From a virus (taxonomy: Duplodnaviria > Caudoviricetes): 64,000 bases of DNA. The notes under the pieces are model-generated. The model was not told the DNA's origin and searched no databases. It saw only the letters and a list, made by a program, of their open reading frames with translations. The DNA lies in IMG/VR virus record IMGVR_UViG_3300023053_000001, positions 96,001 through 160,000 of that record; one strand, written 5' to 3'. The position numbers were made by a program, and so were the translations under genes. Positions 1-64,000 of the stretch are shown here, one piece after another (positions within the stretch are counted from its first letter, which is position 1; each line of letters opens with the position of its first letter).

Positions 1-709
1 TGTAGTTGTGCTGCAATGCACCGACCACCACACACTCACCGCGACGCAGGCCGTCATGATCGCCCATCATGCGATTCATGCCCTGCCAACCCATCTTCAT
101 GATGCCCTCGGTGGAGATCTCCTCCTGGGCCATGCGGATCAGTTGAGCGGTGCCCTCAATGTCGTTGAGGTTGATCTCTGCCAGCATGCCTTCCACGCGC
201 TGACCTTCCGCGGTGGAGCCGTAGGTTTCAAACTGACCCATCAACTCACGAGAGAAGGCGCGGACATCAAAACCATCATGTGAGAAGAAAGCCTGCTGGT
301 AATACTTCTTGATCAGCGCCTTGACGGCGACCGTATCGATATGGTTGCGCAACTCACCGCGCAACAGCAGCGTCTGCATCTTCAGATGCTCACTGGTCTC
401 TTCAACGGTCAGTCCGTCTTCGCAGGCGAGGTAGATGTGCTCATCCTCACCCACATTGACACGTATCCTTTGAAGCAACGCACTGCGATCCAGTGCCTCC
501 CCTGTCGGCAGATCTGCCATCCACAGGGCGGTGGCACGAAGGGAATGAATCGCTTCACGACCACGATCGAACTCACCGCCGGTGTCCGGCAGCTTGATAG
601 TCCCCACAGCCATCTTGACCACGTCGGTCGAGCGGCCACCCGGGTCCTTCAGCTGATGCTCCTTGTAGAGCAGCGTGATAACTTTGACGAGTAGAAGTTT
701 CGGGTCCAT
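1..709 (-). CDS. dnaB: Replicative DnaB-type helicase, N-terminal part (phiKZ gp118-like); runs off the left edge
   Basis: Missing from the ORF track because it has no stop in the window. Manual translation from the ATG at 709 gives MDPKLLLVKVITLLYKEHQL...GWQGMNRMMGDHDGLRRGECVVVGALQHNY, which ends at the jumbo-phage DnaB Walker-A lead-in. It is divergent from the capsid locus, as in phiKZ. Confidence 0.85.
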   Translation of the reverse strand, partial: MDPKLLLVKVITLLYKEHQLKDPGGRSTDVVKMAVGTIKLPDTGGEFDRGREAIHSLRATALWMADLPTGEALDRSALLQRIRVNVGEDEHIYLACEDGLTVEETSEHLKMQTLLLRGELRNHIDTVAVKALIKKYYQQAFFSHDGFDVRAFSRELMGQFETYGSTAEGQRVEGMLAEINLNDIEGTAQLIRMAQEEISTEGIMKMGWQGMNRMMGDHDGLRRGECVVVGALQHNY

Positions 710-736
710 CAATTTCCGCCTAAAAGGGTTTACGCC

Positions 737-1282
737 ATGAAATACGTGTACATTCCCGAGTCGATGGTGCCTGCGCTGCGAGCGGCGGGCCTGACGCTTA
801 CGGGGGCCGAGGATGTGAAGAAGTTGACTTCGGTCGATTTCCTCGCTGGCATACTATCGCCAGCTGACGTCGCTTTTTACTGGTACGCCAATATGTACAA
901 CGCCACCTACATCCCGCTGCCGATCACGGCATCGCTGGAGTCGGCGGTGAAGGAAGTGTTGGACCCCACCTCCGCTGTCAACGCAACCGATGCCCGCTGG
1001 GCGGCCATCCGTGCCAAATTCCAGGACTACGTGCTCAACGAGAGCGCGCCGTTCGTGCCCTTGGAGGGCAAGCGCCTGTTCGTGTCGCTGCTGGATGAAA
1101 ACACGATCCTGCTCACTCACGTTGACGGAGCAGTTGAATCCGAGCGTGATATGTATGACCGCGTCATCCGTACGCTGCACGCGCTCATCCCTTTCGAGGC
1201 CCTCGCCAACTTCCCACTGTTCGGCGCGTACCTCACTGCAACTCAGACTGCTCTTCATGATGAGTCTGCACAAACCCCGTAA
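737..1282 (+). CDS. Hypothetical protein between helicase and major capsid gene (position of phiKZ gp119)
   Basis: 181-aa ORF with phage-like codon use and an AAGGG RBS-like sequence upstream. No recognised motif; assignment is by position only. Confidence 0.65.
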   Translation: MKYVYIPESMVPALRAAGLTLTGAEDVKKLTSVDFLAGILSPADVAFYWYANMYNATYIPLPITASLESAVKEVLDPTSAVNATDARWAAIRAKFQDYVLNESAPFVPLEGKRLFVSLLDENTILLTHVDGAVESERDMYDRVIRTLHALIPFEALANFPLFGAYLTATQTALHDESAQTP

Positions 1283-1502
1283 TTAGGTATAATGATTTGG
1301 TAGATGTGATTCTACCCTTTCAGTTTTGGCGGCATGGTGGTCTCACCTGAAACCAGGACGTTCCTAGTTATATGGTTTGTGGGTAAAGTCGACTCAGCGT
1401 ATTTGGGTTCGACCTACTGCTGTGTAGAAATACTATAGCGGTCAGCGTCAATCTGGATCGCTGCCCACGGATCTTCAACACCCTTCGAAGGAAATATTTC
1501 CC

Positions 1503-3731
1503 ATGTGGAACCATCAGAACAAGCAGCGCAGCGCGCACACTGCTTTCGCGTCCAATGTCAAGTCCCTGACCGGCCAGGCCGGCTCCGCCCTGGTCAACGC
1601 CGATGACACCGCCGGCCTGCTCTCGTTCGAGTCGATGTCCGGCGAACGCCAGGAAAGCGTCAAGCAGACCCTGAGCGACGTCCAGTCCAAGATGAAGGGC
1701 TTCCTCTCCGGCATGGTCGGCGACGCCGGCCTCGGTTTCGAAGGCTTCGGCGGCAAGACCCCGGCCGAGCAGGACGCCCGTCTGGACATCGCTGCCCAGG
1801 CAGCCGCCGTGGTCGTGATGGCCGCCGGTGACGTCACCGGTTACGCCCGCAAGGCCTACACCGTCGAGCAGCACGAGAAGGGCGTCAACCGCCTGATCGG
1901 CTTCGACAGCGCCGGCACCGACCACCGCCTGGAGACCGCCTTCGAGGCGTTCGACAGCAAGGAACTGACCAACCACCTGCCGTACTCGGCCACCTTCGCA
2001 GCCTTCGGCTCGCGCCAGGACGAGTTCTGCGAAACCTTCTTCAACACCGCGGTCGTGACCCCGGACCAGGCCGGCCTGGACATCGAGATCACCATCCCGA
2101 AGGTGTTCACCAACAGCACCCACCCGACCAACGGCAACCCGACCAACTTCGACAAGAAGAACCTGATCGACGCCGTGGTGGACGCCTCCATCCTGAAGGA
2201 TCACGCCACCCGCCTGATCCCGCATGCCAACCCGGACAACAGCAACGCCGACAAGTTCGTGCCGGTGGCCAACCACGCCAGCGTGTTCGAGCGTCAGCAG
2301 GGCTTCGACATCCCGACCCGTCCGCTGAAGGCCGGCGTCGACATCGGCCTGATCGGCGTTGCCGCGTACGCCCCGATCCTGGCTGGCGGCGTGCTGTCCA
2401 ACACCGACGCCGTCGATGCTTCGATCGAGCTGGAATCGGTGTGGCTGGCCTTCGACGCCACCACCCCGGCGATCGGCTTCGACACCAGCTACATGCCGCG
2501 CAACCGCTTCACCAAGACCGTGGAAGGCAACTTCAAGGCCATGCAGCTGACCTTCAGCTCGCGTGACCTGGTCATCGATGGCACGAAGAAGAACTCGGCC
2601 AACCTGGTGCCGGCGCAGTTCCAGGCGATCATCGACAACGAGTGGAAGGTCTACCTGAAGGTCCAGGTGCACGGCGAGTTCAACGTCGAGTTCGGCTCGG
2701 TGAACCTGACCGGCTTCCCGGTCAAGGTCGACCTGATCCAGACCAAGGCTGGCGTGAGCATCGGCCTGACCGACGGCGTGGGCAAGACCCTGGTCGACGC
2801 CCTGGAAGAGCTGTACGTGGCCGGCTACACCCTGAAGGCCAACCGTACCAACTCGAACCTGCGTACCCGCGGCCACGTGGTCGACGTCACCGTCGAGCGC
2901 GAGCGTCACACCCTGCCCCTGGGTTCGCCGATCACCTTCCCGAGCCCGGTGCATGAAACCAATCGCGATGGCGACATCAAGATTGCGATCAACGCATCGC
3001 GCATCCGCAACAGCAACCTGGGCGTCACCGTCCTGCTGACCTACGCGGATACCCTGGAGAAGGTCGTCAAGGGTCCGAAGCGCGACGACGGCGTCGTGCC
3101 GGCCATCGCCGGTGCCGCCCGCTGGGTGGTGCAGCCGTGGTTCGAGCGTCGCAAGCTCGACGTCTCGGCCAGCATGACCTCCGAGAAGTCGATCGAACGT
3201 GCCGGCGACATCGCGCTGACCCTGGTCAACGCCATCCGCGACATGGCCTACCGCGCCTACCGCGACTCGCGCTACCAGGCTGCCCTGGACGCCGCGTCGC
3301 AGGGTTCGGGTGAGAAGCCGACCCTGATCATCGGTACCGACAGCATCATCGAGCGTCACCTGATGCTGGCCGGCGACGACCGTACCTTCGGTACCGTCTT
3401 CGAGAAGTTCAAGATCGTCTCCTCGCAGGACAGCCGCGTCTACGGCAAGATCTTCATCACCTTCAGCCGCGGTTCCAGCGATCCGTCCGACGTCCTGTCG
3501 TTCGGTACCCACGCCTGGATGCCGGAACTGACCGGTGCTCTGCCGATCAACCGTGCTGGCGCGACCTACCACGAAGCGATGGTGCAGCCGCGCAACCTGC
3601 ACGTGCCGAAGCTGCCGATCCTGGGCATCATCGAAGTCGCCGGTCTGTCGAAGGCGCTGGTCGAGAAGACCCCGGTCCTCATGGTCGGCCCGTCCGACAT
3701 CGTCAACCCGTGGCTGCCGGTCGTTCCGTGA
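1503..3731 (+). CDS. Major capsid protein (phiKZ gp120-like)
   Basis: 742 aa with extreme GC3 bias (high expression) and an AAGGA RBS. Recognisable segments include SFES/AFEAF, QDEFCETFF, TNSNLRTRG and MVQPRNLHVPKLPILG. It lies between DnaB and an RNAP subunit and is followed by a hairpin. Confidence 0.92.
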   Translation: MWNHQNKQRSAHTAFASNVKSLTGQAGSALVNADDTAGLLSFESMSGERQESVKQTLSDVQSKMKGFLSGMVGDAGLGFEGFGGKTPAEQDARLDIAAQAAAVVVMAAGDVTGYARKAYTVEQHEKGVNRLIGFDSAGTDHRLETAFEAFDSKELTNHLPYSATFAAFGSRQDEFCETFFNTAVVTPDQAGLDIEITIPKVFTNSTHPTNGNPTNFDKKNLIDAVVDASILKDHATRLIPHANPDNSNADKFVPVANHASVFERQQGFDIPTRPLKAGVDIGLIGVAAYAPILAGGVLSNTDAVDASIELESVWLAFDATTPAIGFDTSYMPRNRFTKTVEGNFKAMQLTFSSRDLVIDGTKKNSANLVPAQFQAIIDNEWKVYLKVQVHGEFNVEFGSVNLTGFPVKVDLIQTKAGVSIGLTDGVGKTLVDALEELYVAGYTLKANRTNSNLRTRGHVVDVTVERERHTLPLGSPITFPSPVHETNRDGDIKIAINASRIRNSNLGVTVLLTYADTLEKVVKGPKRDDGVVPAIAGAARWVVQPWFERRKLDVSASMTSEKSIERAGDIALTLVNAIRDMAYRAYRDSRYQAALDAASQGSGEKPTLIIGTDSIIERHLMLAGDDRTFGTVFEKFKIVSSQDSRVYGKIFITFSRGSSDPSDVLSFGTHAWMPELTGALPINRAGATYHEAMVQPRNLHVPKLPILGIIEVAGLSKALVEKTPVLMVGPSDIVNPWLPVVP

Positions 3732-3832
3732 AAACGCGAACGTCTCGCCGAGGTGGTTGCTAACACCGTACTGCCGGGGCTTACGTACCCGTAAGGAAAG
3801 TGAAAGCACATCTCACGGATGACGTGTAACAA

Positions 3833-3871
3833 GCATAGGCCCACACCCCTCCGGGGGTGTGGGCTTTATGC
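3833..3871. terminator. GCATA...TATGC hairpin (putative terminator) after the capsid gene
   Basis: GCCCACACCCC/GGGGTGTGGGC stem flanked by GCATA and TTTATGC. Confidence 0.75.
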
Positions 3872-3944
3872 CGTCTATTTGAAAGGTATTTCAGACATAC
3901 ATCATCCAAGAGTAACTCCTGAAAGTGCAACAACGGTACTCACC

Positions 3945-5129
3945 ATGAATCCATCTTCTCGCGCTACTGAATTTGTCCCAAGCGCGATTGAGCTTGGTGC
4001 CAGATCAGAGAACCTGAGAATCACTCCCCAGTCGATCACCTCGATCCAGATCTTCAATGGTCTGGGTCGGCCGGTGTGTGCGGCATTCCGGACCGGAATC
4101 CGCCAGCAGATCCCCAACCTGATCACGGCCTCTCGCCAGGCCGTTCTCATCCGGTTGTCCTATTACACTCACCACGGAGTAAATGTTGACACAGCACTCC
4201 TATTGAATGACGATGGAAGCGAGGGGTCGAAAAGCAGTCAGCTGCTGCATGCTGCACAAGCCAGAAAGCTCACCGAGTACCAATCCGGTGTAGGCCATAT
4301 GGACGTTGCGCATGTGGACTACTTTGTCTCATTGGCTGATTTCCAGGCCAGCGGTTCATCGATCTACATTGATGAGCTGGACATTGTCCTCAGTCTGAAT
4401 AGCATCGACCAAACGCCTTTCCATCCTCACTCCCTCCACGGAGTGAGAGATCGACTTATGCCGTCTCCCATGGATGAGCTGGGGCAGGCTTTCAACTACA
4501 GGGTGGAAATCCACGATTGCGATGGTGTGTTCGGCGATCGGTTTGTGAATGTAGGTGGGGAAGTGTTCCCGATTAAGCGTCGGACTGACCAGCGTGGTCG
4601 GGCAGGCGTTTACGTGATCAGTTCCTACCCGTCCAACACCATCACCGGAGTCACCAGCCAGCGTGCTCGACATTACACCTTCATCGAGGCCGACGCTAAG
4701 CTCCATCTGTATCACAGTGCCCTAGAGGCGCAAACCCATGGCAATCCCAGTGACGTGTACAAGCGGGAACTGGAAACCATTGCCCATCAGAACAAGCTGG
4801 ATGAGAATCGAATGAAGGCAGAGGCCCGGCAACAGGCAGCTGACCTCGAGGATCGTAAGCGCATATGGGAACGGGAGAGGGAAGAGGCAAAGCAGGACCA
4901 GCTCCGTGAGGAGCGTAGACTGCGTGAACGCGCAGCAGAGCTGGATGCTCTAGCCAACAATTACCGCTTGCAGGAACATCAGCTCAAGGTTGATAAACTG
5001 TATCGCACGGAAATGTACGAGCAACGCTCTGACCAACGTAAGAACTGGTCTGAGTCGCTCAAGCTTTTCCCGGTGTTGCTAACTCTGGTGGCGGCCGGAA
5101 TTGCAGCATACAAGAAATTCTCTGACTAA
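3945..5129 (+). CDS. Hypothetical protein with C-terminal coiled coil and terminal hydrophobic anchor (position of phiKZ gp122)
   Basis: Start moved from 3819 to the ATG at 3945 because the upstream codons run through the terminator. It has an E/R/K-rich heptad region and ends LFPVLLTLVAAGIAAYKKFSD. Confidence 0.7.
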   Translation: MNPSSRATEFVPSAIELGARSENLRITPQSITSIQIFNGLGRPVCAAFRTGIRQQIPNLITASRQAVLIRLSYYTHHGVNVDTALLLNDDGSEGSKSSQLLHAAQARKLTEYQSGVGHMDVAHVDYFVSLADFQASGSSIYIDELDIVLSLNSIDQTPFHPHSLHGVRDRLMPSPMDELGQAFNYRVEIHDCDGVFGDRFVNVGGEVFPIKRRTDQRGRAGVYVISSYPSNTITGVTSQRARHYTFIEADAKLHLYHSALEAQTHGNPSDVYKRELETIAHQNKLDENRMKAEARQQAADLEDRKRIWEREREEAKQDQLREERRLRERAAELDALANNYRLQEHQLKVDKLYRTEMYEQRSDQRKNWSESLKLFPVLLTLVAAGIAAYKKFSD

Positions 5130-5148
5130 AGTCGGCGAGGACTTATTT

Positions 5149-6783
5149 GTGGACAAACGTCTTTTTGATCTGGTTCATCAGCGCACGCCCAAGTTCAACG
5201 ACCGAATCGCTGAGGGCTATGCAGTCAAGGCCATGCGTTTCGTCGAAGACAGCGTGAATCGCTACTTCGAAACAGCTGCCGCGGAGTTTCCGCCGGAGCT
5301 GACGTATGAGGGGTACGATCGTCGTACCCCGTTCGAAGAGTACAACGAAGTTACCAAGCGCATCACCAAGCAGCAGAGCAACACCACGCGCAGTACGTTC
5401 GAACTGGCCCCCAGCTGGCTGTACATGGTGGTCTACAAGTTCAAGTTCAACGGCGAAGACATGGAGCTGCGTCCGCTGTACCTGCCGTTCGTCGGTCAGG
5501 CCGGCACCATCGTCTTGCGTGGTAGTACGTTCAGCATCTGCCCGGTTGCAGCCGACAACGGTTTCAGCGTCGGACCGGACAACCTGTACATCCCGCTGAA
5601 CAAGCTCAAGCTCACCTTCAAGCGCATTCCGCATCACTTCCTCAAGGACGGTGAACGCGAGACGGCGCAGGTGGTGTGGGCCCGTGTGCATCAGGCGTCC
5701 CCGCCTAAGGGATTCCGTATGATGGTCCAGGGTCACACCACCATCCCGCATTACATCTTCGCCGAGTACGGTGTGCGTGAAGCATTCCGTCGCTATCTCG
5801 GCGCTGAGGTGGATGTGGGAGATCCCTTGGCCATCAACGAGAACACCCATCCTGCCAGTGAGTGGATCATCTGCTCCACCCAGCACTCTGCGATGCTGCG
5901 CCCGCGCGGTGTCAAGGACAAGGCGTACGTGGCCAGCAACATCCGTCTGGCCATCCGTAAGGAGCATTACAACCTCACGGCACGGGAGATGATCGGTGGG
6001 TTCTTCTACGTGGTGGATCACTTCCCGGATCGGGTACTGCCCGATTACGTGGACCAGCCGCGCCTGTGGGCCAACCTGATCGGGTCGTTCCTGTTCGGTA
6101 CGAGCAAGAGCGAAGGCAAGATCGCTGAAGAGATGATGCATCACATGGCCTCGGTGCGAGGCTATACCGATGCCGAGAGCCGCCTGTCCTTCCAGACCGC
6201 CGGCATCGAAGCTGAAACCATCCACGACTTCTTCTTCCATGTGGTCGAGTCGTTCAACCAGCGCATCACCCAGTCGCAAAGCGATGTGTCCAGCCTGTAT
6301 GGAAAGCGCCTGATGGTGCTGTACTACGTGCTCAAGGACATTCGTGAAGCGATCAACAGCTTCACCCTGAAGGTCGTGTCGCCTCGCAAGAAGCCGCTGA
6401 CCAAGAAGGACATGGAGAAGATGCTGCGTGACTACATCAAGCCCCTGTTGATCATGGGCCTGAACAAGGAACACGTGGAGGTCAACTCCGTGGCGGTGCC
6501 TGGGGACAACATGATCCCCAAGATCACCAGCCAGATGGCGCTGCAGACCGACACTCGCATGGGTCGCGGTCGTGGCGGTGGGTCGGTCAACGATGCCACC
6601 AAGCACTTGCACGTTTCGGTTGCCGAAGTCGGCAGCTACTCGACCATGAACAAGTCCGATGCCACCGGACGTCGCAAGATCAATCCCTTCGCTAAGACGG
6701 ATGAGAACGACACCATCATCCGCAACCCTGCACTCGTGGAAATGCTCGACGAAGTCCAAGGCAAAATCCAGCGTCGTCAGTAA
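5149..6783 (+). CDS. Non-virion RNA polymerase beta-subunit fragment (phiKZ gp123-like)
   Basis: GTG start with a GAGGA RBS. Motifs PLYLPFV...GSTFSICPV, GKRLMVLYYVL and HVSVAEVGSY...KSDATGRRKINPF match the split beta subunit. Synteny with the capsid gene agrees. Confidence 0.8.
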   Translation: MDKRLFDLVHQRTPKFNDRIAEGYAVKAMRFVEDSVNRYFETAAAEFPPELTYEGYDRRTPFEEYNEVTKRITKQQSNTTRSTFELAPSWLYMVVYKFKFNGEDMELRPLYLPFVGQAGTIVLRGSTFSICPVAADNGFSVGPDNLYIPLNKLKLTFKRIPHHFLKDGERETAQVVWARVHQASPPKGFRMMVQGHTTIPHYIFAEYGVREAFRRYLGAEVDVGDPLAINENTHPASEWIICSTQHSAMLRPRGVKDKAYVASNIRLAIRKEHYNLTAREMIGGFFYVVDHFPDRVLPDYVDQPRLWANLIGSFLFGTSKSEGKIAEEMMHHMASVRGYTDAESRLSFQTAGIEAETIHDFFFHVVESFNQRITQSQSDVSSLYGKRLMVLYYVLKDIREAINSFTLKVVSPRKKPLTKKDMEKMLRDYIKPLLIMGLNKEHVEVNSVAVPGDNMIPKITSQMALQTDTRMGRGRGGGSVNDATKHLHVSVAEVGSYSTMNKSDATGRRKINPFAKTDENDTIIRNPALVEMLDEVQGKIQRRQ

Positions 6784-6810
6784 TCCACCAATCTTGTCCC
6801 CGGAGAAATC

Positions 6811-9045
6811 ATGTCCGCTTATTCCCAAGCACCCGGCCAGTTGCCTTATCAGCCGGCCGTTGTCCTTCGCTCCAACGTCAGTCCGCAGTTCCAGCAGTTC
6901 ATTCCCATCATCAACGGGTATGCGCAGCTGGAAGTGCTCAACAGCGCCCAGCGGACGCCGTTGCGGGGCATCTACGCACAGCAGGTCAGCCAGAACAACT
7001 GGCAGAACCCGATGTACCAGATGTTGGTCAATGCCGTCGGTCAGCTCGGCGAGATGTTGCACCGTACCCGCAACGTCCAGCCCGAGCAGGCCATCCAGGC
7101 AGCAGCCGGTGAAATCGTAGCCTGTTTGGTTGCGGTCTTCGCGGTCGAGAACTCGCAGCAGCTGGGCCAGTACCTGCAGTCCCAAGAAGCACGGCAGCAG
7201 GTCAATGCGCTGGTGACCAAGTTCCAGCAGTACGATCGCGAGATCACCGCCTTCTTCAATGGCGGTATGGCTGCACCGGTCCAGACGCCGCAGCAGATCT
7301 ACGGTCAGGCAGCCTACGGCGGTGGTGGGTACCAGAACGCCGGTTACACGGGCGTCAGCATGCCCTCCGGCCCCAATCCGCTGTTGGCCGGTACGACCAA
7401 GCATGCGGCTGCACAGGTCTTCCCGGATGCGTCCGTGGGTGTGCCCACGGCCACCAGCACCATGGGTCTGGGTAGCTTGACCATGGGCATGAAGAGCGGC
7501 GATGCCAATGCCGGTTCGCCGGCTGGACTGAAGGAGCTGTTCCACATGGATTCGCTGGGCACCCAGCACCATGAAACGCCGCCGGACGTCAAGCCGTTGA
7601 ACATCCCGGCTATGAACCATGCCGCAAACCTGGCCCCGGCCAACGCAGCCTTCAAGCTGCAGGAAATCGGCCTGCCCGATGCAGCGCCGAGCTTGCCGGA
7701 AGTTCCGGCAGAACCGGTGAACGTCCAGCCCCTGCCGCTGAACGAAGTTGCAGACTCGCCGGTGGACACCGGTTGGGTGACGTTGGATGACACCCTGGAC
7801 TGGCCGAAGGTGCGCGATCGCAATCGGCCGTTCGACGCCATGCTGTTGGAAGATGGTACGGAAATCCGTCCCTACTTCCTGGCTGGCGACTGGAAGGTGA
7901 AGTTCGATGCTGAGCATCCCTTCCTCCGTGCGTACGATCCGATCACGCATGTGCGCATGCTGCGGAAGGATCGTGAAGGCAAGATCACCGAAGAACTGGT
8001 CACGAGGAAAGAAGAGATGAACTACGAGGACCATGAGCTGAACTCGGCGGACCGTGCGGCCTACGACAAGGCTCGTCGTCGCGACGAACTTCGTCCGGTG
8101 GACATGTCGGTCATCAGCAAGTTGCAGCCGGTTCCCGAATCGCCGCTGTCCACCCAGCTGCTGCCGGTTGAAGGCGAAGCCGTCAATCCGGAAGAGGTGG
8201 TCGAGGTCAAGCCGGTGGTGGGTCTGGACAAGGCCATCATCGTCAAGGAAATGACCGACTCCCACAACAAGCTGCGGGTGGAGCTGTCCAAGAACGGCGT
8301 CGAGCGCGATTCCAACGCCGCCTTCGAGTATTACGTTGATGTGGTCAATGCTCGCCTGGTGACCCAGGACGATCTGGCCGTCATCGAACTGATGCTCGAA
8401 TGCGAAAGCCTGGAAGGGGTCGTGGACCTGCAGTCCCGCATCGGCGAGGACAAGCTGGCCAACGTGCTGGATGATCGCCTGACCGCAGCGGTCAACGACG
8501 CCCTGCACAAGAACCTGGGCTTCACCCAGTGGACCATCTCCAGCTTCGGTGAGGACTACCTCAACCTCATCACCGAGCTGAACGCTGAAGGCTACGAAGT
8601 CGTGGCCGAACGCCTGCAGAACTACGCAGAAGAGATCGCCACCCGGGCCCTGCAGTTCAGCACGCAGGACGAAGTCATGACCTTCGGCAAGAACGCGCTG
8701 GGGATCACTGACGATGATCTGAAGGGCACCGATCTGAAGGTACTGTGCCTGACCGAGCGCAACTCGGTTACGGTCTTGCCGTGGACGATGTCCCAGCTGC
8801 GGGTCCATCTGGAACCGGGCATCGCTTCGCTGGTGCCGGAAAGCACCCTGCCGAAGTTGCACGAAATGCTGACGGCGATCCTGACCCGTACGGTGGACGT
8901 GCCCAAGCTGTACAACCATCGCTACCTGCTCACCCGCAATGATGAAGTGCTGGGTGGTTCGGAGCTGCTGGAAATCTACCGGGGTTACTACGTCGACGAT
9001 GCCATTCTGCTCGGCTTCTCGACGACTCCGGCTGACAGCGTGTAA
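6811..9045 (+). CDS. Conserved jumbo-phage hypothetical protein with Q-rich N-terminus and acidic C-half
   Basis: 744-aa ORF with a GGAG RBS and strong codon bias. No catalytic motif recognised. Confidence 0.7.
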   Translation: MSAYSQAPGQLPYQPAVVLRSNVSPQFQQFIPIINGYAQLEVLNSAQRTPLRGIYAQQVSQNNWQNPMYQMLVNAVGQLGEMLHRTRNVQPEQAIQAAAGEIVACLVAVFAVENSQQLGQYLQSQEARQQVNALVTKFQQYDREITAFFNGGMAAPVQTPQQIYGQAAYGGGGYQNAGYTGVSMPSGPNPLLAGTTKHAAAQVFPDASVGVPTATSTMGLGSLTMGMKSGDANAGSPAGLKELFHMDSLGTQHHETPPDVKPLNIPAMNHAANLAPANAAFKLQEIGLPDAAPSLPEVPAEPVNVQPLPLNEVADSPVDTGWVTLDDTLDWPKVRDRNRPFDAMLLEDGTEIRPYFLAGDWKVKFDAEHPFLRAYDPITHVRMLRKDREGKITEELVTRKEEMNYEDHELNSADRAAYDKARRRDELRPVDMSVISKLQPVPESPLSTQLLPVEGEAVNPEEVVEVKPVVGLDKAIIVKEMTDSHNKLRVELSKNGVERDSNAAFEYYVDVVNARLVTQDDLAVIELMLECESLEGVVDLQSRIGEDKLANVLDDRLTAAVNDALHKNLGFTQWTISSFGEDYLNLITELNAEGYEVVAERLQNYAEEIATRALQFSTQDEVMTFGKNALGITDDDLKGTDLKVLCLTERNSVTVLPWTMSQLRVHLEPGIASLVPESTLPKLHEMLTAILTRTVDVPKLYNHRYLLTRNDEVLGGSELLEIYRGYYVDDAILLGFSTTPADSV

Positions 9046-9051
9046 GGGGAC

Positions 9052-9112
9052 GGCACATGGACTACCACCGGGCATTGCGCCCGGTGGTAGTCTTGTGTCT
9101 TTTCTTTTTGCC
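9052..9112. terminator. Bidirectional terminator between convergent genes
   Basis: GACTACCACCGGGC/GCCCGGTGGTAGTC stem followed by a T-rich run. Confidence 0.85.
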
Positions 9113-9114
9113 CT

Positions 9115-12036
9115 TTATTCAGCCGGTGGAGCTTCGGACGTGGGCTGTGCCTCGTCCTCTTCTTCCGTGGCTGCAGCCTCATCGGTACCAGTGCCAGTAT
9201 CAGCACCCGTATCGGCCCCGGTATCCATACCGAGATCATCGTCGAAGTTCAAACCATCGCCACCGGTATCACCACCGGTGTCCATGCCCGTGTCCGTACC
9301 ACCGCTGGTTGCGGCGGGACCAGCATCCAGTTCAGTGGCCTGACCGGCTGCCTTGAGCGATTCGATACGTGCCGCGTACTTGCGACGACGCATCAACACG
9401 GCGGTGATGTAACCACCCATGGAGGCGCGGATGTTCTCCACGTGAGCTGCGTTGGCTTCCTGCATGTTCAGCGCCGGACCATCTTCGTCGGCCTGGGTGA
9501 GGATTTCCAGTTCCGGGAAGATACGGTTGGTGCGCATGTAGTCGCGCATGAAGAACGCCTTGGTTGCTTCGATCAGGGCATTGAGATCTTCCTCGCCGCC
9601 TGCGATTTCCATTTCGCGCAAGAAGTCCGGCGTCATGTACGCCTTCAGCGCCGTTTCCAGCGCGCTGTTGTACTTCTCGAAAGCTTCCATCTGCAGTGCC
9701 TGCGAACCCTGCTCGGGCTTGGGCAGTTCCACACGCAGGGCGTGGATGAAGTCCAGGATGATCGCATCGACCGGATCGTCATTGTCATGACGCTGGAGGA
9801 AGCTGTCGATCATGTCGTCCTGCAAGTTCTGGACGTTCTCCTTCTTCTCATCCTTGTCCTCACCCTTGCGCTGCAGATCCGACTGGCGCATCTCCAAGAT
9901 CTTCTTGACCTCATCACGCATGCGGTCGAGCAAGATGCCCGAGTTCAGCGTGAAGCGTGCCACGAAGTCCTGCAGGTGACCGGTGTAGATCTTCTGCCAC
10001 ATCAACACGCGCTTGGCCATCAACAGGTTGTTGGCCACCACCGACGTGGCAAAGTCCGGACCCTGTGCAGCATCGACCGTTTCCGGCGCCAGACCGAACG
10101 AGTTCAGGTGACGCTTCTTCAGGTCGTCCTGCAGCTTGTCATCCGGACGCACGCGGTTGTTCTGACGATCTTCCACGTTGACGGCCGTGGACGGATAACG
10201 GGGGTTGCCCGAGATCACGTATTCCACCGAGGCCTGCTGCATGTAGTTGACGATGTCACGCGGACTGGTTGCACCCAGCGGCATCAAACCGTTGGAGCGC
10301 GCATAAGCGAACTCATGCATCAGTCCTTCCACCGTCGACGCCGGATCGGGGTCCTGTTCGTCCAGCGTGATCGACACGATGGTACGACCCACCGAGTTCT
10401 TGATCGCCGCCATGGTGTCAGCAAACAGCAGCATCGCACGCAGACCGCCGATGACCTTGGACTTCTGCATCAGCGACACACCCACACCGTACTGGTTGTA
10501 GTCGAACGCGATGTAGGTCATCAGTTCGGCCGGCACGTACAGCAGCTGGGTGTGCATACCTGCCAGCGCACGGGCCAGCATGATGCGGTAGATTTCCTGC
10601 GGGTTGGCTACCTGCACGCCTTCGCGGTACAGACCGTTCTGCAGACGCTGCGCCAGACCGACCTGTACCATGTCCGAGTAGATGCGCGTCATTTCATCGA
10701 CGTCCATCTGACGGCTGTACCAGTCGCTGCCGTAAGTGCCACGCTTGACGTTGGCCGTGAGCTGGCTGACCAGTTCGCGGTTGGACTTCAAGTTGTTGGA
10801 CATCTCATGGTAGTAGTCCTGCTCCTGCGACTTGACCAGCGGATTACCCTGTCGGTCCAACAGCACGAAGTAACCCAGGTGCTTCTCCGGCGAGGAGGGC
10901 ACGTGGACAGGAATCACACACTCGCTGGGCAGATGCATGTCCAGCGGATGGCCGACGGACTCACGCTGCAACTGGGAGGGCTTGTCAATGGTCAGGATCT
11001 GGCGCAGCTGGAACTGACGATCGCGGTAGAGCGAGCCACGTTCCTTGGCCTGCGTCAGCGCATCTTGGTTCTGCTGCTTCTGATCCATCTTGGCCGCCAT
11101 GCGATCCACACCCACGAAGGCTTCCGTAGCCAGACCGTTGGGACGGATCACATCGTTGAGGCGATCGCGGCGCGACTTCTCCAGCAGTGCCGGAATGCGC
11201 AGCACCTGCGGGTTATCGGTCACCGTCAGCAGCGGATCGAAACTGACCTTGCGCTTGACATGTTCCAGCGGATCGGTCGGCTTGTCCGGGCGGAAAGTAA
11301 CGTCCATTTCCCACTGGAGGTTTTCGAAGGCGGGCAGATACTTTGGCTTCTCCCCCAACGCTTCGCTGAACCACGACTCCATGGTAGGCAGCACGTTCTT
11401 ATCGGGCGCACCGGGATTGCCGAGGATGCCCTGCGAGCGCGGCATCTTGGTTTCCACGTCGATGATGTCACCGATCGATTCGTGGCTGACCCGGCTATTG
11501 GAGTTGATGGCATGATCGATGGAAGACTCCGGCAAAACCATGATGGCGTAGCTGCCCGTTTTGAACAGGGCATCGCGCAGATGGTCCGGAGCTTTCTCGC
11601 TCATTTTATAGACATTGTCGAAGTGTTCCGTGATGACGTCCAGACACGGCTTTGCCAGCTCCGAGGGGAAGGCAGTTTTGTCCACCGTGTAAGTGATCTT
11701 GGTTTCCACCAGATCCTTCGGCGACAGGATCGAACTGACCACCACTTCCTTGGCCAGCTCGGTATCAGGCAGCAGCTGGAAGAGGCTTTCCGAGTCGACG
11801 ATGTTGGAGGCGGTTTGTTCGCTGATGCGGTCCAGGAGATTCATGTCCGGTCCCTGCACCATCGGGCGGACGCGACCCTGACGATCCACCACGCTCTGTG
11901 CAGCGCTGGTGTGGGTCGGGGCAATCAGCTTGCTGACCACCACATCGACCGTCCGGTCTGGGCGCGTGAGCCCGAAGCGCGGGAAGCCGCGCGCTCGCTT
12001 GGACAGCAGCGAGTCGTTGTAACTACTGTTGTTCAT
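9115..12036 (-). CDS. Portal protein (phiKZ gp129-like) with acidic low-complexity C-tail
   Basis: 973 aa with motifs LFQLLPDTELAKEVVVSSILSPKDL, HLPSECVIPVHVPSSPEKHLGYFVLLD and YRIMLARAL...YIAFDYNQYGVGVSL. Divergent from the gp128-like gene. Confidence 0.8.
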   Translation of the reverse strand: MNNSSYNDSLLSKRARGFPRFGLTRPDRTVDVVVSKLIAPTHTSAAQSVVDRQGRVRPMVQGPDMNLLDRISEQTASNIVDSESLFQLLPDTELAKEVVVSSILSPKDLVETKITYTVDKTAFPSELAKPCLDVITEHFDNVYKMSEKAPDHLRDALFKTGSYAIMVLPESSIDHAINSNSRVSHESIGDIIDVETKMPRSQGILGNPGAPDKNVLPTMESWFSEALGEKPKYLPAFENLQWEMDVTFRPDKPTDPLEHVKRKVSFDPLLTVTDNPQVLRIPALLEKSRRDRLNDVIRPNGLATEAFVGVDRMAAKMDQKQQNQDALTQAKERGSLYRDRQFQLRQILTIDKPSQLQRESVGHPLDMHLPSECVIPVHVPSSPEKHLGYFVLLDRQGNPLVKSQEQDYYHEMSNNLKSNRELVSQLTANVKRGTYGSDWYSRQMDVDEMTRIYSDMVQVGLAQRLQNGLYREGVQVANPQEIYRIMLARALAGMHTQLLYVPAELMTYIAFDYNQYGVGVSLMQKSKVIGGLRAMLLFADTMAAIKNSVGRTIVSITLDEQDPDPASTVEGLMHEFAYARSNGLMPLGATSPRDIVNYMQQASVEYVISGNPRYPSTAVNVEDRQNNRVRPDDKLQDDLKKRHLNSFGLAPETVDAAQGPDFATSVVANNLLMAKRVLMWQKIYTGHLQDFVARFTLNSGILLDRMRDEVKKILEMRQSDLQRKGEDKDEKKENVQNLQDDMIDSFLQRHDNDDPVDAIILDFIHALRVELPKPEQGSQALQMEAFEKYNSALETALKAYMTPDFLREMEIAGGEEDLNALIEATKAFFMRDYMRTNRIFPELEILTQADEDGPALNMQEANAAHVENIRASMGGYITAVLMRRRKYAARIESLKAAGQATELDAGPAATSGGTDTGMDTGGDTGGDGLNFDDDLGMDTGADTGADTGTGTDEAAATEEEDEAQPTSEAPPAE
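9130..9320 (-). repeat. (G/A/M)DTG peptide repeats and acidic tract at the portal C-terminus
   Basis: GGTDTGMDTGGDTGGDG...GMDTGADTGADTGTGTDEAAATEEEDE. Confidence 0.8.
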
Positions 12037-12086
12037 GGAAACTCCTTCAAACCTTTTTCATTAACGTTGTCATGGGAGGCCGCCTC

Positions 12087-14435
12087 GTGTCTCAGGCGCA
12101 ATACAACATTTACCGCAAGAACGTGATGGCGCTGGTGCGGTCGCTGGTCTTTAAGTACAGCGCCACAGCCGATGCGATCAATGCGGCGCAGGAGAGCCTC
12201 GGCCGTAGGGTCAACATGGCGGACCCCGCCAGTTGGAAATACTACATGAATCTGAACGGTCAGTACCACGGTACTGATCGGAAGATGACGGTCATCTCTC
12301 TGGACACGCTGCAAACCATCGAGTTCACCAAGGAGACGCTTGCCGAGCACCTGACCACGTTGAGTGAGTACCGGTCTTCGGATAACAAGCGTTACTACAA
12401 CGCGCTGGTCGATCGTTACCCGGATCAGGAAATCCTGATCCAAGGCATCCTCAATCCGGTGGACATTGCCAAGGCAATTGCTGCTAAGGACGGAGAGATT
12501 CTCTACTATGACCCGACCCTGGTCGAGGAGAACGAAACCAACCTGATTCCCAAGCTCAGCCAGTGGCTGCGCCTGCAGATCCAGCGTTGGAACGTGCCTG
12601 CGTACACGGTTGTCGATGACCTTTATGCCGGCGTCATGCTGGCAAATGTGGTCTCACTTTTGCCGATCACAGTGGAAAACCTGCGATTGGCAAACTGTCA
12701 TACTCTCTATGCGCACAGCTACCACATCCGTGAATTCTTGGCCAGTAACGGTCGTCTGGACTACTATGTCGACTACCTGACCAAGAAGCAGATGCTCTGG
12801 CTGTACCGCAATGCGCGCTACCTGCGACGCAACGCAGGCATGCGGGAAACCTTTGAAGTTTTGATGCAAAACATCCTGACCGATCGAGGGTTGCCGTTGG
12901 CCGAATGGCGTATGCGCCATAACGTAAAAGATCTCGCTGAAAATGTACGCGCCTTGCCGGAGTTCTCGCGCAAGCCGCTGAATCTGGAGTACAGTAGCGC
13001 CGGTAGCGATACCCGCTCGATCCAGACCATGCTCGACCGCGAAGTGGATGAGGCCCCGGACAATCTGTTCGTCCAGGACCAAGCGGAAGTGGACATGGAA
13101 AGCGAGATGGCTAACTCGATCACGAACCGACTGCGCACCAAGGTGCTCGAATCGTCGATTCTGGATCTGACTGACGCCTCACCCTTTACGCTGGCTGACA
13201 ACCTGCTCAACCATTGGCTGTACCTGTCCAACCAAGGCCGGTACAACTCGGTGGTCACCGTGGACAACCCCAAGACGGGTGGTCAGATCTCGTTGACCAT
13301 GGAGGAAGCCTTCTTGGTGTTCCTGTACGCTTACAACCTCTCGGTAGGGATTGAGCTGAAGGAACTGCCCTTGCTGCAGGCCATGAATGTGCGACGCTTG
13401 CCGTTGCCCACCGTGGCTCAGGTGCACAGCATCGTCGACCCCAATCTGGTACCGCGTTCGATCATCGAGCAAATGATGAACGGCATGGTGCCGCTGACCA
13501 CGTACATCTCCATCCCGGCCTTCTACGAGACCGTGGTGAAGATCCACAGTGAGAAGCTGAATCAGCGTCTGATCTACTCCAACGTCGAACACTACCTGGC
13601 CCGCGGTCAGGCAGAAGCGGCGATGCGTTACCTCTACGGTGACTATCCGATCCAGATCGGTAAGAGTAGTGGGTTCACTACTTACACGCAGTGGTTCACC
13701 GATAAGGGTCTGGATGTCCCCACCTACACCATGCTCGAAGCGGACCTGCTGGCCAATCAGCTGTATGCGCGTTGCACTGGCCAGAACCTGAAGGTTGCTC
13801 GCAGCCTGAAGGAACTCCAGGCGGCCATGCTGCGTTTGATGAAGCAGCTGTCTTCGTACTCGATCCAGTTCCTGCAGTCGATCAACTCCAACCCCATCTC
13901 GGTGGTGGAATGGCCCTTGATCCGACCCGGCGATCACACCGGTTATGTGCGCCACGCCGATTACATCCAGACCATCGACATTGACCTGCAGTCCACGCGC
14001 ACGCGTCGCCGCAGTTTGTTGCCGATTGACTTGGCTGAAATCTCGGCCGGGTTGGAATCCAATCTCTTCTGGCGCAGTGATGCGTGCTTGGACATTGGAC
14101 TGGACGTGGAGAAGGCGGGCAATAGCAGCCACACCATCCGCATGGTGCAAGGCTCCACTGACGTGCTGTCTGTACGCAATAACTTCCCTGAGTTGGGCCC
14201 GGATACGCCCATTCTGTCCAGCTACGATTACGTGGCTCCCGGCAGCAATGCGCTGTCCACGGCGTTTGAATTCTTGGACTCCCCGCACTACCGGTTGGAC
14301 GACGCCGATCGTACCGCGGTGGCTGCACGCTACGCTGCCTACGCAGATAGCAAGGGTCCGTTCAAGCGCATGCTGATCGATGTTGCACCGATCATGCGAC
14401 TGCCCGGTCTTACCATCAACCTTCTGCAAGGATAA
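12087..14435 (+). CDS. Virion structural protein (phiKZ gp128-like, probable baseplate)
   Basis: GTG start after GGGAGG (ORF track start 12072). Motifs WKYYMNLNGQYH, SYHIREFLASNGRLD, LTKKQMLWLYRN and LKQLSSYSIQF. Confidence 0.75.
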   Translation: MSQAQYNIYRKNVMALVRSLVFKYSATADAINAAQESLGRRVNMADPASWKYYMNLNGQYHGTDRKMTVISLDTLQTIEFTKETLAEHLTTLSEYRSSDNKRYYNALVDRYPDQEILIQGILNPVDIAKAIAAKDGEILYYDPTLVEENETNLIPKLSQWLRLQIQRWNVPAYTVVDDLYAGVMLANVVSLLPITVENLRLANCHTLYAHSYHIREFLASNGRLDYYVDYLTKKQMLWLYRNARYLRRNAGMRETFEVLMQNILTDRGLPLAEWRMRHNVKDLAENVRALPEFSRKPLNLEYSSAGSDTRSIQTMLDREVDEAPDNLFVQDQAEVDMESEMANSITNRLRTKVLESSILDLTDASPFTLADNLLNHWLYLSNQGRYNSVVTVDNPKTGGQISLTMEEAFLVFLYAYNLSVGIELKELPLLQAMNVRRLPLPTVAQVHSIVDPNLVPRSIIEQMMNGMVPLTTYISIPAFYETVVKIHSEKLNQRLIYSNVEHYLARGQAEAAMRYLYGDYPIQIGKSSGFTTYTQWFTDKGLDVPTYTMLEADLLANQLYARCTGQNLKVARSLKELQAAMLRLMKQLSSYSIQFLQSINSNPISVVEWPLIRPGDHTGYVRHADYIQTIDIDLQSTRTRRRSLLPIDLAEISAGLESNLFWRSDACLDIGLDVEKAGNSSHTIRMVQGSTDVLSVRNNFPELGPDTPILSSYDYVAPGSNALSTAFEFLDSPHYRLDDADRTAVAARYAAYADSKGPFKRMLIDVAPIMRLPGLTINLLQG

Positions 14436-14441
14436 GTCCCC

Positions 14442-14918
14442 ATGAGTCAGTCCCTGCGATTGCTGGGCTTGCCGATCAAGACGGCCCACCAAAGCATGGT
14501 CGCTGAAGCGTTGACGGATAGTGACAATGTGAATCTGCTCCAGATCGGCGACCCGTTTACCCGTGGAGACGGGCGGGTCGGCCTTCTGGTGTCTGTTGCC
14601 GATGAAGCTTACGACGACCCGGACATGAAGTGGTATGGGACCGTCGACTTCTCCGTGCGCAAAATGCCACTGGAGGAGTTTTTTGCCGGCATCACGCTGA
14701 AGATCAAACTGCCGGCCACCCCGGCCGGCGGTCTCAACACCAACACCGATGACGTGGTGGATAAGTTGAGTGAGATCTTCGGTATTCGCTTTGACCCCGT
14801 CGACTATTTCAGCGATGCCATCGTTTCTGCCGGCTCTGCCGATTACATGCTCCGTACCACGGTCGTCAGTCCGCGCTGGTCGGGGCAGGTCATGGTTCAG
14901 ATTTATCCTGACGTGTAA
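14442..14918 (+). CDS. Small virion/baseplate protein sharing a domain with the N-termini of the two downstream giant tail proteins
   Basis: 158 aa. The segment GTVDFSVRKMPLEEFF...LSEIFGIRFDPVDY...SPRWSGQV resembles the repeated N-terminal module of the 14930 and 19162 genes. Confidence 0.65.
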   Translation: MSQSLRLLGLPIKTAHQSMVAEALTDSDNVNLLQIGDPFTRGDGRVGLLVSVADEAYDDPDMKWYGTVDFSVRKMPLEEFFAGITLKIKLPATPAGGLNTNTDDVVDKLSEIFGIRFDPVDYFSDAIVSAGSADYMLRTTVVSPRWSGQVMVQIYPDV

Positions 14919-14929
14919 GGACCAAGACC

Positions 14930-17900
14930 ATGGCCGATAAAGAAACCAAATACCTGAAAACCCTCAAGCCGAAAGACGCGCTGAGCGTCATGTTGACCGA
15001 GGCCAACCACCTGCGTTACCCGCTGTACGATCTGGTGCCCAGTCTGCCGCGTAAAGTGGCCGGCACCCGCACACAGGTCGACCTCAAGGCGCGTGACCAG
15101 GTGGCCAAGGATGACTTCTATCCTTACACCGGTGAGGTCAAGGACTTCACGTTCAACCGCGTGGACCTCAAGCAGGAATACGGCGGTAAGATGGAAGGCT
15201 TCCGGCTGACCCTGCCCAGCTCTACCAAGGAACTGACCGATGAACTGACCCGGCGCTTCGGCACCGAGTTTGAAATCGATGACGTGGTCTTTGAGACCAT
15301 CCATTCGCGCAACTCGGTCCCGTACACGCTCAAGGCCAAGGTGGAATCCCTGCGCTTTGTGGGTCAGGTCGACTTTGTCCTGTCTGACGTGCGCGATCTT
15401 TCCGAGATTGCTCGCGACAGTCTGGGCAATCCGGCCTACACCAAGTTCATGGCCGAACTGCCGCTGGCCTCGCCGTATGCGAATGCCACCGGCTGGATGG
15501 ATCGACTCAACAGTCTGTGGCCGGGCAGTGATGCACAAACCCAGGCGGAGTTCTTGAACCTGTTCAAGGGCACGATCGCTCCGTTGAATGTCCACGCCAA
15601 ACTGGTCAGTCCCTCCCCGTGGGTGATCTCACCCGCGCCGGCACCGTTCAACCTGTACAACGCACAGCTGGTGACCCAAGACGCAGGTGTGGTGAACTAC
15701 CCTGCATTGGCCAACTCGAAGCTGAACCACGTCGCTGAGTTTGCTCTGTCCAAGGAGTATTGTACCAACATCTCCGAGGCCCGGGCCCTGCTGTGGTATG
15801 CCGATGAGGAAAGCAAGGACACCCAGATCCGCATGACCCCACGACTGCGTCAAAGCGGGACGCTCAATACCACCGATGCGACTGCTTACGCCGAATGGCT
15901 GGGTACGCTCAAGGTATCGGATGTGATCACCGCCTCGCCTCACGCGTCGATGACGATGGAGCCGGGCGTGAACTGGACCGTGGGTACGACTAAGTCCCCA
16001 ACGAACCTCTACGGGGCTGTGGTGCAGTATAACGGCCTGCGTCGTGGGCAGGACAGCACCAGCATCTATAACGACCTCACGCATGTACTGGTGGTGTCGA
16101 TGGATGAACGCTACAATAGCCTGTGGCGCGGCAACCTGTCCTTCTTCTACAGTGAAGCGGCGGTCCAGCCCAAGGGCTTTACCGTGGAAGTCTTCCGTGG
16201 CAGTAAGGTGGGTGAAACCATCACGCTGATCCCGCAGGAGACGCCGGAATGGATGAAGCACGGCAACCCGGTAGTGGGTGACACCACCCGTCCGGGCGGT
16301 AAGGTGACGCTGGATGGTTCCAGCTACCTGCAAGCTGCTGTGCATGAGGCCTTCAACTTTGGCACTGACGACTTCACCTTCGAGTTCACGGTGGAGTTTG
16401 CCAATCTGCCAGCCACCATTGCGGTGGGTCTGGTGGGTACGGCCAATGTGCAGCTGGGTGATGAGAACACGGGCCTGGTCTACATGTACGGTGCTGAACC
16501 GAGTCTGCCGCCAGGCTATGCAGGCACGTTCCTGTTTGGCACTACCGATGTGGGCCTGAATGCACTGACCTCTGAGCGGGTTCTGACCGCCGGTCGGACC
16601 AAGGTGTCCATCACCCGTCGCAATGGGTCGATGTTCCACCTGTTCTACAACGAACAGCAGTCTGGTCAGGGTAACGGCTTCGTCGACCCGGGCGCGGTTG
16701 TGAATCTGGCCAAGGCCGATGGCGTGACCATCGGTGCGATTACCTCCAGTTCGGATATTGCCAAGTTCACCGGTGAGATTTCGGACATGCGTATCATCAA
16801 GGGTCTGGCGCTGTACGAGCCGGCTCCGCGGATCTACTTCGCTGACGCCAATGGTTCGGAGACCGACGATGGTCGCACGTTGTATGAAAACGGTACGTTG
16901 GATCTGACGGTCATCATCGATCCGCCGTTGTCGCAAGCCCGCACTGTCCAGCTCAGCTTCACTGGCGATGCGCGGGTGGGCCGTGAGTACAACTTGGCAC
17001 AGGGTGGCACAAGCATCACGATACCGGCAGGTGCGGGGGAGTTTACCTTCACATTGCGCGGCATCGAGACCTCAGCCTTCAATGGCGCACGTTCGTTCAA
17101 TGTTGGCCTGACCTCCGGTGAAGGCTACATGGCCGCCGAACCGAAGACCGCGTACTGCACCTTGCGTGACGCAGTGTACATCGCACCGGTATGGCCGCGA
17201 CAAACGGCGGGCCGTGTGCGTTCGGGCCGTGATGTTGACATTGTGGTCGATCCGGGACTGTTCTACGTTCCGCAGTGGCAGCGTATGCTCGGCCAGCACG
17301 TGGATGGTCTGTACATGTATCGACATGCGCACGATGTAACGCGCATTGCAAACGGCGGGTTCATCCGCGGCCATGCGCCGTGGGCGGCCTATTCGCCTAA
17401 GCACGATGCGGTGCTGATCATGTACGCTGGTGGTGCTCGCATGATCTACGGACCGAAGACCAATTACCGCGTGGTGGAATCCACCTCCGGCTTGGCCTCG
17501 CGTGTATCGCCCACGTCGCCGATGTGGATTGCCGAGTGGGATGTGTTTGTGGCCTTTGACCTGTACACCAGTACGGTCATCAAATCGGCTGACGGTCTGA
17601 CGTGGTCGGCGATGCCGGCTATGGCAGGAGTGACCAACACCCAGAGTAACTGGATGTATGGCATGGTGTGGGACAAGGTCAATCAGCGCCTGTTGGTGTT
17701 GGGTAACTTGGGTCTGACATCCAACACCGGCAGTCAGGTGGGTGGTCGCATTCTCGCCTACACCGCGGTGGATCAAAGCGCTGCACCGACTGTCGTTGCT
17801 ACGGTTCCGTACTACCTGCTGGAGAACTGCTTCTTCTACTCCGAGGTATGGGGCAAGTACGTAATGACGGTCTGGGCCAACCTGCCGAACCTGGGCTTGA

Positions 17901-19072
17901 CACCGGGCTTCTACCTGTCCGATGACTTGTCCAACTGGACCCGCATGGAAATGCCTCCGGGCAATACCTCGCTGATGACTCACTTCAATGACGTACCGCA
18001 ACGCCAGATGGTGTACGCACGTCAGAACGATGGGAAGCTGTGGGCGTGGAAGGAAGGGGAATGGCGTGAAGCCACCTCGGCCAACAATTCCACCGATCCT
18101 GGCGCTCATCTGGCTTATCACCAAGTGGAGGATCAGCTCTGGTCCAACCTGTCCAACGGTGATGAGCAAGCAGTGGACATCTACGTGGACAAGGCGACAG
18201 CTTTGATTGGCTGGGACGGTACGTGGGAAACGCTGCGTAACAGTGGTCCGGGTGTGGGTGAAACGCGTTACGTATCCCATCTGGATAAGCTGTTGGTGGC
18301 CAACACCTCTGCTGAAGTAACTGCCGACGGTTTGACGTGGGCCAGTGCTGGCATCAGTGGTGCGGTTATCAGCGCAGGGTTCATCCCAGACTTTGCTACG
18401 TTGATCGTGCAGAGCACGGGTACGTTGGTGGATACCGGTTCTGGTTATGGGGCGCAGATCCAACAGACCAATCGACCGACGGGTAACGTGTTCCATGGCG
18501 ATGACATCGTCCTGGGCTTTACTGCCGGTGCCGCCCGTTGGCAGTATAAGGCTGACTTGACCAATCCAAACGCAGCGTGGAGCAACATGACCCGCGCTGA
18601 ATTTGGCGAGCAGTCTCGCGCAGCCTTTGCCGATCGTGAAGGTATCTGGACCACGATTGCATTCCCGTCGCGCCAACTCTGGTATGCCAACGCTAACCCG
18701 AGTCTGGCCAGTGCCAGTTGGACTCGCATCGGTACGACCACCAACAAGTGGAATGACCTGTGCTACGCCAACGGCATGAACATGATGTTCTTTGCAGCCA
18801 GCGATGGTATCTACAGCACTCCCGCCCGTTATGAGCCTGTCAAGCAGATCTCGACGACGGTGGCGGTGCAAGGTGTCATCTACGTCCCTGAGGCCAATAG
18901 CGTTGTGGCATGGACGACCGATTCGGTCTACGTGTACAACGGTCAGGAATGGAAAACCTACGCAGCACCGTTCACTGGTACTTACGTGATTGCATGGATG
19001 CCAAACGTCAAACGTTTGGTGGCTTTCAGTAAGAACCGCTCGCGTCGAACGGCCGCGTTCTTGGACGTGTAA
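14930..19072 (+). CDS. Large multidomain tail/baseplate receptor-binding protein (phiKZ gp130/131-type N-terminus, LamG-like, Calx-beta-like, beta-propeller repeats)
   Basis: 1380 aa. LamG-like segment LDGSSYLQAAVHEAFNFGTDDFTFEF...FTGEISDMRIIKG; Calx-beta-like segment ~16825-17140; Asp-box-like repeats SADGLTW, SDDLSNW, TADGLTW. Confidence 0.75.
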   Translation: MADKETKYLKTLKPKDALSVMLTEANHLRYPLYDLVPSLPRKVAGTRTQVDLKARDQVAKDDFYPYTGEVKDFTFNRVDLKQEYGGKMEGFRLTLPSSTKELTDELTRRFGTEFEIDDVVFETIHSRNSVPYTLKAKVESLRFVGQVDFVLSDVRDLSEIARDSLGNPAYTKFMAELPLASPYANATGWMDRLNSLWPGSDAQTQAEFLNLFKGTIAPLNVHAKLVSPSPWVISPAPAPFNLYNAQLVTQDAGVVNYPALANSKLNHVAEFALSKEYCTNISEARALLWYADEESKDTQIRMTPRLRQSGTLNTTDATAYAEWLGTLKVSDVITASPHASMTMEPGVNWTVGTTKSPTNLYGAVVQYNGLRRGQDSTSIYNDLTHVLVVSMDERYNSLWRGNLSFFYSEAAVQPKGFTVEVFRGSKVGETITLIPQETPEWMKHGNPVVGDTTRPGGKVTLDGSSYLQAAVHEAFNFGTDDFTFEFTVEFANLPATIAVGLVGTANVQLGDENTGLVYMYGAEPSLPPGYAGTFLFGTTDVGLNALTSERVLTAGRTKVSITRRNGSMFHLFYNEQQSGQGNGFVDPGAVVNLAKADGVTIGAITSSSDIAKFTGEISDMRIIKGLALYEPAPRIYFADANGSETDDGRTLYENGTLDLTVIIDPPLSQARTVQLSFTGDARVGREYNLAQGGTSITIPAGAGEFTFTLRGIETSAFNGARSFNVGLTSGEGYMAAEPKTAYCTLRDAVYIAPVWPRQTAGRVRSGRDVDIVVDPGLFYVPQWQRMLGQHVDGLYMYRHAHDVTRIANGGFIRGHAPWAAYSPKHDAVLIMYAGGARMIYGPKTNYRVVESTSGLASRVSPTSPMWIAEWDVFVAFDLYTSTVIKSADGLTWSAMPAMAGVTNTQSNWMYGMVWDKVNQRLLVLGNLGLTSNTGSQVGGRILAYTAVDQSAAPTVVATVPYYLLENCFFYSEVWGKYVMTVWANLPNLGLTPGFYLSDDLSNWTRMEMPPGNTSLMTHFNDVPQRQMVYARQNDGKLWAWKEGEWREATSANNSTDPGAHLAYHQVEDQLWSNLSNGDEQAVDIYVDKATALIGWDGTWETLRNSGPGVGETRYVSHLDKLLVANTSAEVTADGLTWASAGISGAVISAGFIPDFATLIVQSTGTLVDTGSGYGAQIQQTNRPTGNVFHGDDIVLGFTAGAARWQYKADLTNPNAAWSNMTRAEFGEQSRAAFADREGIWTTIAFPSRQLWYANANPSLASASWTRIGTTTNKWNDLCYANGMNMMFFAASDGIYSTPARYEPVKQISTTVAVQGVIYVPEANSVVAWTTDSVYVYNGQEWKTYAAPFTGTYVIAWMPNVKRLVAFSKNRSRRTAAFLDV

Positions 19073-19075
19073 TAA

Positions 19076-19113
19076 GCATGCCCCTCCTCCCTTCGGGGAG
19101 GAGGGGTTTATGC
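19076..19113. terminator. GCAT...TATGC hairpin terminator
   Basis: CCCCTCCTCCC-TTCG-GGGAGGAGGGG followed by TTTATGC. Confidence 0.85.
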
Positions 19114-19161
19114 CGATCTTTATCTTGTGATTCTTTGAGTGCACTAGCCAGGAGCTATGCG

Positions 19162-22100
19162 ATGACCACTCCAACCGATAGCCCTGCCCGTTTGACGGGC
19201 CAGCAGTACATCGATCTGTATCTCGATCCGATCCTGCAAGAACTGGGTATCCAGCGTACGCATCTGGATGTCAGCTACTTTCCGGCCGAAAACCGGATTC
19301 ACCTGAAAGCCCGTGAGTTTGCCACCACGGGCGAGCCGGGTAACCTCATCAACGAAAAGTCCTTCAGTTACCTGCGTCAGGATCTGACGAAGCTGTTCCC
19401 GGCCCCGTTGCTGTACAAGGGCGAGTGGCCGATCAAGTACCGTGCATTGGCGCAGTACATGCTCACTACCTACGGCATCGTCATGGAGGAAGGAGAGTTC
19501 TTCGTCGGCAATGAAAATGTCGGTATGACGCCGGGCATGGAAGATGAGATCGCCCTGACCCCACCAGTTACCACTGGCCTGATCACCTTTTTTGCTAATG
19601 ACAAGTCGCTGCGTTTTGCCACCGACAGCTGGTTCAACATCATCGTCCATGACACGGTGGGGCGTACGCGCCTGAATGCGCTTTATGACGTGGCCTTGCG
19701 CGGGGACATGAATTCCCTGCACACCGACGCGGACCTGATCTCCATCGACAGTACGCTGTTCCTGAGCACCGGTCATGCGTGCGTGCGCGATCTGTTCCGC
19801 CGTCTCTACGGCATGGTGCCCGATGATTCGCAGGTCAGTTGGACCTACGCTGTCAATGGCCAGTACATGCGTGCTTCGATGCAGGCTCGGACCACCGAGA
19901 CCGGTACCGGTGCAACCGGTAAGTATTCCGGCGGTGCGTACATGGACTACACCCGTGCCAATTTGAATACGGTCATCCCGATGCCGTTGAACATCGACGG
20001 TACCAACGAGATGTCCTATGAGGTGTTCTCCCGCTTCATGCTCAACAGCTACGGGCTGCTGATGGAAGAGGGCGAGTTCTATCTCCTGTCTGATCCGACC
20101 AAGAAGCCGCTGGTGCCGGGAGACATCGTCAAGTTCGTCCCGGACAACGGTGAAGCCGATGCGCTGGTGGCTACGGTCAACTCTCGCCGCTTCCAGCCTG
20201 GCTCATCGGTCAACCTCAAGTTGATCTTCCCCAGCCTGCTGGTGGTGTTGGGTAAAGTACCTACCGTTGCTCCGGGTGAAACCATCGCCTATCGTTATCA
20301 GCTGCGTGGCGGTTTTGTGCCGTACATTCTGCTGGATACCTCCGGTCTGCCGAGCACCGTTACGCTCTCCGCCGATGGTTGGTTGCGCGGTACGGCGCCT
20401 TCGGGCAGCTATCCGTTCACGGCACGCTGGCGCGATAACGCCGGTACCATCGCCTATCTGGAAGACACGATTCTGGTGGAGACGCCGGAATTGAAAGCGC
20501 CACTGGAAGTGAGTCTGACCATCGACCACACCCCGGTTGTTCACTACTCGGTAGTGGCACCAAAGGTACTGATGACCATCAAGGTTCCCGAAGATGGCGC
20601 AGCCGATGGCGTGGTGTTCTCTTGGGGTGATACGACCGATACCAATGGTCCGCCGTACCTGATGGCCGTCGGTCCGGAAATGGAATATGCAGGTTCCGGT
20701 TCGAGTAAGTGGGTTCGCCCGGAGTGGGTGAACTGGGGTCTGGATCTGGCTGAGATGGGCATGGATCAATCCACGGTGACGACGGTGCCGATTCAGGCAT
20801 GGCCCAATCAGAAGTTCCGCTTCTCGTTGCGCGATGACCTGCCTGCTGGGACGTACGTCATCGAAGTGCCGGTGTTCGCCCTGAGTCTGCAGCCGGGACG
20901 TACCCACAAGCTGAATATGGGCTTCACCAACAACGACGGTAATGAAGAGCTGCTGGCGCTGGATGTGCCGATCGTAGCCTATCAGGCCCCGACGTTGGAA
21001 TGGAGTACCGTACCTGCTCAACCGATGGCTGCCACGAAGATTCGCATCAACGGCAAACTGACCTTCCCGTCACCTTACGTACCGGATCAGATGGATCGGA
21101 TGGACTTTGACTTCCAGGACACTGGCGCAGTCATCGTCAGTAACATCACTTCCGATTCGCCGCTGGTGGGCCGCACCGGTGATGTGGCTGAACCTTCGCG
21201 ATTGATCTTCGAAGGATTGACCCCGTTCAGTCCGGCCGGCGAGTACAACTTCAGCTTCGATCTTCAGTTGACCGAGGATATGCCGTACCTGGAGACGTAC
21301 TACGTGGGCGGGATCTTCTACCCCGGTGGTCAGAACCGTGCTCCGGTATCCAACACGAAGCAGTTGCAGCTGACGCCGCAGGCTCGCCCTGAAGTGACCA
21401 TCAGCGCGCAGCCGGCCACGGTCGTTGAGGGCACCTCGACGGTGGTACGCATTGACCTGAACATCCCGGCGCCGAAGGCACTGACCATTCCGATCAGCTA
21501 CGAAGAATCCACTGCGACGCTGGGGGTTGATTTCACGGGTCGTGACAGCGTGTCGATCCCGGAAGGGTATCAGTCCACGACGTTTGTAATCGATACCGTG
21601 GAGAACAACTCGCAGAGTAGCGACTCGCGGATTCGTGTCTGGGCTGGTGGCGGTCCCAACCATTCGGTGGTAGGTTCCGGTTACACGGACATCAATGTGG
21701 CCAAAGCCATCGTGACCTCGGGATGGTACATCACCTCTGACCAGAAGCTCTACAGCGCTGAGTTCGACAAGTTCGCCAGTACGGTCGGTAAAGGCGTGCC
21801 GATGCCCTTGGCACAGATCCTGAGTAATGAGTACATCGAGCTGAACTACAGTCCGTCCTATGCTGGCGCCTACTGGCGTCCGTTGGGTGAGTCGGCATGG
21901 CGTTCGATCCCGCTGCAGGCCCATGGTCGCTGCATCGTGGGGACGAAGATCTGGTCAACGGCAGTGAGCGATGCAGTGCAGTATTTGGATACTGCGACGG
22001 GGCAGACGGTACAGACCACGGCAGCCCGCGGTAACTTGCTGCAGGGCTGTAAGAAGCTGATGGTCAAGTACAACGCCAGTAACAACAGTTGGGACACCTC

Positions 22101-24237
22101 GCAGATCTCCATTGACGAAGGTGCGACGTGGACTGAACGTGGGGACTTCATCGGCTTCCCGAACAATCCGTGTAGTGCCACCGACGGTCAGGTAGTCATG
22201 ATCGGTGGCGCCGACGGCGGTAACCTCAACTTGGCCATGATCGACCAGACCGGTACGATCTACACACGTCAGCTGACCGGCGCTGGGGCAGGTACCGCGA
22301 TGGTGGCCATCGTGCCGCTGGAAACGGGTTGGATGGTCATCACGCAGGAAGGGAAGGTCTACACGTCCCCAGCTGCTGATCCGTTGAACTTCACTGCCGC
22401 TACGGGCTTTACCACGACCGAACAACCGTGGGCAGCCCGTGGTGACGGCACTCGTGTCATGCTGATTACCCGAGAAGGTTCGGTGTGGACCAACGCGGAC
22501 TCGGCACAAGGACCGTGGTCGAAGGTCGGCTCGCCTGTCACCAACACCACGCTCACTGACGTCATGCTGCGCGGTTTGCAGTACAAGCGTTACAACGTGG
22601 TCGATGACATCATCGGTACGGTCACTCCGACTGTGTGGTATCGTCTCAACGATGTGGCGCCCAACGGTATCGCCCGTGACTCCAGCGGTAATGGGTATCA
22701 TGGTGCGTACTCGGCTACCGCAGCGGTGGGCGTTGGATTGAGCAACACCGGTAAGTCACTGGCCCCGCAGGGCAACACAACTGAAGGTGGCTTCACGATC
22801 CCGGGTACGGGCTTTACGCTCAATGCAGCTAACCTGCAGAAGGGTCAGTTCTGGAACGTGTTCCTCAAGCGCGATCCGACCAAGGCCGTGGGTAGTCAGT
22901 ACCAGCACATCGTGGGCGACAGTCAGGACGCGGGCTTGGCTTGCGGCTTCCAGGTGTCCGGGGGTGATGAGGAAGTGCAGTGGAACATGAACCGTCAGCA
23001 CCAAGCGACGGCCTCGCGACCGCGTACGCCCATGCCTGACACTGAGGCGCACATGTACACGATCGTCTTCCGTCCGCAGGGCGGTCGTGATCGGTACAGC
23101 TCCTACGTGGACGGTAAGCGAGTGACGACGCTGCTGCCGAACTCTGGCATTGAACCGCTGACCAGTTCGGCCATGCTCTACGGCGGTAGTCCCAATCGCT
23201 ATAGTTCGTCGTATGGGAATGCGACGTTCATGTCCGAGCTGATGGCAGGTCCGGGCTGGGCCACCGATGCAGAGGAAGCCTCGGCCATTGCCAAGTTGTA
23301 CGATCTGCTCAAGCCAGCACCGGTTGTGTGGAATGACGACTGGACAGTGCGGAGCAACATCGGTGGCGGTCACACGGTAGGTTACAGTCCGAAGTTGAAC
23401 CGCATGGTGGTGGGTGACTTCACCTCGGCCAAGATCTCCTACAGTGACGATGTGGGTCAGACATGGACGGCTGCTACGGTTCCCAGCGGCACCAAGTTCG
23501 AACAGTTCATCTGGAGTGATCGACTGCAGCTGTTCATTGGTTGCGGTTTGTCCTCTGCGAAGGTCTGGTCGGTTGACGGTATCACCTGGACTCAAGGTGG
23601 CGGTAGTAGCGAGTACGGAGTCATCCTGATCGATACGCCCACCAAGGTGCTGGCTTTCAATAGCGATGGTGCGGCCATGGTCAGTCAGTCTGCTGACGGT
23701 AAAACTTGGAGTTGGAGCGGACAAAACATCCCCAGTGACATGGGGTCACCGAATGCGGTTGCCTACAGTCCCGAGGAAGATCGGGTCGTGGTGGCTTACA
23801 GTTCGGGGCGCTTCCTCTACAACAACAACGCCCTGCCGACCAACACTGTGTGGACGCGTACCGGTCAGTTCTCCGCAGCGATCAAGGACATTTTGTGGTC
23901 TTCGGATCATCAGGCGTTCTTTGCGTTGGTGGCGACCACTCCGGCGACGGTCATGCGGAGTGCCAACGGCCGTACGGACTGGGAGGTCGTATACACCGCA
24001 CCGGCTGCACACGGCGCTGCCGGCCGGATGGCGTACTCACTGCAGCACGGCTTCTTGCTGATCAATACCAGTAATACGCACATGGTTCGCGCTGATCGAG
24101 ATTGGGTGCAAACGTCTGCCAAGGCGGTGTCGCTGGATCTGGGTAGCGTCAACTATGGTCTGGAATGGATTCCTAAGCTGCAACGCTTTGTCCTCTCGGG
24201 TTATACCAAGACGGCATTGAGTAACAGCGCGCCATAA
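19162..24237 (+). CDS. Giant multidomain tail protein (duplicated phiKZ-type N-module, Ig-like, Calx-beta-like, propeller, LamG-like, BNR propeller)
   Basis: Start set at the ATG at 19162 (GGAG RBS). Tandem module YGIVMEEGEF/YGLLMEEGEF; Ig-like LRGGFVPY...GSYPFTARWRD; Calx-beta-like PEVTISAQPATVVEG; LamG-like VWYRLND...RDSSGNGYHG; Asp-boxes SIDEGATW, SDDVGQTW, SVDGITW, SADGKTW. Confidence 0.75.
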   Translation: MTTPTDSPARLTGQQYIDLYLDPILQELGIQRTHLDVSYFPAENRIHLKAREFATTGEPGNLINEKSFSYLRQDLTKLFPAPLLYKGEWPIKYRALAQYMLTTYGIVMEEGEFFVGNENVGMTPGMEDEIALTPPVTTGLITFFANDKSLRFATDSWFNIIVHDTVGRTRLNALYDVALRGDMNSLHTDADLISIDSTLFLSTGHACVRDLFRRLYGMVPDDSQVSWTYAVNGQYMRASMQARTTETGTGATGKYSGGAYMDYTRANLNTVIPMPLNIDGTNEMSYEVFSRFMLNSYGLLMEEGEFYLLSDPTKKPLVPGDIVKFVPDNGEADALVATVNSRRFQPGSSVNLKLIFPSLLVVLGKVPTVAPGETIAYRYQLRGGFVPYILLDTSGLPSTVTLSADGWLRGTAPSGSYPFTARWRDNAGTIAYLEDTILVETPELKAPLEVSLTIDHTPVVHYSVVAPKVLMTIKVPEDGAADGVVFSWGDTTDTNGPPYLMAVGPEMEYAGSGSSKWVRPEWVNWGLDLAEMGMDQSTVTTVPIQAWPNQKFRFSLRDDLPAGTYVIEVPVFALSLQPGRTHKLNMGFTNNDGNEELLALDVPIVAYQAPTLEWSTVPAQPMAATKIRINGKLTFPSPYVPDQMDRMDFDFQDTGAVIVSNITSDSPLVGRTGDVAEPSRLIFEGLTPFSPAGEYNFSFDLQLTEDMPYLETYYVGGIFYPGGQNRAPVSNTKQLQLTPQARPEVTISAQPATVVEGTSTVVRIDLNIPAPKALTIPISYEESTATLGVDFTGRDSVSIPEGYQSTTFVIDTVENNSQSSDSRIRVWAGGGPNHSVVGSGYTDINVAKAIVTSGWYITSDQKLYSAEFDKFASTVGKGVPMPLAQILSNEYIELNYSPSYAGAYWRPLGESAWRSIPLQAHGRCIVGTKIWSTAVSDAVQYLDTATGQTVQTTAARGNLLQGCKKLMVKYNASNNSWDTSQISIDEGATWTERGDFIGFPNNPCSATDGQVVMIGGADGGNLNLAMIDQTGTIYTRQLTGAGAGTAMVAIVPLETGWMVITQEGKVYTSPAADPLNFTAATGFTTTEQPWAARGDGTRVMLITREGSVWTNADSAQGPWSKVGSPVTNTTLTDVMLRGLQYKRYNVVDDIIGTVTPTVWYRLNDVAPNGIARDSSGNGYHGAYSATAAVGVGLSNTGKSLAPQGNTTEGGFTIPGTGFTLNAANLQKGQFWNVFLKRDPTKAVGSQYQHIVGDSQDAGLACGFQVSGGDEEVQWNMNRQHQATASRPRTPMPDTEAHMYTIVFRPQGGRDRYSSYVDGKRVTTLLPNSGIEPLTSSAMLYGGSPNRYSSSYGNATFMSELMAGPGWATDAEEASAIAKLYDLLKPAPVVWNDDWTVRSNIGGGHTVGYSPKLNRMVVGDFTSAKISYSDDVGQTWTAATVPSGTKFEQFIWSDRLQLFIGCGLSSAKVWSVDGITWTQGGGSSEYGVILIDTPTKVLAFNSDGAAMVSQSADGKTWSWSGQNIPSDMGSPNAVAYSPEEDRVVVAYSSGRFLYNNNALPTNTVWTRTGQFSAAIKDILWSSDHQAFFALVATTPATVMRSANGRTDWEVVYTAPAAHGAAGRMAYSLQHGFLLINTSNTHMVRADRDWVQTSAKAVSLDLGSVNYGLEWIPKLQRFVLSGYTKTALSNSAP

Positions 24238-24276
24238 GCAATCCCCCTCCTCCCTTCGGGGAGGAGGGTTTTATGC
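24238..24276. terminator. Hairpin terminator nearly identical to the one at 19076
   Basis: CCCTCCTCCC-TTCG-GGGAGGAGGG followed by TTTTATGC. Confidence 0.85.
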
Positions 24277-24349
24277 TCTTTGTTTTTGTTCCTTTATCTT
24301 GTGTAAAAATCTACACTTTCCCCATTTTCACTATCTCAGAGGTGTTCTC

Positions 24350-26437
24350 ATGTCTGGAGAACTGCAAGCCAAATCGTGGTCTCCGGCCCACGTCACTGTG
24401 CCGCTGCGTATGGTCGGACAGGGTGTGGGTACGGACGGTCTGTCACTGTCTGTCCAGCCCTCGCTCGGCTATTCCGCCAACGGTAAAGTCAAGGGCATGG
24501 TTCGTCCTCAGGGTCGCCATTGGTTCGTGGTCACCGTACCCCAGCCGCTGACTGGTAACAATGATGCCAGTAGCCTGCAGTTGGATTTCGGCCAACATTC
24601 TCGACTGGGCCATGTCTCGGTACGCGGTAACGTTATCAGTGATGGTACCAACGAGATCTACATCCCCTCTGGTCCGTTCAAGCTGTTGGTCCTGATCGAT
24701 TTCACCGATACCACCAATCTGGCCACCGTGCGCGTGTTGGGTCTGTCCAACGGCAGTGAGACCACGCTGGCAACGCTGAACCTGCCCGTGGAGTCCACGG
24801 ATCTGGGTCTGATGATGGGCCTGTCGCTGCACTCGCTGCGCAACGACGCACTGACCGCTTCCATCGATGCAACCAAGCCGGCCTTGGCGCCGGTGCAAAT
24901 CCCGATCGGCTACGAGCCGCTGGTCATGGTGGGCGCTACCATTGATAGCTCCATCGCCACACCGGCAATGCTCCAGGCTGATCGCGATGGCGTTTATGAC
25001 GACTACGTGTTCCGCAAGGGTAGCCAGTTCATGTGGCTGACCACCGGTCTGCATGCACTGCAGCCGGTCAGCGTGTATCCCACCTCCAAGGACAATGCCG
25101 TCGTTGACGGCAAGCGCGAGTTCACCAAACCGGTGATTGTCCAGGGCATGGAGATCCGCGCGGACCTGCGTAATCTGGCGGTTCGTCGCCCCACCACCGT
25201 TGCGGCACCGGGTCCGAGTTTCACTCTGCTCAACACAGGGAACTTGCCCGTCTTCGCCAACGGTCACGTGATTGGCCCGATCATGGACAACGCCCTGAAG
25301 ATCCGCAATACCGTTGCGATGGGTGAAGGTTTCGGTGGTGCGCTCAACGTATCCGAATCGGCCTTGATGACCATGGCCTCTGGTGCAGCTGCTACTGTGG
25401 ATCGCTCCTCGATCTTCGGTACCAACTTGCTGCCGCAGGTGGTTGCCATCAAGCGTGCCACGGTGTTGGGTAATGACATCGGTAAGGTCGCCACGCAGTT
25501 GGAAGACACGGTCGCCGCCGGTAATGACCTGCTTGCTGCGATGACGGAGATCTTCAACTCGGTCGTGATCGGCGCGCGGGCGCACAATGCCCAGCAACGT
25601 ATTGAACGAGCCGTCACCATCGGCCATGGCGCGGCCCACACGGCCATCGCAGATGGCGCTGTGGTGTTGGGCTATCGTGCAGGCTATACGGGCACAGCGC
25701 TCAATGCAGTGGCTCTGGGCAGCGATGCTGGTACGACGCTGTTTGACTACTCTGTCGCGCTGGGCGCTGAAGCGCAGGCTCCGGGTAAGCGCGCCGTGCA
25801 GCTGGGTCGCTTCGATAACCGAGTGGTGGGACATCACGGCTACAACACTCGCGCCGATGAGCGTGATGTGGGTCGCCGGCAGATGGCCACCAGCCTGGGT
25901 CTGGCATTCATCCGGGAGTTGAAGGTCGAAGAGATCGGTTGGAACTACCGCGATGCCTACATCGATGCATTGCCTGTCCCACCGCGTCCGTTGTCCGCTG
26001 AACCGACGGTCCCCACCATCCAACCCAATGAATCGGGTTACCAGGATGCATTGGTGGCTTATCAGGAAGCCAGCCGCCTGTGGTTGATTGATCGTGATCG
26101 CTACAGCGCCGAATCACTCAAGTACGCTACGGCTATTGAACGTTGCATGCGTCAGCGCATGTTGCGGGAAAAGCAGCCCGATGCCAGCAAGACTGACCAG
26201 CGGTTGGAACTGACGGTACTGGCCGACTCCATTGAACTGGCTGCCCGGAAGGTGGGTGCCCCGCAGTCGATCGTCACCGACTACAGCGCAGGCGGCCAGC
26301 AGGTCAAGACCCGCGATGATGGCCAGATGATCGCAGCGCTGGTGCTCTCGGTCCAGCAACTGGACGCCTACGTGCACAGTGATGAATTCGCCGAACGTGT
26401 GGCCGCGCAACAGCTCAAGCTGATGCACGGTCTGTAA
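24350..26437 (+). CDS. Tail fibre/spike with YadA-head-like repeats and a degenerate S74-type chaperone domain
   Basis: ATG at 24350 with a GAGGT RBS. Repeats AVVLGYRA, AVALGSDA, SVALGAEA, AVQLG precede RADERDV...LGLAFIRELKV and a terminal LVLSVQQL coiled coil. Confidence 0.7.
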   Translation: MSGELQAKSWSPAHVTVPLRMVGQGVGTDGLSLSVQPSLGYSANGKVKGMVRPQGRHWFVVTVPQPLTGNNDASSLQLDFGQHSRLGHVSVRGNVISDGTNEIYIPSGPFKLLVLIDFTDTTNLATVRVLGLSNGSETTLATLNLPVESTDLGLMMGLSLHSLRNDALTASIDATKPALAPVQIPIGYEPLVMVGATIDSSIATPAMLQADRDGVYDDYVFRKGSQFMWLTTGLHALQPVSVYPTSKDNAVVDGKREFTKPVIVQGMEIRADLRNLAVRRPTTVAAPGPSFTLLNTGNLPVFANGHVIGPIMDNALKIRNTVAMGEGFGGALNVSESALMTMASGAAATVDRSSIFGTNLLPQVVAIKRATVLGNDIGKVATQLEDTVAAGNDLLAAMTEIFNSVVIGARAHNAQQRIERAVTIGHGAAHTAIADGAVVLGYRAGYTGTALNAVALGSDAGTTLFDYSVALGAEAQAPGKRAVQLGRFDNRVVGHHGYNTRADERDVGRRQMATSLGLAFIRELKVEEIGWNYRDAYIDALPVPPRPLSAEPTVPTIQPNESGYQDALVAYQEASRLWLIDRDRYSAESLKYATAIERCMRQRMLREKQPDASKTDQRLELTVLADSIELAARKVGAPQSIVTDYSAGGQQVKTRDDGQMIAALVLSVQQLDAYVHSDEFAERVAAQQLKLMHGL

Positions 26438-26459
26438 CCTGAACCTAGAGGTATTCGCG

Positions 26460-28451
26460 ATGTATTTGACACTCGACGCACTGATGCGACTGCCGCTGGC
26501 TGAGAAAGCGGAGTTGTTTCAGAAAGTGTTGGTTCAGCACGCCGGTAAGTTCTATCAACTCGAACTGAACGCGCTGGGCCAAACCCTGCTCGGGGAGATC
26601 CCCGAACAAATCCGTCAGTTGCAGAACAGCCCGCAGCCCTCGCCTTGGGCGCGGCCGATGGTTCTGCGTGTGACTGGTGATGCTGAAGGTAACGTGGTGT
26701 TCGACGGTACCCAAGACGTGGAAATGGAGCTGAAGTTCAACTACGGCAATCTCTCGGTAGATGACGTAGAAGGACTGGCTCCGATCCTGCTGAGCCTGAC
26801 CCGTCAGGTCAAGGCAGCCGTGGAGGCGTCTGGTGCCGAGGGCGCTGCCAAGCTCCTCACCCCGATCACCATCAAGCTCGAAGGCGATGTCACCGGCTCC
26901 CTGGAGAAGTTCGATGGCAGTAAGGACGTCTCGGTACGTCTGGCGCTGTCTGAGACGCTGCGTAACCAGCTGAAGAACTCCTTCCTGGGTACCATTGCCA
27001 TTCCCGACGTAAACGCCGACACGGTGGCTTACACGGGCGCTGTGGCCGTCACGGGTGGTACGAACTTCCCGGCCGGCACTGGCTTGCTGTGGAATGTCGC
27101 CGGCGCTGCCAAGGTCGGCGGTCAGTTCTTCCAGAGTCCGGAAGGTCGCCTGTGGCACCGCATGACCGGTGGGGACAAGAAAGTTGCCTTCACTGAAATC
27201 CACACCACTGCCAGCTTCAATCCGGACAGTAAGGCTGAGAAAGCCGACGCTCTGGGATTGGTGCGTGAGTCCAAGGATCTGCACGCTCAGTCCCTGGCGG
27301 CACTGAACCGCTGGCAGAAGGGCGCCGCTAACGCTCCGTCTGATCGTGGCGTGTATCTGGAAACCGTTTCGGCTTCCGGTCGCCGCGATGCGCTGTTGGG
27401 TAACCAGTTGGACCGCCTGATGTTCAGTGCGGACGGTCGGGTGTTCCATCAGCAGAACGTGGACAACGGTGATTGGACTCGACGTGAGTTCTATCACACC
27501 GACAACTTCACTCCGGCTGATAAAGCGGATCTGCGCAATCCGAAGTTCCTGACTGGCGTAGGTATCTACCCCGGTTCGGCGAGTACCTCGCAGAACCTGC
27601 TGCACCTGGGTTGGGAGTCGGGTAAACACCGCTGGAAACTGGATCTGGAATCTGATGCCAGTCTCACCCTGAACGCCTATAGCGCCGATCGCAAGGAACA
27701 GCATCGCCTGATGCGCCTGCGTTCACGACTGGCCGGCGGTAAGAGTGAGCTGGAACTGCTGGCCAATCGTACTCGCATCGGTGTGGGTACGCTGACGGCC
27801 ATCTACGGGTTCAATCAGGATGATTGGGGTCTGTTCAATACCGCCACCACCATCGGCTTCACCGACGGCAAGGAAGCGATTACGTACGTGACCAAGCATG
27901 ACCGCACGCTGATCCATGAAGGTTCACTGGAAGTGGACAGTCGCATCGAAGCACGGCGCGTGTACGCGCAGTGGGATGCGGGTATGGATGGCGGCATGTC
28001 CTGCGACAACTGGTTCCGTTCGGCCGGTAACACCGGTTGGATGAATGCCACCTACGGGGGTGGTTGGTACATGACCGATGAGAAGTACATCCGCTCCTAC
28101 AACGACAAGCGCGTTCTGGCCGGTGGCTTCTCCATGTCCTTCCGTCACGTCAACCGTTCCAGTATCCGCAAGCTGGACTACAACGGTGCCCTGACCCCCA
28201 TCCGGTTCTACAACATCGAAGAAGGCGTCAACGACTACGGGTTTGATTTGGCGCAGTTGGCCGAAGCGTATCCGGAAGCAGTCGAAACACGCAACGGTGC
28301 CACCTGTGTCAGCGTCAACGCTGTCGGTGCCATCTTGTCCGCCCAAAACAATAAGATCGAAAGCGACATCGGCGACACCAATTCGGAAGTGGAGCAATTG
28401 AAGGAACGCGTTCGTGTTCTGGAAGAGCGCTTCGCGGAGTTGGGCCTTTAA
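26460..28451 (+). CDS. Tail fibre with PilV-like module and a degenerate S74-type C-terminus
   Basis: 663 aa. Fibre modules GDAEGNVVFDGTQDV and GDVTGSLEKFDGSKDV, then NWFRSAGNTGW...YGGGWYM, ending YPEAV...EVEQLKERVRVLE. Confidence 0.75.
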   Translation: MYLTLDALMRLPLAEKAELFQKVLVQHAGKFYQLELNALGQTLLGEIPEQIRQLQNSPQPSPWARPMVLRVTGDAEGNVVFDGTQDVEMELKFNYGNLSVDDVEGLAPILLSLTRQVKAAVEASGAEGAAKLLTPITIKLEGDVTGSLEKFDGSKDVSVRLALSETLRNQLKNSFLGTIAIPDVNADTVAYTGAVAVTGGTNFPAGTGLLWNVAGAAKVGGQFFQSPEGRLWHRMTGGDKKVAFTEIHTTASFNPDSKAEKADALGLVRESKDLHAQSLAALNRWQKGAANAPSDRGVYLETVSASGRRDALLGNQLDRLMFSADGRVFHQQNVDNGDWTRREFYHTDNFTPADKADLRNPKFLTGVGIYPGSASTSQNLLHLGWESGKHRWKLDLESDASLTLNAYSADRKEQHRLMRLRSRLAGGKSELELLANRTRIGVGTLTAIYGFNQDDWGLFNTATTIGFTDGKEAITYVTKHDRTLIHEGSLEVDSRIEARRVYAQWDAGMDGGMSCDNWFRSAGNTGWMNATYGGGWYMTDEKYIRSYNDKRVLAGGFSMSFRHVNRSSIRKLDYNGALTPIRFYNIEEGVNDYGFDLAQLAEAYPEAVETRNGATCVSVNAVGAILSAQNNKIESDIGDTNSEVEQLKERVRVLEERFAELGL

Positions 28452-28476
28452 GTCAGACGCAATTTAGGAATTCACC

Positions 28477-30414
28477 ATGGCTCTCTCCTTTACCAGCTTG
28501 CGATTGCTGGATTCACAGGCGACGCCGACGGACTCCCTCTTCTCCCTGGTCTGGGATGGTAGTGGCGAGTTCAAACGCTCTAGCCTGTCTTCGTTGCGCC
28601 AGTACATGGTGGGAACCCTGCAGCAGGAAGTGGACCAGATCAAATCCGACGGCGTGCCGTCGGTCTGGCCTGCTAACCGGACGTTGTCGTTGACCGGACT
28701 GGTTACCGGTTCGGTTGCCTTCAACGGCTCGGGCAACATGTCGATCACCACAGCGATTGCGGACAACGCACTGTCCATCGCTAAGGTCAATGGGCTGCAG
28801 GGGGCCCTGGATGGGAAGTTGGCCAGTACCGGTACGGCAGCTGCCGCCACCAAGCTGGCCGCGTCCCGCAACTTCTCGATGACCGGACCTGTCACTGCCG
28901 CGGCGGTGGGATTCGATGGTTCCGGTAACGTTGCACTGGCATCGGCCATTGCCGATGCGGCATTGACCATTGCCAAGACCAACGGTCTGCAGACGGCGTT
29001 GAACGCGAAGGCACCCATTGCCGATCCGACGTTCACTGGCATTGTCTACTTCGACGTGGACAACGGTTCCACCGGTAAGGGTCGCATCATGCCCGCCGGT
29101 ACGACCGGTGTGAACTACGATGCGGTCACCCACGATGCTTCGGCGTTTGCCCCGTTGAATCTGCGCGGTACGGCGGTGACGATCAACGATCAGACGGTCT
29201 GGCATGCCGGTAACTTCAATCCGGCCGGTAAGCTGGACTCATCGGTTCTGTCCACGCTGTTCCAAGATCGTGGTGATCTGGGCGGTGCAGTGGATCTGAA
29301 TACGGTGGTTAGTGCCGGTCTGTACGCACAGCGACTGAATGCGGGTGCGCAGGGCGGGTCGAACTACCCGGTGGCATTGGCAGGTAAGTTGGAAGTGTAC
29401 CTCACCTCCAACAATGACATGGTCTACCAGACCTATCACGTCTACCAGTCCAGTCGCATCTTCGCACGTGGCCGCTACGGCGGCACGTGGTCGGCGTGGA
29501 ATGAGATGCTGACCACTGCATCGATCAATCCCAGCGAGTATGCCAAGCTCGGCGCCAACGTCGCTTTCAACTCGATGTCTACCGCAGAACGCATCACTGC
29601 TGTCGGTACCAATTTGGTATTGGCCGCTACGGGTGCTGCCAACGCAGGCGCAATCATCTTGCGTCCTCAAGGCGGTAATTCGGAAGTCAATCAGTTCCAG
29701 TTCAACTATGCCGGTAACGCGTTCATCCCGGAAGGGATTTTCGCCAAGGTGTTTGTCAGCGCCAATGGTTCGGACGGTGAGAAGTACCGGGTTGGCGATG
29801 ACGTCGCCTTGTGGGATGTGGGTGCAGCCAATACCCTCGGTCTGCGCGGTCAGCAAGACGGTAACCAGGCGCAATTGCAGTTCGGTGCCGGCGGCCCGAT
29901 GCTTCGTCGCAATGGCAGTACGTTGTGGTCGGACAGTCCCGGCCATTTCGCCACCGTGACCATCGGTGCCGATGACGATCTGTTGATGTATGAAACCGGT
30001 GCCAATAACGGCAGTCTGGGTATTCGCTACGGCAACAACCCCGGTTACTCGTATGCTTCATTCAGCGCTGATGGCACGTTGTACGCACCTGACTTTGCCA
30101 TGTCTTCGGATGAGCGCCTGAAGAAGAACATCGTCAATCTGGTCTACAACGGCCGTCTGACTCCGCGTCAGTACCAGTGGATTGCCAACGGTAAGTGGGA
30201 CATCGGTTTCATTGCACAGGAAGTGCGCAGGCTCTATCCGTGGCTGGTGCGCCGTAACGAGCGAGGGGAACTGACCATCGCCTACGACAAGCTGTCAGCA
30301 ATTTTGTCTCACCAGATCAACGCTCTGGAAGATCGCGAAGTCAAGCGTGACCGTAAGGTGGCTCGACTGCAGCGTGAAGTCCGTGAGCTGCGAAAGCTGG
30401 TTCAGGGGAAATAG
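28477..30414 (+). CDS. Tail fibre with intact peptidase-S74 intramolecular chaperone
   Basis: 645 aa. ATKLAASRNFSMTG modules and WHAGNFNP, followed by SDERLKKNI...DIGFIAQEV and a coiled coil. Confidence 0.85.
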   Translation: MALSFTSLRLLDSQATPTDSLFSLVWDGSGEFKRSSLSSLRQYMVGTLQQEVDQIKSDGVPSVWPANRTLSLTGLVTGSVAFNGSGNMSITTAIADNALSIAKVNGLQGALDGKLASTGTAAAATKLAASRNFSMTGPVTAAAVGFDGSGNVALASAIADAALTIAKTNGLQTALNAKAPIADPTFTGIVYFDVDNGSTGKGRIMPAGTTGVNYDAVTHDASAFAPLNLRGTAVTINDQTVWHAGNFNPAGKLDSSVLSTLFQDRGDLGGAVDLNTVVSAGLYAQRLNAGAQGGSNYPVALAGKLEVYLTSNNDMVYQTYHVYQSSRIFARGRYGGTWSAWNEMLTTASINPSEYAKLGANVAFNSMSTAERITAVGTNLVLAATGAANAGAIILRPQGGNSEVNQFQFNYAGNAFIPEGIFAKVFVSANGSDGEKYRVGDDVALWDVGAANTLGLRGQQDGNQAQLQFGAGGPMLRRNGSTLWSDSPGHFATVTIGADDDLLMYETGANNGSLGIRYGNNPGYSYASFSADGTLYAPDFAMSSDERLKKNIVNLVYNGRLTPRQYQWIANGKWDIGFIAQEVRRLYPWLVRRNERGELTIAYDKLSAILSHQINALEDREVKRDRKVARLQREVRELRKLVQGK

Positions 30415-30424
30415 ATGTAAACGT

Positions 30425-30457
30425 CGAGGGGCCCCTACATTGGGGGCCCCTCGTTTT
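30425..30457 (+). terminator. Rho-independent terminator
   Basis: CGAGGGGCCCC/GGGGCCCCTCG stem followed by TTTT. Confidence 0.8.
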
Positions 30458-30471
30458 AAAGGATCTTCACC

Positions 30472-33400
30472 ATGGCTCTTACTTACGCAAAAATTTCGGG
30501 CCTACAGGGACTGCCGGAGGTTACCGGCGATCCGCTGTTGATGGTCCAGTCAGGAGACAACTTTTACAACGCACGCCTTTCGCTGCTGACGGCCCACATC
30601 ACCAAGGCCCTGAGCGATGAGGTGGCAGCAGCCAAGCTGGACATTGCCGATCTGGATCAGCGATTGGATTCGCTGGAGTTGTCCCCGGCCGGTAAGTCGT
30701 TGTGGCCGCAGGAGCGCGGCATTTCGCTGGGCGGTATCCTTTCCGGTACCGTGCGCATGGACGGCTCCAAGGATGTGACCATCGAGGCAGTGGCACTGCC
30801 GCAGTCGATTCCGCAATCGGCTGTGCTGCATTTGGAAAGTGACCTGATGGATCTGGACGCTGCCAAGGCAGATGTCAACCACAACCATCGGGTCGCAATC
30901 GGTGATCTGATGGGGCCGGTTGCCAATATGCCGTTGGGTCCGACCTCGGCAGCAGCAACGCTGGAAGCGCCGCCTGAAGGGGCTACCATCCTCAACGTCA
31001 ACGCCGGTGGCGATAACGTTGCGCAGATGGCCTTCGGTCGTGATTCCGGTGAGGTGTATTGGCGGAGCTATGGTGAAGATGCTTTCGGGGGTTGGATCAA
31101 ACTGCTGGTGGAAGGGTCGATTGACCTGAGTAACTACCAGCAGAAAAACACCACCGCGCAGTTCACTGATCTGAACATCCGCACCACCAGTACCAACGGT
31201 CTGATCGATCTGGATTTCCTCAACAGCGCAGGTACGCGTGTCAGTTCGCTGGTGTACAACCAGGCAGACAAATCGCTGGCCCTGCAGCGCTGGAAGGATG
31301 GGGTAGTCACCGATGAGCTGAAGCTCACCGATACCGGTCTGTTCTACGGCGAGAACGAAGTCTGGCACGCTGGGAATTTCACTCCCGCCAACAAAGTCAA
31401 TGTGGGCGGTGCGGCTGCGGACTACATGTCCAAGACCAATGTGGAATACGGTCCGGGCGCATCGTTCAACGTCAACGATCTGGCGGTGGGTGTACGTGCT
31501 TACGTGGCGCGTGAGAACACCAACTCGCCCGGCTCGACCTCGGCCTATTACTACATCGAAACCCTGCTGGTGGGTACGGGAACCGATCGCCTGCAACGGG
31601 CATGGTCGACGACTACCGCAGAGGTACTCGCCCGCGTCCGTGTGGCCAATGCGTGGTCGCCGTGGCGTCTGGCGTGGGATAGCGTTTCGTTTGACCCGAC
31701 GTCCAAGCTGGACAAGACCGCTGCCGCTGCCAGTGCAACCAAGTTGGTGACCTCGCGCAACTTCTCGATGACAGGCGTCATCAAGGCCGCTGCGGTGGGT
31801 TTCAATGGTACGGCCAATGTGGCATTCACCACGACCATCGACGATGGCGCGCTGAGTATCGCTAAGGTCAGCGGGTTGCAGACGGCACTGGATGGTAAGG
31901 CCAACGCTCAGAATGCCAGCTTCACTGGCAACATGACGATGTCCGGTGACATCATCCCCGATGTGGACAACGTGCACTCGTTGGGTTCGCCCACCAAGAT
32001 GTGGCGTGACGTGTACATCGGTCCGGGGTCGCTGTACCTGAATGGTCAGAAGATCCTGGAAGACACCGAGTCGGGCACCATCCGCATGACGGCCGACCCG
32101 AACCAGAACATTGCCGTCCAGACCTCTGGCGCCGGTGATGTGGAGCTGGCTCCGCTGGGTACGGGTTTGATTCAGCTCAAGGGTAATGTCACCTTCTTGG
32201 GTGGCTCGAAGATCCGCACGTCCAATGGCCTGGCGCTGTTGTTCGATGACGACTTCGCATTCACTCCCGGTACTGGCATCACGAATGGTCTGCGTGTAAC
32301 GGGCGGCCTGTCGGTTGACGGTAACGTGGCATGGGATGCAGGCAACTTCAATCCGGCTACCAAGCTGGATGCAACGGCTACGGCTGCTGCGGCCACGAAG
32401 TTGGCCACTGCACGCACCATGGCACTGGCCGGTACGGTCACCGGTTCGGCTACCTTCAACGGTACGACGAACATGACCATCAACACCACCATCGCAGATG
32501 GGGCGTTGACGATCGGTAAGGTGTCGGGTCTGCAGGAAGTGCTCGATAGCAAGGCTACCGGCGGTGGCTTCGGTCTGGGTGTGGGTGTCAAGGACTTCAA
32601 CTGGGCTCAGGACAACCGCGCCTCTCGCTTTGCTGCAGGTACCGTTGGTTCGCCGGAAACCGGTAAGAACTACATGGGCATGCGTACGGTGTTGGATCAT
32701 ACCGACTTCTACGCGTTGAATGTGGCCGGTCGCAGTAACAAGCTGTGGTTCCAGACGATCGAAGCCGGTACGGTCCAGACGTGGAATGAGTTGTACCACA
32801 CCGGTAACCTGACCATCGGTGACTATGCCAAGAAGACTGACGCTGCTCCCTCTGCTGCTAAGTGGACCACGCCGCGGAACTTCTACTACCAAGGTGACTT
32901 CACGGGTAACGTCGCAATCGACGGCTCGCAAGACATCGGCGCTGTGGGTCGCTTGCGCGCCTACCAGCATGGTGGCACGGGTAACCAGTACGCAGGGCAG
33001 TACACCCGTATCGCTACGGCAACGCTGAGCGCGTTGTACGAGGATGCGGCCATTGCCTTCCGCATGATGGGCTACGGTGACGGTTCGACGTATGGTCGCA
33101 CTGCGGTGGTTCGCTTCCGTATCAAGCAGCAGGTTGCTCTGCCGGGCCTGCCGTACGTCAATGTCGACATCGAATCGGCCAACTACCTGAACCCGGAAGA
33201 TTTCTACGCTGTCATCAGCGATACGACGTCCTACCCGGTCAAGGTGGATCTGTACACCAAGATGAGCGGTACCTACTCGGGCCTGAAGAGCAGCGTGATC
33301 GCTCGTGGTGGTTCGCGTACGGTGGAGTTGCTCGAAGGTGACGGTTACGTCGCTTCGCTGCCGGCCGGTACCGTTGTTCAGGGCGTTGCCGATGCAAGTC

Positions 33401-36400
33401 GCAACTACGCTGCCACTTACGCTGCTCGCGATGGCATGACCATCGCAGGTAATGAAGTCTGGCATGCGGGAAACATGGTCAAGGCCAACTTGCATCAGCT
33501 CGATACGGCTTCGGTCGGCGATGTGACCTTTGCTGGCAGCAGTAACGGTCGCGGTGTCAAGTTCTGGAACTCGGACAACTACAAGGTCTACATGAGTCAA
33601 GCCACTGACACGTCCTTCGGTGGACGCGTTGATGGTGAGACCAAGTCCGATTACAACATGCATTTCCGCATGGGTTCCACCGTTGCGCAGAATCGCGGCT
33701 TCGTGTTCGAGTACGCCTACGGCTCCAAGTTGTTCGGCATTCATCCCGATGGCGTGCGGTCTGTGGTAGGCGTCAGTGCTCCGACGCTGGCCTCGCTCAA
33801 TCCCAACAACACCAATGCATCGGTGACGTTGAGCTGGCAGGCTAACGTTCCGCGCATCCGCATCGGTGGCACGGGTACCGGTGCAGGTGCAACGTTCCGC
33901 ATCCAAGGTGAAGGTGATTTCAATCGCATGTCCTTGGACAGTGCCGGTAACATGGTACTGCCCGGTTACGTGGATGCAAAGAACACGCTCAACCGCGTGA
34001 TCCTGCCAACGACCGGAAACGCAGCGAAGTGGCTCAAGATCGGTACTGCAACATGGGCCGGCGCTAACCCGCGCTACCTGCAGTTTGAGGCAGCCTCGGG
34101 TAACTACGGCGTGCGCCGTATGGCACGTGACATTGTCACGGTCAACAACCGCGGATATACCAACACCACGTTGTCGCTGACCCAAGCGATCGTCAATTCG
34201 ATCGTGGACCATCAGCGTATCCGTCAAACCGATGTGGGGTCGGATTTCCTGCAAGTGGGTCTGGTACTCACCGGCACGGCCTCGGCCAGCACCGGTGTGG
34301 AGATCTGGATCAAGGTAGGGTTGTACAACTCGGGCATGCCGCTGACGTTGATCAACAACGACAGCATCGCCTGGGAAGCTCGCGACAACAGTCTGGTCGA
34401 CACCGAACCGTCGGGTATCGTCTACGCTACGGCGTACGACATCCTCAGCACGCGTGATCTGGAAACGGATACCACGTGGAAGGGGACGCAGTATTTCGAG
34501 GCAAACAACACGCACTTCGGTAGCAAGGCTGGCAGCAATGTCATTCTGGAAATCGGCGGGCGTGCAGGTGTGGCGACGTCGTCGGGATTGGACTTCCACT
34601 CCAGTGGTGGTAACAACGACTTCGATTCGCGCATCTTGGCCTCCGGTGGCGACGGTACGACCAACGGCGCAGGTACGTTGACGGCTTCGGCTGCCACGTT
34701 TGCGTTCACTGGCAACATCACCCTGCCTGTCAGTAAGAACATCACCTTCGGTGCGGGTAGTTCGATCATCCGCGATGCAGGTGCTGCGGGCCTGGTTCTG
34801 TCCACTGCGACCGGCGGCGCGATCTACCTGCGGCCCAAGGGCGACACGAATTCGGCTAACCAGTTCATGGTCAACGAAGCCAATGTCTCGTACAACGGCA
34901 ATGTGATCTGGCATGCGGGTAATTTCAATCCCTCTGGTCGTGTGGAACGTGGTACTACCACACTCAATGCGGATGCAACCGTCCCGTCGGGTTACTTCAG
35001 TGACGTCGCCAACGATCTGGCGTTCAAGTACAGTCAGAATAGCACCGGTTCGACGGGCTTCCCCACTGAGTTCGGCGCAACGTTGTCGGTCATCATGGGT
35101 CGTCAGAACACCCGTTCGTTTGACCTGCACATTCCGACCAACTCGCCCAACTCCATGTACTACCGCGGCTATCCGTCCACGGGTAACGTCGGTGGTGACT
35201 GGAAGCTGATCGCATCACCGAGTAACGCACATGCGTGGCAGGCCTTGCAGACATTCAACGTCGGCTTGACCATTCCCAACAACATCCTGGCCAATCTGGG
35301 CAGCGGTGGTGGTGGGTTGCGCGGTACGTCCACCGGCAGTGTGGTTCTGAGTGCCGGTACCGGTGCCAACGGGTACGTGTATCTGCGTCCCAATGGCGAT
35401 GGCTCGACGGTCGGTCAGGCTGCACTCTACGCCAATGGTCAATTGGAACTGACCAGCATCAAGGTCGGTCAGGGTGTGGGCGATGGTGGCGTGATGTTGG
35501 AACTGGCAGGCGATCGCGCATGGCAGTTCAAGCAGGCCGGCGCTGGCGCTACGTCGTCGCTGGAACTGTACGACAGCATTGGTGGTAAGGACTTCAAGAT
35601 CACCGGCTTGGGTAGTACCGGTACGATCATGTTCTCGCCGTACAACGGCACTGTCACCGCCACGACGTTTGTGGGTAAGCTCACGGGTAATGCCGACAGC
35701 GCCACCACTGCCACTACGGCAGCGACGGCGTCAGGGTTTGCTGATGGTACCAGCTCGACTTCGTTCTTGCGACGCGATGCGCAAAACGCCTCGGATCTGC
35801 GGTTCCAGTCCGGCGATGGTCGCGGTATGCGGTTCTGGGACAATGACGGTTACAAGATCTCGATGGCTGCCTCCACTTCCACCCCGGGTGGTCGTGTTGC
35901 TGGTGAAACCACCAGCGATTACAACATGTATTTCAACATGGGTGGCGGTACCAATCGTGGTTTTGTGTTCGGCATCAATGGCGGTACCAAGTTCTTTGGT
36001 ATCAATCCCAATGGTGTTCGTTCCACTGTCAACGTAACGGCTCCGGCCTTCATCGGTGCATTGACGGGTAATGCTGACACGGCAACCAAGTTGGCCACTC
36101 CGCGCACTATCAACGGCGTGGCTTTTGATGGTTCGTCCAACATCACCGTTCCGGCTACTTGGAATGGCGGTGCGGTCAGTGGAGCGATCAACTCGTTTGC
36201 AGGTACCATTGATACGCAGACTGCTCCCCTCACCATGGGTTGGTCCAGTGGCAATACGCGTTGGGCCCACGTACTGGAAGCGAATGCCACGTACTCGCTG
36301 TATGCGTATAACTCGGCTGGTGGCGGTACGATGCAGGCCATGTACGTCCAGACCCCGTCCAATGGTGGTTCGCCGCTGAGGATTGCCACGGAGGGTTATT

Positions 36401-37545
36401 TCCATGGTCGTGCTAATGGCGAGAACGGTATTGCCTTTGCAGTCGGCAATGATGCGACGATCAATGACATTGGCGTTGGCCACACGTTGGGTATCAACAG
36501 TGTCGCCGATCCGACGGCCGGTGGTATCCGGTTGGGTAACTCCGGTCCGCATCTGCTCGGTAGTGCCTCTCGCCTGAGCATCGATAGGGAAGTTGCCACC
36601 ACCTACGCAAACGGCTACCGCATTGTGCAGGGTAACTACGGTTCGTTCTGGCGCAATGATGGCACCACGATGTACCTGATGACCACCGCTTCTGGTGATC
36701 CGTACGGTACGTGGGGTCCTACCCGTCCATTCGCGGTGGATCTGAACAGCGGTAGCGTGTCCATGGGCAGTAACTTGGCTGTAACGGGCATGGCCGGCGC
36801 TCAGCGATTCTACGCCGGTTGGGATTCGGGTAATGCCGGTTCCATGTCGTGCAACAACTGGTTCCGCTCCACCGGCCAAACTGGTTGGTTCAGTAGTGAC
36901 TACGGTGGCGGTATCTACATGACCGACACCACGTACGTGCAGGTCTATAATGGCAAAGCCATGAAGGCGGCATGGTTCGAGGTCAACGGTCCGGTCCACA
37001 ACCCCCAGCAGTACGCATCGGCAGCCGCTTTCCGGGCCTACGGCAACTACGGTGGCGGTTACGGCCTGATCGACGGTGGCGCTCACATCTCCATGTACTC
37101 GGTGGGTGGTCACCTGAACTTCGGTTTCGGTACGGGGGCAGTTGCCGGTAAGGCCTCGATCCAGTCCGACGGTACGTTCTACGGTTACGACTTTGCGATC
37201 AACTCCGATCGCACGATGAAGAAGAACATCAAGCCGTTCCGCTACAATGGACGGTTGCGCCCGGTTCGTTTCCAGTGGCGTGCAGATGGTTCGCTCGACA
37301 TCGGCTTCATCGCACAGGAAGTGCAAAAGCAATACCCCGAAGCAGTCAAGCTGGATGAGCAAACCGGTAAGCTGCGTCTGACGCAGTCCAAGTTGACCGC
37401 AGTGGTGGCCTATCAGGTCAACGCCGTGGAAGATGAGGTCATCCGGTTGAAGGCGCACGTCAAGCGTAAGGATCGTCAGTTGGCACAGGCGTTGAAGAGC
37501 ATCAAAACTCTGCAGCGTCAGATGGCCAAGTTGATGAAGAAGTAA
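30472..37545 (+). CDS. Very long tail fibre (2357 aa) with intact S74 chaperone
   Basis: G/T/N/S-rich, with multiple WHAGNF and TKLATART modules, internal duplications and a PilV-like module. Ends SDRTMKKNI...DIGFIAQEV. Confidence 0.9.
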   Translation: MALTYAKISGLQGLPEVTGDPLLMVQSGDNFYNARLSLLTAHITKALSDEVAAAKLDIADLDQRLDSLELSPAGKSLWPQERGISLGGILSGTVRMDGSKDVTIEAVALPQSIPQSAVLHLESDLMDLDAAKADVNHNHRVAIGDLMGPVANMPLGPTSAAATLEAPPEGATILNVNAGGDNVAQMAFGRDSGEVYWRSYGEDAFGGWIKLLVEGSIDLSNYQQKNTTAQFTDLNIRTTSTNGLIDLDFLNSAGTRVSSLVYNQADKSLALQRWKDGVVTDELKLTDTGLFYGENEVWHAGNFTPANKVNVGGAAADYMSKTNVEYGPGASFNVNDLAVGVRAYVARENTNSPGSTSAYYYIETLLVGTGTDRLQRAWSTTTAEVLARVRVANAWSPWRLAWDSVSFDPTSKLDKTAAAASATKLVTSRNFSMTGVIKAAAVGFNGTANVAFTTTIDDGALSIAKVSGLQTALDGKANAQNASFTGNMTMSGDIIPDVDNVHSLGSPTKMWRDVYIGPGSLYLNGQKILEDTESGTIRMTADPNQNIAVQTSGAGDVELAPLGTGLIQLKGNVTFLGGSKIRTSNGLALLFDDDFAFTPGTGITNGLRVTGGLSVDGNVAWDAGNFNPATKLDATATAAAATKLATARTMALAGTVTGSATFNGTTNMTINTTIADGALTIGKVSGLQEVLDSKATGGGFGLGVGVKDFNWAQDNRASRFAAGTVGSPETGKNYMGMRTVLDHTDFYALNVAGRSNKLWFQTIEAGTVQTWNELYHTGNLTIGDYAKKTDAAPSAAKWTTPRNFYYQGDFTGNVAIDGSQDIGAVGRLRAYQHGGTGNQYAGQYTRIATATLSALYEDAAIAFRMMGYGDGSTYGRTAVVRFRIKQQVALPGLPYVNVDIESANYLNPEDFYAVISDTTSYPVKVDLYTKMSGTYSGLKSSVIARGGSRTVELLEGDGYVASLPAGTVVQGVADASRNYAATYAARDGMTIAGNEVWHAGNMVKANLHQLDTASVGDVTFAGSSNGRGVKFWNSDNYKVYMSQATDTSFGGRVDGETKSDYNMHFRMGSTVAQNRGFVFEYAYGSKLFGIHPDGVRSVVGVSAPTLASLNPNNTNASVTLSWQANVPRIRIGGTGTGAGATFRIQGEGDFNRMSLDSAGNMVLPGYVDAKNTLNRVILPTTGNAAKWLKIGTATWAGANPRYLQFEAASGNYGVRRMARDIVTVNNRGYTNTTLSLTQAIVNSIVDHQRIRQTDVGSDFLQVGLVLTGTASASTGVEIWIKVGLYNSGMPLTLINNDSIAWEARDNSLVDTEPSGIVYATAYDILSTRDLETDTTWKGTQYFEANNTHFGSKAGSNVILEIGGRAGVATSSGLDFHSSGGNNDFDSRILASGGDGTTNGAGTLTASAATFAFTGNITLPVSKNITFGAGSSIIRDAGAAGLVLSTATGGAIYLRPKGDTNSANQFMVNEANVSYNGNVIWHAGNFNPSGRVERGTTTLNADATVPSGYFSDVANDLAFKYSQNSTGSTGFPTEFGATLSVIMGRQNTRSFDLHIPTNSPNSMYYRGYPSTGNVGGDWKLIASPSNAHAWQALQTFNVGLTIPNNILANLGSGGGGLRGTSTGSVVLSAGTGANGYVYLRPNGDGSTVGQAALYANGQLELTSIKVGQGVGDGGVMLELAGDRAWQFKQAGAGATSSLELYDSIGGKDFKITGLGSTGTIMFSPYNGTVTATTFVGKLTGNADSATTATTAATASGFADGTSSTSFLRRDAQNASDLRFQSGDGRGMRFWDNDGYKISMAASTSTPGGRVAGETTSDYNMYFNMGGGTNRGFVFGINGGTKFFGINPNGVRSTVNVTAPAFIGALTGNADTATKLATPRTINGVAFDGSSNITVPATWNGGAVSGAINSFAGTIDTQTAPLTMGWSSGNTRWAHVLEANATYSLYAYNSAGGGTMQAMYVQTPSNGGSPLRIATEGYFHGRANGENGIAFAVGNDATINDIGVGHTLGINSVADPTAGGIRLGNSGPHLLGSASRLSIDREVATTYANGYRIVQGNYGSFWRNDGTTMYLMTTASGDPYGTWGPTRPFAVDLNSGSVSMGSNLAVTGMAGAQRFYAGWDSGNAGSMSCNNWFRSTGQTGWFSSDYGGGIYMTDTTYVQVYNGKAMKAAWFEVNGPVHNPQQYASAAAFRAYGNYGGGYGLIDGGAHISMYSVGGHLNFGFGTGAVAGKASIQSDGTFYGYDFAINSDRTMKKNIKPFRYNGRLRPVRFQWRADGSLDIGFIAQEVQKQYPEAVKLDEQTGKLRLTQSKLTAVVAYQVNAVEDEVIRLKAHVKRKDRQLAQALKSIKTLQRQMAKLMKK

Positions 37546-37551
37546 GTCAGT

Positions 37552-37573
37552 CCCGGGAGGGCAACCTCCCGGG
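37552..37573 (+). terminator. GC hairpin with GCAA tetraloop after the long fibre gene
   Basis: CCCGGGAGG-GCAA-CCTCCCGGG, with only a weak U-tract. Confidence 0.6.
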
Positions 37574-37592
37574 CATTTACTGGGAACTTTTT

Positions 37593-38048
37593 ATGCCTCT
37601 AGGTCCAACCCCCTCATTGCGCGAAGCGTTGGGAATGTTTGGCGGTACGAACCTGCGCGGTCTTACCCGTAATGGTGGTCGCGTCCCCAACAACTCAGCC
37701 AATCAAAACATCTCCACTGACGTCAACTCTCTGAGGCTTCGTCAATTCGGCGGTGCCGATGTCAATACGTCTTCCCCGCTCAGCGTCAGCGCACCGGACG
37801 TGTTCAATCAGGTCAATGCCGGTACTGCAGCCGGTTCGTCTGTGGCCAGTCCCTCGGGCGGTGCAGGCGGATATACTGTCACGTGGTCCGGTGGCTCAGG
37901 TGCTAACCTGCGTCAAAATGGTAACACCGCATCTTTCTCCGCCACCCGTTCTGTTTCCACCACAGCTACTGTCACCGTACGCGATGCGGCCGGTACGACC
38001 GTCAGCAAGAACATCATTGTGGAACTCACAGTGGGTCGTCCTCTCTAA
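37593..38048 (+). CDS. Small Gly/Ser-rich fibre-tip (adhesin-like) protein, paralogue 1
   Basis: N-terminal motif SLREALGMFGG...RNGGRVPNNSANQNIST...LRLRQFGG, then a small Ig-like domain ending TATVTVRDAAGTTVSKNIIVEL. Confidence 0.6.
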   Translation: MPLGPTPSLREALGMFGGTNLRGLTRNGGRVPNNSANQNISTDVNSLRLRQFGGADVNTSSPLSVSAPDVFNQVNAGTAAGSSVASPSGGAGGYTVTWSGGSGANLRQNGNTASFSATRSVSTTATVTVRDAAGTTVSKNIIVELTVGRPL

Positions 38049-38112
38049 GTAGTTCTTTCGGACATTGGAAGTCAGCAAGAATCGCAATAACCAACTTCCG
38101 TAGATCCGAACA

Positions 38113-38691
38113 ATGGCAGTTAATTTCCCCGTACGCATGTCCCAGATCCGCAGCGTGTTTGGCGGAAATGGTCGTGCAAGTGAGTATTTGCGCAATGGTG
38201 CGCTGGTACCTACCAATTCCACCACCGGTAACATTTCCACTGAGCGAGCAGGATGGCGTTTCAGGCAGTTCAACGGTGCCGATAAAACTACAGCGCCGCC
38301 GGCTCCGACGTTCCAGTCGCTGTCTGCGTCTGATGAAATCTTCGTAAGTAATGGCGGTGGTTCAGCTTCGTGCAACATCACCATGCGTAACGACGGGGTC
38401 ATGGCCGTGTACCAGGAAAACGGTGGCTCTTACGATGCCTATCGCTGGTTGCCTGATGGCCGATCCCCGGGCGAGTATCAATTTCGCATCAGTTACTACG
38501 ACCAGAACAACTTCGGTCCTTGGCAATCGCTGGACCAGAGCGCTGGGATATGTAGCGCCAGTGCGTGGTCCGATGGTTTCTACAGTGGTAGCGATCAATT
38601 GACCACTTACGTACAGATCGGCGCTGGCGGTGTAGCACTCACCGGCATTCTCCCGTTCAACTGTTCAGCCAACGCCAACGGCCGCGGATGA
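38113..38691 (+). CDS. Small fibre-tip (adhesin-like) protein, paralogue 2
   Basis: Same N-terminal motif (RMSQIRSVFGG...YLRNGALVPTNSTTGNIST...WRFRQFNG) with an unrelated aromatic-rich C-domain. Confidence 0.6.
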   Translation: MAVNFPVRMSQIRSVFGGNGRASEYLRNGALVPTNSTTGNISTERAGWRFRQFNGADKTTAPPAPTFQSLSASDEIFVSNGGGSASCNITMRNDGVMAVYQENGGSYDAYRWLPDGRSPGEYQFRISYYDQNNFGPWQSLDQSAGICSASAWSDGFYSGSDQLTTYVQIGAGGVALTGILPFNCSANANGRG

Positions 38692-38730
38692 TCAATAATG
38701 TGAAGCCTTCTTTAACCTGAGGAACTCCCC

Positions 38731-39219
38731 GTGGCCGACGCAACTCCGACCAACGCACGTTTCATCGCTCTGGGCAACGGCCTGGTGGGTGAAATGCTGA
38801 CCCACCAGATTCAGCTGTTCTATGATCCCACCACCGAAGAGGTGCGTGCGATCTTCAACGGCTACGTCTACCTGTTCACCGGCGATCAGTTCCGCCGCGT
38901 GGGCGATGAGAACGACATCCTGCATGTCGAACTCAAAGACCTGATGGGTCTGACCCCGGTCCCGCCCAACACCCTGAAAGATCCGGTGACCGGCGCTGAC
39001 CTGTCCAAGATCTCCGTCGCTGGCGTGGTGATGATCATCAAGGCTGCCTACGACTACTTCTTCAACCAGCGCGCCCTGCAACGGCAGTCGGCCCTGGACC
39101 TGGAGAAGCTGGCGTTGGAACAACAGCGCGCCGCTGAAAATCCGGTGTTGCAGCTGGAGGCCCCGAGCGTGGCCGCCCTCCCCGCGCCGGATGCAGGCAC
39201 TGCTGAAATCGAAGCGTAA
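38731..39219 (+). CDS. Tail-associated hypothetical protein
   Basis: GTG start with a GAGGA RBS and strong codon bias. The DPVTGADLSKISVAGVVMIIKAAYD motif is recalled from small tail-linked genes of Xanthomonas/Stenotrophomonas phages (unverified). Confidence 0.6.
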   Translation: MADATPTNARFIALGNGLVGEMLTHQIQLFYDPTTEEVRAIFNGYVYLFTGDQFRRVGDENDILHVELKDLMGLTPVPPNTLKDPVTGADLSKISVAGVVMIIKAAYDYFFNQRALQRQSALDLEKLALEQQRAAENPVLQLEAPSVAALPAPDAGTAEIEA

Positions 39220-39273
39220 AACAGATGGTCGGTGCGAGGCGGTAGGCAACTACCGCTTCGCATCGTCTATTTT

Positions 39274-39597
39274 ATGGCATCTCTTACTAAGGTCACAGGT
39301 ATGTCTCGACCGTTCTCGCTGGCACATCACCAGCCCCAGCAAACTCCGCTGTGTCAGTTGACCAAGCATGAGCAAGTCCGCGTGCAACGGGACCTGCTGC
39401 TGCGTACGGTCAGTGACATCCTGCAGCGCCACAGTAACCAGGTCAATTTCGGCGTTCATCCCAGCATTGACCCGGATCACATTCAAGACGTGGCGAACTA
39501 CGCCCAGCGTCTTCGTGACGTCCCGCAGCAACCGTCTTTCCCCGATGTGGTCTGGCCGAAAGTGCCCAAGTGCATTCGTGCCCTCATCGTTTCGTAA
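39274..39597 (+). CDS. Tail fibre assembly chaperone (Phage_tail_APC/Tfa-like)
   Basis: Motif VRVQRDLLLR...YAQRLRDVPQQPSFPDVVWPKVP at the end of the fibre array. Confidence 0.75.
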   Translation: MASLTKVTGMSRPFSLAHHQPQQTPLCQLTKHEQVRVQRDLLLRTVSDILQRHSNQVNFGVHPSIDPDHIQDVANYAQRLRDVPQQPSFPDVVWPKVPKCIRALIVS

Positions 39598-39620
39598 ACC
39601 ACTAGACATTAGGTCCGACC

Positions 39621-40490
39621 ATGGCAAGCATCACTCGCGTTTCCCAGATCACTCGTACCGTGTACGGTAGCCGGCTGCAGACCCTGCAGTACCTGGGTCT
39701 GCCCTACACCCATTGGGAGAACACCACTCTCAATGAGAAGTTCGGCATCCATGCTGGTGTCATCCCGGCCAACCAAGCCGTGCCGCGTGCGCGTTACTTC
39801 GCCATCGGCAACAAGGGCCATCGCAACCAAGCCGGTGTCGATGGTCAGCCCTACACCAGCCCCATCAAGCACTCCGCTACGGATGCGGCTCTGTACGGTC
39901 ACCTGCCCTTCGTCCTGCGTCGGGCGACCGACGATCTGGACGCTACCCAGCGTGCCCGCTACGGCCTGCGTACCTTCGTCAGCGTCGGCGGCGTGCAGTA
40001 CGTGGCGTACTACCTGCGTCGACTGGTCTTCACCGACGTCGTGCCGCAGGCACTGATCAACACCAAGAAGGATGGCGTCACCACCTCGGTGCCGTTCATT
40101 CCCGATGGTTCGAACCTGAACCCGTCTGCCCCGACCATTCCCAACACCGGTGTGGTCACCACTGACGGTACGACGGTGTCGGTCTCCACGGTGCTCAACA
40201 TGAGCTTCACCGAGAACGACGTCGCCGAGTTCATGGAAGCTGTAAAAATTCTGTACGATAACCCATATTACGGCGTTATCTCCGAGATCGCCTTGGTAGC
40301 CGGCGTGGACCAGACGGTTCCGCTGCTGCAGCCCGGTGGTGGTTCGGCTGGTTCCTACAGCGAAGTGCTGGGCGCCACCGTCACCTCTTTCGTGTCGGAC
40401 AACTTCCCGGTGGCCTTCGCCAACAAGGGCTTCGACTTCAATCTGGACATGGGCGCTTCCGAGCCCCTGTTCGTACTGGACAACGGCTAA
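39621..40490 (+). CDS. Abundant virion structural protein (phiKZ gp139-like)
   Basis: 289 aa with motifs NTTLNEKFGI, YFAIGNKGH, HLPFVLR, YVAYYLRRL and ISEIALVAGVD, and high GC3. Confidence 0.75.
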   Translation: MASITRVSQITRTVYGSRLQTLQYLGLPYTHWENTTLNEKFGIHAGVIPANQAVPRARYFAIGNKGHRNQAGVDGQPYTSPIKHSATDAALYGHLPFVLRRATDDLDATQRARYGLRTFVSVGGVQYVAYYLRRLVFTDVVPQALINTKKDGVTTSVPFIPDGSNLNPSAPTIPNTGVVTTDGTTVSVSTVLNMSFTENDVAEFMEAVKILYDNPYYGVISEIALVAGVDQTVPLLQPGGGSAGSYSEVLGATVTSFVSDNFPVAFANKGFDFNLDMGASEPLFVLDNG

Positions 40491-40495
40491 TTCTC

Positions 40496-41077
40496 ATGCT
40501 CCCCAAACCACCTGGCGAAGAACCTCTTCGCATCGTCAGTCTCGATCCGGGTACCGATACCTTCGGTGCAGCCCAGATTGAGATTGATTTGAGTAATCGC
40601 CAGGTGTCATTGGCGGAGGCACATCTGTTCCGTGGCTCACAACTCCAGCGCGAGTTCGTCACGGCCAGCCGTTACCACGGAGACCTGTTTGCCCGTTTGT
40701 TGGGCCACGAGGAAAATCTGCTGGGGTTCCTCCATTACGCACAACCGCACGTGATTGTCACCGAGTCGCCGTACATGGGTCGCTTTGCGACTTCCTACGG
40801 TGCCTTGTCTAAACTGATGAATGCCATCCATCGCGCCTGCTGGCGCTACGATCAATTCGCTACCCTGCGCACTGTGGACCCGTCCACCGTGAAGAAGTAC
40901 ATGGGCGTGAAAGGCACCAGTGGTGATAAGACGTTGATGACGCGTGCGATTATGTCGAAAACCGATCTGCTCAATCCCAGCGGGATTGATCTGGCGGAAT
41001 TGGACGAACATCGCATCGACGCAATTTGCATCGGGTACTACCAAGCCGGTATCATCCTCCCCAATCTTCCCATTTGA
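40496..41077 (+). CDS. ruvC: RuvC-like Holliday junction resolvase
   Basis: Acidic RNase-H-fold residues in IVSLDPGTDTFG, IVTESPY and HRIDAICIG, plus VDPSTVKKYMG. Confidence 0.85.
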   Translation: MLPKPPGEEPLRIVSLDPGTDTFGAAQIEIDLSNRQVSLAEAHLFRGSQLQREFVTASRYHGDLFARLLGHEENLLGFLHYAQPHVIVTESPYMGRFATSYGALSKLMNAIHRACWRYDQFATLRTVDPSTVKKYMGVKGTSGDKTLMTRAIMSKTDLLNPSGIDLAELDEHRIDAICIGYYQAGIILPNLPI

Positions 41078-41084
41078 GGTTGAC

Positions 41085-41693
41085 ATGAAACTGGCAGACC
41101 TGTTGGGGAGTGTTAGCACCATTCCCCTCTCGCAACTCCCCTGGGCCCCGCCGCTGTTGATCGCACTCAACGATGGCGTACAGGACCACCTGAAAGCATC
41201 TTTGGACCACACCGGTTCGGAGGTCATCGCACTGTTGGTGAGCCGTGGTTCTACTGCGGCCTTGCAGCTGTACAACGCCGATTTCGATTTGGCTACCGGA
41301 GCCCTGACTCCGCAGGCTGAACCGGCTCCGGCTGTGGTGGTTCCTACTCCCGCCGCTTCGACGGTGGCTGTTCCGGTTGTTGCGGTTCCGCAACCGGAGC
41401 CTCGCCAGTGGAATGCGAACAAGGTCATTGCCGCCGCTGGCGCTATCTTCATCCTGTTGATCTCGCTGGCTATGGTCGCGGCGATCTTCACGGGTAAGCA
41501 GCCCACGCCGGAGCAGACCCGTGTGATGGAGAAGGCTATCGATGTCTTGGGTGATGTTACCAAGACCATGGCCAACGACGACGCGCGCCGTCAGCCGCAA
41601 CCGCAGCAGACTCAGCCGGGACCGTTCGATCCGCAGCCCTTCCCTCCGGGCCAGCCGCCGTACACGTTCCCGCAGGACACACCCCCGCAATAG
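41085..41693 (+). CDS. Membrane protein with one strong TM helix and Pro/Gln-rich tail
   Basis: Start at the ATG at 41085 (GAGG RBS overlapping the ruvC stop). TM segment VIAAAGAIFILLISLAMVAAIF. Confidence 0.65.
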   Translation: MKLADLLGSVSTIPLSQLPWAPPLLIALNDGVQDHLKASLDHTGSEVIALLVSRGSTAALQLYNADFDLATGALTPQAEPAPAVVVPTPAASTVAVPVVAVPQPEPRQWNANKVIAAAGAIFILLISLAMVAAIFTGKQPTPEQTRVMEKAIDVLGDVTKTMANDDARRQPQPQQTQPGPFDPQPFPPGQPPYTFPQDTPPQ

Positions 41694-41695
41694 CG

Positions 41696-41733
41696 GACAT
41701 AAAGCCCCTCCCATCGCGGGAGGGGCTTTATGC
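41696..41733. terminator. Bidirectional GACATA...TATGC hairpin between convergent genes
   Basis: Perfect ATAAAGCCCCTCCC/GGGAGGGGCTTTAT inverted repeat. Confidence 0.85.
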
Positions 41734-41755
41734 TGTCTGTATGGCCCTATGCGGC

Positions 41756-42337
41756 CTACGCAGTTGCCGCAGGTGCACTGACCTCACTGAACTCCCACGC
41801 AGCGTCTAGACGCCGTTTGAGGTCCACTACGTACGGGCTCTTCCTTTTGCCGAACTTCGTCCACAGGCGCACGGCCACGTACATGGCCTGACGCGGCCAC
41901 ACACCCACACCAGAAACCTTCATCGCGTCCTTGAAGATGCGATCAGCTTCCTTACGGCTGCACGGAACCGGTTCGCCCTTTTCATACAGGACGGCGTATT
42001 CGCACAGGTAGTCGTGCAGGGCCGCTGCCTGGGAGTAGGTATCCCACGGCGGGAGCAACCACCACAGCAGGCGCGGAATCGTAGCACCGTCGGTCAAGAA
42101 ACCTGCCGGCACACGCGCCCAACGTTGATCGGCTTCTTCGCCGATGTAGAACTTGAATGAATCCACCACCCGCCACACGTTCAGGTGCAGTTCCTTGGAG
42201 GCTTCGGCGTCGAACTGAATGCTCAGATCGGCATCGAATCGCTTGTACGGAATGGCCTTGGCCAACTCGCTTTTCACCGCAACTACGCTGTTGATGTCTT
42301 TCATGATCCTGCTCGAGTCAAAAGAGAAGAATGCCAC
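41756..42337 (-). CDS. DUF1353-family protein
   Basis: Signature VPAGFLTDGATIPRLLW...AAALHDYL...ADRIFKDAM...MYVAVRL. Confidence 0.8.
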   Translation of the reverse strand: MAFFSFDSSRIMKDINSVVAVKSELAKAIPYKRFDADLSIQFDAEASKELHLNVWRVVDSFKFYIGEEADQRWARVPAGFLTDGATIPRLLWWLLPPWDTYSQAAALHDYLCEYAVLYEKGEPVPCSRKEADRIFKDAMKVSGVGVWPRQAMYVAVRLWTKFGKRKSPYVVDLKRRLDAAWEFSEVSAPAATA

Positions 42338-42368
42338 TGGGCCCGAAGACCCAGTGGCACCGTATTAC

Positions 42369-44375
42369 TTACGCCGCAGTACCAATTGCGATGTAACTGA
42401 CACCCTGCACACCGATACCGTCCCAGCGGAAACGCAGGCCGAAGGTGTTGACACCGTCGACGGACTGCATCGAACGCGAGGGCGAGCCGTTGGTGATGTC
42501 GTGCGCCTGACCAACCGCCGTGGGGCGCTGGGAGAACGCACGCATGAACGGGTAGGTCTGGTTGTTGCTGGTGGTGTTTTCCCAACCGAAGCAGATCAGC
42601 ATCGGACCGATACGGGCAAAGCCGCGCTGACCACCACGGTAGTTCTCCAGTCCGGTGTTACCCGAACCGATACCCAGCGAGTCCAGATACGCCTTGAGCG
42701 CATCAGCCGGAACGTAGCGACCGCCCGTACCATTGCCGATGTCCCACGACGATGCTGCCGGCCAATCGTTCAGGTTACCCAGACCGACGTGCCACTTGTT
42801 GGTACCGTGCGGGTTATCACCGCGGTTGGCATGCGCTGCGATGTTCGGATCGGGCTGTGCGGTGGTGTGCATGCGCCCCATGAAGGAGGCATCCACCGTT
42901 GCTTCGATCTGACCATTGGCCCAGCGCATCTGGACATCGTTGCCGCCGGTGTTGCGCACCTGCTTGGCATTGATGACCTGATCCAAACCCACCTGCGCCT
43001 TGTTGACCTGGTGCGGGTTGTTCCGGTTGTTGACGTGGTCATTGAGCGGTGCCAATGCCTGCGTTGCAATGGCCTGAGCCACGCGCAGCGGAGTCATCAT
43101 GCGATCGTTCAGCGAGCCAGCTCGCGCCTCAGCTTCAGAAGCCGTTGCGAAGTTGTCCACATTACCGAGGCCGACCTGCGTCTTGGTCGTCTGATGCGGA
43201 TTGTTGCGATCGTTGATGTGGTTGTTCACCGGCACCATCGCCGCATCGATCACGGTCTTGACCAACAGCGGGGTCATGTACAGCGCATTGGACGAACCAT
43301 TCAAGGCTTCCGCCGAGGTGGCAATTCCGTAGTTCTGCACACTGCCCAAGCCCACCTGCGCCTTCGTCACACCGTGCGGATTGTCGATCCGTGCGATGTG
43401 GGCGTTCAGGGGAACCAGTGCCTGTTGGGCAATGGCCGCCCGGACGTTGGCCGGGGTCACGAACAGGTTGGTCGCCGTACCGGTCACCGCCTGCGCATCC
43501 GTGGAGGTTGCGAAGTTGTCGACATTGCCCAGACCCACTTGCGCCTTGGTAGTGGCATGCGGGTTGTTCTTGTCGTCGATGTGCAGTCGCAGGGCGTCGC
43601 CTGCAAACTTATCGATGGCTTCCTTGACACGCAGGGGCGTCATGTACAGCGCGTTGGAGGTACCCGCCACGGCGTCCGCATTGGCTGCGATGCCGTAGTT
43701 CTGCACGTTACCCAAGCCGACCTGCGCCTTGGTGGTGTTGTGCGGGTTGCTCACGTTGGTGGCGTGTGCGTTGAAGTCGGTACGCAGGTTGGCCACGTCG
43801 GTACGGATCAAACCGTCCTGGTAGTCCACGTACTGAATCAGCTCACGATGGGACGCTTCATCACCCATCAAGATGGCCTGACGAATTGCCTCCAGCTCGG
43901 CCACGATGTACTCGAAGCCGTAGACGTCACCGATGTCATGCAAGTGCGGGGCCGCCGGATAGCGCTCGGGCTTTCCGATGATCGAGCCCCACTGCACCGA
44001 ACGGTAATCGATGTTCAGCGCGTCGATCATCTGCTGGATCGCAGTGATGGACGAACTGTAATCGCCACCGACCACCTGGTAGTCGATCACGAAGTCGTTA
44101 CCGATCGTGTCGTCAGTGATGACGATGACGGTACACACTTCCTGACCGGTCTTGATGGTGGCTTCCGGCAACAGCTGCACGGCCTTGTAGTGCTTTTGCT
44201 TTTCCAGCACAGCGCCGGTGGAAGCGCGCTTGACTACCAAGGACTTGGTATAGAACGGACCGTAGTTGGGCACGAATGCTCGATTGCCGACAGCCACCAA
44301 GGACTGAGGTTCCCCGACTACTTTATTCGTCGGGGAACGACCGGTCAGATCGAGCGGGTATTTGATGGGATTCAT
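42369..44375 (-). CDS. Tail fibre with His-containing NPH/QVGL repeats (phiKZ gp145/146-like)
   Basis: N-terminus YPLDLTGRSPTNKV, six HxxxxxNPHxxxKxxVGL repeats, and a gp53-like C-terminal tip (ARIGPMLICFGW). Confidence 0.8.
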   Translation of the reverse strand: MNPIKYPLDLTGRSPTNKVVGEPQSLVAVGNRAFVPNYGPFYTKSLVVKRASTGAVLEKQKHYKAVQLLPEATIKTGQEVCTVIVITDDTIGNDFVIDYQVVGGDYSSSITAIQQMIDALNIDYRSVQWGSIIGKPERYPAAPHLHDIGDVYGFEYIVAELEAIRQAILMGDEASHRELIQYVDYQDGLIRTDVANLRTDFNAHATNVSNPHNTTKAQVGLGNVQNYGIAANADAVAGTSNALYMTPLRVKEAIDKFAGDALRLHIDDKNNPHATTKAQVGLGNVDNFATSTDAQAVTGTATNLFVTPANVRAAIAQQALVPLNAHIARIDNPHGVTKAQVGLGSVQNYGIATSAEALNGSSNALYMTPLLVKTVIDAAMVPVNNHINDRNNPHQTTKTQVGLGNVDNFATASEAEARAGSLNDRMMTPLRVAQAIATQALAPLNDHVNNRNNPHQVNKAQVGLDQVINAKQVRNTGGNDVQMRWANGQIEATVDASFMGRMHTTAQPDPNIAAHANRGDNPHGTNKWHVGLGNLNDWPAASSWDIGNGTGGRYVPADALKAYLDSLGIGSGNTGLENYRGGQRGFARIGPMLICFGWENTTSNNQTYPFMRAFSQRPTAVGQAHDITNGSPSRSMQSVDGVNTFGLRFRWDGIGVQGVSYIAIGTAA

Positions 44376-44396
44376 CCCGCGCTCTCCGTGAAGCTA

Positions 44397-47300
44397 TTAG
44401 AAGGTGGCGACGTTCTGGTCGGATGCAGTGTCGGCCTCGATGAAGATACGGCGGACCGTACCGTCACGTGCACCGAAGTACAGGCGACCGTTGATCTCAC
44501 TGGTAATCAACCGCTGCTGGGTACGAGCCTTGGGCAGATTCACGGAGTTGGTCACCCATGCATCGCCATTGAACTCGGACACCACCTGCTCAGTGCCATC
44601 GACCAGCTGCATGTAGCGACGGTAAGCGTCGGGGCGGACAGCCGCCTTCACACTCACCGTCTCCGCAGCAATCGGAGCACGATTCTTGTTGATTACCACG
44701 CCCCAACCACAGGCGCCGCTGAACAGGTCAGCCAGCACCGGATCACTTGCGACGTCGAAGGAGACCGTCTTGGTGACAGTGGAAGCGTTGACAGTCTGGC
44801 GCAGTTCCACGTAGAACTGCGTGCCGGTCTTGGTGACCGACATGACCACCTTCCCACCTACGCCCGCAGCAGCCCACACGTTGGCGGTTGCAGCCGGGTT
44901 GTAGGGAGTGCCTGCACGATTGGCATCGAGCACACCATCGCCCCAACGCAGACCATCGCTGGTTGCCTGGATCATGGTGGCCTCTGCCGTCAGCAGGTTG
45001 TAGCCCACGGTGAACAGCTTGTAGAAGTTCTTACCAGCAGCACCTTCCTGCACCAGACGACCGTCGCTGCGCAGTGCGTACAGGCCATGACGAACGCCAT
45101 CGCGCTCGACGTAGGCAATGCACACACCCATCGCACTGGCCGAGCCAGTGGCGGTCAACTCCACTTCGAACTTGTAGTTGGTGTGCGTCTCCGGATTGGG
45201 CGAATACATCTCCCACTTCGAATTCAGCTCCAACCCGTCAGCCTTGATGGTGTTAAACTCCGACTTGGTAAAGCGCTTGGCCGTACCGGTCAGGATCTGG
45301 TGGAAGTCATGGTAATCTTCCGCGAAATCAGTACGCACCAGACGGGCTGCGGTCACTTCATCAGCGGTAGCCACCACGTTGATCTGCTCCAGCGACATGT
45401 TGCCGGTGCCGCCAGCGGCGACGACCTTAGCAACGCTCTTGATGGCGGTCAGGCCGGTCGGAGCAGTCGTGGTGAAATCATTGGTGCCTTCGAAGAAGCC
45501 GATAGCTTCACGATTGGCCAGGATCTGAACCTGATTGCGATTGAGCGTATCGTTCATCCACAGCTCGAAGACGTTCTGATCGGTCAAGCGGTAGCTCAAC
45601 GACCACGCCGGCTTCTTACCAGACAGCAACTCCATGTAGGACTTGTCCGGGCTGTTGATGTTCAAGTACAGCATGACCACCGAGGTTTCGGTTTCCCCAT
45701 CGGCTTCGCCGCCGGAGATCTGCACCACGTAGGTCTGATCGGTGTCTTCACCGGGCTCGTTGAAGAAGCCCAGGCGGGTGTAGGACACGGCCGACTGGTC
45801 ACGCACTTCCAAGTAGGTGATCGAACCGGACATGGCTGCCAACAGCTGCTGCGAGGACAGGCCATTCAGCAAGCTGGAGTCAGCTGCCACACCGGTGGTA
45901 CCCAGCTTACCGCTGAGCAACTGGTCGATCTGCTGCGAGGTGTAGGTACCCACCTGCGCTGCGGTAACCTGGTGCGGATTGTCACGATCGGCGATGTGAC
46001 CGGTCATGTCGGTGAAGCGGGTATCCACGTAGTCGGCAACGCCCTTCGGCGTAGCGTAGGTGGTTTCCGATTTGGCCGAGTAGTCCGATGCCACAGCAAT
46101 GCCGAAGTTCTGAACATTGCCCAGACCCACCTGCGTCTTGGTGACGCTATGCGGGTTGTCCGTACGCGCGGCGTGGGTATCCACGTCGCCACCACCGAAG
46201 ATCTGGATGGCGCGACGCACACCGGCCGGGGTCACCCACGAAGTTTCCGACACGCCTGCCTCGACTTGCGTCATGGTGGCAGTGGTGTAGTTGTCCACGT
46301 TGGACAGGCCAACCTGGGCTTTCGTGGTCCCGTGCGGGTTGTTGGTGTTGTTGACGTGATCCAGCATCGGCGCACGCACGCGCACTTCGATCGCTTCGAA
46401 TACTCGCAGCGGCGTCATGTACGTGGAGTTGTCGGTGCCGGTCTGTGCCTGCGACTGGGTTGCCACACCGTAGTTCTGCACGTTACCCAGACCAACTTGG
46501 GCCTTGTTGGTATTGTGCGGATTGTTGGTGTCATTGATGTGCGCGGTGAGCGTATCGCCCAGCAGCACGCCAATGGCTTCCTTCACCAGCAACGGGGTCA
46601 TGTACAGTACGTTGGACGTACCGGCACGAGCGTCGGTCACCGTGGCAATGCCATAGTTCTGGACGTTCCCCAAACCCACCTGCGCCTTGTTGACTTCGTG
46701 CGGGTTGGACTTGTTGGAGGTGTGGGTGTTCAGCGGAGCCAGCGCTTGGGTCTGGATCGCCTGCGCCACGCGCAGAGCGGTCATATAGACCGTGTTGCTG
46801 GTACCGGCCTCTGCCTGCGGCTGCGTGGCCACCCCGTAGTTCTGGACACTGCCCAGACCGACCTGCGCGGCAGTGGTGCCGTGCGGGTTGTTGAGGTTGC
46901 CCACGTGCGCGTTGAGCGGAGTCAGCGCCAGCGCGGTGATTGCCTGGGAGACACGCAGCGGAGTCATGTAGGACGCATTGTCCGTACCGGCCTGCGCCTG
47001 CGGAACCGTGGCAATCGGGAAGTCCATCACGTTACCGAGGCCCACCTGGACCTTGGTGGTTTTGTGCGGATTGTCGAAGTCGGCCAAATGGTCACCCAGT
47101 CCACCTTCACCTGCAAGGATGATGGCGTCGCGGATACCTTCCAGCTTTTCAACAATGGCCGATGCACCGACCATGTCAACCAGATCCCACTCGTGATCAA
47201 TCACGGGGAATTCGCGGGGCACTTCAACGACTTCTTCCCAGGTCGTGATGCGCGGGTTGACCAGCTTGTTACTCAGGATGTCTTGGATGGTCTGTTCATC

Positions 47301-47639
47301 GATCACCCATTCGCCACCGATGGTCTGGTACGTCAGTTCGACCACACCGGCGAGGGTTTTGTCGAAGTACGTCAGCGAGCCGTAAATCGGCTTACCGCAC
47401 GCCAGCGAAGCATCGTGGAACTTGTGCGAGCACAAGAAGTCCACGCCTTCGTACAGGCGACGGCCGCTGGGGTGATGGACCACCACGAGGCTTTCCTGGA
47501 AGTAGGGAGCCATCTTGGGGATGGTGAAGTAGAAGTTGGACCATCCCGGCGCCGAGATTGTCTGACGTTCGCTCGAGATGCGATTGCTCGCAGCCTTACC
47601 CGTTGGGTCAAACGGGGGCGATACTTGGTTAACGCTCAT
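44397..47639 (-). CDS. Tail fibre with NPH/QVGL repeats (phiKZ gp146-like)
   Basis: Start at the ATG at 47639. N-terminus PFDPTGKAASNRI and seven NPH repeats. Confidence 0.8.
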   Translation of the reverse strand: MSVNQVSPPFDPTGKAASNRISSERQTISAPGWSNFYFTIPKMAPYFQESLVVVHHPSGRRLYEGVDFLCSHKFHDASLACGKPIYGSLTYFDKTLAGVVELTYQTIGGEWVIDEQTIQDILSNKLVNPRITTWEEVVEVPREFPVIDHEWDLVDMVGASAIVEKLEGIRDAIILAGEGGLGDHLADFDNPHKTTKVQVGLGNVMDFPIATVPQAQAGTDNASYMTPLRVSQAITALALTPLNAHVGNLNNPHGTTAAQVGLGSVQNYGVATQPQAEAGTSNTVYMTALRVAQAIQTQALAPLNTHTSNKSNPHEVNKAQVGLGNVQNYGIATVTDARAGTSNVLYMTPLLVKEAIGVLLGDTLTAHINDTNNPHNTNKAQVGLGNVQNYGVATQSQAQTGTDNSTYMTPLRVFEAIEVRVRAPMLDHVNNTNNPHGTTKAQVGLSNVDNYTTATMTQVEAGVSETSWVTPAGVRRAIQIFGGGDVDTHAARTDNPHSVTKTQVGLGNVQNFGIAVASDYSAKSETTYATPKGVADYVDTRFTDMTGHIADRDNPHQVTAAQVGTYTSQQIDQLLSGKLGTTGVAADSSLLNGLSSQQLLAAMSGSITYLEVRDQSAVSYTRLGFFNEPGEDTDQTYVVQISGGEADGETETSVVMLYLNINSPDKSYMELLSGKKPAWSLSYRLTDQNVFELWMNDTLNRNQVQILANREAIGFFEGTNDFTTTAPTGLTAIKSVAKVVAAGGTGNMSLEQINVVATADEVTAARLVRTDFAEDYHDFHQILTGTAKRFTKSEFNTIKADGLELNSKWEMYSPNPETHTNYKFEVELTATGSASAMGVCIAYVERDGVRHGLYALRSDGRLVQEGAAGKNFYKLFTVGYNLLTAEATMIQATSDGLRWGDGVLDANRAGTPYNPAATANVWAAAGVGGKVVMSVTKTGTQFYVELRQTVNASTVTKTVSFDVASDPVLADLFSGACGWGVVINKNRAPIAAETVSVKAAVRPDAYRRYMQLVDGTEQVVSEFNGDAWVTNSVNLPKARTQQRLITSEINGRLYFGARDGTVRRIFIEADTASDQNVATF

Positions 47640-47765
47640 GGTAATCTCCGATCGAGAGATGGTATCGTATGGCAATGCAAGTAAAAAACTACACGCACCA
47701 TATCATAACCTAAGCTCTTTCAGGGCCTTGGTTTTGTTGCGTTGAATTCCCCTCAGGAGACCCTC

Positions 47766-49007
47766 ATGCCCTACCAACTGACTGGCGCCAAGGTGCGCTC
47801 CAAAGGTGAAGATCGCCAGTGGTCTGATGCCGATCTGTCGGCCATGCCGATCAACGTCATTTTTGCCACGTACGGTAAAATCTATCTCCAGCTGACTCAC
47901 CCGGCGCTGCCCAAGGCTGTGTGGTTGGACATGGACACCGCCCGTCCGCTGATGGGCGTAAGTACCATGGCACGCACGATTTCCCAGTGGCTGATTTCCA
48001 TGGGCAATGCAGCGCTGCCCACGCTGGCCATGTTGCCGGACATGACCCCCAAGGTCGCACGCTATACCTGCGCCTGGCGGGCCGGCTACGATGTCAAGGC
48101 CATCGCCGTGGGTCGTCACCACAACTCGCAGATCAACGAAGGTGACAAGCACGATCTGCTGATTTCCAAGAAGGACGTGGACTTCCTGCAGAACTCGCGT
48201 TACTGCCTGGTCACCGTCAACGGCTTCTTCCATCGCGTCGGTGGGTCTGATGAAGGTCTGCATGTGGTCGATGGCGCACGCTCCACGCGCATTGCCCGTG
48301 ACAACCAGATCGGCCTGCACGATTTCCGTGAGATCGGTCCGATGGAACTGATCCCCATCACCCCGTCGATGATCTACAAGCAGAATGCCGATGGCAAGCT
48401 GGGGCAGTACGCCTACATCAAGATGCCTTACGACATCAGCAAGAAGACGGTGTTCGTGGTGATCGGCGGTTACATGCATGCACTGGACGATGTGTACAAG
48501 GTCATCGGCGCGCAGAGCCTGCGCATTGACTTCAACAACATGGCCCTGCCCGAACGTCTCTACGACAGTCAGCGGCACATCAACCTCAAAGCGTTGATGA
48601 TCGAAGACTCGGTCAACAACGCCGAGATGCGTTCGGTGGAGCAGCTGTACTCGGATCAGCTCATCACCGCGTACCTGACGTTGCCGCAGTCGTTCTTGGT
48701 CATCATCGATGCCGAGTCGGTGTACGTGCGCAAACACAACGTGGAGAACATGGGACTGCCAGGTCGTTACATGACCCATTGGCCCGTGGAGCGTTTCCCG
48801 CTCTACTCCGGTTATGGTCGTTGCTACGACTACCGCATGTTCCCCAAGGACCAGCGCTGCATGCTGGCCACCGAACCGGCCAAGATCTACGACTACAACT
48901 TCCGTACCGAGAACTGGCGCCTGAAACCGGCCATCGATGACACCCAGCTCAGCTCGGCGCCGTGGCGCTTTGCCGAGGCGTGGATGTTGGAGATCGGTCG
49001 TACCTGA
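47766..49007 (+). CDS. Conserved phiKZ-type virion structural protein
   Basis: ATG at 47766 with an AGGAG RBS. Motifs YCLVTVNGFFH and VFVVIGGYMH; convergent with the spike gene. Confidence 0.65.
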   Translation: MPYQLTGAKVRSKGEDRQWSDADLSAMPINVIFATYGKIYLQLTHPALPKAVWLDMDTARPLMGVSTMARTISQWLISMGNAALPTLAMLPDMTPKVARYTCAWRAGYDVKAIAVGRHHNSQINEGDKHDLLISKKDVDFLQNSRYCLVTVNGFFHRVGGSDEGLHVVDGARSTRIARDNQIGLHDFREIGPMELIPITPSMIYKQNADGKLGQYAYIKMPYDISKKTVFVVIGGYMHALDDVYKVIGAQSLRIDFNNMALPERLYDSQRHINLKALMIEDSVNNAEMRSVEQLYSDQLITAYLTLPQSFLVIIDAESVYVRKHNVENMGLPGRYMTHWPVERFPLYSGYGRCYDYRMFPKDQRCMLATEPAKIYDYNFRTENWRLKPAIDDTQLSSAPWRFAEAWMLEIGRT

Positions 49008-49009
49008 CG

Positions 49010-49050
49010 GACATAATCCCCTCCCCTGCGAAGGGGAGGGGATTTATGCC
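49010..49050. terminator. Bidirectional GACATA...TATGC hairpin
   Basis: ATCCCCTCCCCT-GCGA-AGGGGAGGGGAT stem between convergent stop codons. Confidence 0.85.
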
Positions 49051-49052
49051 GC

Positions 49053-50003
49053 TTAGTTGATGTTGGGCGCACGGACCGGACCGGTCGATTCGATACCCGT
49101 ACACTTGATCACACCGTTCTCGATGGTGAGTCCACCGATGCTGGCTTTGTTACCGGTCTTCAGTTCACCGGTCACTTCCATGGTCGGGGTATCCATCATC
49201 ACCGAGTTGGACTTGTAGGTGACGTTGTTGGCATTGACCGTGACCGTCTGCGCGTTGAGCTTGTAGTCCTTACACTCCAGCGAGATGGTCTTACCGGCGG
49301 TCATCGAGAAATCATCATCGCAGTACATGTCGATGTTGGTCTTGTCAATCACAATCCGGCTCATGTCCGGATTGAGCAATACGATCTGCCGCTCGGGCAC
49401 ATCGATGCTGATCTCATGCCCGTTGTCTTCGGTAATGATGAAGCGACCGTCAGCCAGATTGAACTGCGCATTCCAGCGGGTGTACTCTCCATTGGCCTTG
49501 GACGTGCTGAGGCTGAGGAGTTTATCGTGACTGGAGACAGTCAAGACGTAAGAGTTGTCCGCCGTCAGAGTTTCCTCTGCTTCGTCCTGGGTGGCCGAAT
49601 ACATCATGACCACCGTCTCCAACTTCCGCAGGTCATTGTCCAGACCCAAGGCCATCCAGTAGAACTCGTTGGAGTCCCCCAGTCGCCACAGCAACACGGT
49701 CTCGCCACGACGCACGTCCGGGGCCGTGGCTTGGTTACCGGGGCTGAACGGCCACCAGTCCGCTTCCAGGGTATTGTCGGTGGTGATGGAGCTGGTGTAC
49801 TGCTCACCGGCCGCATCGGTGCCTTCCACTTCCAACTGCTCGGGATTGGACTTGATCTCACCGTCGAGCATGTTCAGAGGTTCAAAGGGCGTAACCTTGA
49901 TCTTGTTCTCCGAACGCACTTTGTTCTCGGCGACCTTGCCCAGTGAGTAGATCTTGAAGGAACTGACGTCACTGGCAGGTGCGCTGGCGTCTTGCTCAGC
50001 CAT
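49053..50003 (-). CDS. Baseplate central spike (gpV/gp5-like, phiKZ gp164-like)
   Basis: N-terminal OB-fold-like APDVRRGETVLLWRLGDSNEFYW and short beta-helix-like strand repeats in the C-half. Divergent from sbcC. Confidence 0.7.
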   Translation of the reverse strand: MAEQDASAPASDVSSFKIYSLGKVAENKVRSENKIKVTPFEPLNMLDGEIKSNPEQLEVEGTDAAGEQYTSSITTDNTLEADWWPFSPGNQATAPDVRRGETVLLWRLGDSNEFYWMALGLDNDLRKLETVVMMYSATQDEAEETLTADNSYVLTVSSHDKLLSLSTSKANGEYTRWNAQFNLADGRFIITEDNGHEISIDVPERQIVLLNPDMSRIVIDKTNIDMYCDDDFSMTAGKTISLECKDYKLNAQTVTVNANNVTYKSNSVMMDTPTMEVTGELKTGNKASIGGLTIENGVIKCTGIESTGPVRAPNIN

Positions 50004-50085
50004 GGGGGTACTCCAGAAGGTATCATTCCATTAGCATAAATTTACACGGGGGCGAGAGTCTATGTGTTTAAGCCATAGTACCGTC

Positions 50086-52557
50086 ATGATCGCCGATTTG
50101 TTTGAATTGAAGGGCTATCACCGGATCATGTTGTCCGGTGGCGATCACATTCGAATTCGTTTCGAAGAGATCGTCCAGTTGATTCTGGGTACCAATGGCA
50201 GCGGTAAAAGCTCCCTGCTAGCGGAGCTGTCTCCGCTGCCGGCGGCATCTGGTCATTTTGCCAAGGGTGGGTTCAAGCGCATCCACTACACCCACCGCGG
50301 TATGCGGTATGAGTTGTTCTCCAGCTTCAAAGATGGTGGTGCCGGTCACCACGACTTCATCTGCGACGGCGTCGAACTCAACCCGGGTCACACCAGTAAA
50401 GCACAGGCCGAGCTGGCACGGGAACACTTCGGTTGGTCCAATGACCTGCACCAGTTGATGACCGGTCGCATCCGGTTCTCGACCATGGGTCCGGCCAAGC
50501 GCCGCGATTGGATTCAGCGCCTGTCCACCGTGGACTACCGCTACGCGCTGAGTGTGTTCCACAAACTGGCCAAGAAGTCTCGCGACACCTCCGGTTCGCT
50601 CAATCGCGTCAACGCCCGCTTGACTCAGGAATCCAACAACCTGAAGATGGTCGAAGGTGATGACGTGGCGACCATGGAGGCGCGTGTGGCCACGCTGCGT
50701 CATGAAGTCAATCTGCTGCTGACCTCCCAAGACCCCAACGCCAAACCGTTGCTGGCAGCGCAGAGCCGACTGAACGAATGTCTGCAGCAAGCCGAGACAC
50801 TGTCCCGTCGCATCCTCGCTCGCAAGATCTTGCCGGTGGAGGGTGAGTACACCGGGATGGATCAGGTCATGTCGGCCATCGTGCATCTGGATGGGTCGAT
50901 CAACACCAACCGTGCCCTGTACCAGCGTGCCACTCGTGAGTACGCCGATCTGGATGCACTGGCGGCTGATCTGGGCGCCATCGGTGAAGAGATCCCTGAA
51001 GATCTGCCCGGGGTGGTGGAAAAAGCCCGTGCGGTTCTGGCCGACACCAAGGCGCGTCTGAATCGTTTCAAGGATCTGCAGTTCACCAGCCGAATGTACT
51101 CAGACACCCAACAGGTGGTCCCGGCTCTGCTGGAACTGTTCTCCCTGATGCCGGACAACTCGGACATGAGCTACAGCCCCAAGGCTGTGGAAGAGTCCAA
51201 GCAGCGCCGTACTGAGATCTTGCAAGAGATCGATCGAGCCACCAACCGACTGGTCCAGATCCATCACCGTCGACAGACGATCAATGAAGCGCGGGACATG
51301 ACCTGTCCTTCGTGTAAGTACGTCTGGCGTCCGGGCTACTCCGAAGCGGAAGTAGCTGAACTGGATAAGTGGGAAAGTGAGCAGAACGCCATCGTCGAAG
51401 CGGCGCAGCTGCGCCGTAAGGTCGAAGATGAGTTCATGGAGAAGTACGATGAAGTGGCTGCCCAATACACCCGTCTGCGCGGTTACGTGAACGGGTATCC
51501 GACCATGGCACCGCTGTGGTCGTTGATTCTGGACAACCGCCTGCATCTGAACAAGCCCAACGAACAGCGTTCGGTGTTCATCGACTGGAGTAACGATGTC
51601 ACCTTGGCCATGCAGATCCACGAGCAGACCGAGCGATTGACCCATCTGGAGAACCTGCTGCGCCGTCAGGCCGATGGCAGTTTGTCTCAACTGGGGACTC
51701 GCCGCCAGTTGCTCACCGATGAAATCGAGCGATTGCAGCAGGAGAACAAGACCCTGCGTATTCAGCGCGATCAGTTGGATGTGTATCGCCGCGAGAGCCA
51801 GGTGCAGATCGATGATGCCATGACCGTACATCGCACGATCATGGCCGCTCACGAAGCCGTACAGGCCGTTGTGGGCGCACTGCGTAATAATGCGTTGAAT
51901 CAGGTTGCCTACGGTCATCAAGACGAACTGGCCACCATTCAGCGTCGTCTGTCCGATCGTCAGACCCTGACGGGTATCGTCGATGACCTGACCCGCTTCC
52001 GCGATCAGGAGCAACTGGATCATGCCGCTCTGGCGCTGTTGGCCGATGAGCTTTCCCCGACCGAGGGCATGATTGCAGAAGACTTGGTGGGCTTCATCAC
52101 TTGTCTGGTGGAGCAGATCAATTCGATCATCGCCCAAGTCTGGACGCTGGACTTGCAGGTCAAGCCATGTGGATTGGAATCGGGTGAACTGAACTACAAG
52201 TTCCCGGTCTACTCTCCGGCTTCGATCCACAAGCCTGCCGGCGACATCGATCAAGCATCAGAAGGTCAGCAGGCAATGATTGACATGGCGTTTGTCATGA
52301 CGGTCATGCTGTATCTGGATCTGCACGAGGCCCCGTTATTTTTGGACGAGCCGGGCAGAACCTTTGATGACCAACACCGCATCAACCTGATGGGATTCAT
52401 TCGGCAACTGGTTGACAGTGCGAAGTATCCGCAGTTCTTCATCATCTCCCACTACGCTTCTAACCATGGAGCGTTCACCAAGGCGGATGTGATTGCACTG
52501 GATACCACCAACGTTGCCGTCCCGCAGAACTGTAACCAAAACGTGACCCTGCTGTAA
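50086..52557 (+). CDS. sbcC: SbcC/Rad50-like SMC ATPase
   Basis: Walker A GTNGSGKSS, long coiled coils, central zinc hook CPSC, signature ASEGQQ, Walker B LFLDEP and H-loop IISH. Confidence 0.92.
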   Translation: MIADLFELKGYHRIMLSGGDHIRIRFEEIVQLILGTNGSGKSSLLAELSPLPAASGHFAKGGFKRIHYTHRGMRYELFSSFKDGGAGHHDFICDGVELNPGHTSKAQAELAREHFGWSNDLHQLMTGRIRFSTMGPAKRRDWIQRLSTVDYRYALSVFHKLAKKSRDTSGSLNRVNARLTQESNNLKMVEGDDVATMEARVATLRHEVNLLLTSQDPNAKPLLAAQSRLNECLQQAETLSRRILARKILPVEGEYTGMDQVMSAIVHLDGSINTNRALYQRATREYADLDALAADLGAIGEEIPEDLPGVVEKARAVLADTKARLNRFKDLQFTSRMYSDTQQVVPALLELFSLMPDNSDMSYSPKAVEESKQRRTEILQEIDRATNRLVQIHHRRQTINEARDMTCPSCKYVWRPGYSEAEVAELDKWESEQNAIVEAAQLRRKVEDEFMEKYDEVAAQYTRLRGYVNGYPTMAPLWSLILDNRLHLNKPNEQRSVFIDWSNDVTLAMQIHEQTERLTHLENLLRRQADGSLSQLGTRRQLLTDEIERLQQENKTLRIQRDQLDVYRRESQVQIDDAMTVHRTIMAAHEAVQAVVGALRNNALNQVAYGHQDELATIQRRLSDRQTLTGIVDDLTRFRDQEQLDHAALALLADELSPTEGMIAEDLVGFITCLVEQINSIIAQVWTLDLQVKPCGLESGELNYKFPVYSPASIHKPAGDIDQASEGQQAMIDMAFVMTVMLYLDLHEAPLFLDEPGRTFDDQHRINLMGFIRQLVDSAKYPQFFIISHYASNHGAFTKADVIALDTTNVAVPQNCNQNVTLL

Positions 52558-52590
52558 GGGTCACGCCTTTTTCAACCACCTGGAAACCTC

Positions 52591-54576
52591 ATGAGCAACC
52601 AGCTTCCCTCCCGCATCCAGACCCTGCTGAACCTGCCCCAGGACGCGATGACCGCCCACATCCTGCGCGATCAGGTCGCCCAGCTGCAGCTGAACCGCAT
52701 GCTGATCAGCACCATCGCGCAGGCCTCGGCCAATCCGAATGCCACGCTGATGCTGCAGAACGCCTACCAGCAGCAGCTGAACCAGTTCTACGGATCGGTC
52801 GAGAACCTGTTCAGCGACTACTTCAACGCACACGGCCCGGTGGCGCATCAGCTCAAGCGCATCGCCCACGCCGGCGTGGACCCGGACATCACCCGCGAAG
52901 TCGTCGATCGCCTGCTCACCGAAAACCTGCCGACCATCTTCGAGGGCGAGCTGAACGGTGATCGCTACGACATCAACGAAGAAATCCACGCCCGCGTCAA
53001 CAACACCTTCGGCGTCAACAGCCAGCGCGTCTGGAACCATGCGGCAATCGAGGCGATCTTCGAAGACCTGCGTGCTCGCAAGCTGGCCGCCGATCCGTCC
53101 GATGCGCACTACGCCGACATCAACACGATGCTGCTGCGCATGACCGGCGATGATGGTCAGCCGGTGTACGGCCTGCGTCTGGTGGTCAAGAACGCCAACA
53201 ACACGATCATCACCTTCGTGGAGAAGGAAGAGTCCATCGAAGCGGCCACCGAGGTCAAGCTGGAAGGTGCGTGGATTCCGCACAACGACAACCGCCTGGT
53301 CGGCACCTTCGCCGAAATCGACGCTGCCATGGACGCCTTCTTGGCCGAAGCCGGCATCGAAGGCATGATGGACCCGGTGGAAACCGAGTACGCCCCGGTG
53401 CGTGCCGATGACCCGTGGTCCAAGAGCGAGCTGGTGCTGGACGTGATCACCGAGCGCGGCGACATGCTGTCGCTGCTGTTCCCGAAGGACTACCCGGTGG
53501 TGGTGCCCGAAGGCGACCTGACCGGCACCCGTCCGGTGAGCGACCTGCGTGAAGATGACACCTTCACCATCGACAGCCGTCATCCCGAGTACGAAGGTCA
53601 GATCGCGCGCGTTCGCCGCGTGGCCGCCTACGACGAAACCCAGGACGAAGGCGCGGCCGAGCAGAACCTGCAGACCGTGCTGCACGTCAAGCTGCGCACC
53701 GACGCCGGCGAAGAGATCGTGGAAGTCAGTGCCCTGCATGGCCTGTTCGACGTGATCGCCGACGATGGCACCATCCAGGTGACCGACGTGCGTCACCTGC
53801 CGATCGGCGCCACCGTGCAGTACAGCCACAACCATGACCTGCTGCGCGCTGAAGTGGTCGAGATCCTGCCGACGCAGATCTACGCCAACGAAGCTACCGT
53901 GGCCGGTGTGACCGTCCTGCGTCTGGCGCGCGGTGAGTACACCTTCCACCGTTCCTTCTCCGAAGACCGCATCATCGAGATCTCCGACAGCGGCAGCGGC
54001 GATAACTGGGCCAGCGGCGTGATCGCTGATCTGCGTCCGGGCCTGTGGGCCCTCATCGATGCCGGTACGCCGGTGCAGGTGATCGCCGTCCTCAGCGAAG
54101 ACGATGATGCCCAGCAGGGCGTGCAGAACTTCGTCGATGCCGAAGAAGAAGCGCAGATCCCGGAAATCGCCCTGAACCTGCCCAAGGTCAGCCTGCTGCT
54201 GCGTCTGGACGTGGCCGAACCGGCTGAAGCCCGCTGGGTGGTCTTCCCGACCAATACCTCCTTCAGCGTGATCCCGGCCGTGCTGCCGGAAGGTGAGCTG
54301 GAGCAGTACGACCCGGCCCTGAAGTATTACGACGCCATCGGTCTGGGTGAGCGCGTGATCATCGACGGACTGATGTACTTCGTGGACGACATGGCCGACG
54401 GCGATCGCACGGCTGAGAACGGCGAGCGCTTGGACATGAGCGATAACCCGCCGTGGGTTGTTGGCCAGACCCCGTTCGAAGGTGACGTCGACGCTGACGC
54501 CGATGGTCTCGAACAGGAGCTGATCGATACCGACAGCGAAGACAGCATCCCCAACAGCGGCGAAGACCGCGCCTGA
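52591..54576 (+). CDS. Acidic hypothetical protein with tandem KOW/SH3-like (EF-P N-domain-like) repeats
   Basis: 661 aa with very high GC3, four similar small-barrel motifs in the C-half and a D/E-rich tail. Confidence 0.65.
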   Translation: MSNQLPSRIQTLLNLPQDAMTAHILRDQVAQLQLNRMLISTIAQASANPNATLMLQNAYQQQLNQFYGSVENLFSDYFNAHGPVAHQLKRIAHAGVDPDITREVVDRLLTENLPTIFEGELNGDRYDINEEIHARVNNTFGVNSQRVWNHAAIEAIFEDLRARKLAADPSDAHYADINTMLLRMTGDDGQPVYGLRLVVKNANNTIITFVEKEESIEAATEVKLEGAWIPHNDNRLVGTFAEIDAAMDAFLAEAGIEGMMDPVETEYAPVRADDPWSKSELVLDVITERGDMLSLLFPKDYPVVVPEGDLTGTRPVSDLREDDTFTIDSRHPEYEGQIARVRRVAAYDETQDEGAAEQNLQTVLHVKLRTDAGEEIVEVSALHGLFDVIADDGTIQVTDVRHLPIGATVQYSHNHDLLRAEVVEILPTQIYANEATVAGVTVLRLARGEYTFHRSFSEDRIIEISDSGSGDNWASGVIADLRPGLWALIDAGTPVQVIAVLSEDDDAQQGVQNFVDAEEEAQIPEIALNLPKVSLLLRLDVAEPAEARWVVFPTNTSFSVIPAVLPEGELEQYDPALKYYDAIGLGERVIIDGLMYFVDDMADGDRTAENGERLDMSDNPPWVVGQTPFEGDVDADADGLEQELIDTDSEDSIPNSGEDRA

Positions 54577-54593
54577 GCCACAAGGAACCACTC

Positions 54594-55886
54594 GTGAATT
54601 TTCTGAAAACCAACCTGCTGACGGATCTGCTGCTGCAACAGCAGTTGAACTTCGGCCGCGTGCTGGCTCAGACTTCCCGCCATGCCGAGCAACTGCTCGG
54701 CAATTGGGAGGGCGGCCTGCGCAGCGCGCTCAATGAGCTGAACCGTCAGACCAACGATGATGTCCTCATCGGTTCCGGTCCCAATGCTCAGGCACTGGCC
54801 ATCCTCAACCGTGCCCAGATTGCCGCCGGCAAGAAGGTGCTGTTGACCGAAGAGCAGATCCTCAAGCGTCTGCCGGCCATCACCCCTTCGCCGAAGGTGC
54901 TGGCCTTCCACAGCTACGATGATGAGCAGTGGATTGAAGTGCGGAAGACCTTCAAGGAAGACAACGACGATCAGCTGTACAACATCGCCTTCAACGACAT
55001 GCAGCTGATTGCTTCCCGGCTCGAAGTCACCTCGCGCCTGAATCGCCACCGGATCATCGGCGATGTGCTGCAGAGCTGGGGTGAGCTGGCCGAGAAGTTC
55101 GGCGTGCACGATCAGCCGCTGGACCTGATCAAGTTCGACGGCAATGAAAAGCCGGGCCTGTATCCGGGCGTGAACATCGACATGGTCCGTGACGACATGG
55201 GCGGCGTGGAAGAAACCCACTTCCTGCTGCTGCCGGTGATCTCCGACAACCGCTCCTTCCTGCTGGCCACCCGTAAGGAAGTGCGGTTCCTGACCTGGGT
55301 CGAGCTGGAACAGATCTGGTCGCTGCACAACCGTCATGAAGTGGTCAACCACGCACATGTCGCCCAGGCAGTGAGCGCATGGGCCGGCAGCTACGTGGAC
55401 GGAAAGGACCTGCAGGCCATGCTGCGCTCGCTGCGCGCACGCTTCGACCAGGTCCTGCCGATGTCCGCCGATGACTGGTGTGGTGAGCTGAAGCGCGCCA
55501 ACGCTTTCGTCGGTGAACCGTTCGTCGTCTCCGAGCACGACAACAACATCCGCCTGGTGAGTCGCCGTGTCGAACTGCGCCTGTCGATGGAACCGGTCGG
55601 TGAAAGTCCGGACGGTCCGACGCTGAAGCTGAAGGAAGGTGGCCTGGCACTGCACATGGTGCGCCCGGCCGATCAGCAGGCTCGCATCCCGCAGTGGAGC
55701 GACCTGACCAACCTCACCCAGCAGGAGGTCGCCGACACCCTGGGTAAGTTGACCGAGCAGTTTCTGCAGAACCAGCTCGAGGCCAACAACGTGGTGGCTC
55801 AGCCGCAGAAAACCACCAAAGCCAAGAAGGCTGCCCCGGTCGCCAAGAAGGCCGTGAAGAAAGCTGCTCCCCGCAAGGGACGCTGA
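54594..55886 (+). CDS. Hypothetical protein with Lys/Ala/Pro-rich (histone H1-like) C-tail
   Basis: GTG start with an AAGGA RBS. Ends KTTKAKKAAPVAKKAVKKAAPRKGR. Confidence 0.7.
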   Translation: MNFLKTNLLTDLLLQQQLNFGRVLAQTSRHAEQLLGNWEGGLRSALNELNRQTNDDVLIGSGPNAQALAILNRAQIAAGKKVLLTEEQILKRLPAITPSPKVLAFHSYDDEQWIEVRKTFKEDNDDQLYNIAFNDMQLIASRLEVTSRLNRHRIIGDVLQSWGELAEKFGVHDQPLDLIKFDGNEKPGLYPGVNIDMVRDDMGGVEETHFLLLPVISDNRSFLLATRKEVRFLTWVELEQIWSLHNRHEVVNHAHVAQAVSAWAGSYVDGKDLQAMLRSLRARFDQVLPMSADDWCGELKRANAFVGEPFVVSEHDNNIRLVSRRVELRLSMEPVGESPDGPTLKLKEGGLALHMVRPADQQARIPQWSDLTNLTQQEVADTLGKLTEQFLQNQLEANNVVAQPQKTTKAKKAAPVAKKAVKKAAPRKGR

Positions 55887-55914
55887 TCCTGTGATCTGTT
55901 CAGGGTGAAGTGTC

Positions 55915-56328
55915 ATGTTCAAGTTCGAGCAACGTAGTTACAGTGCTGATGCGGTCCGTGCTTTAATAGAGCTTGCAGCCCGTGGCGAGTCTAAGGTAGT
56001 GGAGTCCGTTCTGGGCATCGCTACTCTTGCTGCGTTCTACAATGCTCGACCCGGCGCCAATTACCAGGTGATGTCTCTGTTGAGGGCCATCTTGGTAGGC
56101 ATGGCCGGGAATGATCCGGTGGATGTCCAGCTCACGCTGGTTGTGCACCTGATCCGGGTGAGGTTGAAGGACCAGAACGTTCCGCACTACCGCATCCATG
56201 AGGCAGCTGAGAACTACGTGCGAGAGATGGACCTGTCCCCACTCTTCAAGTTGCAGGTCAAACAAGCCCTGTTTGATCGAGGTGAGGTTTCCGGCAACGG
56301 CATCACCATCTTGCGTCAACGGAGCTGA
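55915..56328 (+). CDS. Hypothetical protein
   Basis: 137-aa ORF filling the gap up to a terminator. Less codon-biased than its neighbours. Confidence 0.6.
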   Translation: MFKFEQRSYSADAVRALIELAARGESKVVESVLGIATLAAFYNARPGANYQVMSLLRAILVGMAGNDPVDVQLTLVVHLIRVRLKDQNVPHYRIHEAAENYVREMDLSPLFKLQVKQALFDRGEVSGNGITILRQRS

Positions 56329-56373
56329 CATAAACCCCTCCCACCCTTTGCGGGGTGGGAGGGGACTTATGCC
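56327..56373. terminator. Bidirectional GACATA...TATGC hairpin
   Basis: CCCCTCCCACCC/GGGTGGGAGGGG stem between convergent stop codons. Confidence 0.85.
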
Positions 56374-56374
56374 G

Positions 56375-56992
56375 TTACTGTGGCGTCCAGCCGTTTTGAC
56401 GCATGAACGCTTCGTACTGGGCGATGACCTGCGTCAGTTCGGAGATTCGTGCGTTGGCAGCCAGCAGGCGGGCCAGGTCGGTTTCACTGTTGGTGATCGC
56501 ATCCTGTCGAGCCTGCATCCAGTTGGCGTGCTGAGCAGCCGTCATGTAGTTATCGCTGGGGGCGACGTTGACTTCCACCGTAGCCTGTACGCCAGTAACA
56601 CTGGCCACAGCCGTGGTGATCTGATCCTTCAGATACGTCAGGTCCATCGAGTCGGGAATCGCACCCATCGAGATACCCATCACCACATGGCTGTAAGCCA
56701 CGTTGTCCATCAGGGGGTAGCCCGTCAGGTAGGTGGTGGGAATGTACATGTTCGGTCGGGTACGCGAAGCCAAGGTGACAATCTTGGCACCGGCAACCTG
56801 ATCGGCCTGGTACTTCTCACGCGGCACGTTGTGCGGCTTGTACACCAGATCGAAGACATCCACACCGAGATCGGTGAAGTCCGCGAAATCACGTACAGCA
56901 ATGCACTCATACACCGAGTTGGCCGGCATCTGCCACGGCGAGGCCACCTGATAGAAACCCACCGCACCGATCTGAGGAATGATCGCAGACAT
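56375..56992 (-). CDS. phiKZ-type virion structural protein
   Basis: 205 aa with motifs GFYQVASPW, YECIAVRDF, YIPTTYLTGYP and SMGAIPDSMDL, and a C-terminal coiled coil. Confidence 0.65.
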   Translation of the reverse strand: MSAIIPQIGAVGFYQVASPWQMPANSVYECIAVRDFADFTDLGVDVFDLVYKPHNVPREKYQADQVAGAKIVTLASRTRPNMYIPTTYLTGYPLMDNVAYSHVVMGISMGAIPDSMDLTYLKDQITTAVASVTGVQATVEVNVAPSDNYMTAAQHANWMQARQDAITNSETDLARLLAANARISELTQVIAQYEAFMRQNGWTPQ

Positions 56993-57002
56993 CGCTTACT
57001 CC

Positions 57003-59144
57003 TTAGGTCAGTTCGAGGATGTACAGGTCGAACTCGGTATCGGCCACGGCACCGTTGGCGTCAGTTGCACGCACGGTGAGCTTGGTCGGGCCGCCACGAC
57101 GGAAGGTCGCGCGATACACGCCGGTCACCGGATCGATGCTCTGGGCTTCGACGTAGTCGTGCTTGGGCTTGGGCAGGCTGTAGGTGTACGGAGCGGTACC
57201 GCCCAGTGCACGGAACAGTTCCTGGTACTCGTTGCTCTGACTACCGTTCTCCAGCGTGGTCACTCCTTCCACACCCTGCACGGTCACGCGCAGCGGGGAG
57301 CTGGTCACCGGCGGCGAAGCCCGGTTGAAGGACAGCTTGGACACCACCAGGTACTGCACGTTCTGGTAGCTGGAGACCACGTAGATCACCGAGCTACCAT
57401 CAGCACGCTTGCGCGTCAGACGGGTGTAGCCGGCCGGGATGTCGGAGAACTCGGTCATGTCCTCGGCGATCTTCATCAGCGTGTGGAGTTTCTCCACAAA
57501 GCCCTGCGTGATCGGGTCCATGCGGTCATGGTCCAGATGGCTGGTGCTCACGGCGATGTAGTCGGTCCACTGGTCGAAGAACTTGTTCACCCCATCCCGG
57601 TTCTGCGGACCGCCCACGGCCAGCAACGTCACGGTCTTGTAGGAGGTCGGAACCACCGAGTTGACCTTGTCGATGTGGGCGTTGTTGTAAGCGGTACCGA
57701 TGGAGAACAGGCGAGCCAACGGATTGGCGCGAGCCACTTCCACCACCGGCGAGTACAGACCCGGGTCCAGCGTCTTGTTGGGAATCGCGTAGGGATTCCA
57801 CTGCGGGATCAGGATGAACTCGGTGGAGGTGAAGATGTCCGGGAAGATCTCAGCCCATTCCTCACGGGTATGGGTGGAGTTGCCCAGAATCCACTCGATC
57901 AGACGTTCCTTGTAGGCGTCGATGTTGTCACCGGCCGCACCGTAGATCAGCGAACGCCAGTTGGTCGGCAGACGGTAGGTCGGGTCATCCGGATCACGGA
58001 ACTCGAACATCGTCGACTTGGCGATCGTGTAGGGATCGCCGGCGGCCAGCTGCTGCAGCTTCAGGAACACTTCTTCGTCGGTCCGCTTGGCAACCAGCTC
58101 TTCGACTTGACCGCGGGTCTTGAAGAAGTCATCCAGGTTGTCAATCGGTGCCAGATGGGCGAACTCGTATTCGTCGTACTGGGTGGAGAAGGCCGCGTTG
58201 GACATCCACAGCTTGACACGGGCCTTGGCCATGTAACCCGGGCTCGGGTCGGCACGGGCGGCGAGGAACGCATCACCGTTGATGCTCTGCAGCTGCTGCG
58301 GCTGGTCTTCCAGCAAGTAGAAGGTGATCGACTCGGGCAGCCAGATGGTGCCCTGCTGGATCATGGTCGCCACGGTCACATCGTAGATGCGCGTACCGAA
58401 TTCAGCCAGCACCGCCTGACGGAAGATTTCCGTGCTGGCAGTGAAGCTGCCATTCATGGCTTCGTTCCACATCCACGTGCCCATCGTGGCCAGCAGATCG
58501 CCGATGGTCAGGGGCGTATCCACCGCACCGTCGGCGGCCGTGCGCGAGGAGAACACGGTGGCCGTGATGGCCGTGCTGTTGGAACCGGCCACGCCGGCAG
58601 TGAACAGCTCACGGTCACGGGAGAAGGTCTGGCTGCGAACGCTCAGTTCACCCAGCGGGGCAACCTGATGTTCATCGTTGTTGGTCAGCGCACCGAAGGA
58701 CATGAAAGCCTTGCAGCTGAACGTGTCCGCGCCCTCGGGCAGTTCCGGGGTTTCACCACCACCACCGCCGTTACCGTCGGGGTCTTGCACCAGCATGTCG
58801 ATGGCGTAGACGTTGCCGGTACGCACACGCATCTGGATCACGAACGGGTAGTCCGGTTCCAGATTGACGCCGTAGTTGAAGGTCTCACCCGGCTGCAGCT
58901 CGATGCTGTCGTTCCAGGCGTTGGGACCACTCTGGGAGAAGTAGAGCGTGACGATGCTGGCGCCGCGGTTGTCGAACACCGCATGGAAGGTATCGCCGGC
59001 GGCCGGCATCGCATTGTCCGGGGACTGCAGCGTGACCTCGTTGGAGCCAACGACAGCGATGGACCCATTGCTGGAGTTGTAACCCTCCGGCGGAACGTTA
59101 CCGAAGTCATCGGTGAACGCATTGGGGTTCTTGAAAATGTTCAT
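57003..59144 (-). CDS. phiKZ-type virion structural protein with an extra N-terminal beta domain and a C-terminal Ig-like domain
   Basis: Core motifs APLGELSVRSQTFSRD, YDEYEFAHLAPIDNLDDFF and IFPDIFTSTEFILIPQW. Gly linker at ~aa 123-130; C-terminal GGTAPYTYS...TVRATDANG. Confidence 0.7.
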   Translation of the reverse strand: MNIFKNPNAFTDDFGNVPPEGYNSSNGSIAVVGSNEVTLQSPDNAMPAAGDTFHAVFDNRGASIVTLYFSQSGPNAWNDSIELQPGETFNYGVNLEPDYPFVIQMRVRTGNVYAIDMLVQDPDGNGGGGGETPELPEGADTFSCKAFMSFGALTNNDEHQVAPLGELSVRSQTFSRDRELFTAGVAGSNSTAITATVFSSRTAADGAVDTPLTIGDLLATMGTWMWNEAMNGSFTASTEIFRQAVLAEFGTRIYDVTVATMIQQGTIWLPESITFYLLEDQPQQLQSINGDAFLAARADPSPGYMAKARVKLWMSNAAFSTQYDEYEFAHLAPIDNLDDFFKTRGQVEELVAKRTDEEVFLKLQQLAAGDPYTIAKSTMFEFRDPDDPTYRLPTNWRSLIYGAAGDNIDAYKERLIEWILGNSTHTREEWAEIFPDIFTSTEFILIPQWNPYAIPNKTLDPGLYSPVVEVARANPLARLFSIGTAYNNAHIDKVNSVVPTSYKTVTLLAVGGPQNRDGVNKFFDQWTDYIAVSTSHLDHDRMDPITQGFVEKLHTLMKIAEDMTEFSDIPAGYTRLTRKRADGSSVIYVVSSYQNVQYLVVSKLSFNRASPPVTSSPLRVTVQGVEGVTTLENGSQSNEYQELFRALGGTAPYTYSLPKPKHDYVEAQSIDPVTGVYRATFRRGGPTKLTVRATDANGAVADTEFDLYILELT

Positions 59145-59725
59145 GGATTACTCCGGTACGGGGTAGCGGCTGGATAGGACAGGCACTGGTTCAACTCAGA
59201 CGGATACACTCGGCGCATTGCCCGAGCTTTGCTGTCCTTGTAAATCCGGTGGTGATACAAAACGTCAGGCAGGTCAATCACGTTCAAATTGGCAACGTGA
59301 GCGATCTGGGCAATGTCGCCGGCGCAGGGGTAGGGGCGATGATCAATGATGTGGATGCGCCGATATACAGGAAGGTGGTGCCGCTGGTGACCTGGACGGT
59401 TACCCACACCACAATGTTCCTGCTCTTTCGGAAAGACAGCATCGGGCCATGACTGCAAAGCCTTTGCGATCACCGCAAAGGCGCTCGGTTCGATGTAATC
59501 GTCGTCATCAACATATGTCACGTATGGCGCAGAGCCTTGCTGGTAAGCCAGCCAGCGCCCTTTGCCGATATGTCCGTCCACCCCTGCTTGCACGAACAAC
59601 TGAACTGGTACTGGCGATTGAGAGATCGCCAAGGAGATACTATCCAAGCACTGCAGTACCCAAGCCTTGGGAGTCGAAGGACTCACGAGCACATGCACGT
59701 CTATTGACAAGGATTGGTCGTACAT
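59141..59725 (-). CDS. Glycosyltransferase family 2 (GT-A fold), single domain
   Basis: Start at the ATG at 59725 with a GGAGG RBS. Motifs IDVHVLV...WVLQCLDSI, GKGRWLAYQQGSAPYVTYVDDDDYI (DxD) and PDVLYHHRIY. Confidence 0.8.
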   Translation of the reverse strand: MYDQSLSIDVHVLVSPSTPKAWVLQCLDSISLAISQSPVPVQLFVQAGVDGHIGKGRWLAYQQGSAPYVTYVDDDDYIEPSAFAVIAKALQSWPDAVFPKEQEHCGVGNRPGHQRHHLPVYRRIHIIDHRPYPCAGDIAQIAHVANLNVIDLPDVLYHHRIYKDSKARAMRRVYPSELNQCLSYPAATPYRSNP

Positions 59726-59771
59726 AGATAGCCCTCCACCGTCTATACCATTAATCGCTTCGAGGCCCACA

Positions 59772-60371
59772 ATGCCTTTCCTCGGTATTTTCACCGCACT
59801 GGTAAGGCTCTTCTGGCCCTTCATCAAAGAGTCTCTGCTCAAAGATGGAACGCTGAAGGACTTCATCAGTAAGAATCGAACCACGTGCATTTGGCTGGCA
59901 ATGATGCTGGTCATGCTCTTGGGTCAGGGCTACCTGTTTCACGAAGCACACTCCGCGCGCATCATCACTGCCCGCACAGTGACGCAGATGAATCAGATGA
60001 CGGTCAACCACACCTTGCTCCGTCAGCAGTACACCATGTTGGAAACCGACCGTAATGCGTACCGGGACAAGGTCAAAGACCTGCAGAACCAGTATGACTT
60101 GCTTGAGGCCACGCATGGCGAGATGTCGGCTGATAACGAACGCTACGAACGCATCCTGCGTGCCTGTGGCGTGGATTTGAAGTTCGAAGGTACTACCCCG
60201 CCCCAATGTCGAGCCCGCGCTGCACCAGCGCGTCCGAAGCCTGCCCGGCCCCGTCCGGTCAGCCCACCCATCACTGAAATCCCGGAACACCAACCGGAGC
60301 CTGCCAAGAAGCCTTCCGCTTGGGAGCGACTCAAGGGCATTTTCAGCCGCAAGGATAAGGACGGCGAATGA
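59772..60371 (+). CDS. Inner-membrane spanin (Rz-like) candidate
   Basis: N-proximal TM helix (CIWLAMMLVMLLGQGYLF), a periplasmic coiled coil with two Cys, and a Pro-rich tail. Overlaps the downstream lipoprotein gene by ATGA. Confidence 0.65.
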   Translation: MPFLGIFTALVRLFWPFIKESLLKDGTLKDFISKNRTTCIWLAMMLVMLLGQGYLFHEAHSARIITARTVTQMNQMTVNHTLLRQQYTMLETDRNAYRDKVKDLQNQYDLLEATHGEMSADNERYERILRACGVDLKFEGTTPPQCRARAAPARPKPARPRPVSPPITEIPEHQPEPAKKPSAWERLKGIFSRKDKDGE

Positions 60372-60703
60372 AATCCACCGCCAGTGCCTCATTGCTCGTT
60401 GCCATCCTCCTGTTGACCGGGTGTGTTGGGTACTTCCATATCGGAGGTTCCAGCACCCGGCCCAACAAGGTGGAGATTCGCTACGGGCAATCCCCCGCAC
60501 CCGTGTCTCGCTGTCCACCCTACCAGCCTCCGGCTGATAAGGAATGGCCGGCCTACCCGCAGTTTGTTGGGACCGAGTCCGATGATGAGATCATCGATGC
60601 TCTGGGCCATGAACTGGTTGCCCTTCATCAACGTCATCGTGACTACGTGCAGGATAACCAGAAGAAGTATCAAGAGTACGTCCAGCGTTGCATGTCACAG
60701 TAA
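60368..60703 (+). CDS. Outer-membrane lipoprotein spanin (Rz1-like) candidate
   Basis: Signal peptide with lipobox LLLTG-C, Pro-rich linker CPPYQPP, and a C-terminal helix containing Cys. Confidence 0.7.
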   Translation: MKSTASASLLVAILLLTGCVGYFHIGGSSTRPNKVEIRYGQSPAPVSRCPPYQPPADKEWPAYPQFVGTESDDEIIDALGHELVALHQRHRDYVQDNQKKYQEYVQRCMSQ

Positions 60704-60751
60704 TTCTCGATCGCTGGGCGAAATCATACAGTCCTGTACCATGGAATATTC

Positions 60752-62305
60752 ATGTCCACCGAAGCCAAGCCCGCCCTGAATGCGGTATTTTACACCGACG
60801 GCGGCTACCGCCAGACCGTCCAATTGGGCGGCTGGGCCCTGCACGGTTACACCTACACCGATGAAGTGCCCAAGACGGGTACTGGCCACAAGACGGCGTA
60901 CCTGACCCGTAAGGGTTACCTGACCAACACCGAAGTGCATGAAAAGAAGATCCCTGAAGAGGAGATCGCCAAGCACACCGACATCGTGGTCCAGGAATAC
61001 GTCAGCTCCTTCGGTAGCCTGCTGCCGCCGGTCACCAACAACACGGCCGAACTGCATGCCTTCACCAAGGCACTGGAGTTCACGATCGAGAAGAAGATCG
61101 AGAACGTGATGTTGCGCATCGACAGCAAGTACGTGATGGACAACTATCGCGACCAGATGGACAAGTGGCGTGCCAACAACTGGCTGAAGGCCGATGGCCA
61201 ACCGCCGGCGAACGTGGATATGTGGAAGCGCGCTGCGGAACTGAAAGCACAGCTGCGCGAAGCCGGTATCAAGATCGACATGCTCTGGGTCAAGGGGCAT
61301 TCGGGTGAGTTCGGCAATGACATGGTGGATAAGTATTGCACCCGTTCCATGTTGGCTGCGGCCAACGGTACGCCGGTGGAATACCATCAGGTCTCCAGCG
61401 CCAAGGGCTTCTGGTCGCGCAAGACCGATCGCTCGCGCATGGTGCATCTGCCCCACTGGTACTTCCATGCCCTCAACCGTGACGGGTACAAAACCCCGGA
61501 CGGTCGCACCATCTACTACACCGGTTTCTCCGGCAAGGGTGGCGCGAAGAAGGATGGCGATGACAAGAAGGAAGTCGATCCGCTGGAACTGTTCGGTAAG
61601 CGCGTGTCTGACGCTCGCTTCTCCGTGGCATACCTGCGCGAAGGCGACCCGGTCATGGAGTGCCTGCGTGAGACCTGCATCGAGATGGCCGAAGGTCGTT
61701 ACTTGGGTTTGATGGTGGGAGAGCTGCGTAACATCCTGTCTTCTACCCATTATCTGGAGATCGAAGAATTCGGTGCCAAGTTGCTCAAGCGCGATCATGC
61801 GCGCCTGCGACTGAGTAACGTCGTCTCCGCCGGTGAGGAGGTTTTGCTGACCCGTGAGATTCGACCGGCACGCCTTGCGTACTCGGCGATCGACACGCTC
61901 AATGCACTCGAGCGCGTACTGGCGGCACATGTGGAAAAGCCCAATCAAGGTGCTATGCGCAGCACTGAGATTACGGACATACTTTATGAGACTGACGGTA
62001 GCAAGAAGAAAAGCGCTGTCAAGCTCAAAAGCCACATCTCCTCTACCCTACGGTCGTTGGATGTGAAAGCCGGGTATGCCGTACGTGCTGAAGATCACGC
62101 AGAATTCACACTCAAACTGACACTGGGTTTGGACCTGCCGGATCGAAACACGTTGGCTGCGCTGGCTAGCGAGGGGGTGCGGGCTTGGGTTGTGACTTGG
62201 CCCGAATCCGCAGAAGCTATTCGCTATGCAACCATTGTCGACTCGGACGGAGATATTGGACTGTGGTGTGCTGCCTACTCCAATCTCCAACTGATCAAGC
62301 CCTAG
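60752..62305 (+). CDS. rnhA: RNase HI with long jumbo-phage-specific C-terminal extension (phiKZ gp155-like)
   Basis: Motifs FYTDGG, TNNTAEL, IDSKYV, NVDMW and WVKGHSGEFGNDMVD. Confidence 0.92.
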   Translation: MSTEAKPALNAVFYTDGGYRQTVQLGGWALHGYTYTDEVPKTGTGHKTAYLTRKGYLTNTEVHEKKIPEEEIAKHTDIVVQEYVSSFGSLLPPVTNNTAELHAFTKALEFTIEKKIENVMLRIDSKYVMDNYRDQMDKWRANNWLKADGQPPANVDMWKRAAELKAQLREAGIKIDMLWVKGHSGEFGNDMVDKYCTRSMLAAANGTPVEYHQVSSAKGFWSRKTDRSRMVHLPHWYFHALNRDGYKTPDGRTIYYTGFSGKGGAKKDGDDKKEVDPLELFGKRVSDARFSVAYLREGDPVMECLRETCIEMAEGRYLGLMVGELRNILSSTHYLEIEEFGAKLLKRDHARLRLSNVVSAGEEVLLTREIRPARLAYSAIDTLNALERVLAAHVEKPNQGAMRSTEITDILYETDGSKKKSAVKLKSHISSTLRSLDVKAGYAVRAEDHAEFTLKLTLGLDLPDRNTLAALASEGVRAWVVTWPESAEAIRYATIVDSDGDIGLWCAAYSNLQLIKP

Positions 62306-62367
62306 CTTGATTGGTCTCAACGTACCCAGGGGAGCCGGTGCTCCCCGACATCCTTAGAGGTGTTTTC

Positions 62368-62859
62368 ATGAATGTGTCGTTGAAGCAGCAAGAGTCGGTG
62401 GCGGAGCGTGACTCGTTTGTCGATAACATGCGACAGAAGCTGTCTGCGTTGCGCGATCGAACCATTCTGTTTCTCTTGTCTCGCATGACCAACACGCATG
62501 CGAAGCGCATCCTGTTTCTTACATCGCTGTACTGTCGAGTAGTCAGGCTCGAACATCTGCGCGATGACACCATCGATCAGCTCAATGGACTGCTGGCTCT
62601 GGCCAAGCGGAAAGAAGCACTGCGCCTTCCGGCAGCGGTACAAGGGATTGTCTGGACTGATGAACTCAGCTCCCAGGTGCGGGCAGAACTGCACCAGAGC
62701 GAGTTCGACGAAACCAAGGCGGTGGAGTTGGCCCGTCGAGTAATTGACGGATCGAAATCGTGGATGCTCTATGGTAAGAGCGGTGAGATGGAACAGGACA
62801 TCATCACGATGTTCCGCGACATTCACGACGAAAGTCTCCGCGTACCGGCTATGGCATAA
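62368..62859 (+). CDS. Hypothetical protein
   Basis: ATG at 62368 with a GAGGT RBS. Predicted helical; no recognised motif. Confidence 0.6.
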   Translation: MNVSLKQQESVAERDSFVDNMRQKLSALRDRTILFLLSRMTNTHAKRILFLTSLYCRVVRLEHLRDDTIDQLNGLLALAKRKEALRLPAAVQGIVWTDELSSQVRAELHQSEFDETKAVELARRVIDGSKSWMLYGKSGEMEQDIITMFRDIHDESLRVPAMA

Positions 62860-62869
62860 TGCCACTAGC

Positions 62870-62916
62870 GTCATAAGCCCCTCCTGCCCCGTGTGGGGCA
62901 GGAGGGGCGCTATGCC
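62870..62916. terminator. Bidirectional CATAA...TATGC hairpin
   Basis: GCCCCTCCTGCCCC/GGGGCAGGAGGGGC stem between convergent stop codons. Confidence 0.85.
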
Positions 62917-62917
62917 G

Positions 62918-63787
62918 TTACTTGGCCTTGTTCATGGTGATGAACGTATTGATCGCCTTCTGAGTCTCGGTGATCGAGTTGCTCAGTTCGGTGATGCGAT
63001 ACCGCAGCAGGCCGTAGTGTTCCAGCTCACGGGCCAGCTGGAAGGTGATGTCCGACAGGTTCTTCACCGCCGCCGGGCTGGCGATGTCCGGATTGCCGTG
63101 GACCATGGTGACCAGCTCGCCCATCATCATGGTGATGCGTTCGGTCAGCTTGACGATGCGCTTCTGCCCATCCAGACCGAAGGCCCGCTCCAACTTCTCC
63201 AGTTCCTTGACCAGATCGTAGATGTCCTGGTTGCGGTGGAAGGCCTTGCCGTACTTGACCAGGCTCTCGCGACGACCGCTGTGGGTGAAGCTGTCCTGGA
63301 TCTTCTTTTCCACGGCCTTGGTGTCGTGCAGACGGAAGCCGGGGATCTGCAGGTTCTGGCTCAGGTTGCGCAGGTTCTCCGGCGCGCCCAGCATCGTGCC
63401 CAGCCACGTTTCGAACGGCGCGAGCACTTCGGACTCCAGCTTGTCAGCCAGATCGCCGGACTGGTTCAGCACACGCACGTAGGCCAGCAGGTCGGTGGCC
63501 AGGCCCTCGGGAACCAGCACATCGATGTTGCGGATGTCGGCGTAGTTGATGTGCGTCAACTTGTCGGCCGTGTCGCGCAGGTCCTTGGTCTTGAAGTAGA
63601 ACGTGCCGGGGTTACCCATGAACTTCGCATAGAAGGTCTGGGCACTGCCGAACAGGGCTGGCAGGCGAGCCACGGCAGCACGCAGGGAGTCGGCGCCAGC
63701 GAAAGATTCCACAGCGATGATGTCACGCTGGGTCTGCAGCGCTTCCATCGACTGGGAGGCATCGGCAGGGAGTTGGATATGGTACAT
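62918..63787 (-). CDS. Probable internal head protein (helical, with S/A-X-E maturation motifs)
   Basis: Start probably the ATG at 63787 (AGGTG RBS; ORF track uses the GTG at 63796). N-terminal SMEA and AVESF resemble phiKZ prohead-protease sites; high GC3. Confidence 0.55.
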   Translation of the reverse strand: MYHIQLPADASQSMEALQTQRDIIAVESFAGADSLRAAVARLPALFGSAQTFYAKFMGNPGTFYFKTKDLRDTADKLTHINYADIRNIDVLVPEGLATDLLAYVRVLNQSGDLADKLESEVLAPFETWLGTMLGAPENLRNLSQNLQIPGFRLHDTKAVEKKIQDSFTHSGRRESLVKYGKAFHRNQDIYDLVKELEKLERAFGLDGQKRIVKLTERITMMMGELVTMVHGNPDIASPAAVKNLSDITFQLARELEHYGLLRYRITELSNSITETQKAINTFITMNKAK

Positions 63788-63906
63788 GGCAAACACCTTT
63801 GGTAGATGGAAATCGGCAGACCGTAGTCTTCATACAGTTACGCTAAAAAATCACGTAGGCAGGCTATTCTATAGCACATCCTTTCGCAACACTCCAAGGC
63901 CCATCC

Positions 63907-64000
63907 ATGTCAGCAGCCATTGACCTTTTCGCAGATTTCGAACCGTCCCCGGAGATTCGCCCCATCATGAATGTGGGTGCCGGTCTGGACGTTCCCACCG
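63907..64000 (+). CDS. uvsX: UvsX/RecA-like recombinase, N-terminus; runs off the right edge
   Basis: Manual translation gives MSAAIDLFADFEPSPEIRPIMNVGAGLDVPT, matching the recalled phiKZ-type UvsX start (IRPxxNVGxxxDxPTG). Located near RNase H, as in phiKZ. Confidence 0.65.
   Translation, partial: MSAAIDLFADFEPSPEIRPIMNVGAGLDVPT

Follow-up and report, generated by a model that had tools for sequence, protein, structure and literature searches.

Recoded capsid isoforms are textbook material, the usual examples being readthrough in Qbeta and frameshifting in T7. In Qbeta (Allolevivirus), the coat gene ends in a leaky UGA that is occasionally read as Trp, giving the A1 protein, and a few of these C-extended copies are found per virion; the stop that ends the coat gene is itself conserved as a stop. 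Among dsDNA tailed phages, T7 (10A/10B) and Listeria phages PSA and A118 use programmed frameshifting at the 3' end of the capsid gene to produce a minor, C-extended form of the major capsid protein. In the literature we found no report of capsid-gene stop-codon readthrough in jumbo or other tailed dsDNA phages.

The window analyzed here is a stretch of 64,000 nucleotides from the genome of a dsDNA jumbo phage (268 kb, 58.5% GC). Its plus strand encodes, at 1503..3728, a 742-aa major capsid protein of the phiKZ gp120 type, which matches the Pfam profile PhiKZ_MCP (PF25620) over residues 97-719 with a score of 620.6 bits (E 3e-186; gathering score 27), and phiKZ gp120 (8y6v) in the PDB. The last ~21 amino acids of this protein, KTPVLMVGPSDIVNPWLPVVP, lie past the end of the gp120 alignment (which ends at residue 735/747) and thus correspond to the end of the C-terminal arm in phiKZ. 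The capsid C-termini of 12 relatives could be aligned, and all of them terminate at NP[WY]LP followed by 2-5 amino acids.

As described in the original prediction, the TGA at 3729-3731 is followed in the same frame by 20 sense codons, KRERLAEVVANTVLPGLTYP (3732..3791, plus strand), and by a TAA at 3792..3794; a TGA occupies the same codon position as this second stop in the related lineage L036. The 20 codons, which include the C-terminal-arm motif N.VL.GLTYP, are a putative readthrough tail, and positions 3726..3732 (plus strand), comprising the Pro codon CCG, the UGA and an A at +4, are a candidate leaky stop context. This context is identical in all four lineages of the nearest clade, and Pro-TGA-A is found at the capsid stop only among the 246 genes of the genome, where UGA terminates 99 genes and TGA-A is the least common TGA context (13/99). 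The capsid transcript appears, as read from the sequence, to be closed by an intrinsic terminator at 3838..3869 (plus strand), a hairpin with arms GGCCCACACCCC and GGGGTGTGGGC followed by a T-run, which is kept in relatives with compensatory changes. The separation of this hairpin from the TGA by about 100 nt had been considered unusual. The distance is indeed 106 nt, but the stem starts at 3838 rather than 3833 and only 43 nt past the second stop, which is close to the stop-to-hairpin spacing in relatives without an extension (~40-65 nt on a rough reading).

Eight independent contigs (L029-L035 and L040) and the contigs of four further runs are identical at 3729-3731, which rules out a sequencing or assembly error at the TGA. 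These four are RNA-library runs, whose contigs establish no more than the presence of an identical sequence; the long ones may include DNA, and they say nothing on translation. The alternative raised originally, in which a recent nonsense mutation created the TGA, can be rejected: the capsid protein terminates at this position in every relative, and the TGA is common to lineages with saturated synonymous sites. By alignment, the TGA is the canonical end of the capsid protein.

The open frame behind the stop does not by itself exceed chance: across the 246 genes the median in-frame run after the stop is 21 codons, and 52% of runs reach at least 20. The codons had also been called typical of the phage. 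Their per-codon usage score (0.08) is above the value for 95% of the open stretches that follow stops in intergenic DNA (mean -0.44), and GC3 and codon usage are more gene-like than in 95% of open intergenic stretches, but the score is below that of 91% of genic windows (mean 0.36), and the codon usage of the extension is near the bottom of the genic range. The suggested parallel with the C-terminus of the gene at 12072-14435 is weak, since L.G[LI] is found in the last 20 amino acids of 5 of 246 genes when about 4 are expected; much closer parallels to the extension are present elsewhere in the genome. The reasoning from stop contexts in E. coli can serve as an analogy only, because the DNA is from soil and its host has not been identified.

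An in-frame extension behind an identical CCG TGA A is found in four lineages of the nearest clade, namely the window phage, L036 (KQRRLSEVIANNVLEGLTYP), L002 (KRRLAEVYPERDLDGLRLEQVQSGP) and L038 (KRRLAEVYPNRDLDGLRLDQVQDGP); the L002 and L038 forms have drifted from the motif, and the indel between the clades within this set is 3 nt. The extensions of the window phage and L036 are 70% identical at the amino acid level and 67% identical at the nucleotide level, and their substitutions are distributed 4:4:12 over the three codon positions (p 0.0027). The corresponding distributions are 2:1:6 for L002-L038 (p 0.033) and 3:1:7 for FLC9-L017 (p 0.023). These three pairs are independent, with each test resting on only 9-20 substitutions in short extensions (15-25 codons). 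By our own count, GC of position 1 is as high as that of position 3 in the extension, and base composition therefore does not explain the third-position pattern. In a neutral simulation with 20 random substitutions, the probability of retaining an amino acid identity of at least 14/20 was 4e-4. Conservation starts at the first codon after the TGA, without a conserved ATG, GTG or TTG, and the position of the second stop is kept in window/L036, FLC9/L017 and RP12/FLC1-1B; the flanking spacer is unalignable (in window/L036, for ~26 nt after the second stop). The third-position excess, the simulation result and the motif kept across divergent capsid lineages are as expected under purifying selection at the protein level, which we infer from them. 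The close relatives L003, L005 and L008 have no extension, indicating that it is dispensable in some lineages.

Similar extensions of 15-18 codons are located behind a TGA in distant phiKZ-like phages, including cultured ones, in which they are unannotated. The cultured ones are Burkholderia phage FLC9 (RTRLVEVTDLDGFKVYPG) and Ralstonia phages FLC1-1B/FLC4-3B (AFRVTDLDGFHEYGS) and RP12/RP31 (RIGNTSPDGFNEFGA); behind TGA, IMG/VR variants carry RTRLVDVTDLGGFQIYSG, RTRLVEVNDLNGFTVWTG and RTRLVEVTDLDGFNVYPG, and L105 carries SDSLFTKYKLDGFKRVDS. The peptide is recognizable between capsid lineages of only 31-35% identity. We surveyed the stop codons of 77 IMG/VR capsid loci and found TAA in 63 (82%), TGA in 13 and TAG in one. 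All ten TGA-A stops are followed by an extension and none of the three TGA-T stops is; the 64 loci ending in TAA or TAG have no extension, the sole match to a loose pattern (L091) looking spurious. The 11 distinct extension sequences all follow TGA, with A at +4 in ten and G in one, and nine of them have Pro at -1 (6/8 of the lineages compared). As readthrough would predict, the leaky type of stop is retained in all carriers, and non-carriers mostly use TAA. In the tree, carriers adjoin non-carriers whose capsid protein has the same final residue followed by TAA, as seen for the window clade and L003, the FLC9 group and L081/L082, and RP12 and RSF1. Exact peptide patterns retrieved no close relatives from IMG/VR, a DNA pattern of the stop context had no match in viral_contigs or genome_contigs, and a metagenome scan yielded one new fragment only, which has a TAA stop and no extension.

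In other phages, the tail motif is found inside the capsid ORF: this is the case in Xanthomonas phages LucasX (...AGVANVYLDGLKYPTP, directly before the stop) and RTH11, and in L060-L063, L128 and P0013/14 (...DGLTYP, directly before the stop). The post-stop codons are thus both conserved at the protein level behind the TGA and represented within the ORFs of relatives, the two outcomes proposed as a check at the outset, and the interpretation of the extension as a readthrough form is supported. When a profile of the relatives' capsid tails was compared with the six-frame translation of the genome, the extension ranked second (E 0.06 over 12 amino acids).

The only Pfam match of the extension is to positions 155-173 of DUF7941 (PF25613), and the family cut-off of 27 is not reached either by the 20-mer (12.8 bits, E 0.083) or in a six-frame search (10.3 bits). 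The matching segment, at positions ~154-176, reads L[AS].V[IV].N.VL.GLTY, and 11 of the 20 amino acids are shared with two paralogues from the same genome. Judged by these scores, the extension resembles one segment of DUF7941 and is not a member of the family. The phiKZ matches are gp127, gp126 and, weakly, gp143, and gp131-135 were rejected as the DUF7941 relatives; PDB sequence searches with two DUF7941 paralogues gave nothing useful. The gp127 protein is located in the star lobe of the baseplate (PMC13250141). Simple tandem duplication of the capsid tail was considered as a possible origin of the extension; DUF7941 tails match it equally well or better.

Resemblance to both capsid tails and DUF7941 tails makes a copying event plausible, and the extension could be an untranslated relic, that is, the end of a capsid or gp127-like (DUF7941) gene that was duplicated or captured behind the stop, fell in frame by chance and is now eroding without selection. 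The ordinary length of the open frame, the sister lineages without an extension, the merely intermediate codon usage and the drifted form in L002 are all compatible with this. However, neutral decay predicts equal change across codon positions, whereas three independent pairs show an excess at the third position; it also fails to account for a peptide that remains recognizable across such divergent capsid lineages, for stop positions and lengths that are kept, for an indel that preserves the frame, and for an element tied exclusively to TGA-A when most surveyed capsid genes end in TAA. We consider a relic unlikely. Coding-like differences in an untranslated copy might also arise by repeated gene conversion from gp127-like paralogues, and in four genomes the tails of the extensions do co-vary with the tails of short DUF7941 paralogues of the same genome. 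Yet no DNA-level similarity to these own-genome paralogues was detected with blastn-short; nucleotide identity is 58-70% in RP12, FLC1-1B and FLC9 and ~50-60% in the own genome, with synonymous differences, and the R.RL.[ED]V that follows the stop is specific to the extension and not found in the paralogues. These facts leave gene conversion with very little credibility.

A non-coding RNA or DNA element mimicking an ORF, such as a 3'-UTR stabilizer or a regulatory site, would fit the FLC9 group, the only one whose extension folds into a stable hairpin in its 3' half (z -3.5), with one compensatory pair change relative to L083 in a comparison by hand. Elsewhere the RNA gives no such indication: the window extension folds no better than its shuffles (z +0.49), the extensions of L036, RP12 and FLC1-1B are likewise not unusual, the four nearest lineages yield only a weak consensus fold (-6.9 kcal/mol), an Rfam search of the region returned no match, and we found no stimulatory RNA structure shared among carriers. 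Third-position periodicity, a conserved second stop and an amino acid motif maintained through synonymous change are not predicted by such an element either, making it very unlikely. That the stop of carriers is always UGA, never UAG or UAA, might instead mean that it is specifically recoded, as selenocysteine or under a reassigned code, and not leaky. With the fold and Rfam results above, no conserved hairpin follows the UGA and none directly 3' of it qualifies as a SECIS; no suppressor tRNA is encoded, as the sole tRNA that aragorn finds in the genome is tRNA-Leu(CAA); UGA ends two fifths of the genes (99/246); and the cultured carriers infect Burkholderia and Ralstonia, which are not known to depart from the standard genetic code. 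Specific recoding is highly improbable on these grounds. A frameshift of the T7 10B type does not apply to an extension in the zero frame. The periodicity could in principle be explained by a minus-strand ORF at 3566-3844, the third positions of which coincide with those of the extension and which is open in the window and L036, but this candidate was rejected, being contradicted by stop codons within the extension in L002 and L038. Its start would, in addition, fall inside the terminator, it would overlap the capsid gene by 165 nt, and conservation breaks off precisely at the plus-strand stops. The minus-strand explanation has practically no chance of being correct.

Our preferred reading is that the 60 nt following the UGA of the capsid gene truly encode protein and are expressed by low-level readthrough as a minor C-extended isoform. 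We assign this a probability of roughly 70%: conservation, reading frame, the pattern of substitutions and the exclusive association with UGA-A are observed, and translation is inferred from evolution only. The extra tail is probably present on a small proportion of the capsid subunits. Most ribosomes would stop at Pro-UGA-A, yielding the 742-aa protein, while a minority would accept a tRNA at the UGA, most likely the near-cognate tRNA-Trp, and translate the next 20 codons up to the TAA; the product would be a 763-aa isoform ending in ...VVP-(W)-KRERLAEVVANTVLPGLTYP. The added tail would re-create the C-terminal-arm motif L..V..N.VL.GL.YP, which related phages encode within the ORF. The decoding mechanism and its frequency are inferences; consistent with readthrough, the zero frame is open over 3732-3791 directly after the stop and has no start codon of its own. 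A C-terminal Pro reportedly leads to slow termination (work of Hayes, Bose and Sauer from 2002). In E. coli, UGA is the leakiest stop and is read mostly as Trp (PMC11126739), and RF2 binds UGAA weakly (PMC5373646). The phiKZ arm is placed at the capsomer centre, as a six-helix bundle in hexamers and as a loop reaching the outer vertex protein in pentamers (PMC11297242), so a small fraction of subunits would have the extension protruding at this site.

The structural role of the tail, including the docking peptide envisaged in the original prediction, is likewise inferred. One doubtful possibility is that the leakiness of UGA sets the stoichiometry of a specialized subunit, with a few percent of chains bearing a second arm, at pentons or at capsomer-centre pores, and altering local conformation or docking a partner by means of a motif co-evolving with the family of gp127-like baseplate proteins. 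A share of a few percent resembles the ~3-4% of subunits that reside in the pentons of a T=27 shell. If this were true, a short address peptide common to head and tail proteins would be dosed by recoding and not by a separate gene.

If real, readthrough would supply an unannotated virion component for a whole group of phiKZ-like phages, several of which are in culture and under study as biocontrol agents against Ralstonia and Burkholderia, and a natural example of how a giant T=27 shell with a single capsid gene might gain a minority subunit. Conserved protein sequence is overlooked by annotation pipelines and proteomic databases that go no further than the first UGA; LC-MS/MS data from RP31 virions were matched solely to phage open reading frames (PMC5468394), and the extension is not annotated among these. 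Phages and mass-spectrometry data that are already available allow an immediate test of the hypothesis. The tryptic peptides expected from the extension include IGNTSPDGFNEFGA for RP12/RP31, LVEVTDLDGFK for FLC9 and LAEVVANTVLPGLTYP for the window phage.

Of the described proteins, phiKZ gp120 (PDB 8y6v; PMC11297242) belongs to the same family, and its last ~20 amino acids form the six-helix bundle or, in pentons, the loop touching gp244; the extension would lengthen this C-terminal arm, whereas the phiKZ tail is short and has no L.G[LF] motif within its aligned part. The in-ORF tail of LucasX and RTH11 is clearly related to the ...AEVVANTVLPGLTYP that precedes the second stop, but in those phages the motif is present on every subunit and followed by TAA, while in the window phage it follows UGA and would be carried by a minority of subunits. 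The DUF7941 (phiKZ gp127-like) proteins of the baseplate periphery are distinct proteins with another location in the virion, and the likeness to them is limited to a short motif. In T7, PSA and A118, a -1 or +1 frameshift leads into another frame, whereas the extension of the window capsid gene follows a stop in the zero frame, with no slippery site involved. Qbeta, which shares the leaky UGA, is a small ssRNA phage with an A1 extension of ~195 amino acids that folds into a domain required for infection; the window belongs to a dsDNA jumbo phage, expression is inferred, and an HK97-fold capsid protein would gain no added domain, only a tail of 15-25 amino acids that repeats a motif.

The phiKZ-type major capsid protein gene of the window (1503-3728; PF25620, E 3e-186) ends in CCG TGA (3726-3731), after which the same frame stays open for 20 sense codons (KRERLAEVVANTVLPGLTYP) to a TAA at 3792-3794; the original prediction had read this correctly from the window sequence. 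The source record, from soil (IMG/VR), comprises 268,458 bp with terminal repeats and 58.5% GC, and the window covers its positions 96001-160000. Taken alone, an open frame of 20 codons is unremarkable and within chance expectation, as the in-frame run after the stop has a median of 21 codons in the 246 genes called in this genome and reaches at least 20 in 52% of them. The codon-usage score of the extension (0.08 per codon) lies between those of open intergenic stretches (-0.44 +/- 0.25, with 5% attaining the extension's value) and genic windows (0.36 +/- 0.22, with 9% scoring lower). TGA-A is the rarest TGA context in the genome (13 of 99), and the capsid gene is the sole case of Pro-TGA-A among the called genes. 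Several independent comparative lines support the proposal that this UGA may be read through, while translation, frequency and function of the extension have not been shown. Our literature search turned up no earlier description of capsid-gene readthrough of this kind in jumbo phages.

A terminator hairpin follows the capsid gene at 3838-3869. Contigs of one RNA library (run X24) end at 3842 and restart at 3869, on either side of this hairpin, which hints only weakly that a transcript ends there; long contigs from other runs span it. Right behind the terminator, at 3865-3912, TTTATGCCGTC is kept in every relative, distant ones included, and about 20 nt beyond it an A/T-rich CA[GA]ACATA[CT]ATCAT-like box lies upstream of the next gene. 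Both elements, seen in the window and in the relatives' loci L002, L003, L005-L009, L047, L048 and L050, resemble a conserved phage promoter, or a signal for transcription start, that has been fused to the terminator.

We retrieved and compared the DNA 3' of each relative's capsid gene. CCG TGA A and an extension are found throughout the nearest clade: in L036/L037, which share a 90% protein cluster with the window (KQRRLSEVIANNVLEGLTYP, second stop TGA at the same codon position as in the window), in L002, 83% identical to the window in the C-terminal region (KRRLAEVYPERDLDGLRLEQVQSGP, second stop TGA), and in L038/L039, in a 90% cluster with L002 (KRRLAEVYPNRDLDGLRLDQVQDGP, second stop TGA). 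A 3-nt indel separates the window and L002/L038 forms, and beyond the second stop about 26 nt are unalignable. Substitutions by codon position are 4:4:12 between window and L036 (hypergeometric p 0.0027), 2:1:6 between L002 and L038 (p 0.033) and 6:6:9 in the between-clade contrast (p 0.19), giving p 0.0012 by Fisher's method. Base composition does not explain the third-position excess, because GC at position 1 of the extension equals that at position 3 (hand count). In simulations of 20 random substitutions, amino-acid identity of at least 14/20 was retained with P = 4e-4, and the observed replacements are conservative (A/S, V/I, T/N, R/Q). Protein-level conservation of the post-stop codons, on which the original prediction hung, is thereby upheld for the nearest clade. 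A minus-strand frame sharing the third positions was rejected, as stop codons interrupt it within the extension of both L002 and L038. In more distant loci of the same group (L003, L005-L009) the post-stop sequence is unrelated, no Pro is found at -1, and the capsid stops are TAA, TGA-T or TGA-TAG.

Capsid loci were also screened from IMG/VR and from a phage collection, and every carrier of an extension has TGA followed by the in-frame extension. The context is GTC TGA A in Burkholderia phage FLC9 (RTRLVEVTDLDGFKVYPG) and the IMG/VR loci L087 (RTRLVEVNDLNGFTVWTG) and L089 (RTRLVEVTDLDGFNVYPG), TCG TGA A in L083/L086 (RTRLVDVTDLGGFQIYSG), CCT TGA A in L105 (SDSLFTKYKLDGFKRVDS), CCG TGA G in Ralstonia phages FLC1-1B/FLC4-3B (AFRVTDLDGFHEYGS) and CCG TGA A in Ralstonia phages RP12/RP31 (RIGNTSPDGFNEFGA). 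The capsid proteins of these distant carriers share just 31-36% identity with the window's protein, and their extensions have R.RL.[ED]V and/or L.G[LF]..[YF] in common with the window's extension. FLC9 and L017 have extensions of equal length and stop position with substitutions of 3:1:7 (p 0.023); combined by hand with the window-L036 and L002-L038 values, this gives p of about 2e-4. Changes at invariant residues in the FLC9 group are synonymous, and variation is limited to three spaced positions. RP12 and FLC1-1B are nucleotide-saturated, yet both retain an extension of 15 codons with an unchanged stop position and a DGF.E[YF]G motif. Public records of the cultured carriers let the capsid CDS run only to the TGA and so leave the extension unannotated.

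In FLC9-group extensions, the 3' half folds into a stable hairpin of about 11 bp (604-636 in L047, the FLC9 locus, and the same place in L083; z -3.5). Hand comparison of FLC9 and L083 revealed one pair altered on both sides from A-U to G-C, by way of a D/G replacement and a silent change in a Tyr codon. A role in promoting readthrough or in transcript stability is possible for this hairpin, which is not present in the window's clade. The extension of L084, an FLC9-like IMG/VR contig, has CAG in place of the terminal TAG, which adds two codons (QP) before the next TGA is reached; the second stop is therefore polymorphic.

Capsid stops at 77 IMG/VR loci are TAA in 63, TGA in 13 and TAG in one. 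An extension follows all ten TGA-A stops and none of the three TGA-T stops. A loose extension pattern matched only one of the 64 TAA/TAG loci (L091), and this match was treated as spurious, other motif features being missing. On a tree of the 155 capsid residues preceding the tail, carriers adjoin non-carriers with TAA at the same end residue (the window clade and L003, the FLC9 group and L081/L082, RP12/FLC1-1B and RSF1/FLC4-4C), which fits a single origin of the extension or its spread by recombination and favours neither.

The TGA had alternatively been proposed to be a recent nonsense change. Searching 5.8 billion proteins with the C-terminal region (residues 400-742) gave capsid relatives of 83, 78, 74 and 60-64% identity over that region (70, 62, 60 and about 50% at full length). 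All of them end at NP[WY]LP plus 2-5 residues, so the TGA is not a recent truncation, and we reject this alternative since the relatives' proteins stop at the same canonical end. Nor is it an assembly error, because the identical TGA occurs in eight independent contigs and in contigs of four further runs. A second point that the original prediction had asked to be checked also holds, since some other relatives do encode the motif within the capsid ORF: the capsid proteins of the nearest cultured ones, Xanthomonas phages LucasX and RTH11, end in AGVANVYLDGLKYPTP and AGVNNVYLNGLKYPSI before TAA, and those of other lineages in NPYMDGLTYP, NVYLDGLRYPTP or AAQVLDGLNANPAP. When all six translated frames of this genome were searched with a profile of relatives' capsid tails, the best-ranked hit was the tail of the capsid protein itself and the next was the extension (E 0.06). 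We therefore read the extension as a copy, behind a stop, of the tail motif found at the C-terminus in this family.

A further resemblance links the extension to the final part of the conserved domain in gp127-like proteins (DUF7941, PF25613), of which one paralogue lies at 14622-15772 and two short ones lie outside the window (genome positions 22600-23130, plus strand, and 78899-79546, minus strand). The short paralogues end in DLAAVIVNNVLPGLTYE-LPA and PLSMVMANTVLSGLTYE-FKEEEEAEPA; both agree with the extension at 11 of 20 residues, and their terminal motif L[AS].V[IV].N.VL.GLTY matches it as well. No DNA similarity was found between the extension and these two genes, the likeness being at protein level only. 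DUF7941 is the sole Pfam match of the 20-mer (E 0.083), and a six-frame search with the family recovers the extension. Comparison with paralogue loci L140, L142, L137, L138 and L143-L145 indicates that the lineage-specific form of the motif co-varies between paralogue and capsid in five genomes: the extensions of RP12 (IGNTSPDGFNEFGA), FLC1-1B (TDLDGFHEY), FLC9 (VTDLDGF) and the FLC9-group IMG/VR genome G001 (VTDLGGF) correspond to paralogue tails IGNPDINGFNEYAA, QNLDGFNEY, TTDLGGF and VTDLSGF, and the in-ORF capsid tail of LucasX (LTSAGVANVYLDGLKYP) to LTMAIANNQLNGLIYEP. In phiKZ the family is represented by gp127 and gp126, the former being placed in the outer star lobe of the baseplate (PMC13250141). 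Judged from sequence likeness, head and baseplate proteins may have a partner or a structural element in common, which we regard as a lead only. Six-frame DUF7941 matches also cross an in-frame TGA in the FLC9 record (258193-258744, minus strand) and the LucasX record (237079-237531, minus strand); these might be more readthrough candidates or profile overhang.

Since the genome encodes no suppressor tRNA, no SECIS-like or shared structure was found 3' of the UGA, and UGA ends 99 genes, the simplest mechanism would be decoding of the capsid UGA by a near-cognate tRNA. A C-terminal proline slows termination. The E. coli data serve as an analogy: there, UGA is the stop codon most prone to error and is read chiefly as Trp (PMC11126739), and RF2 binds weakly to UGAA (PMC5373646).

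In phiKZ, the capsid protein ends in a C-terminal arm of 20 residues. Six such arms join at the hexamer centre into a helix bundle with a pore of about 9 A, and in the pentamer the arm is a loop contacting the outer vertex protein gp244 (PMC11297242). The window's capsid protein aligns with gp120, its phiKZ counterpart, through residue 735/747, and the 21 additional residues would be expected to protrude at the centre of the capsomer. Such a location is compatible with an extension tolerated in a minority of subunits. The phiKZ model contains 1620 capsid chains, and we estimate that penton subunits account for some 3-4% of capsid chains, a share that we infer to be comparable in magnitude to the usual leakiness of UGA.
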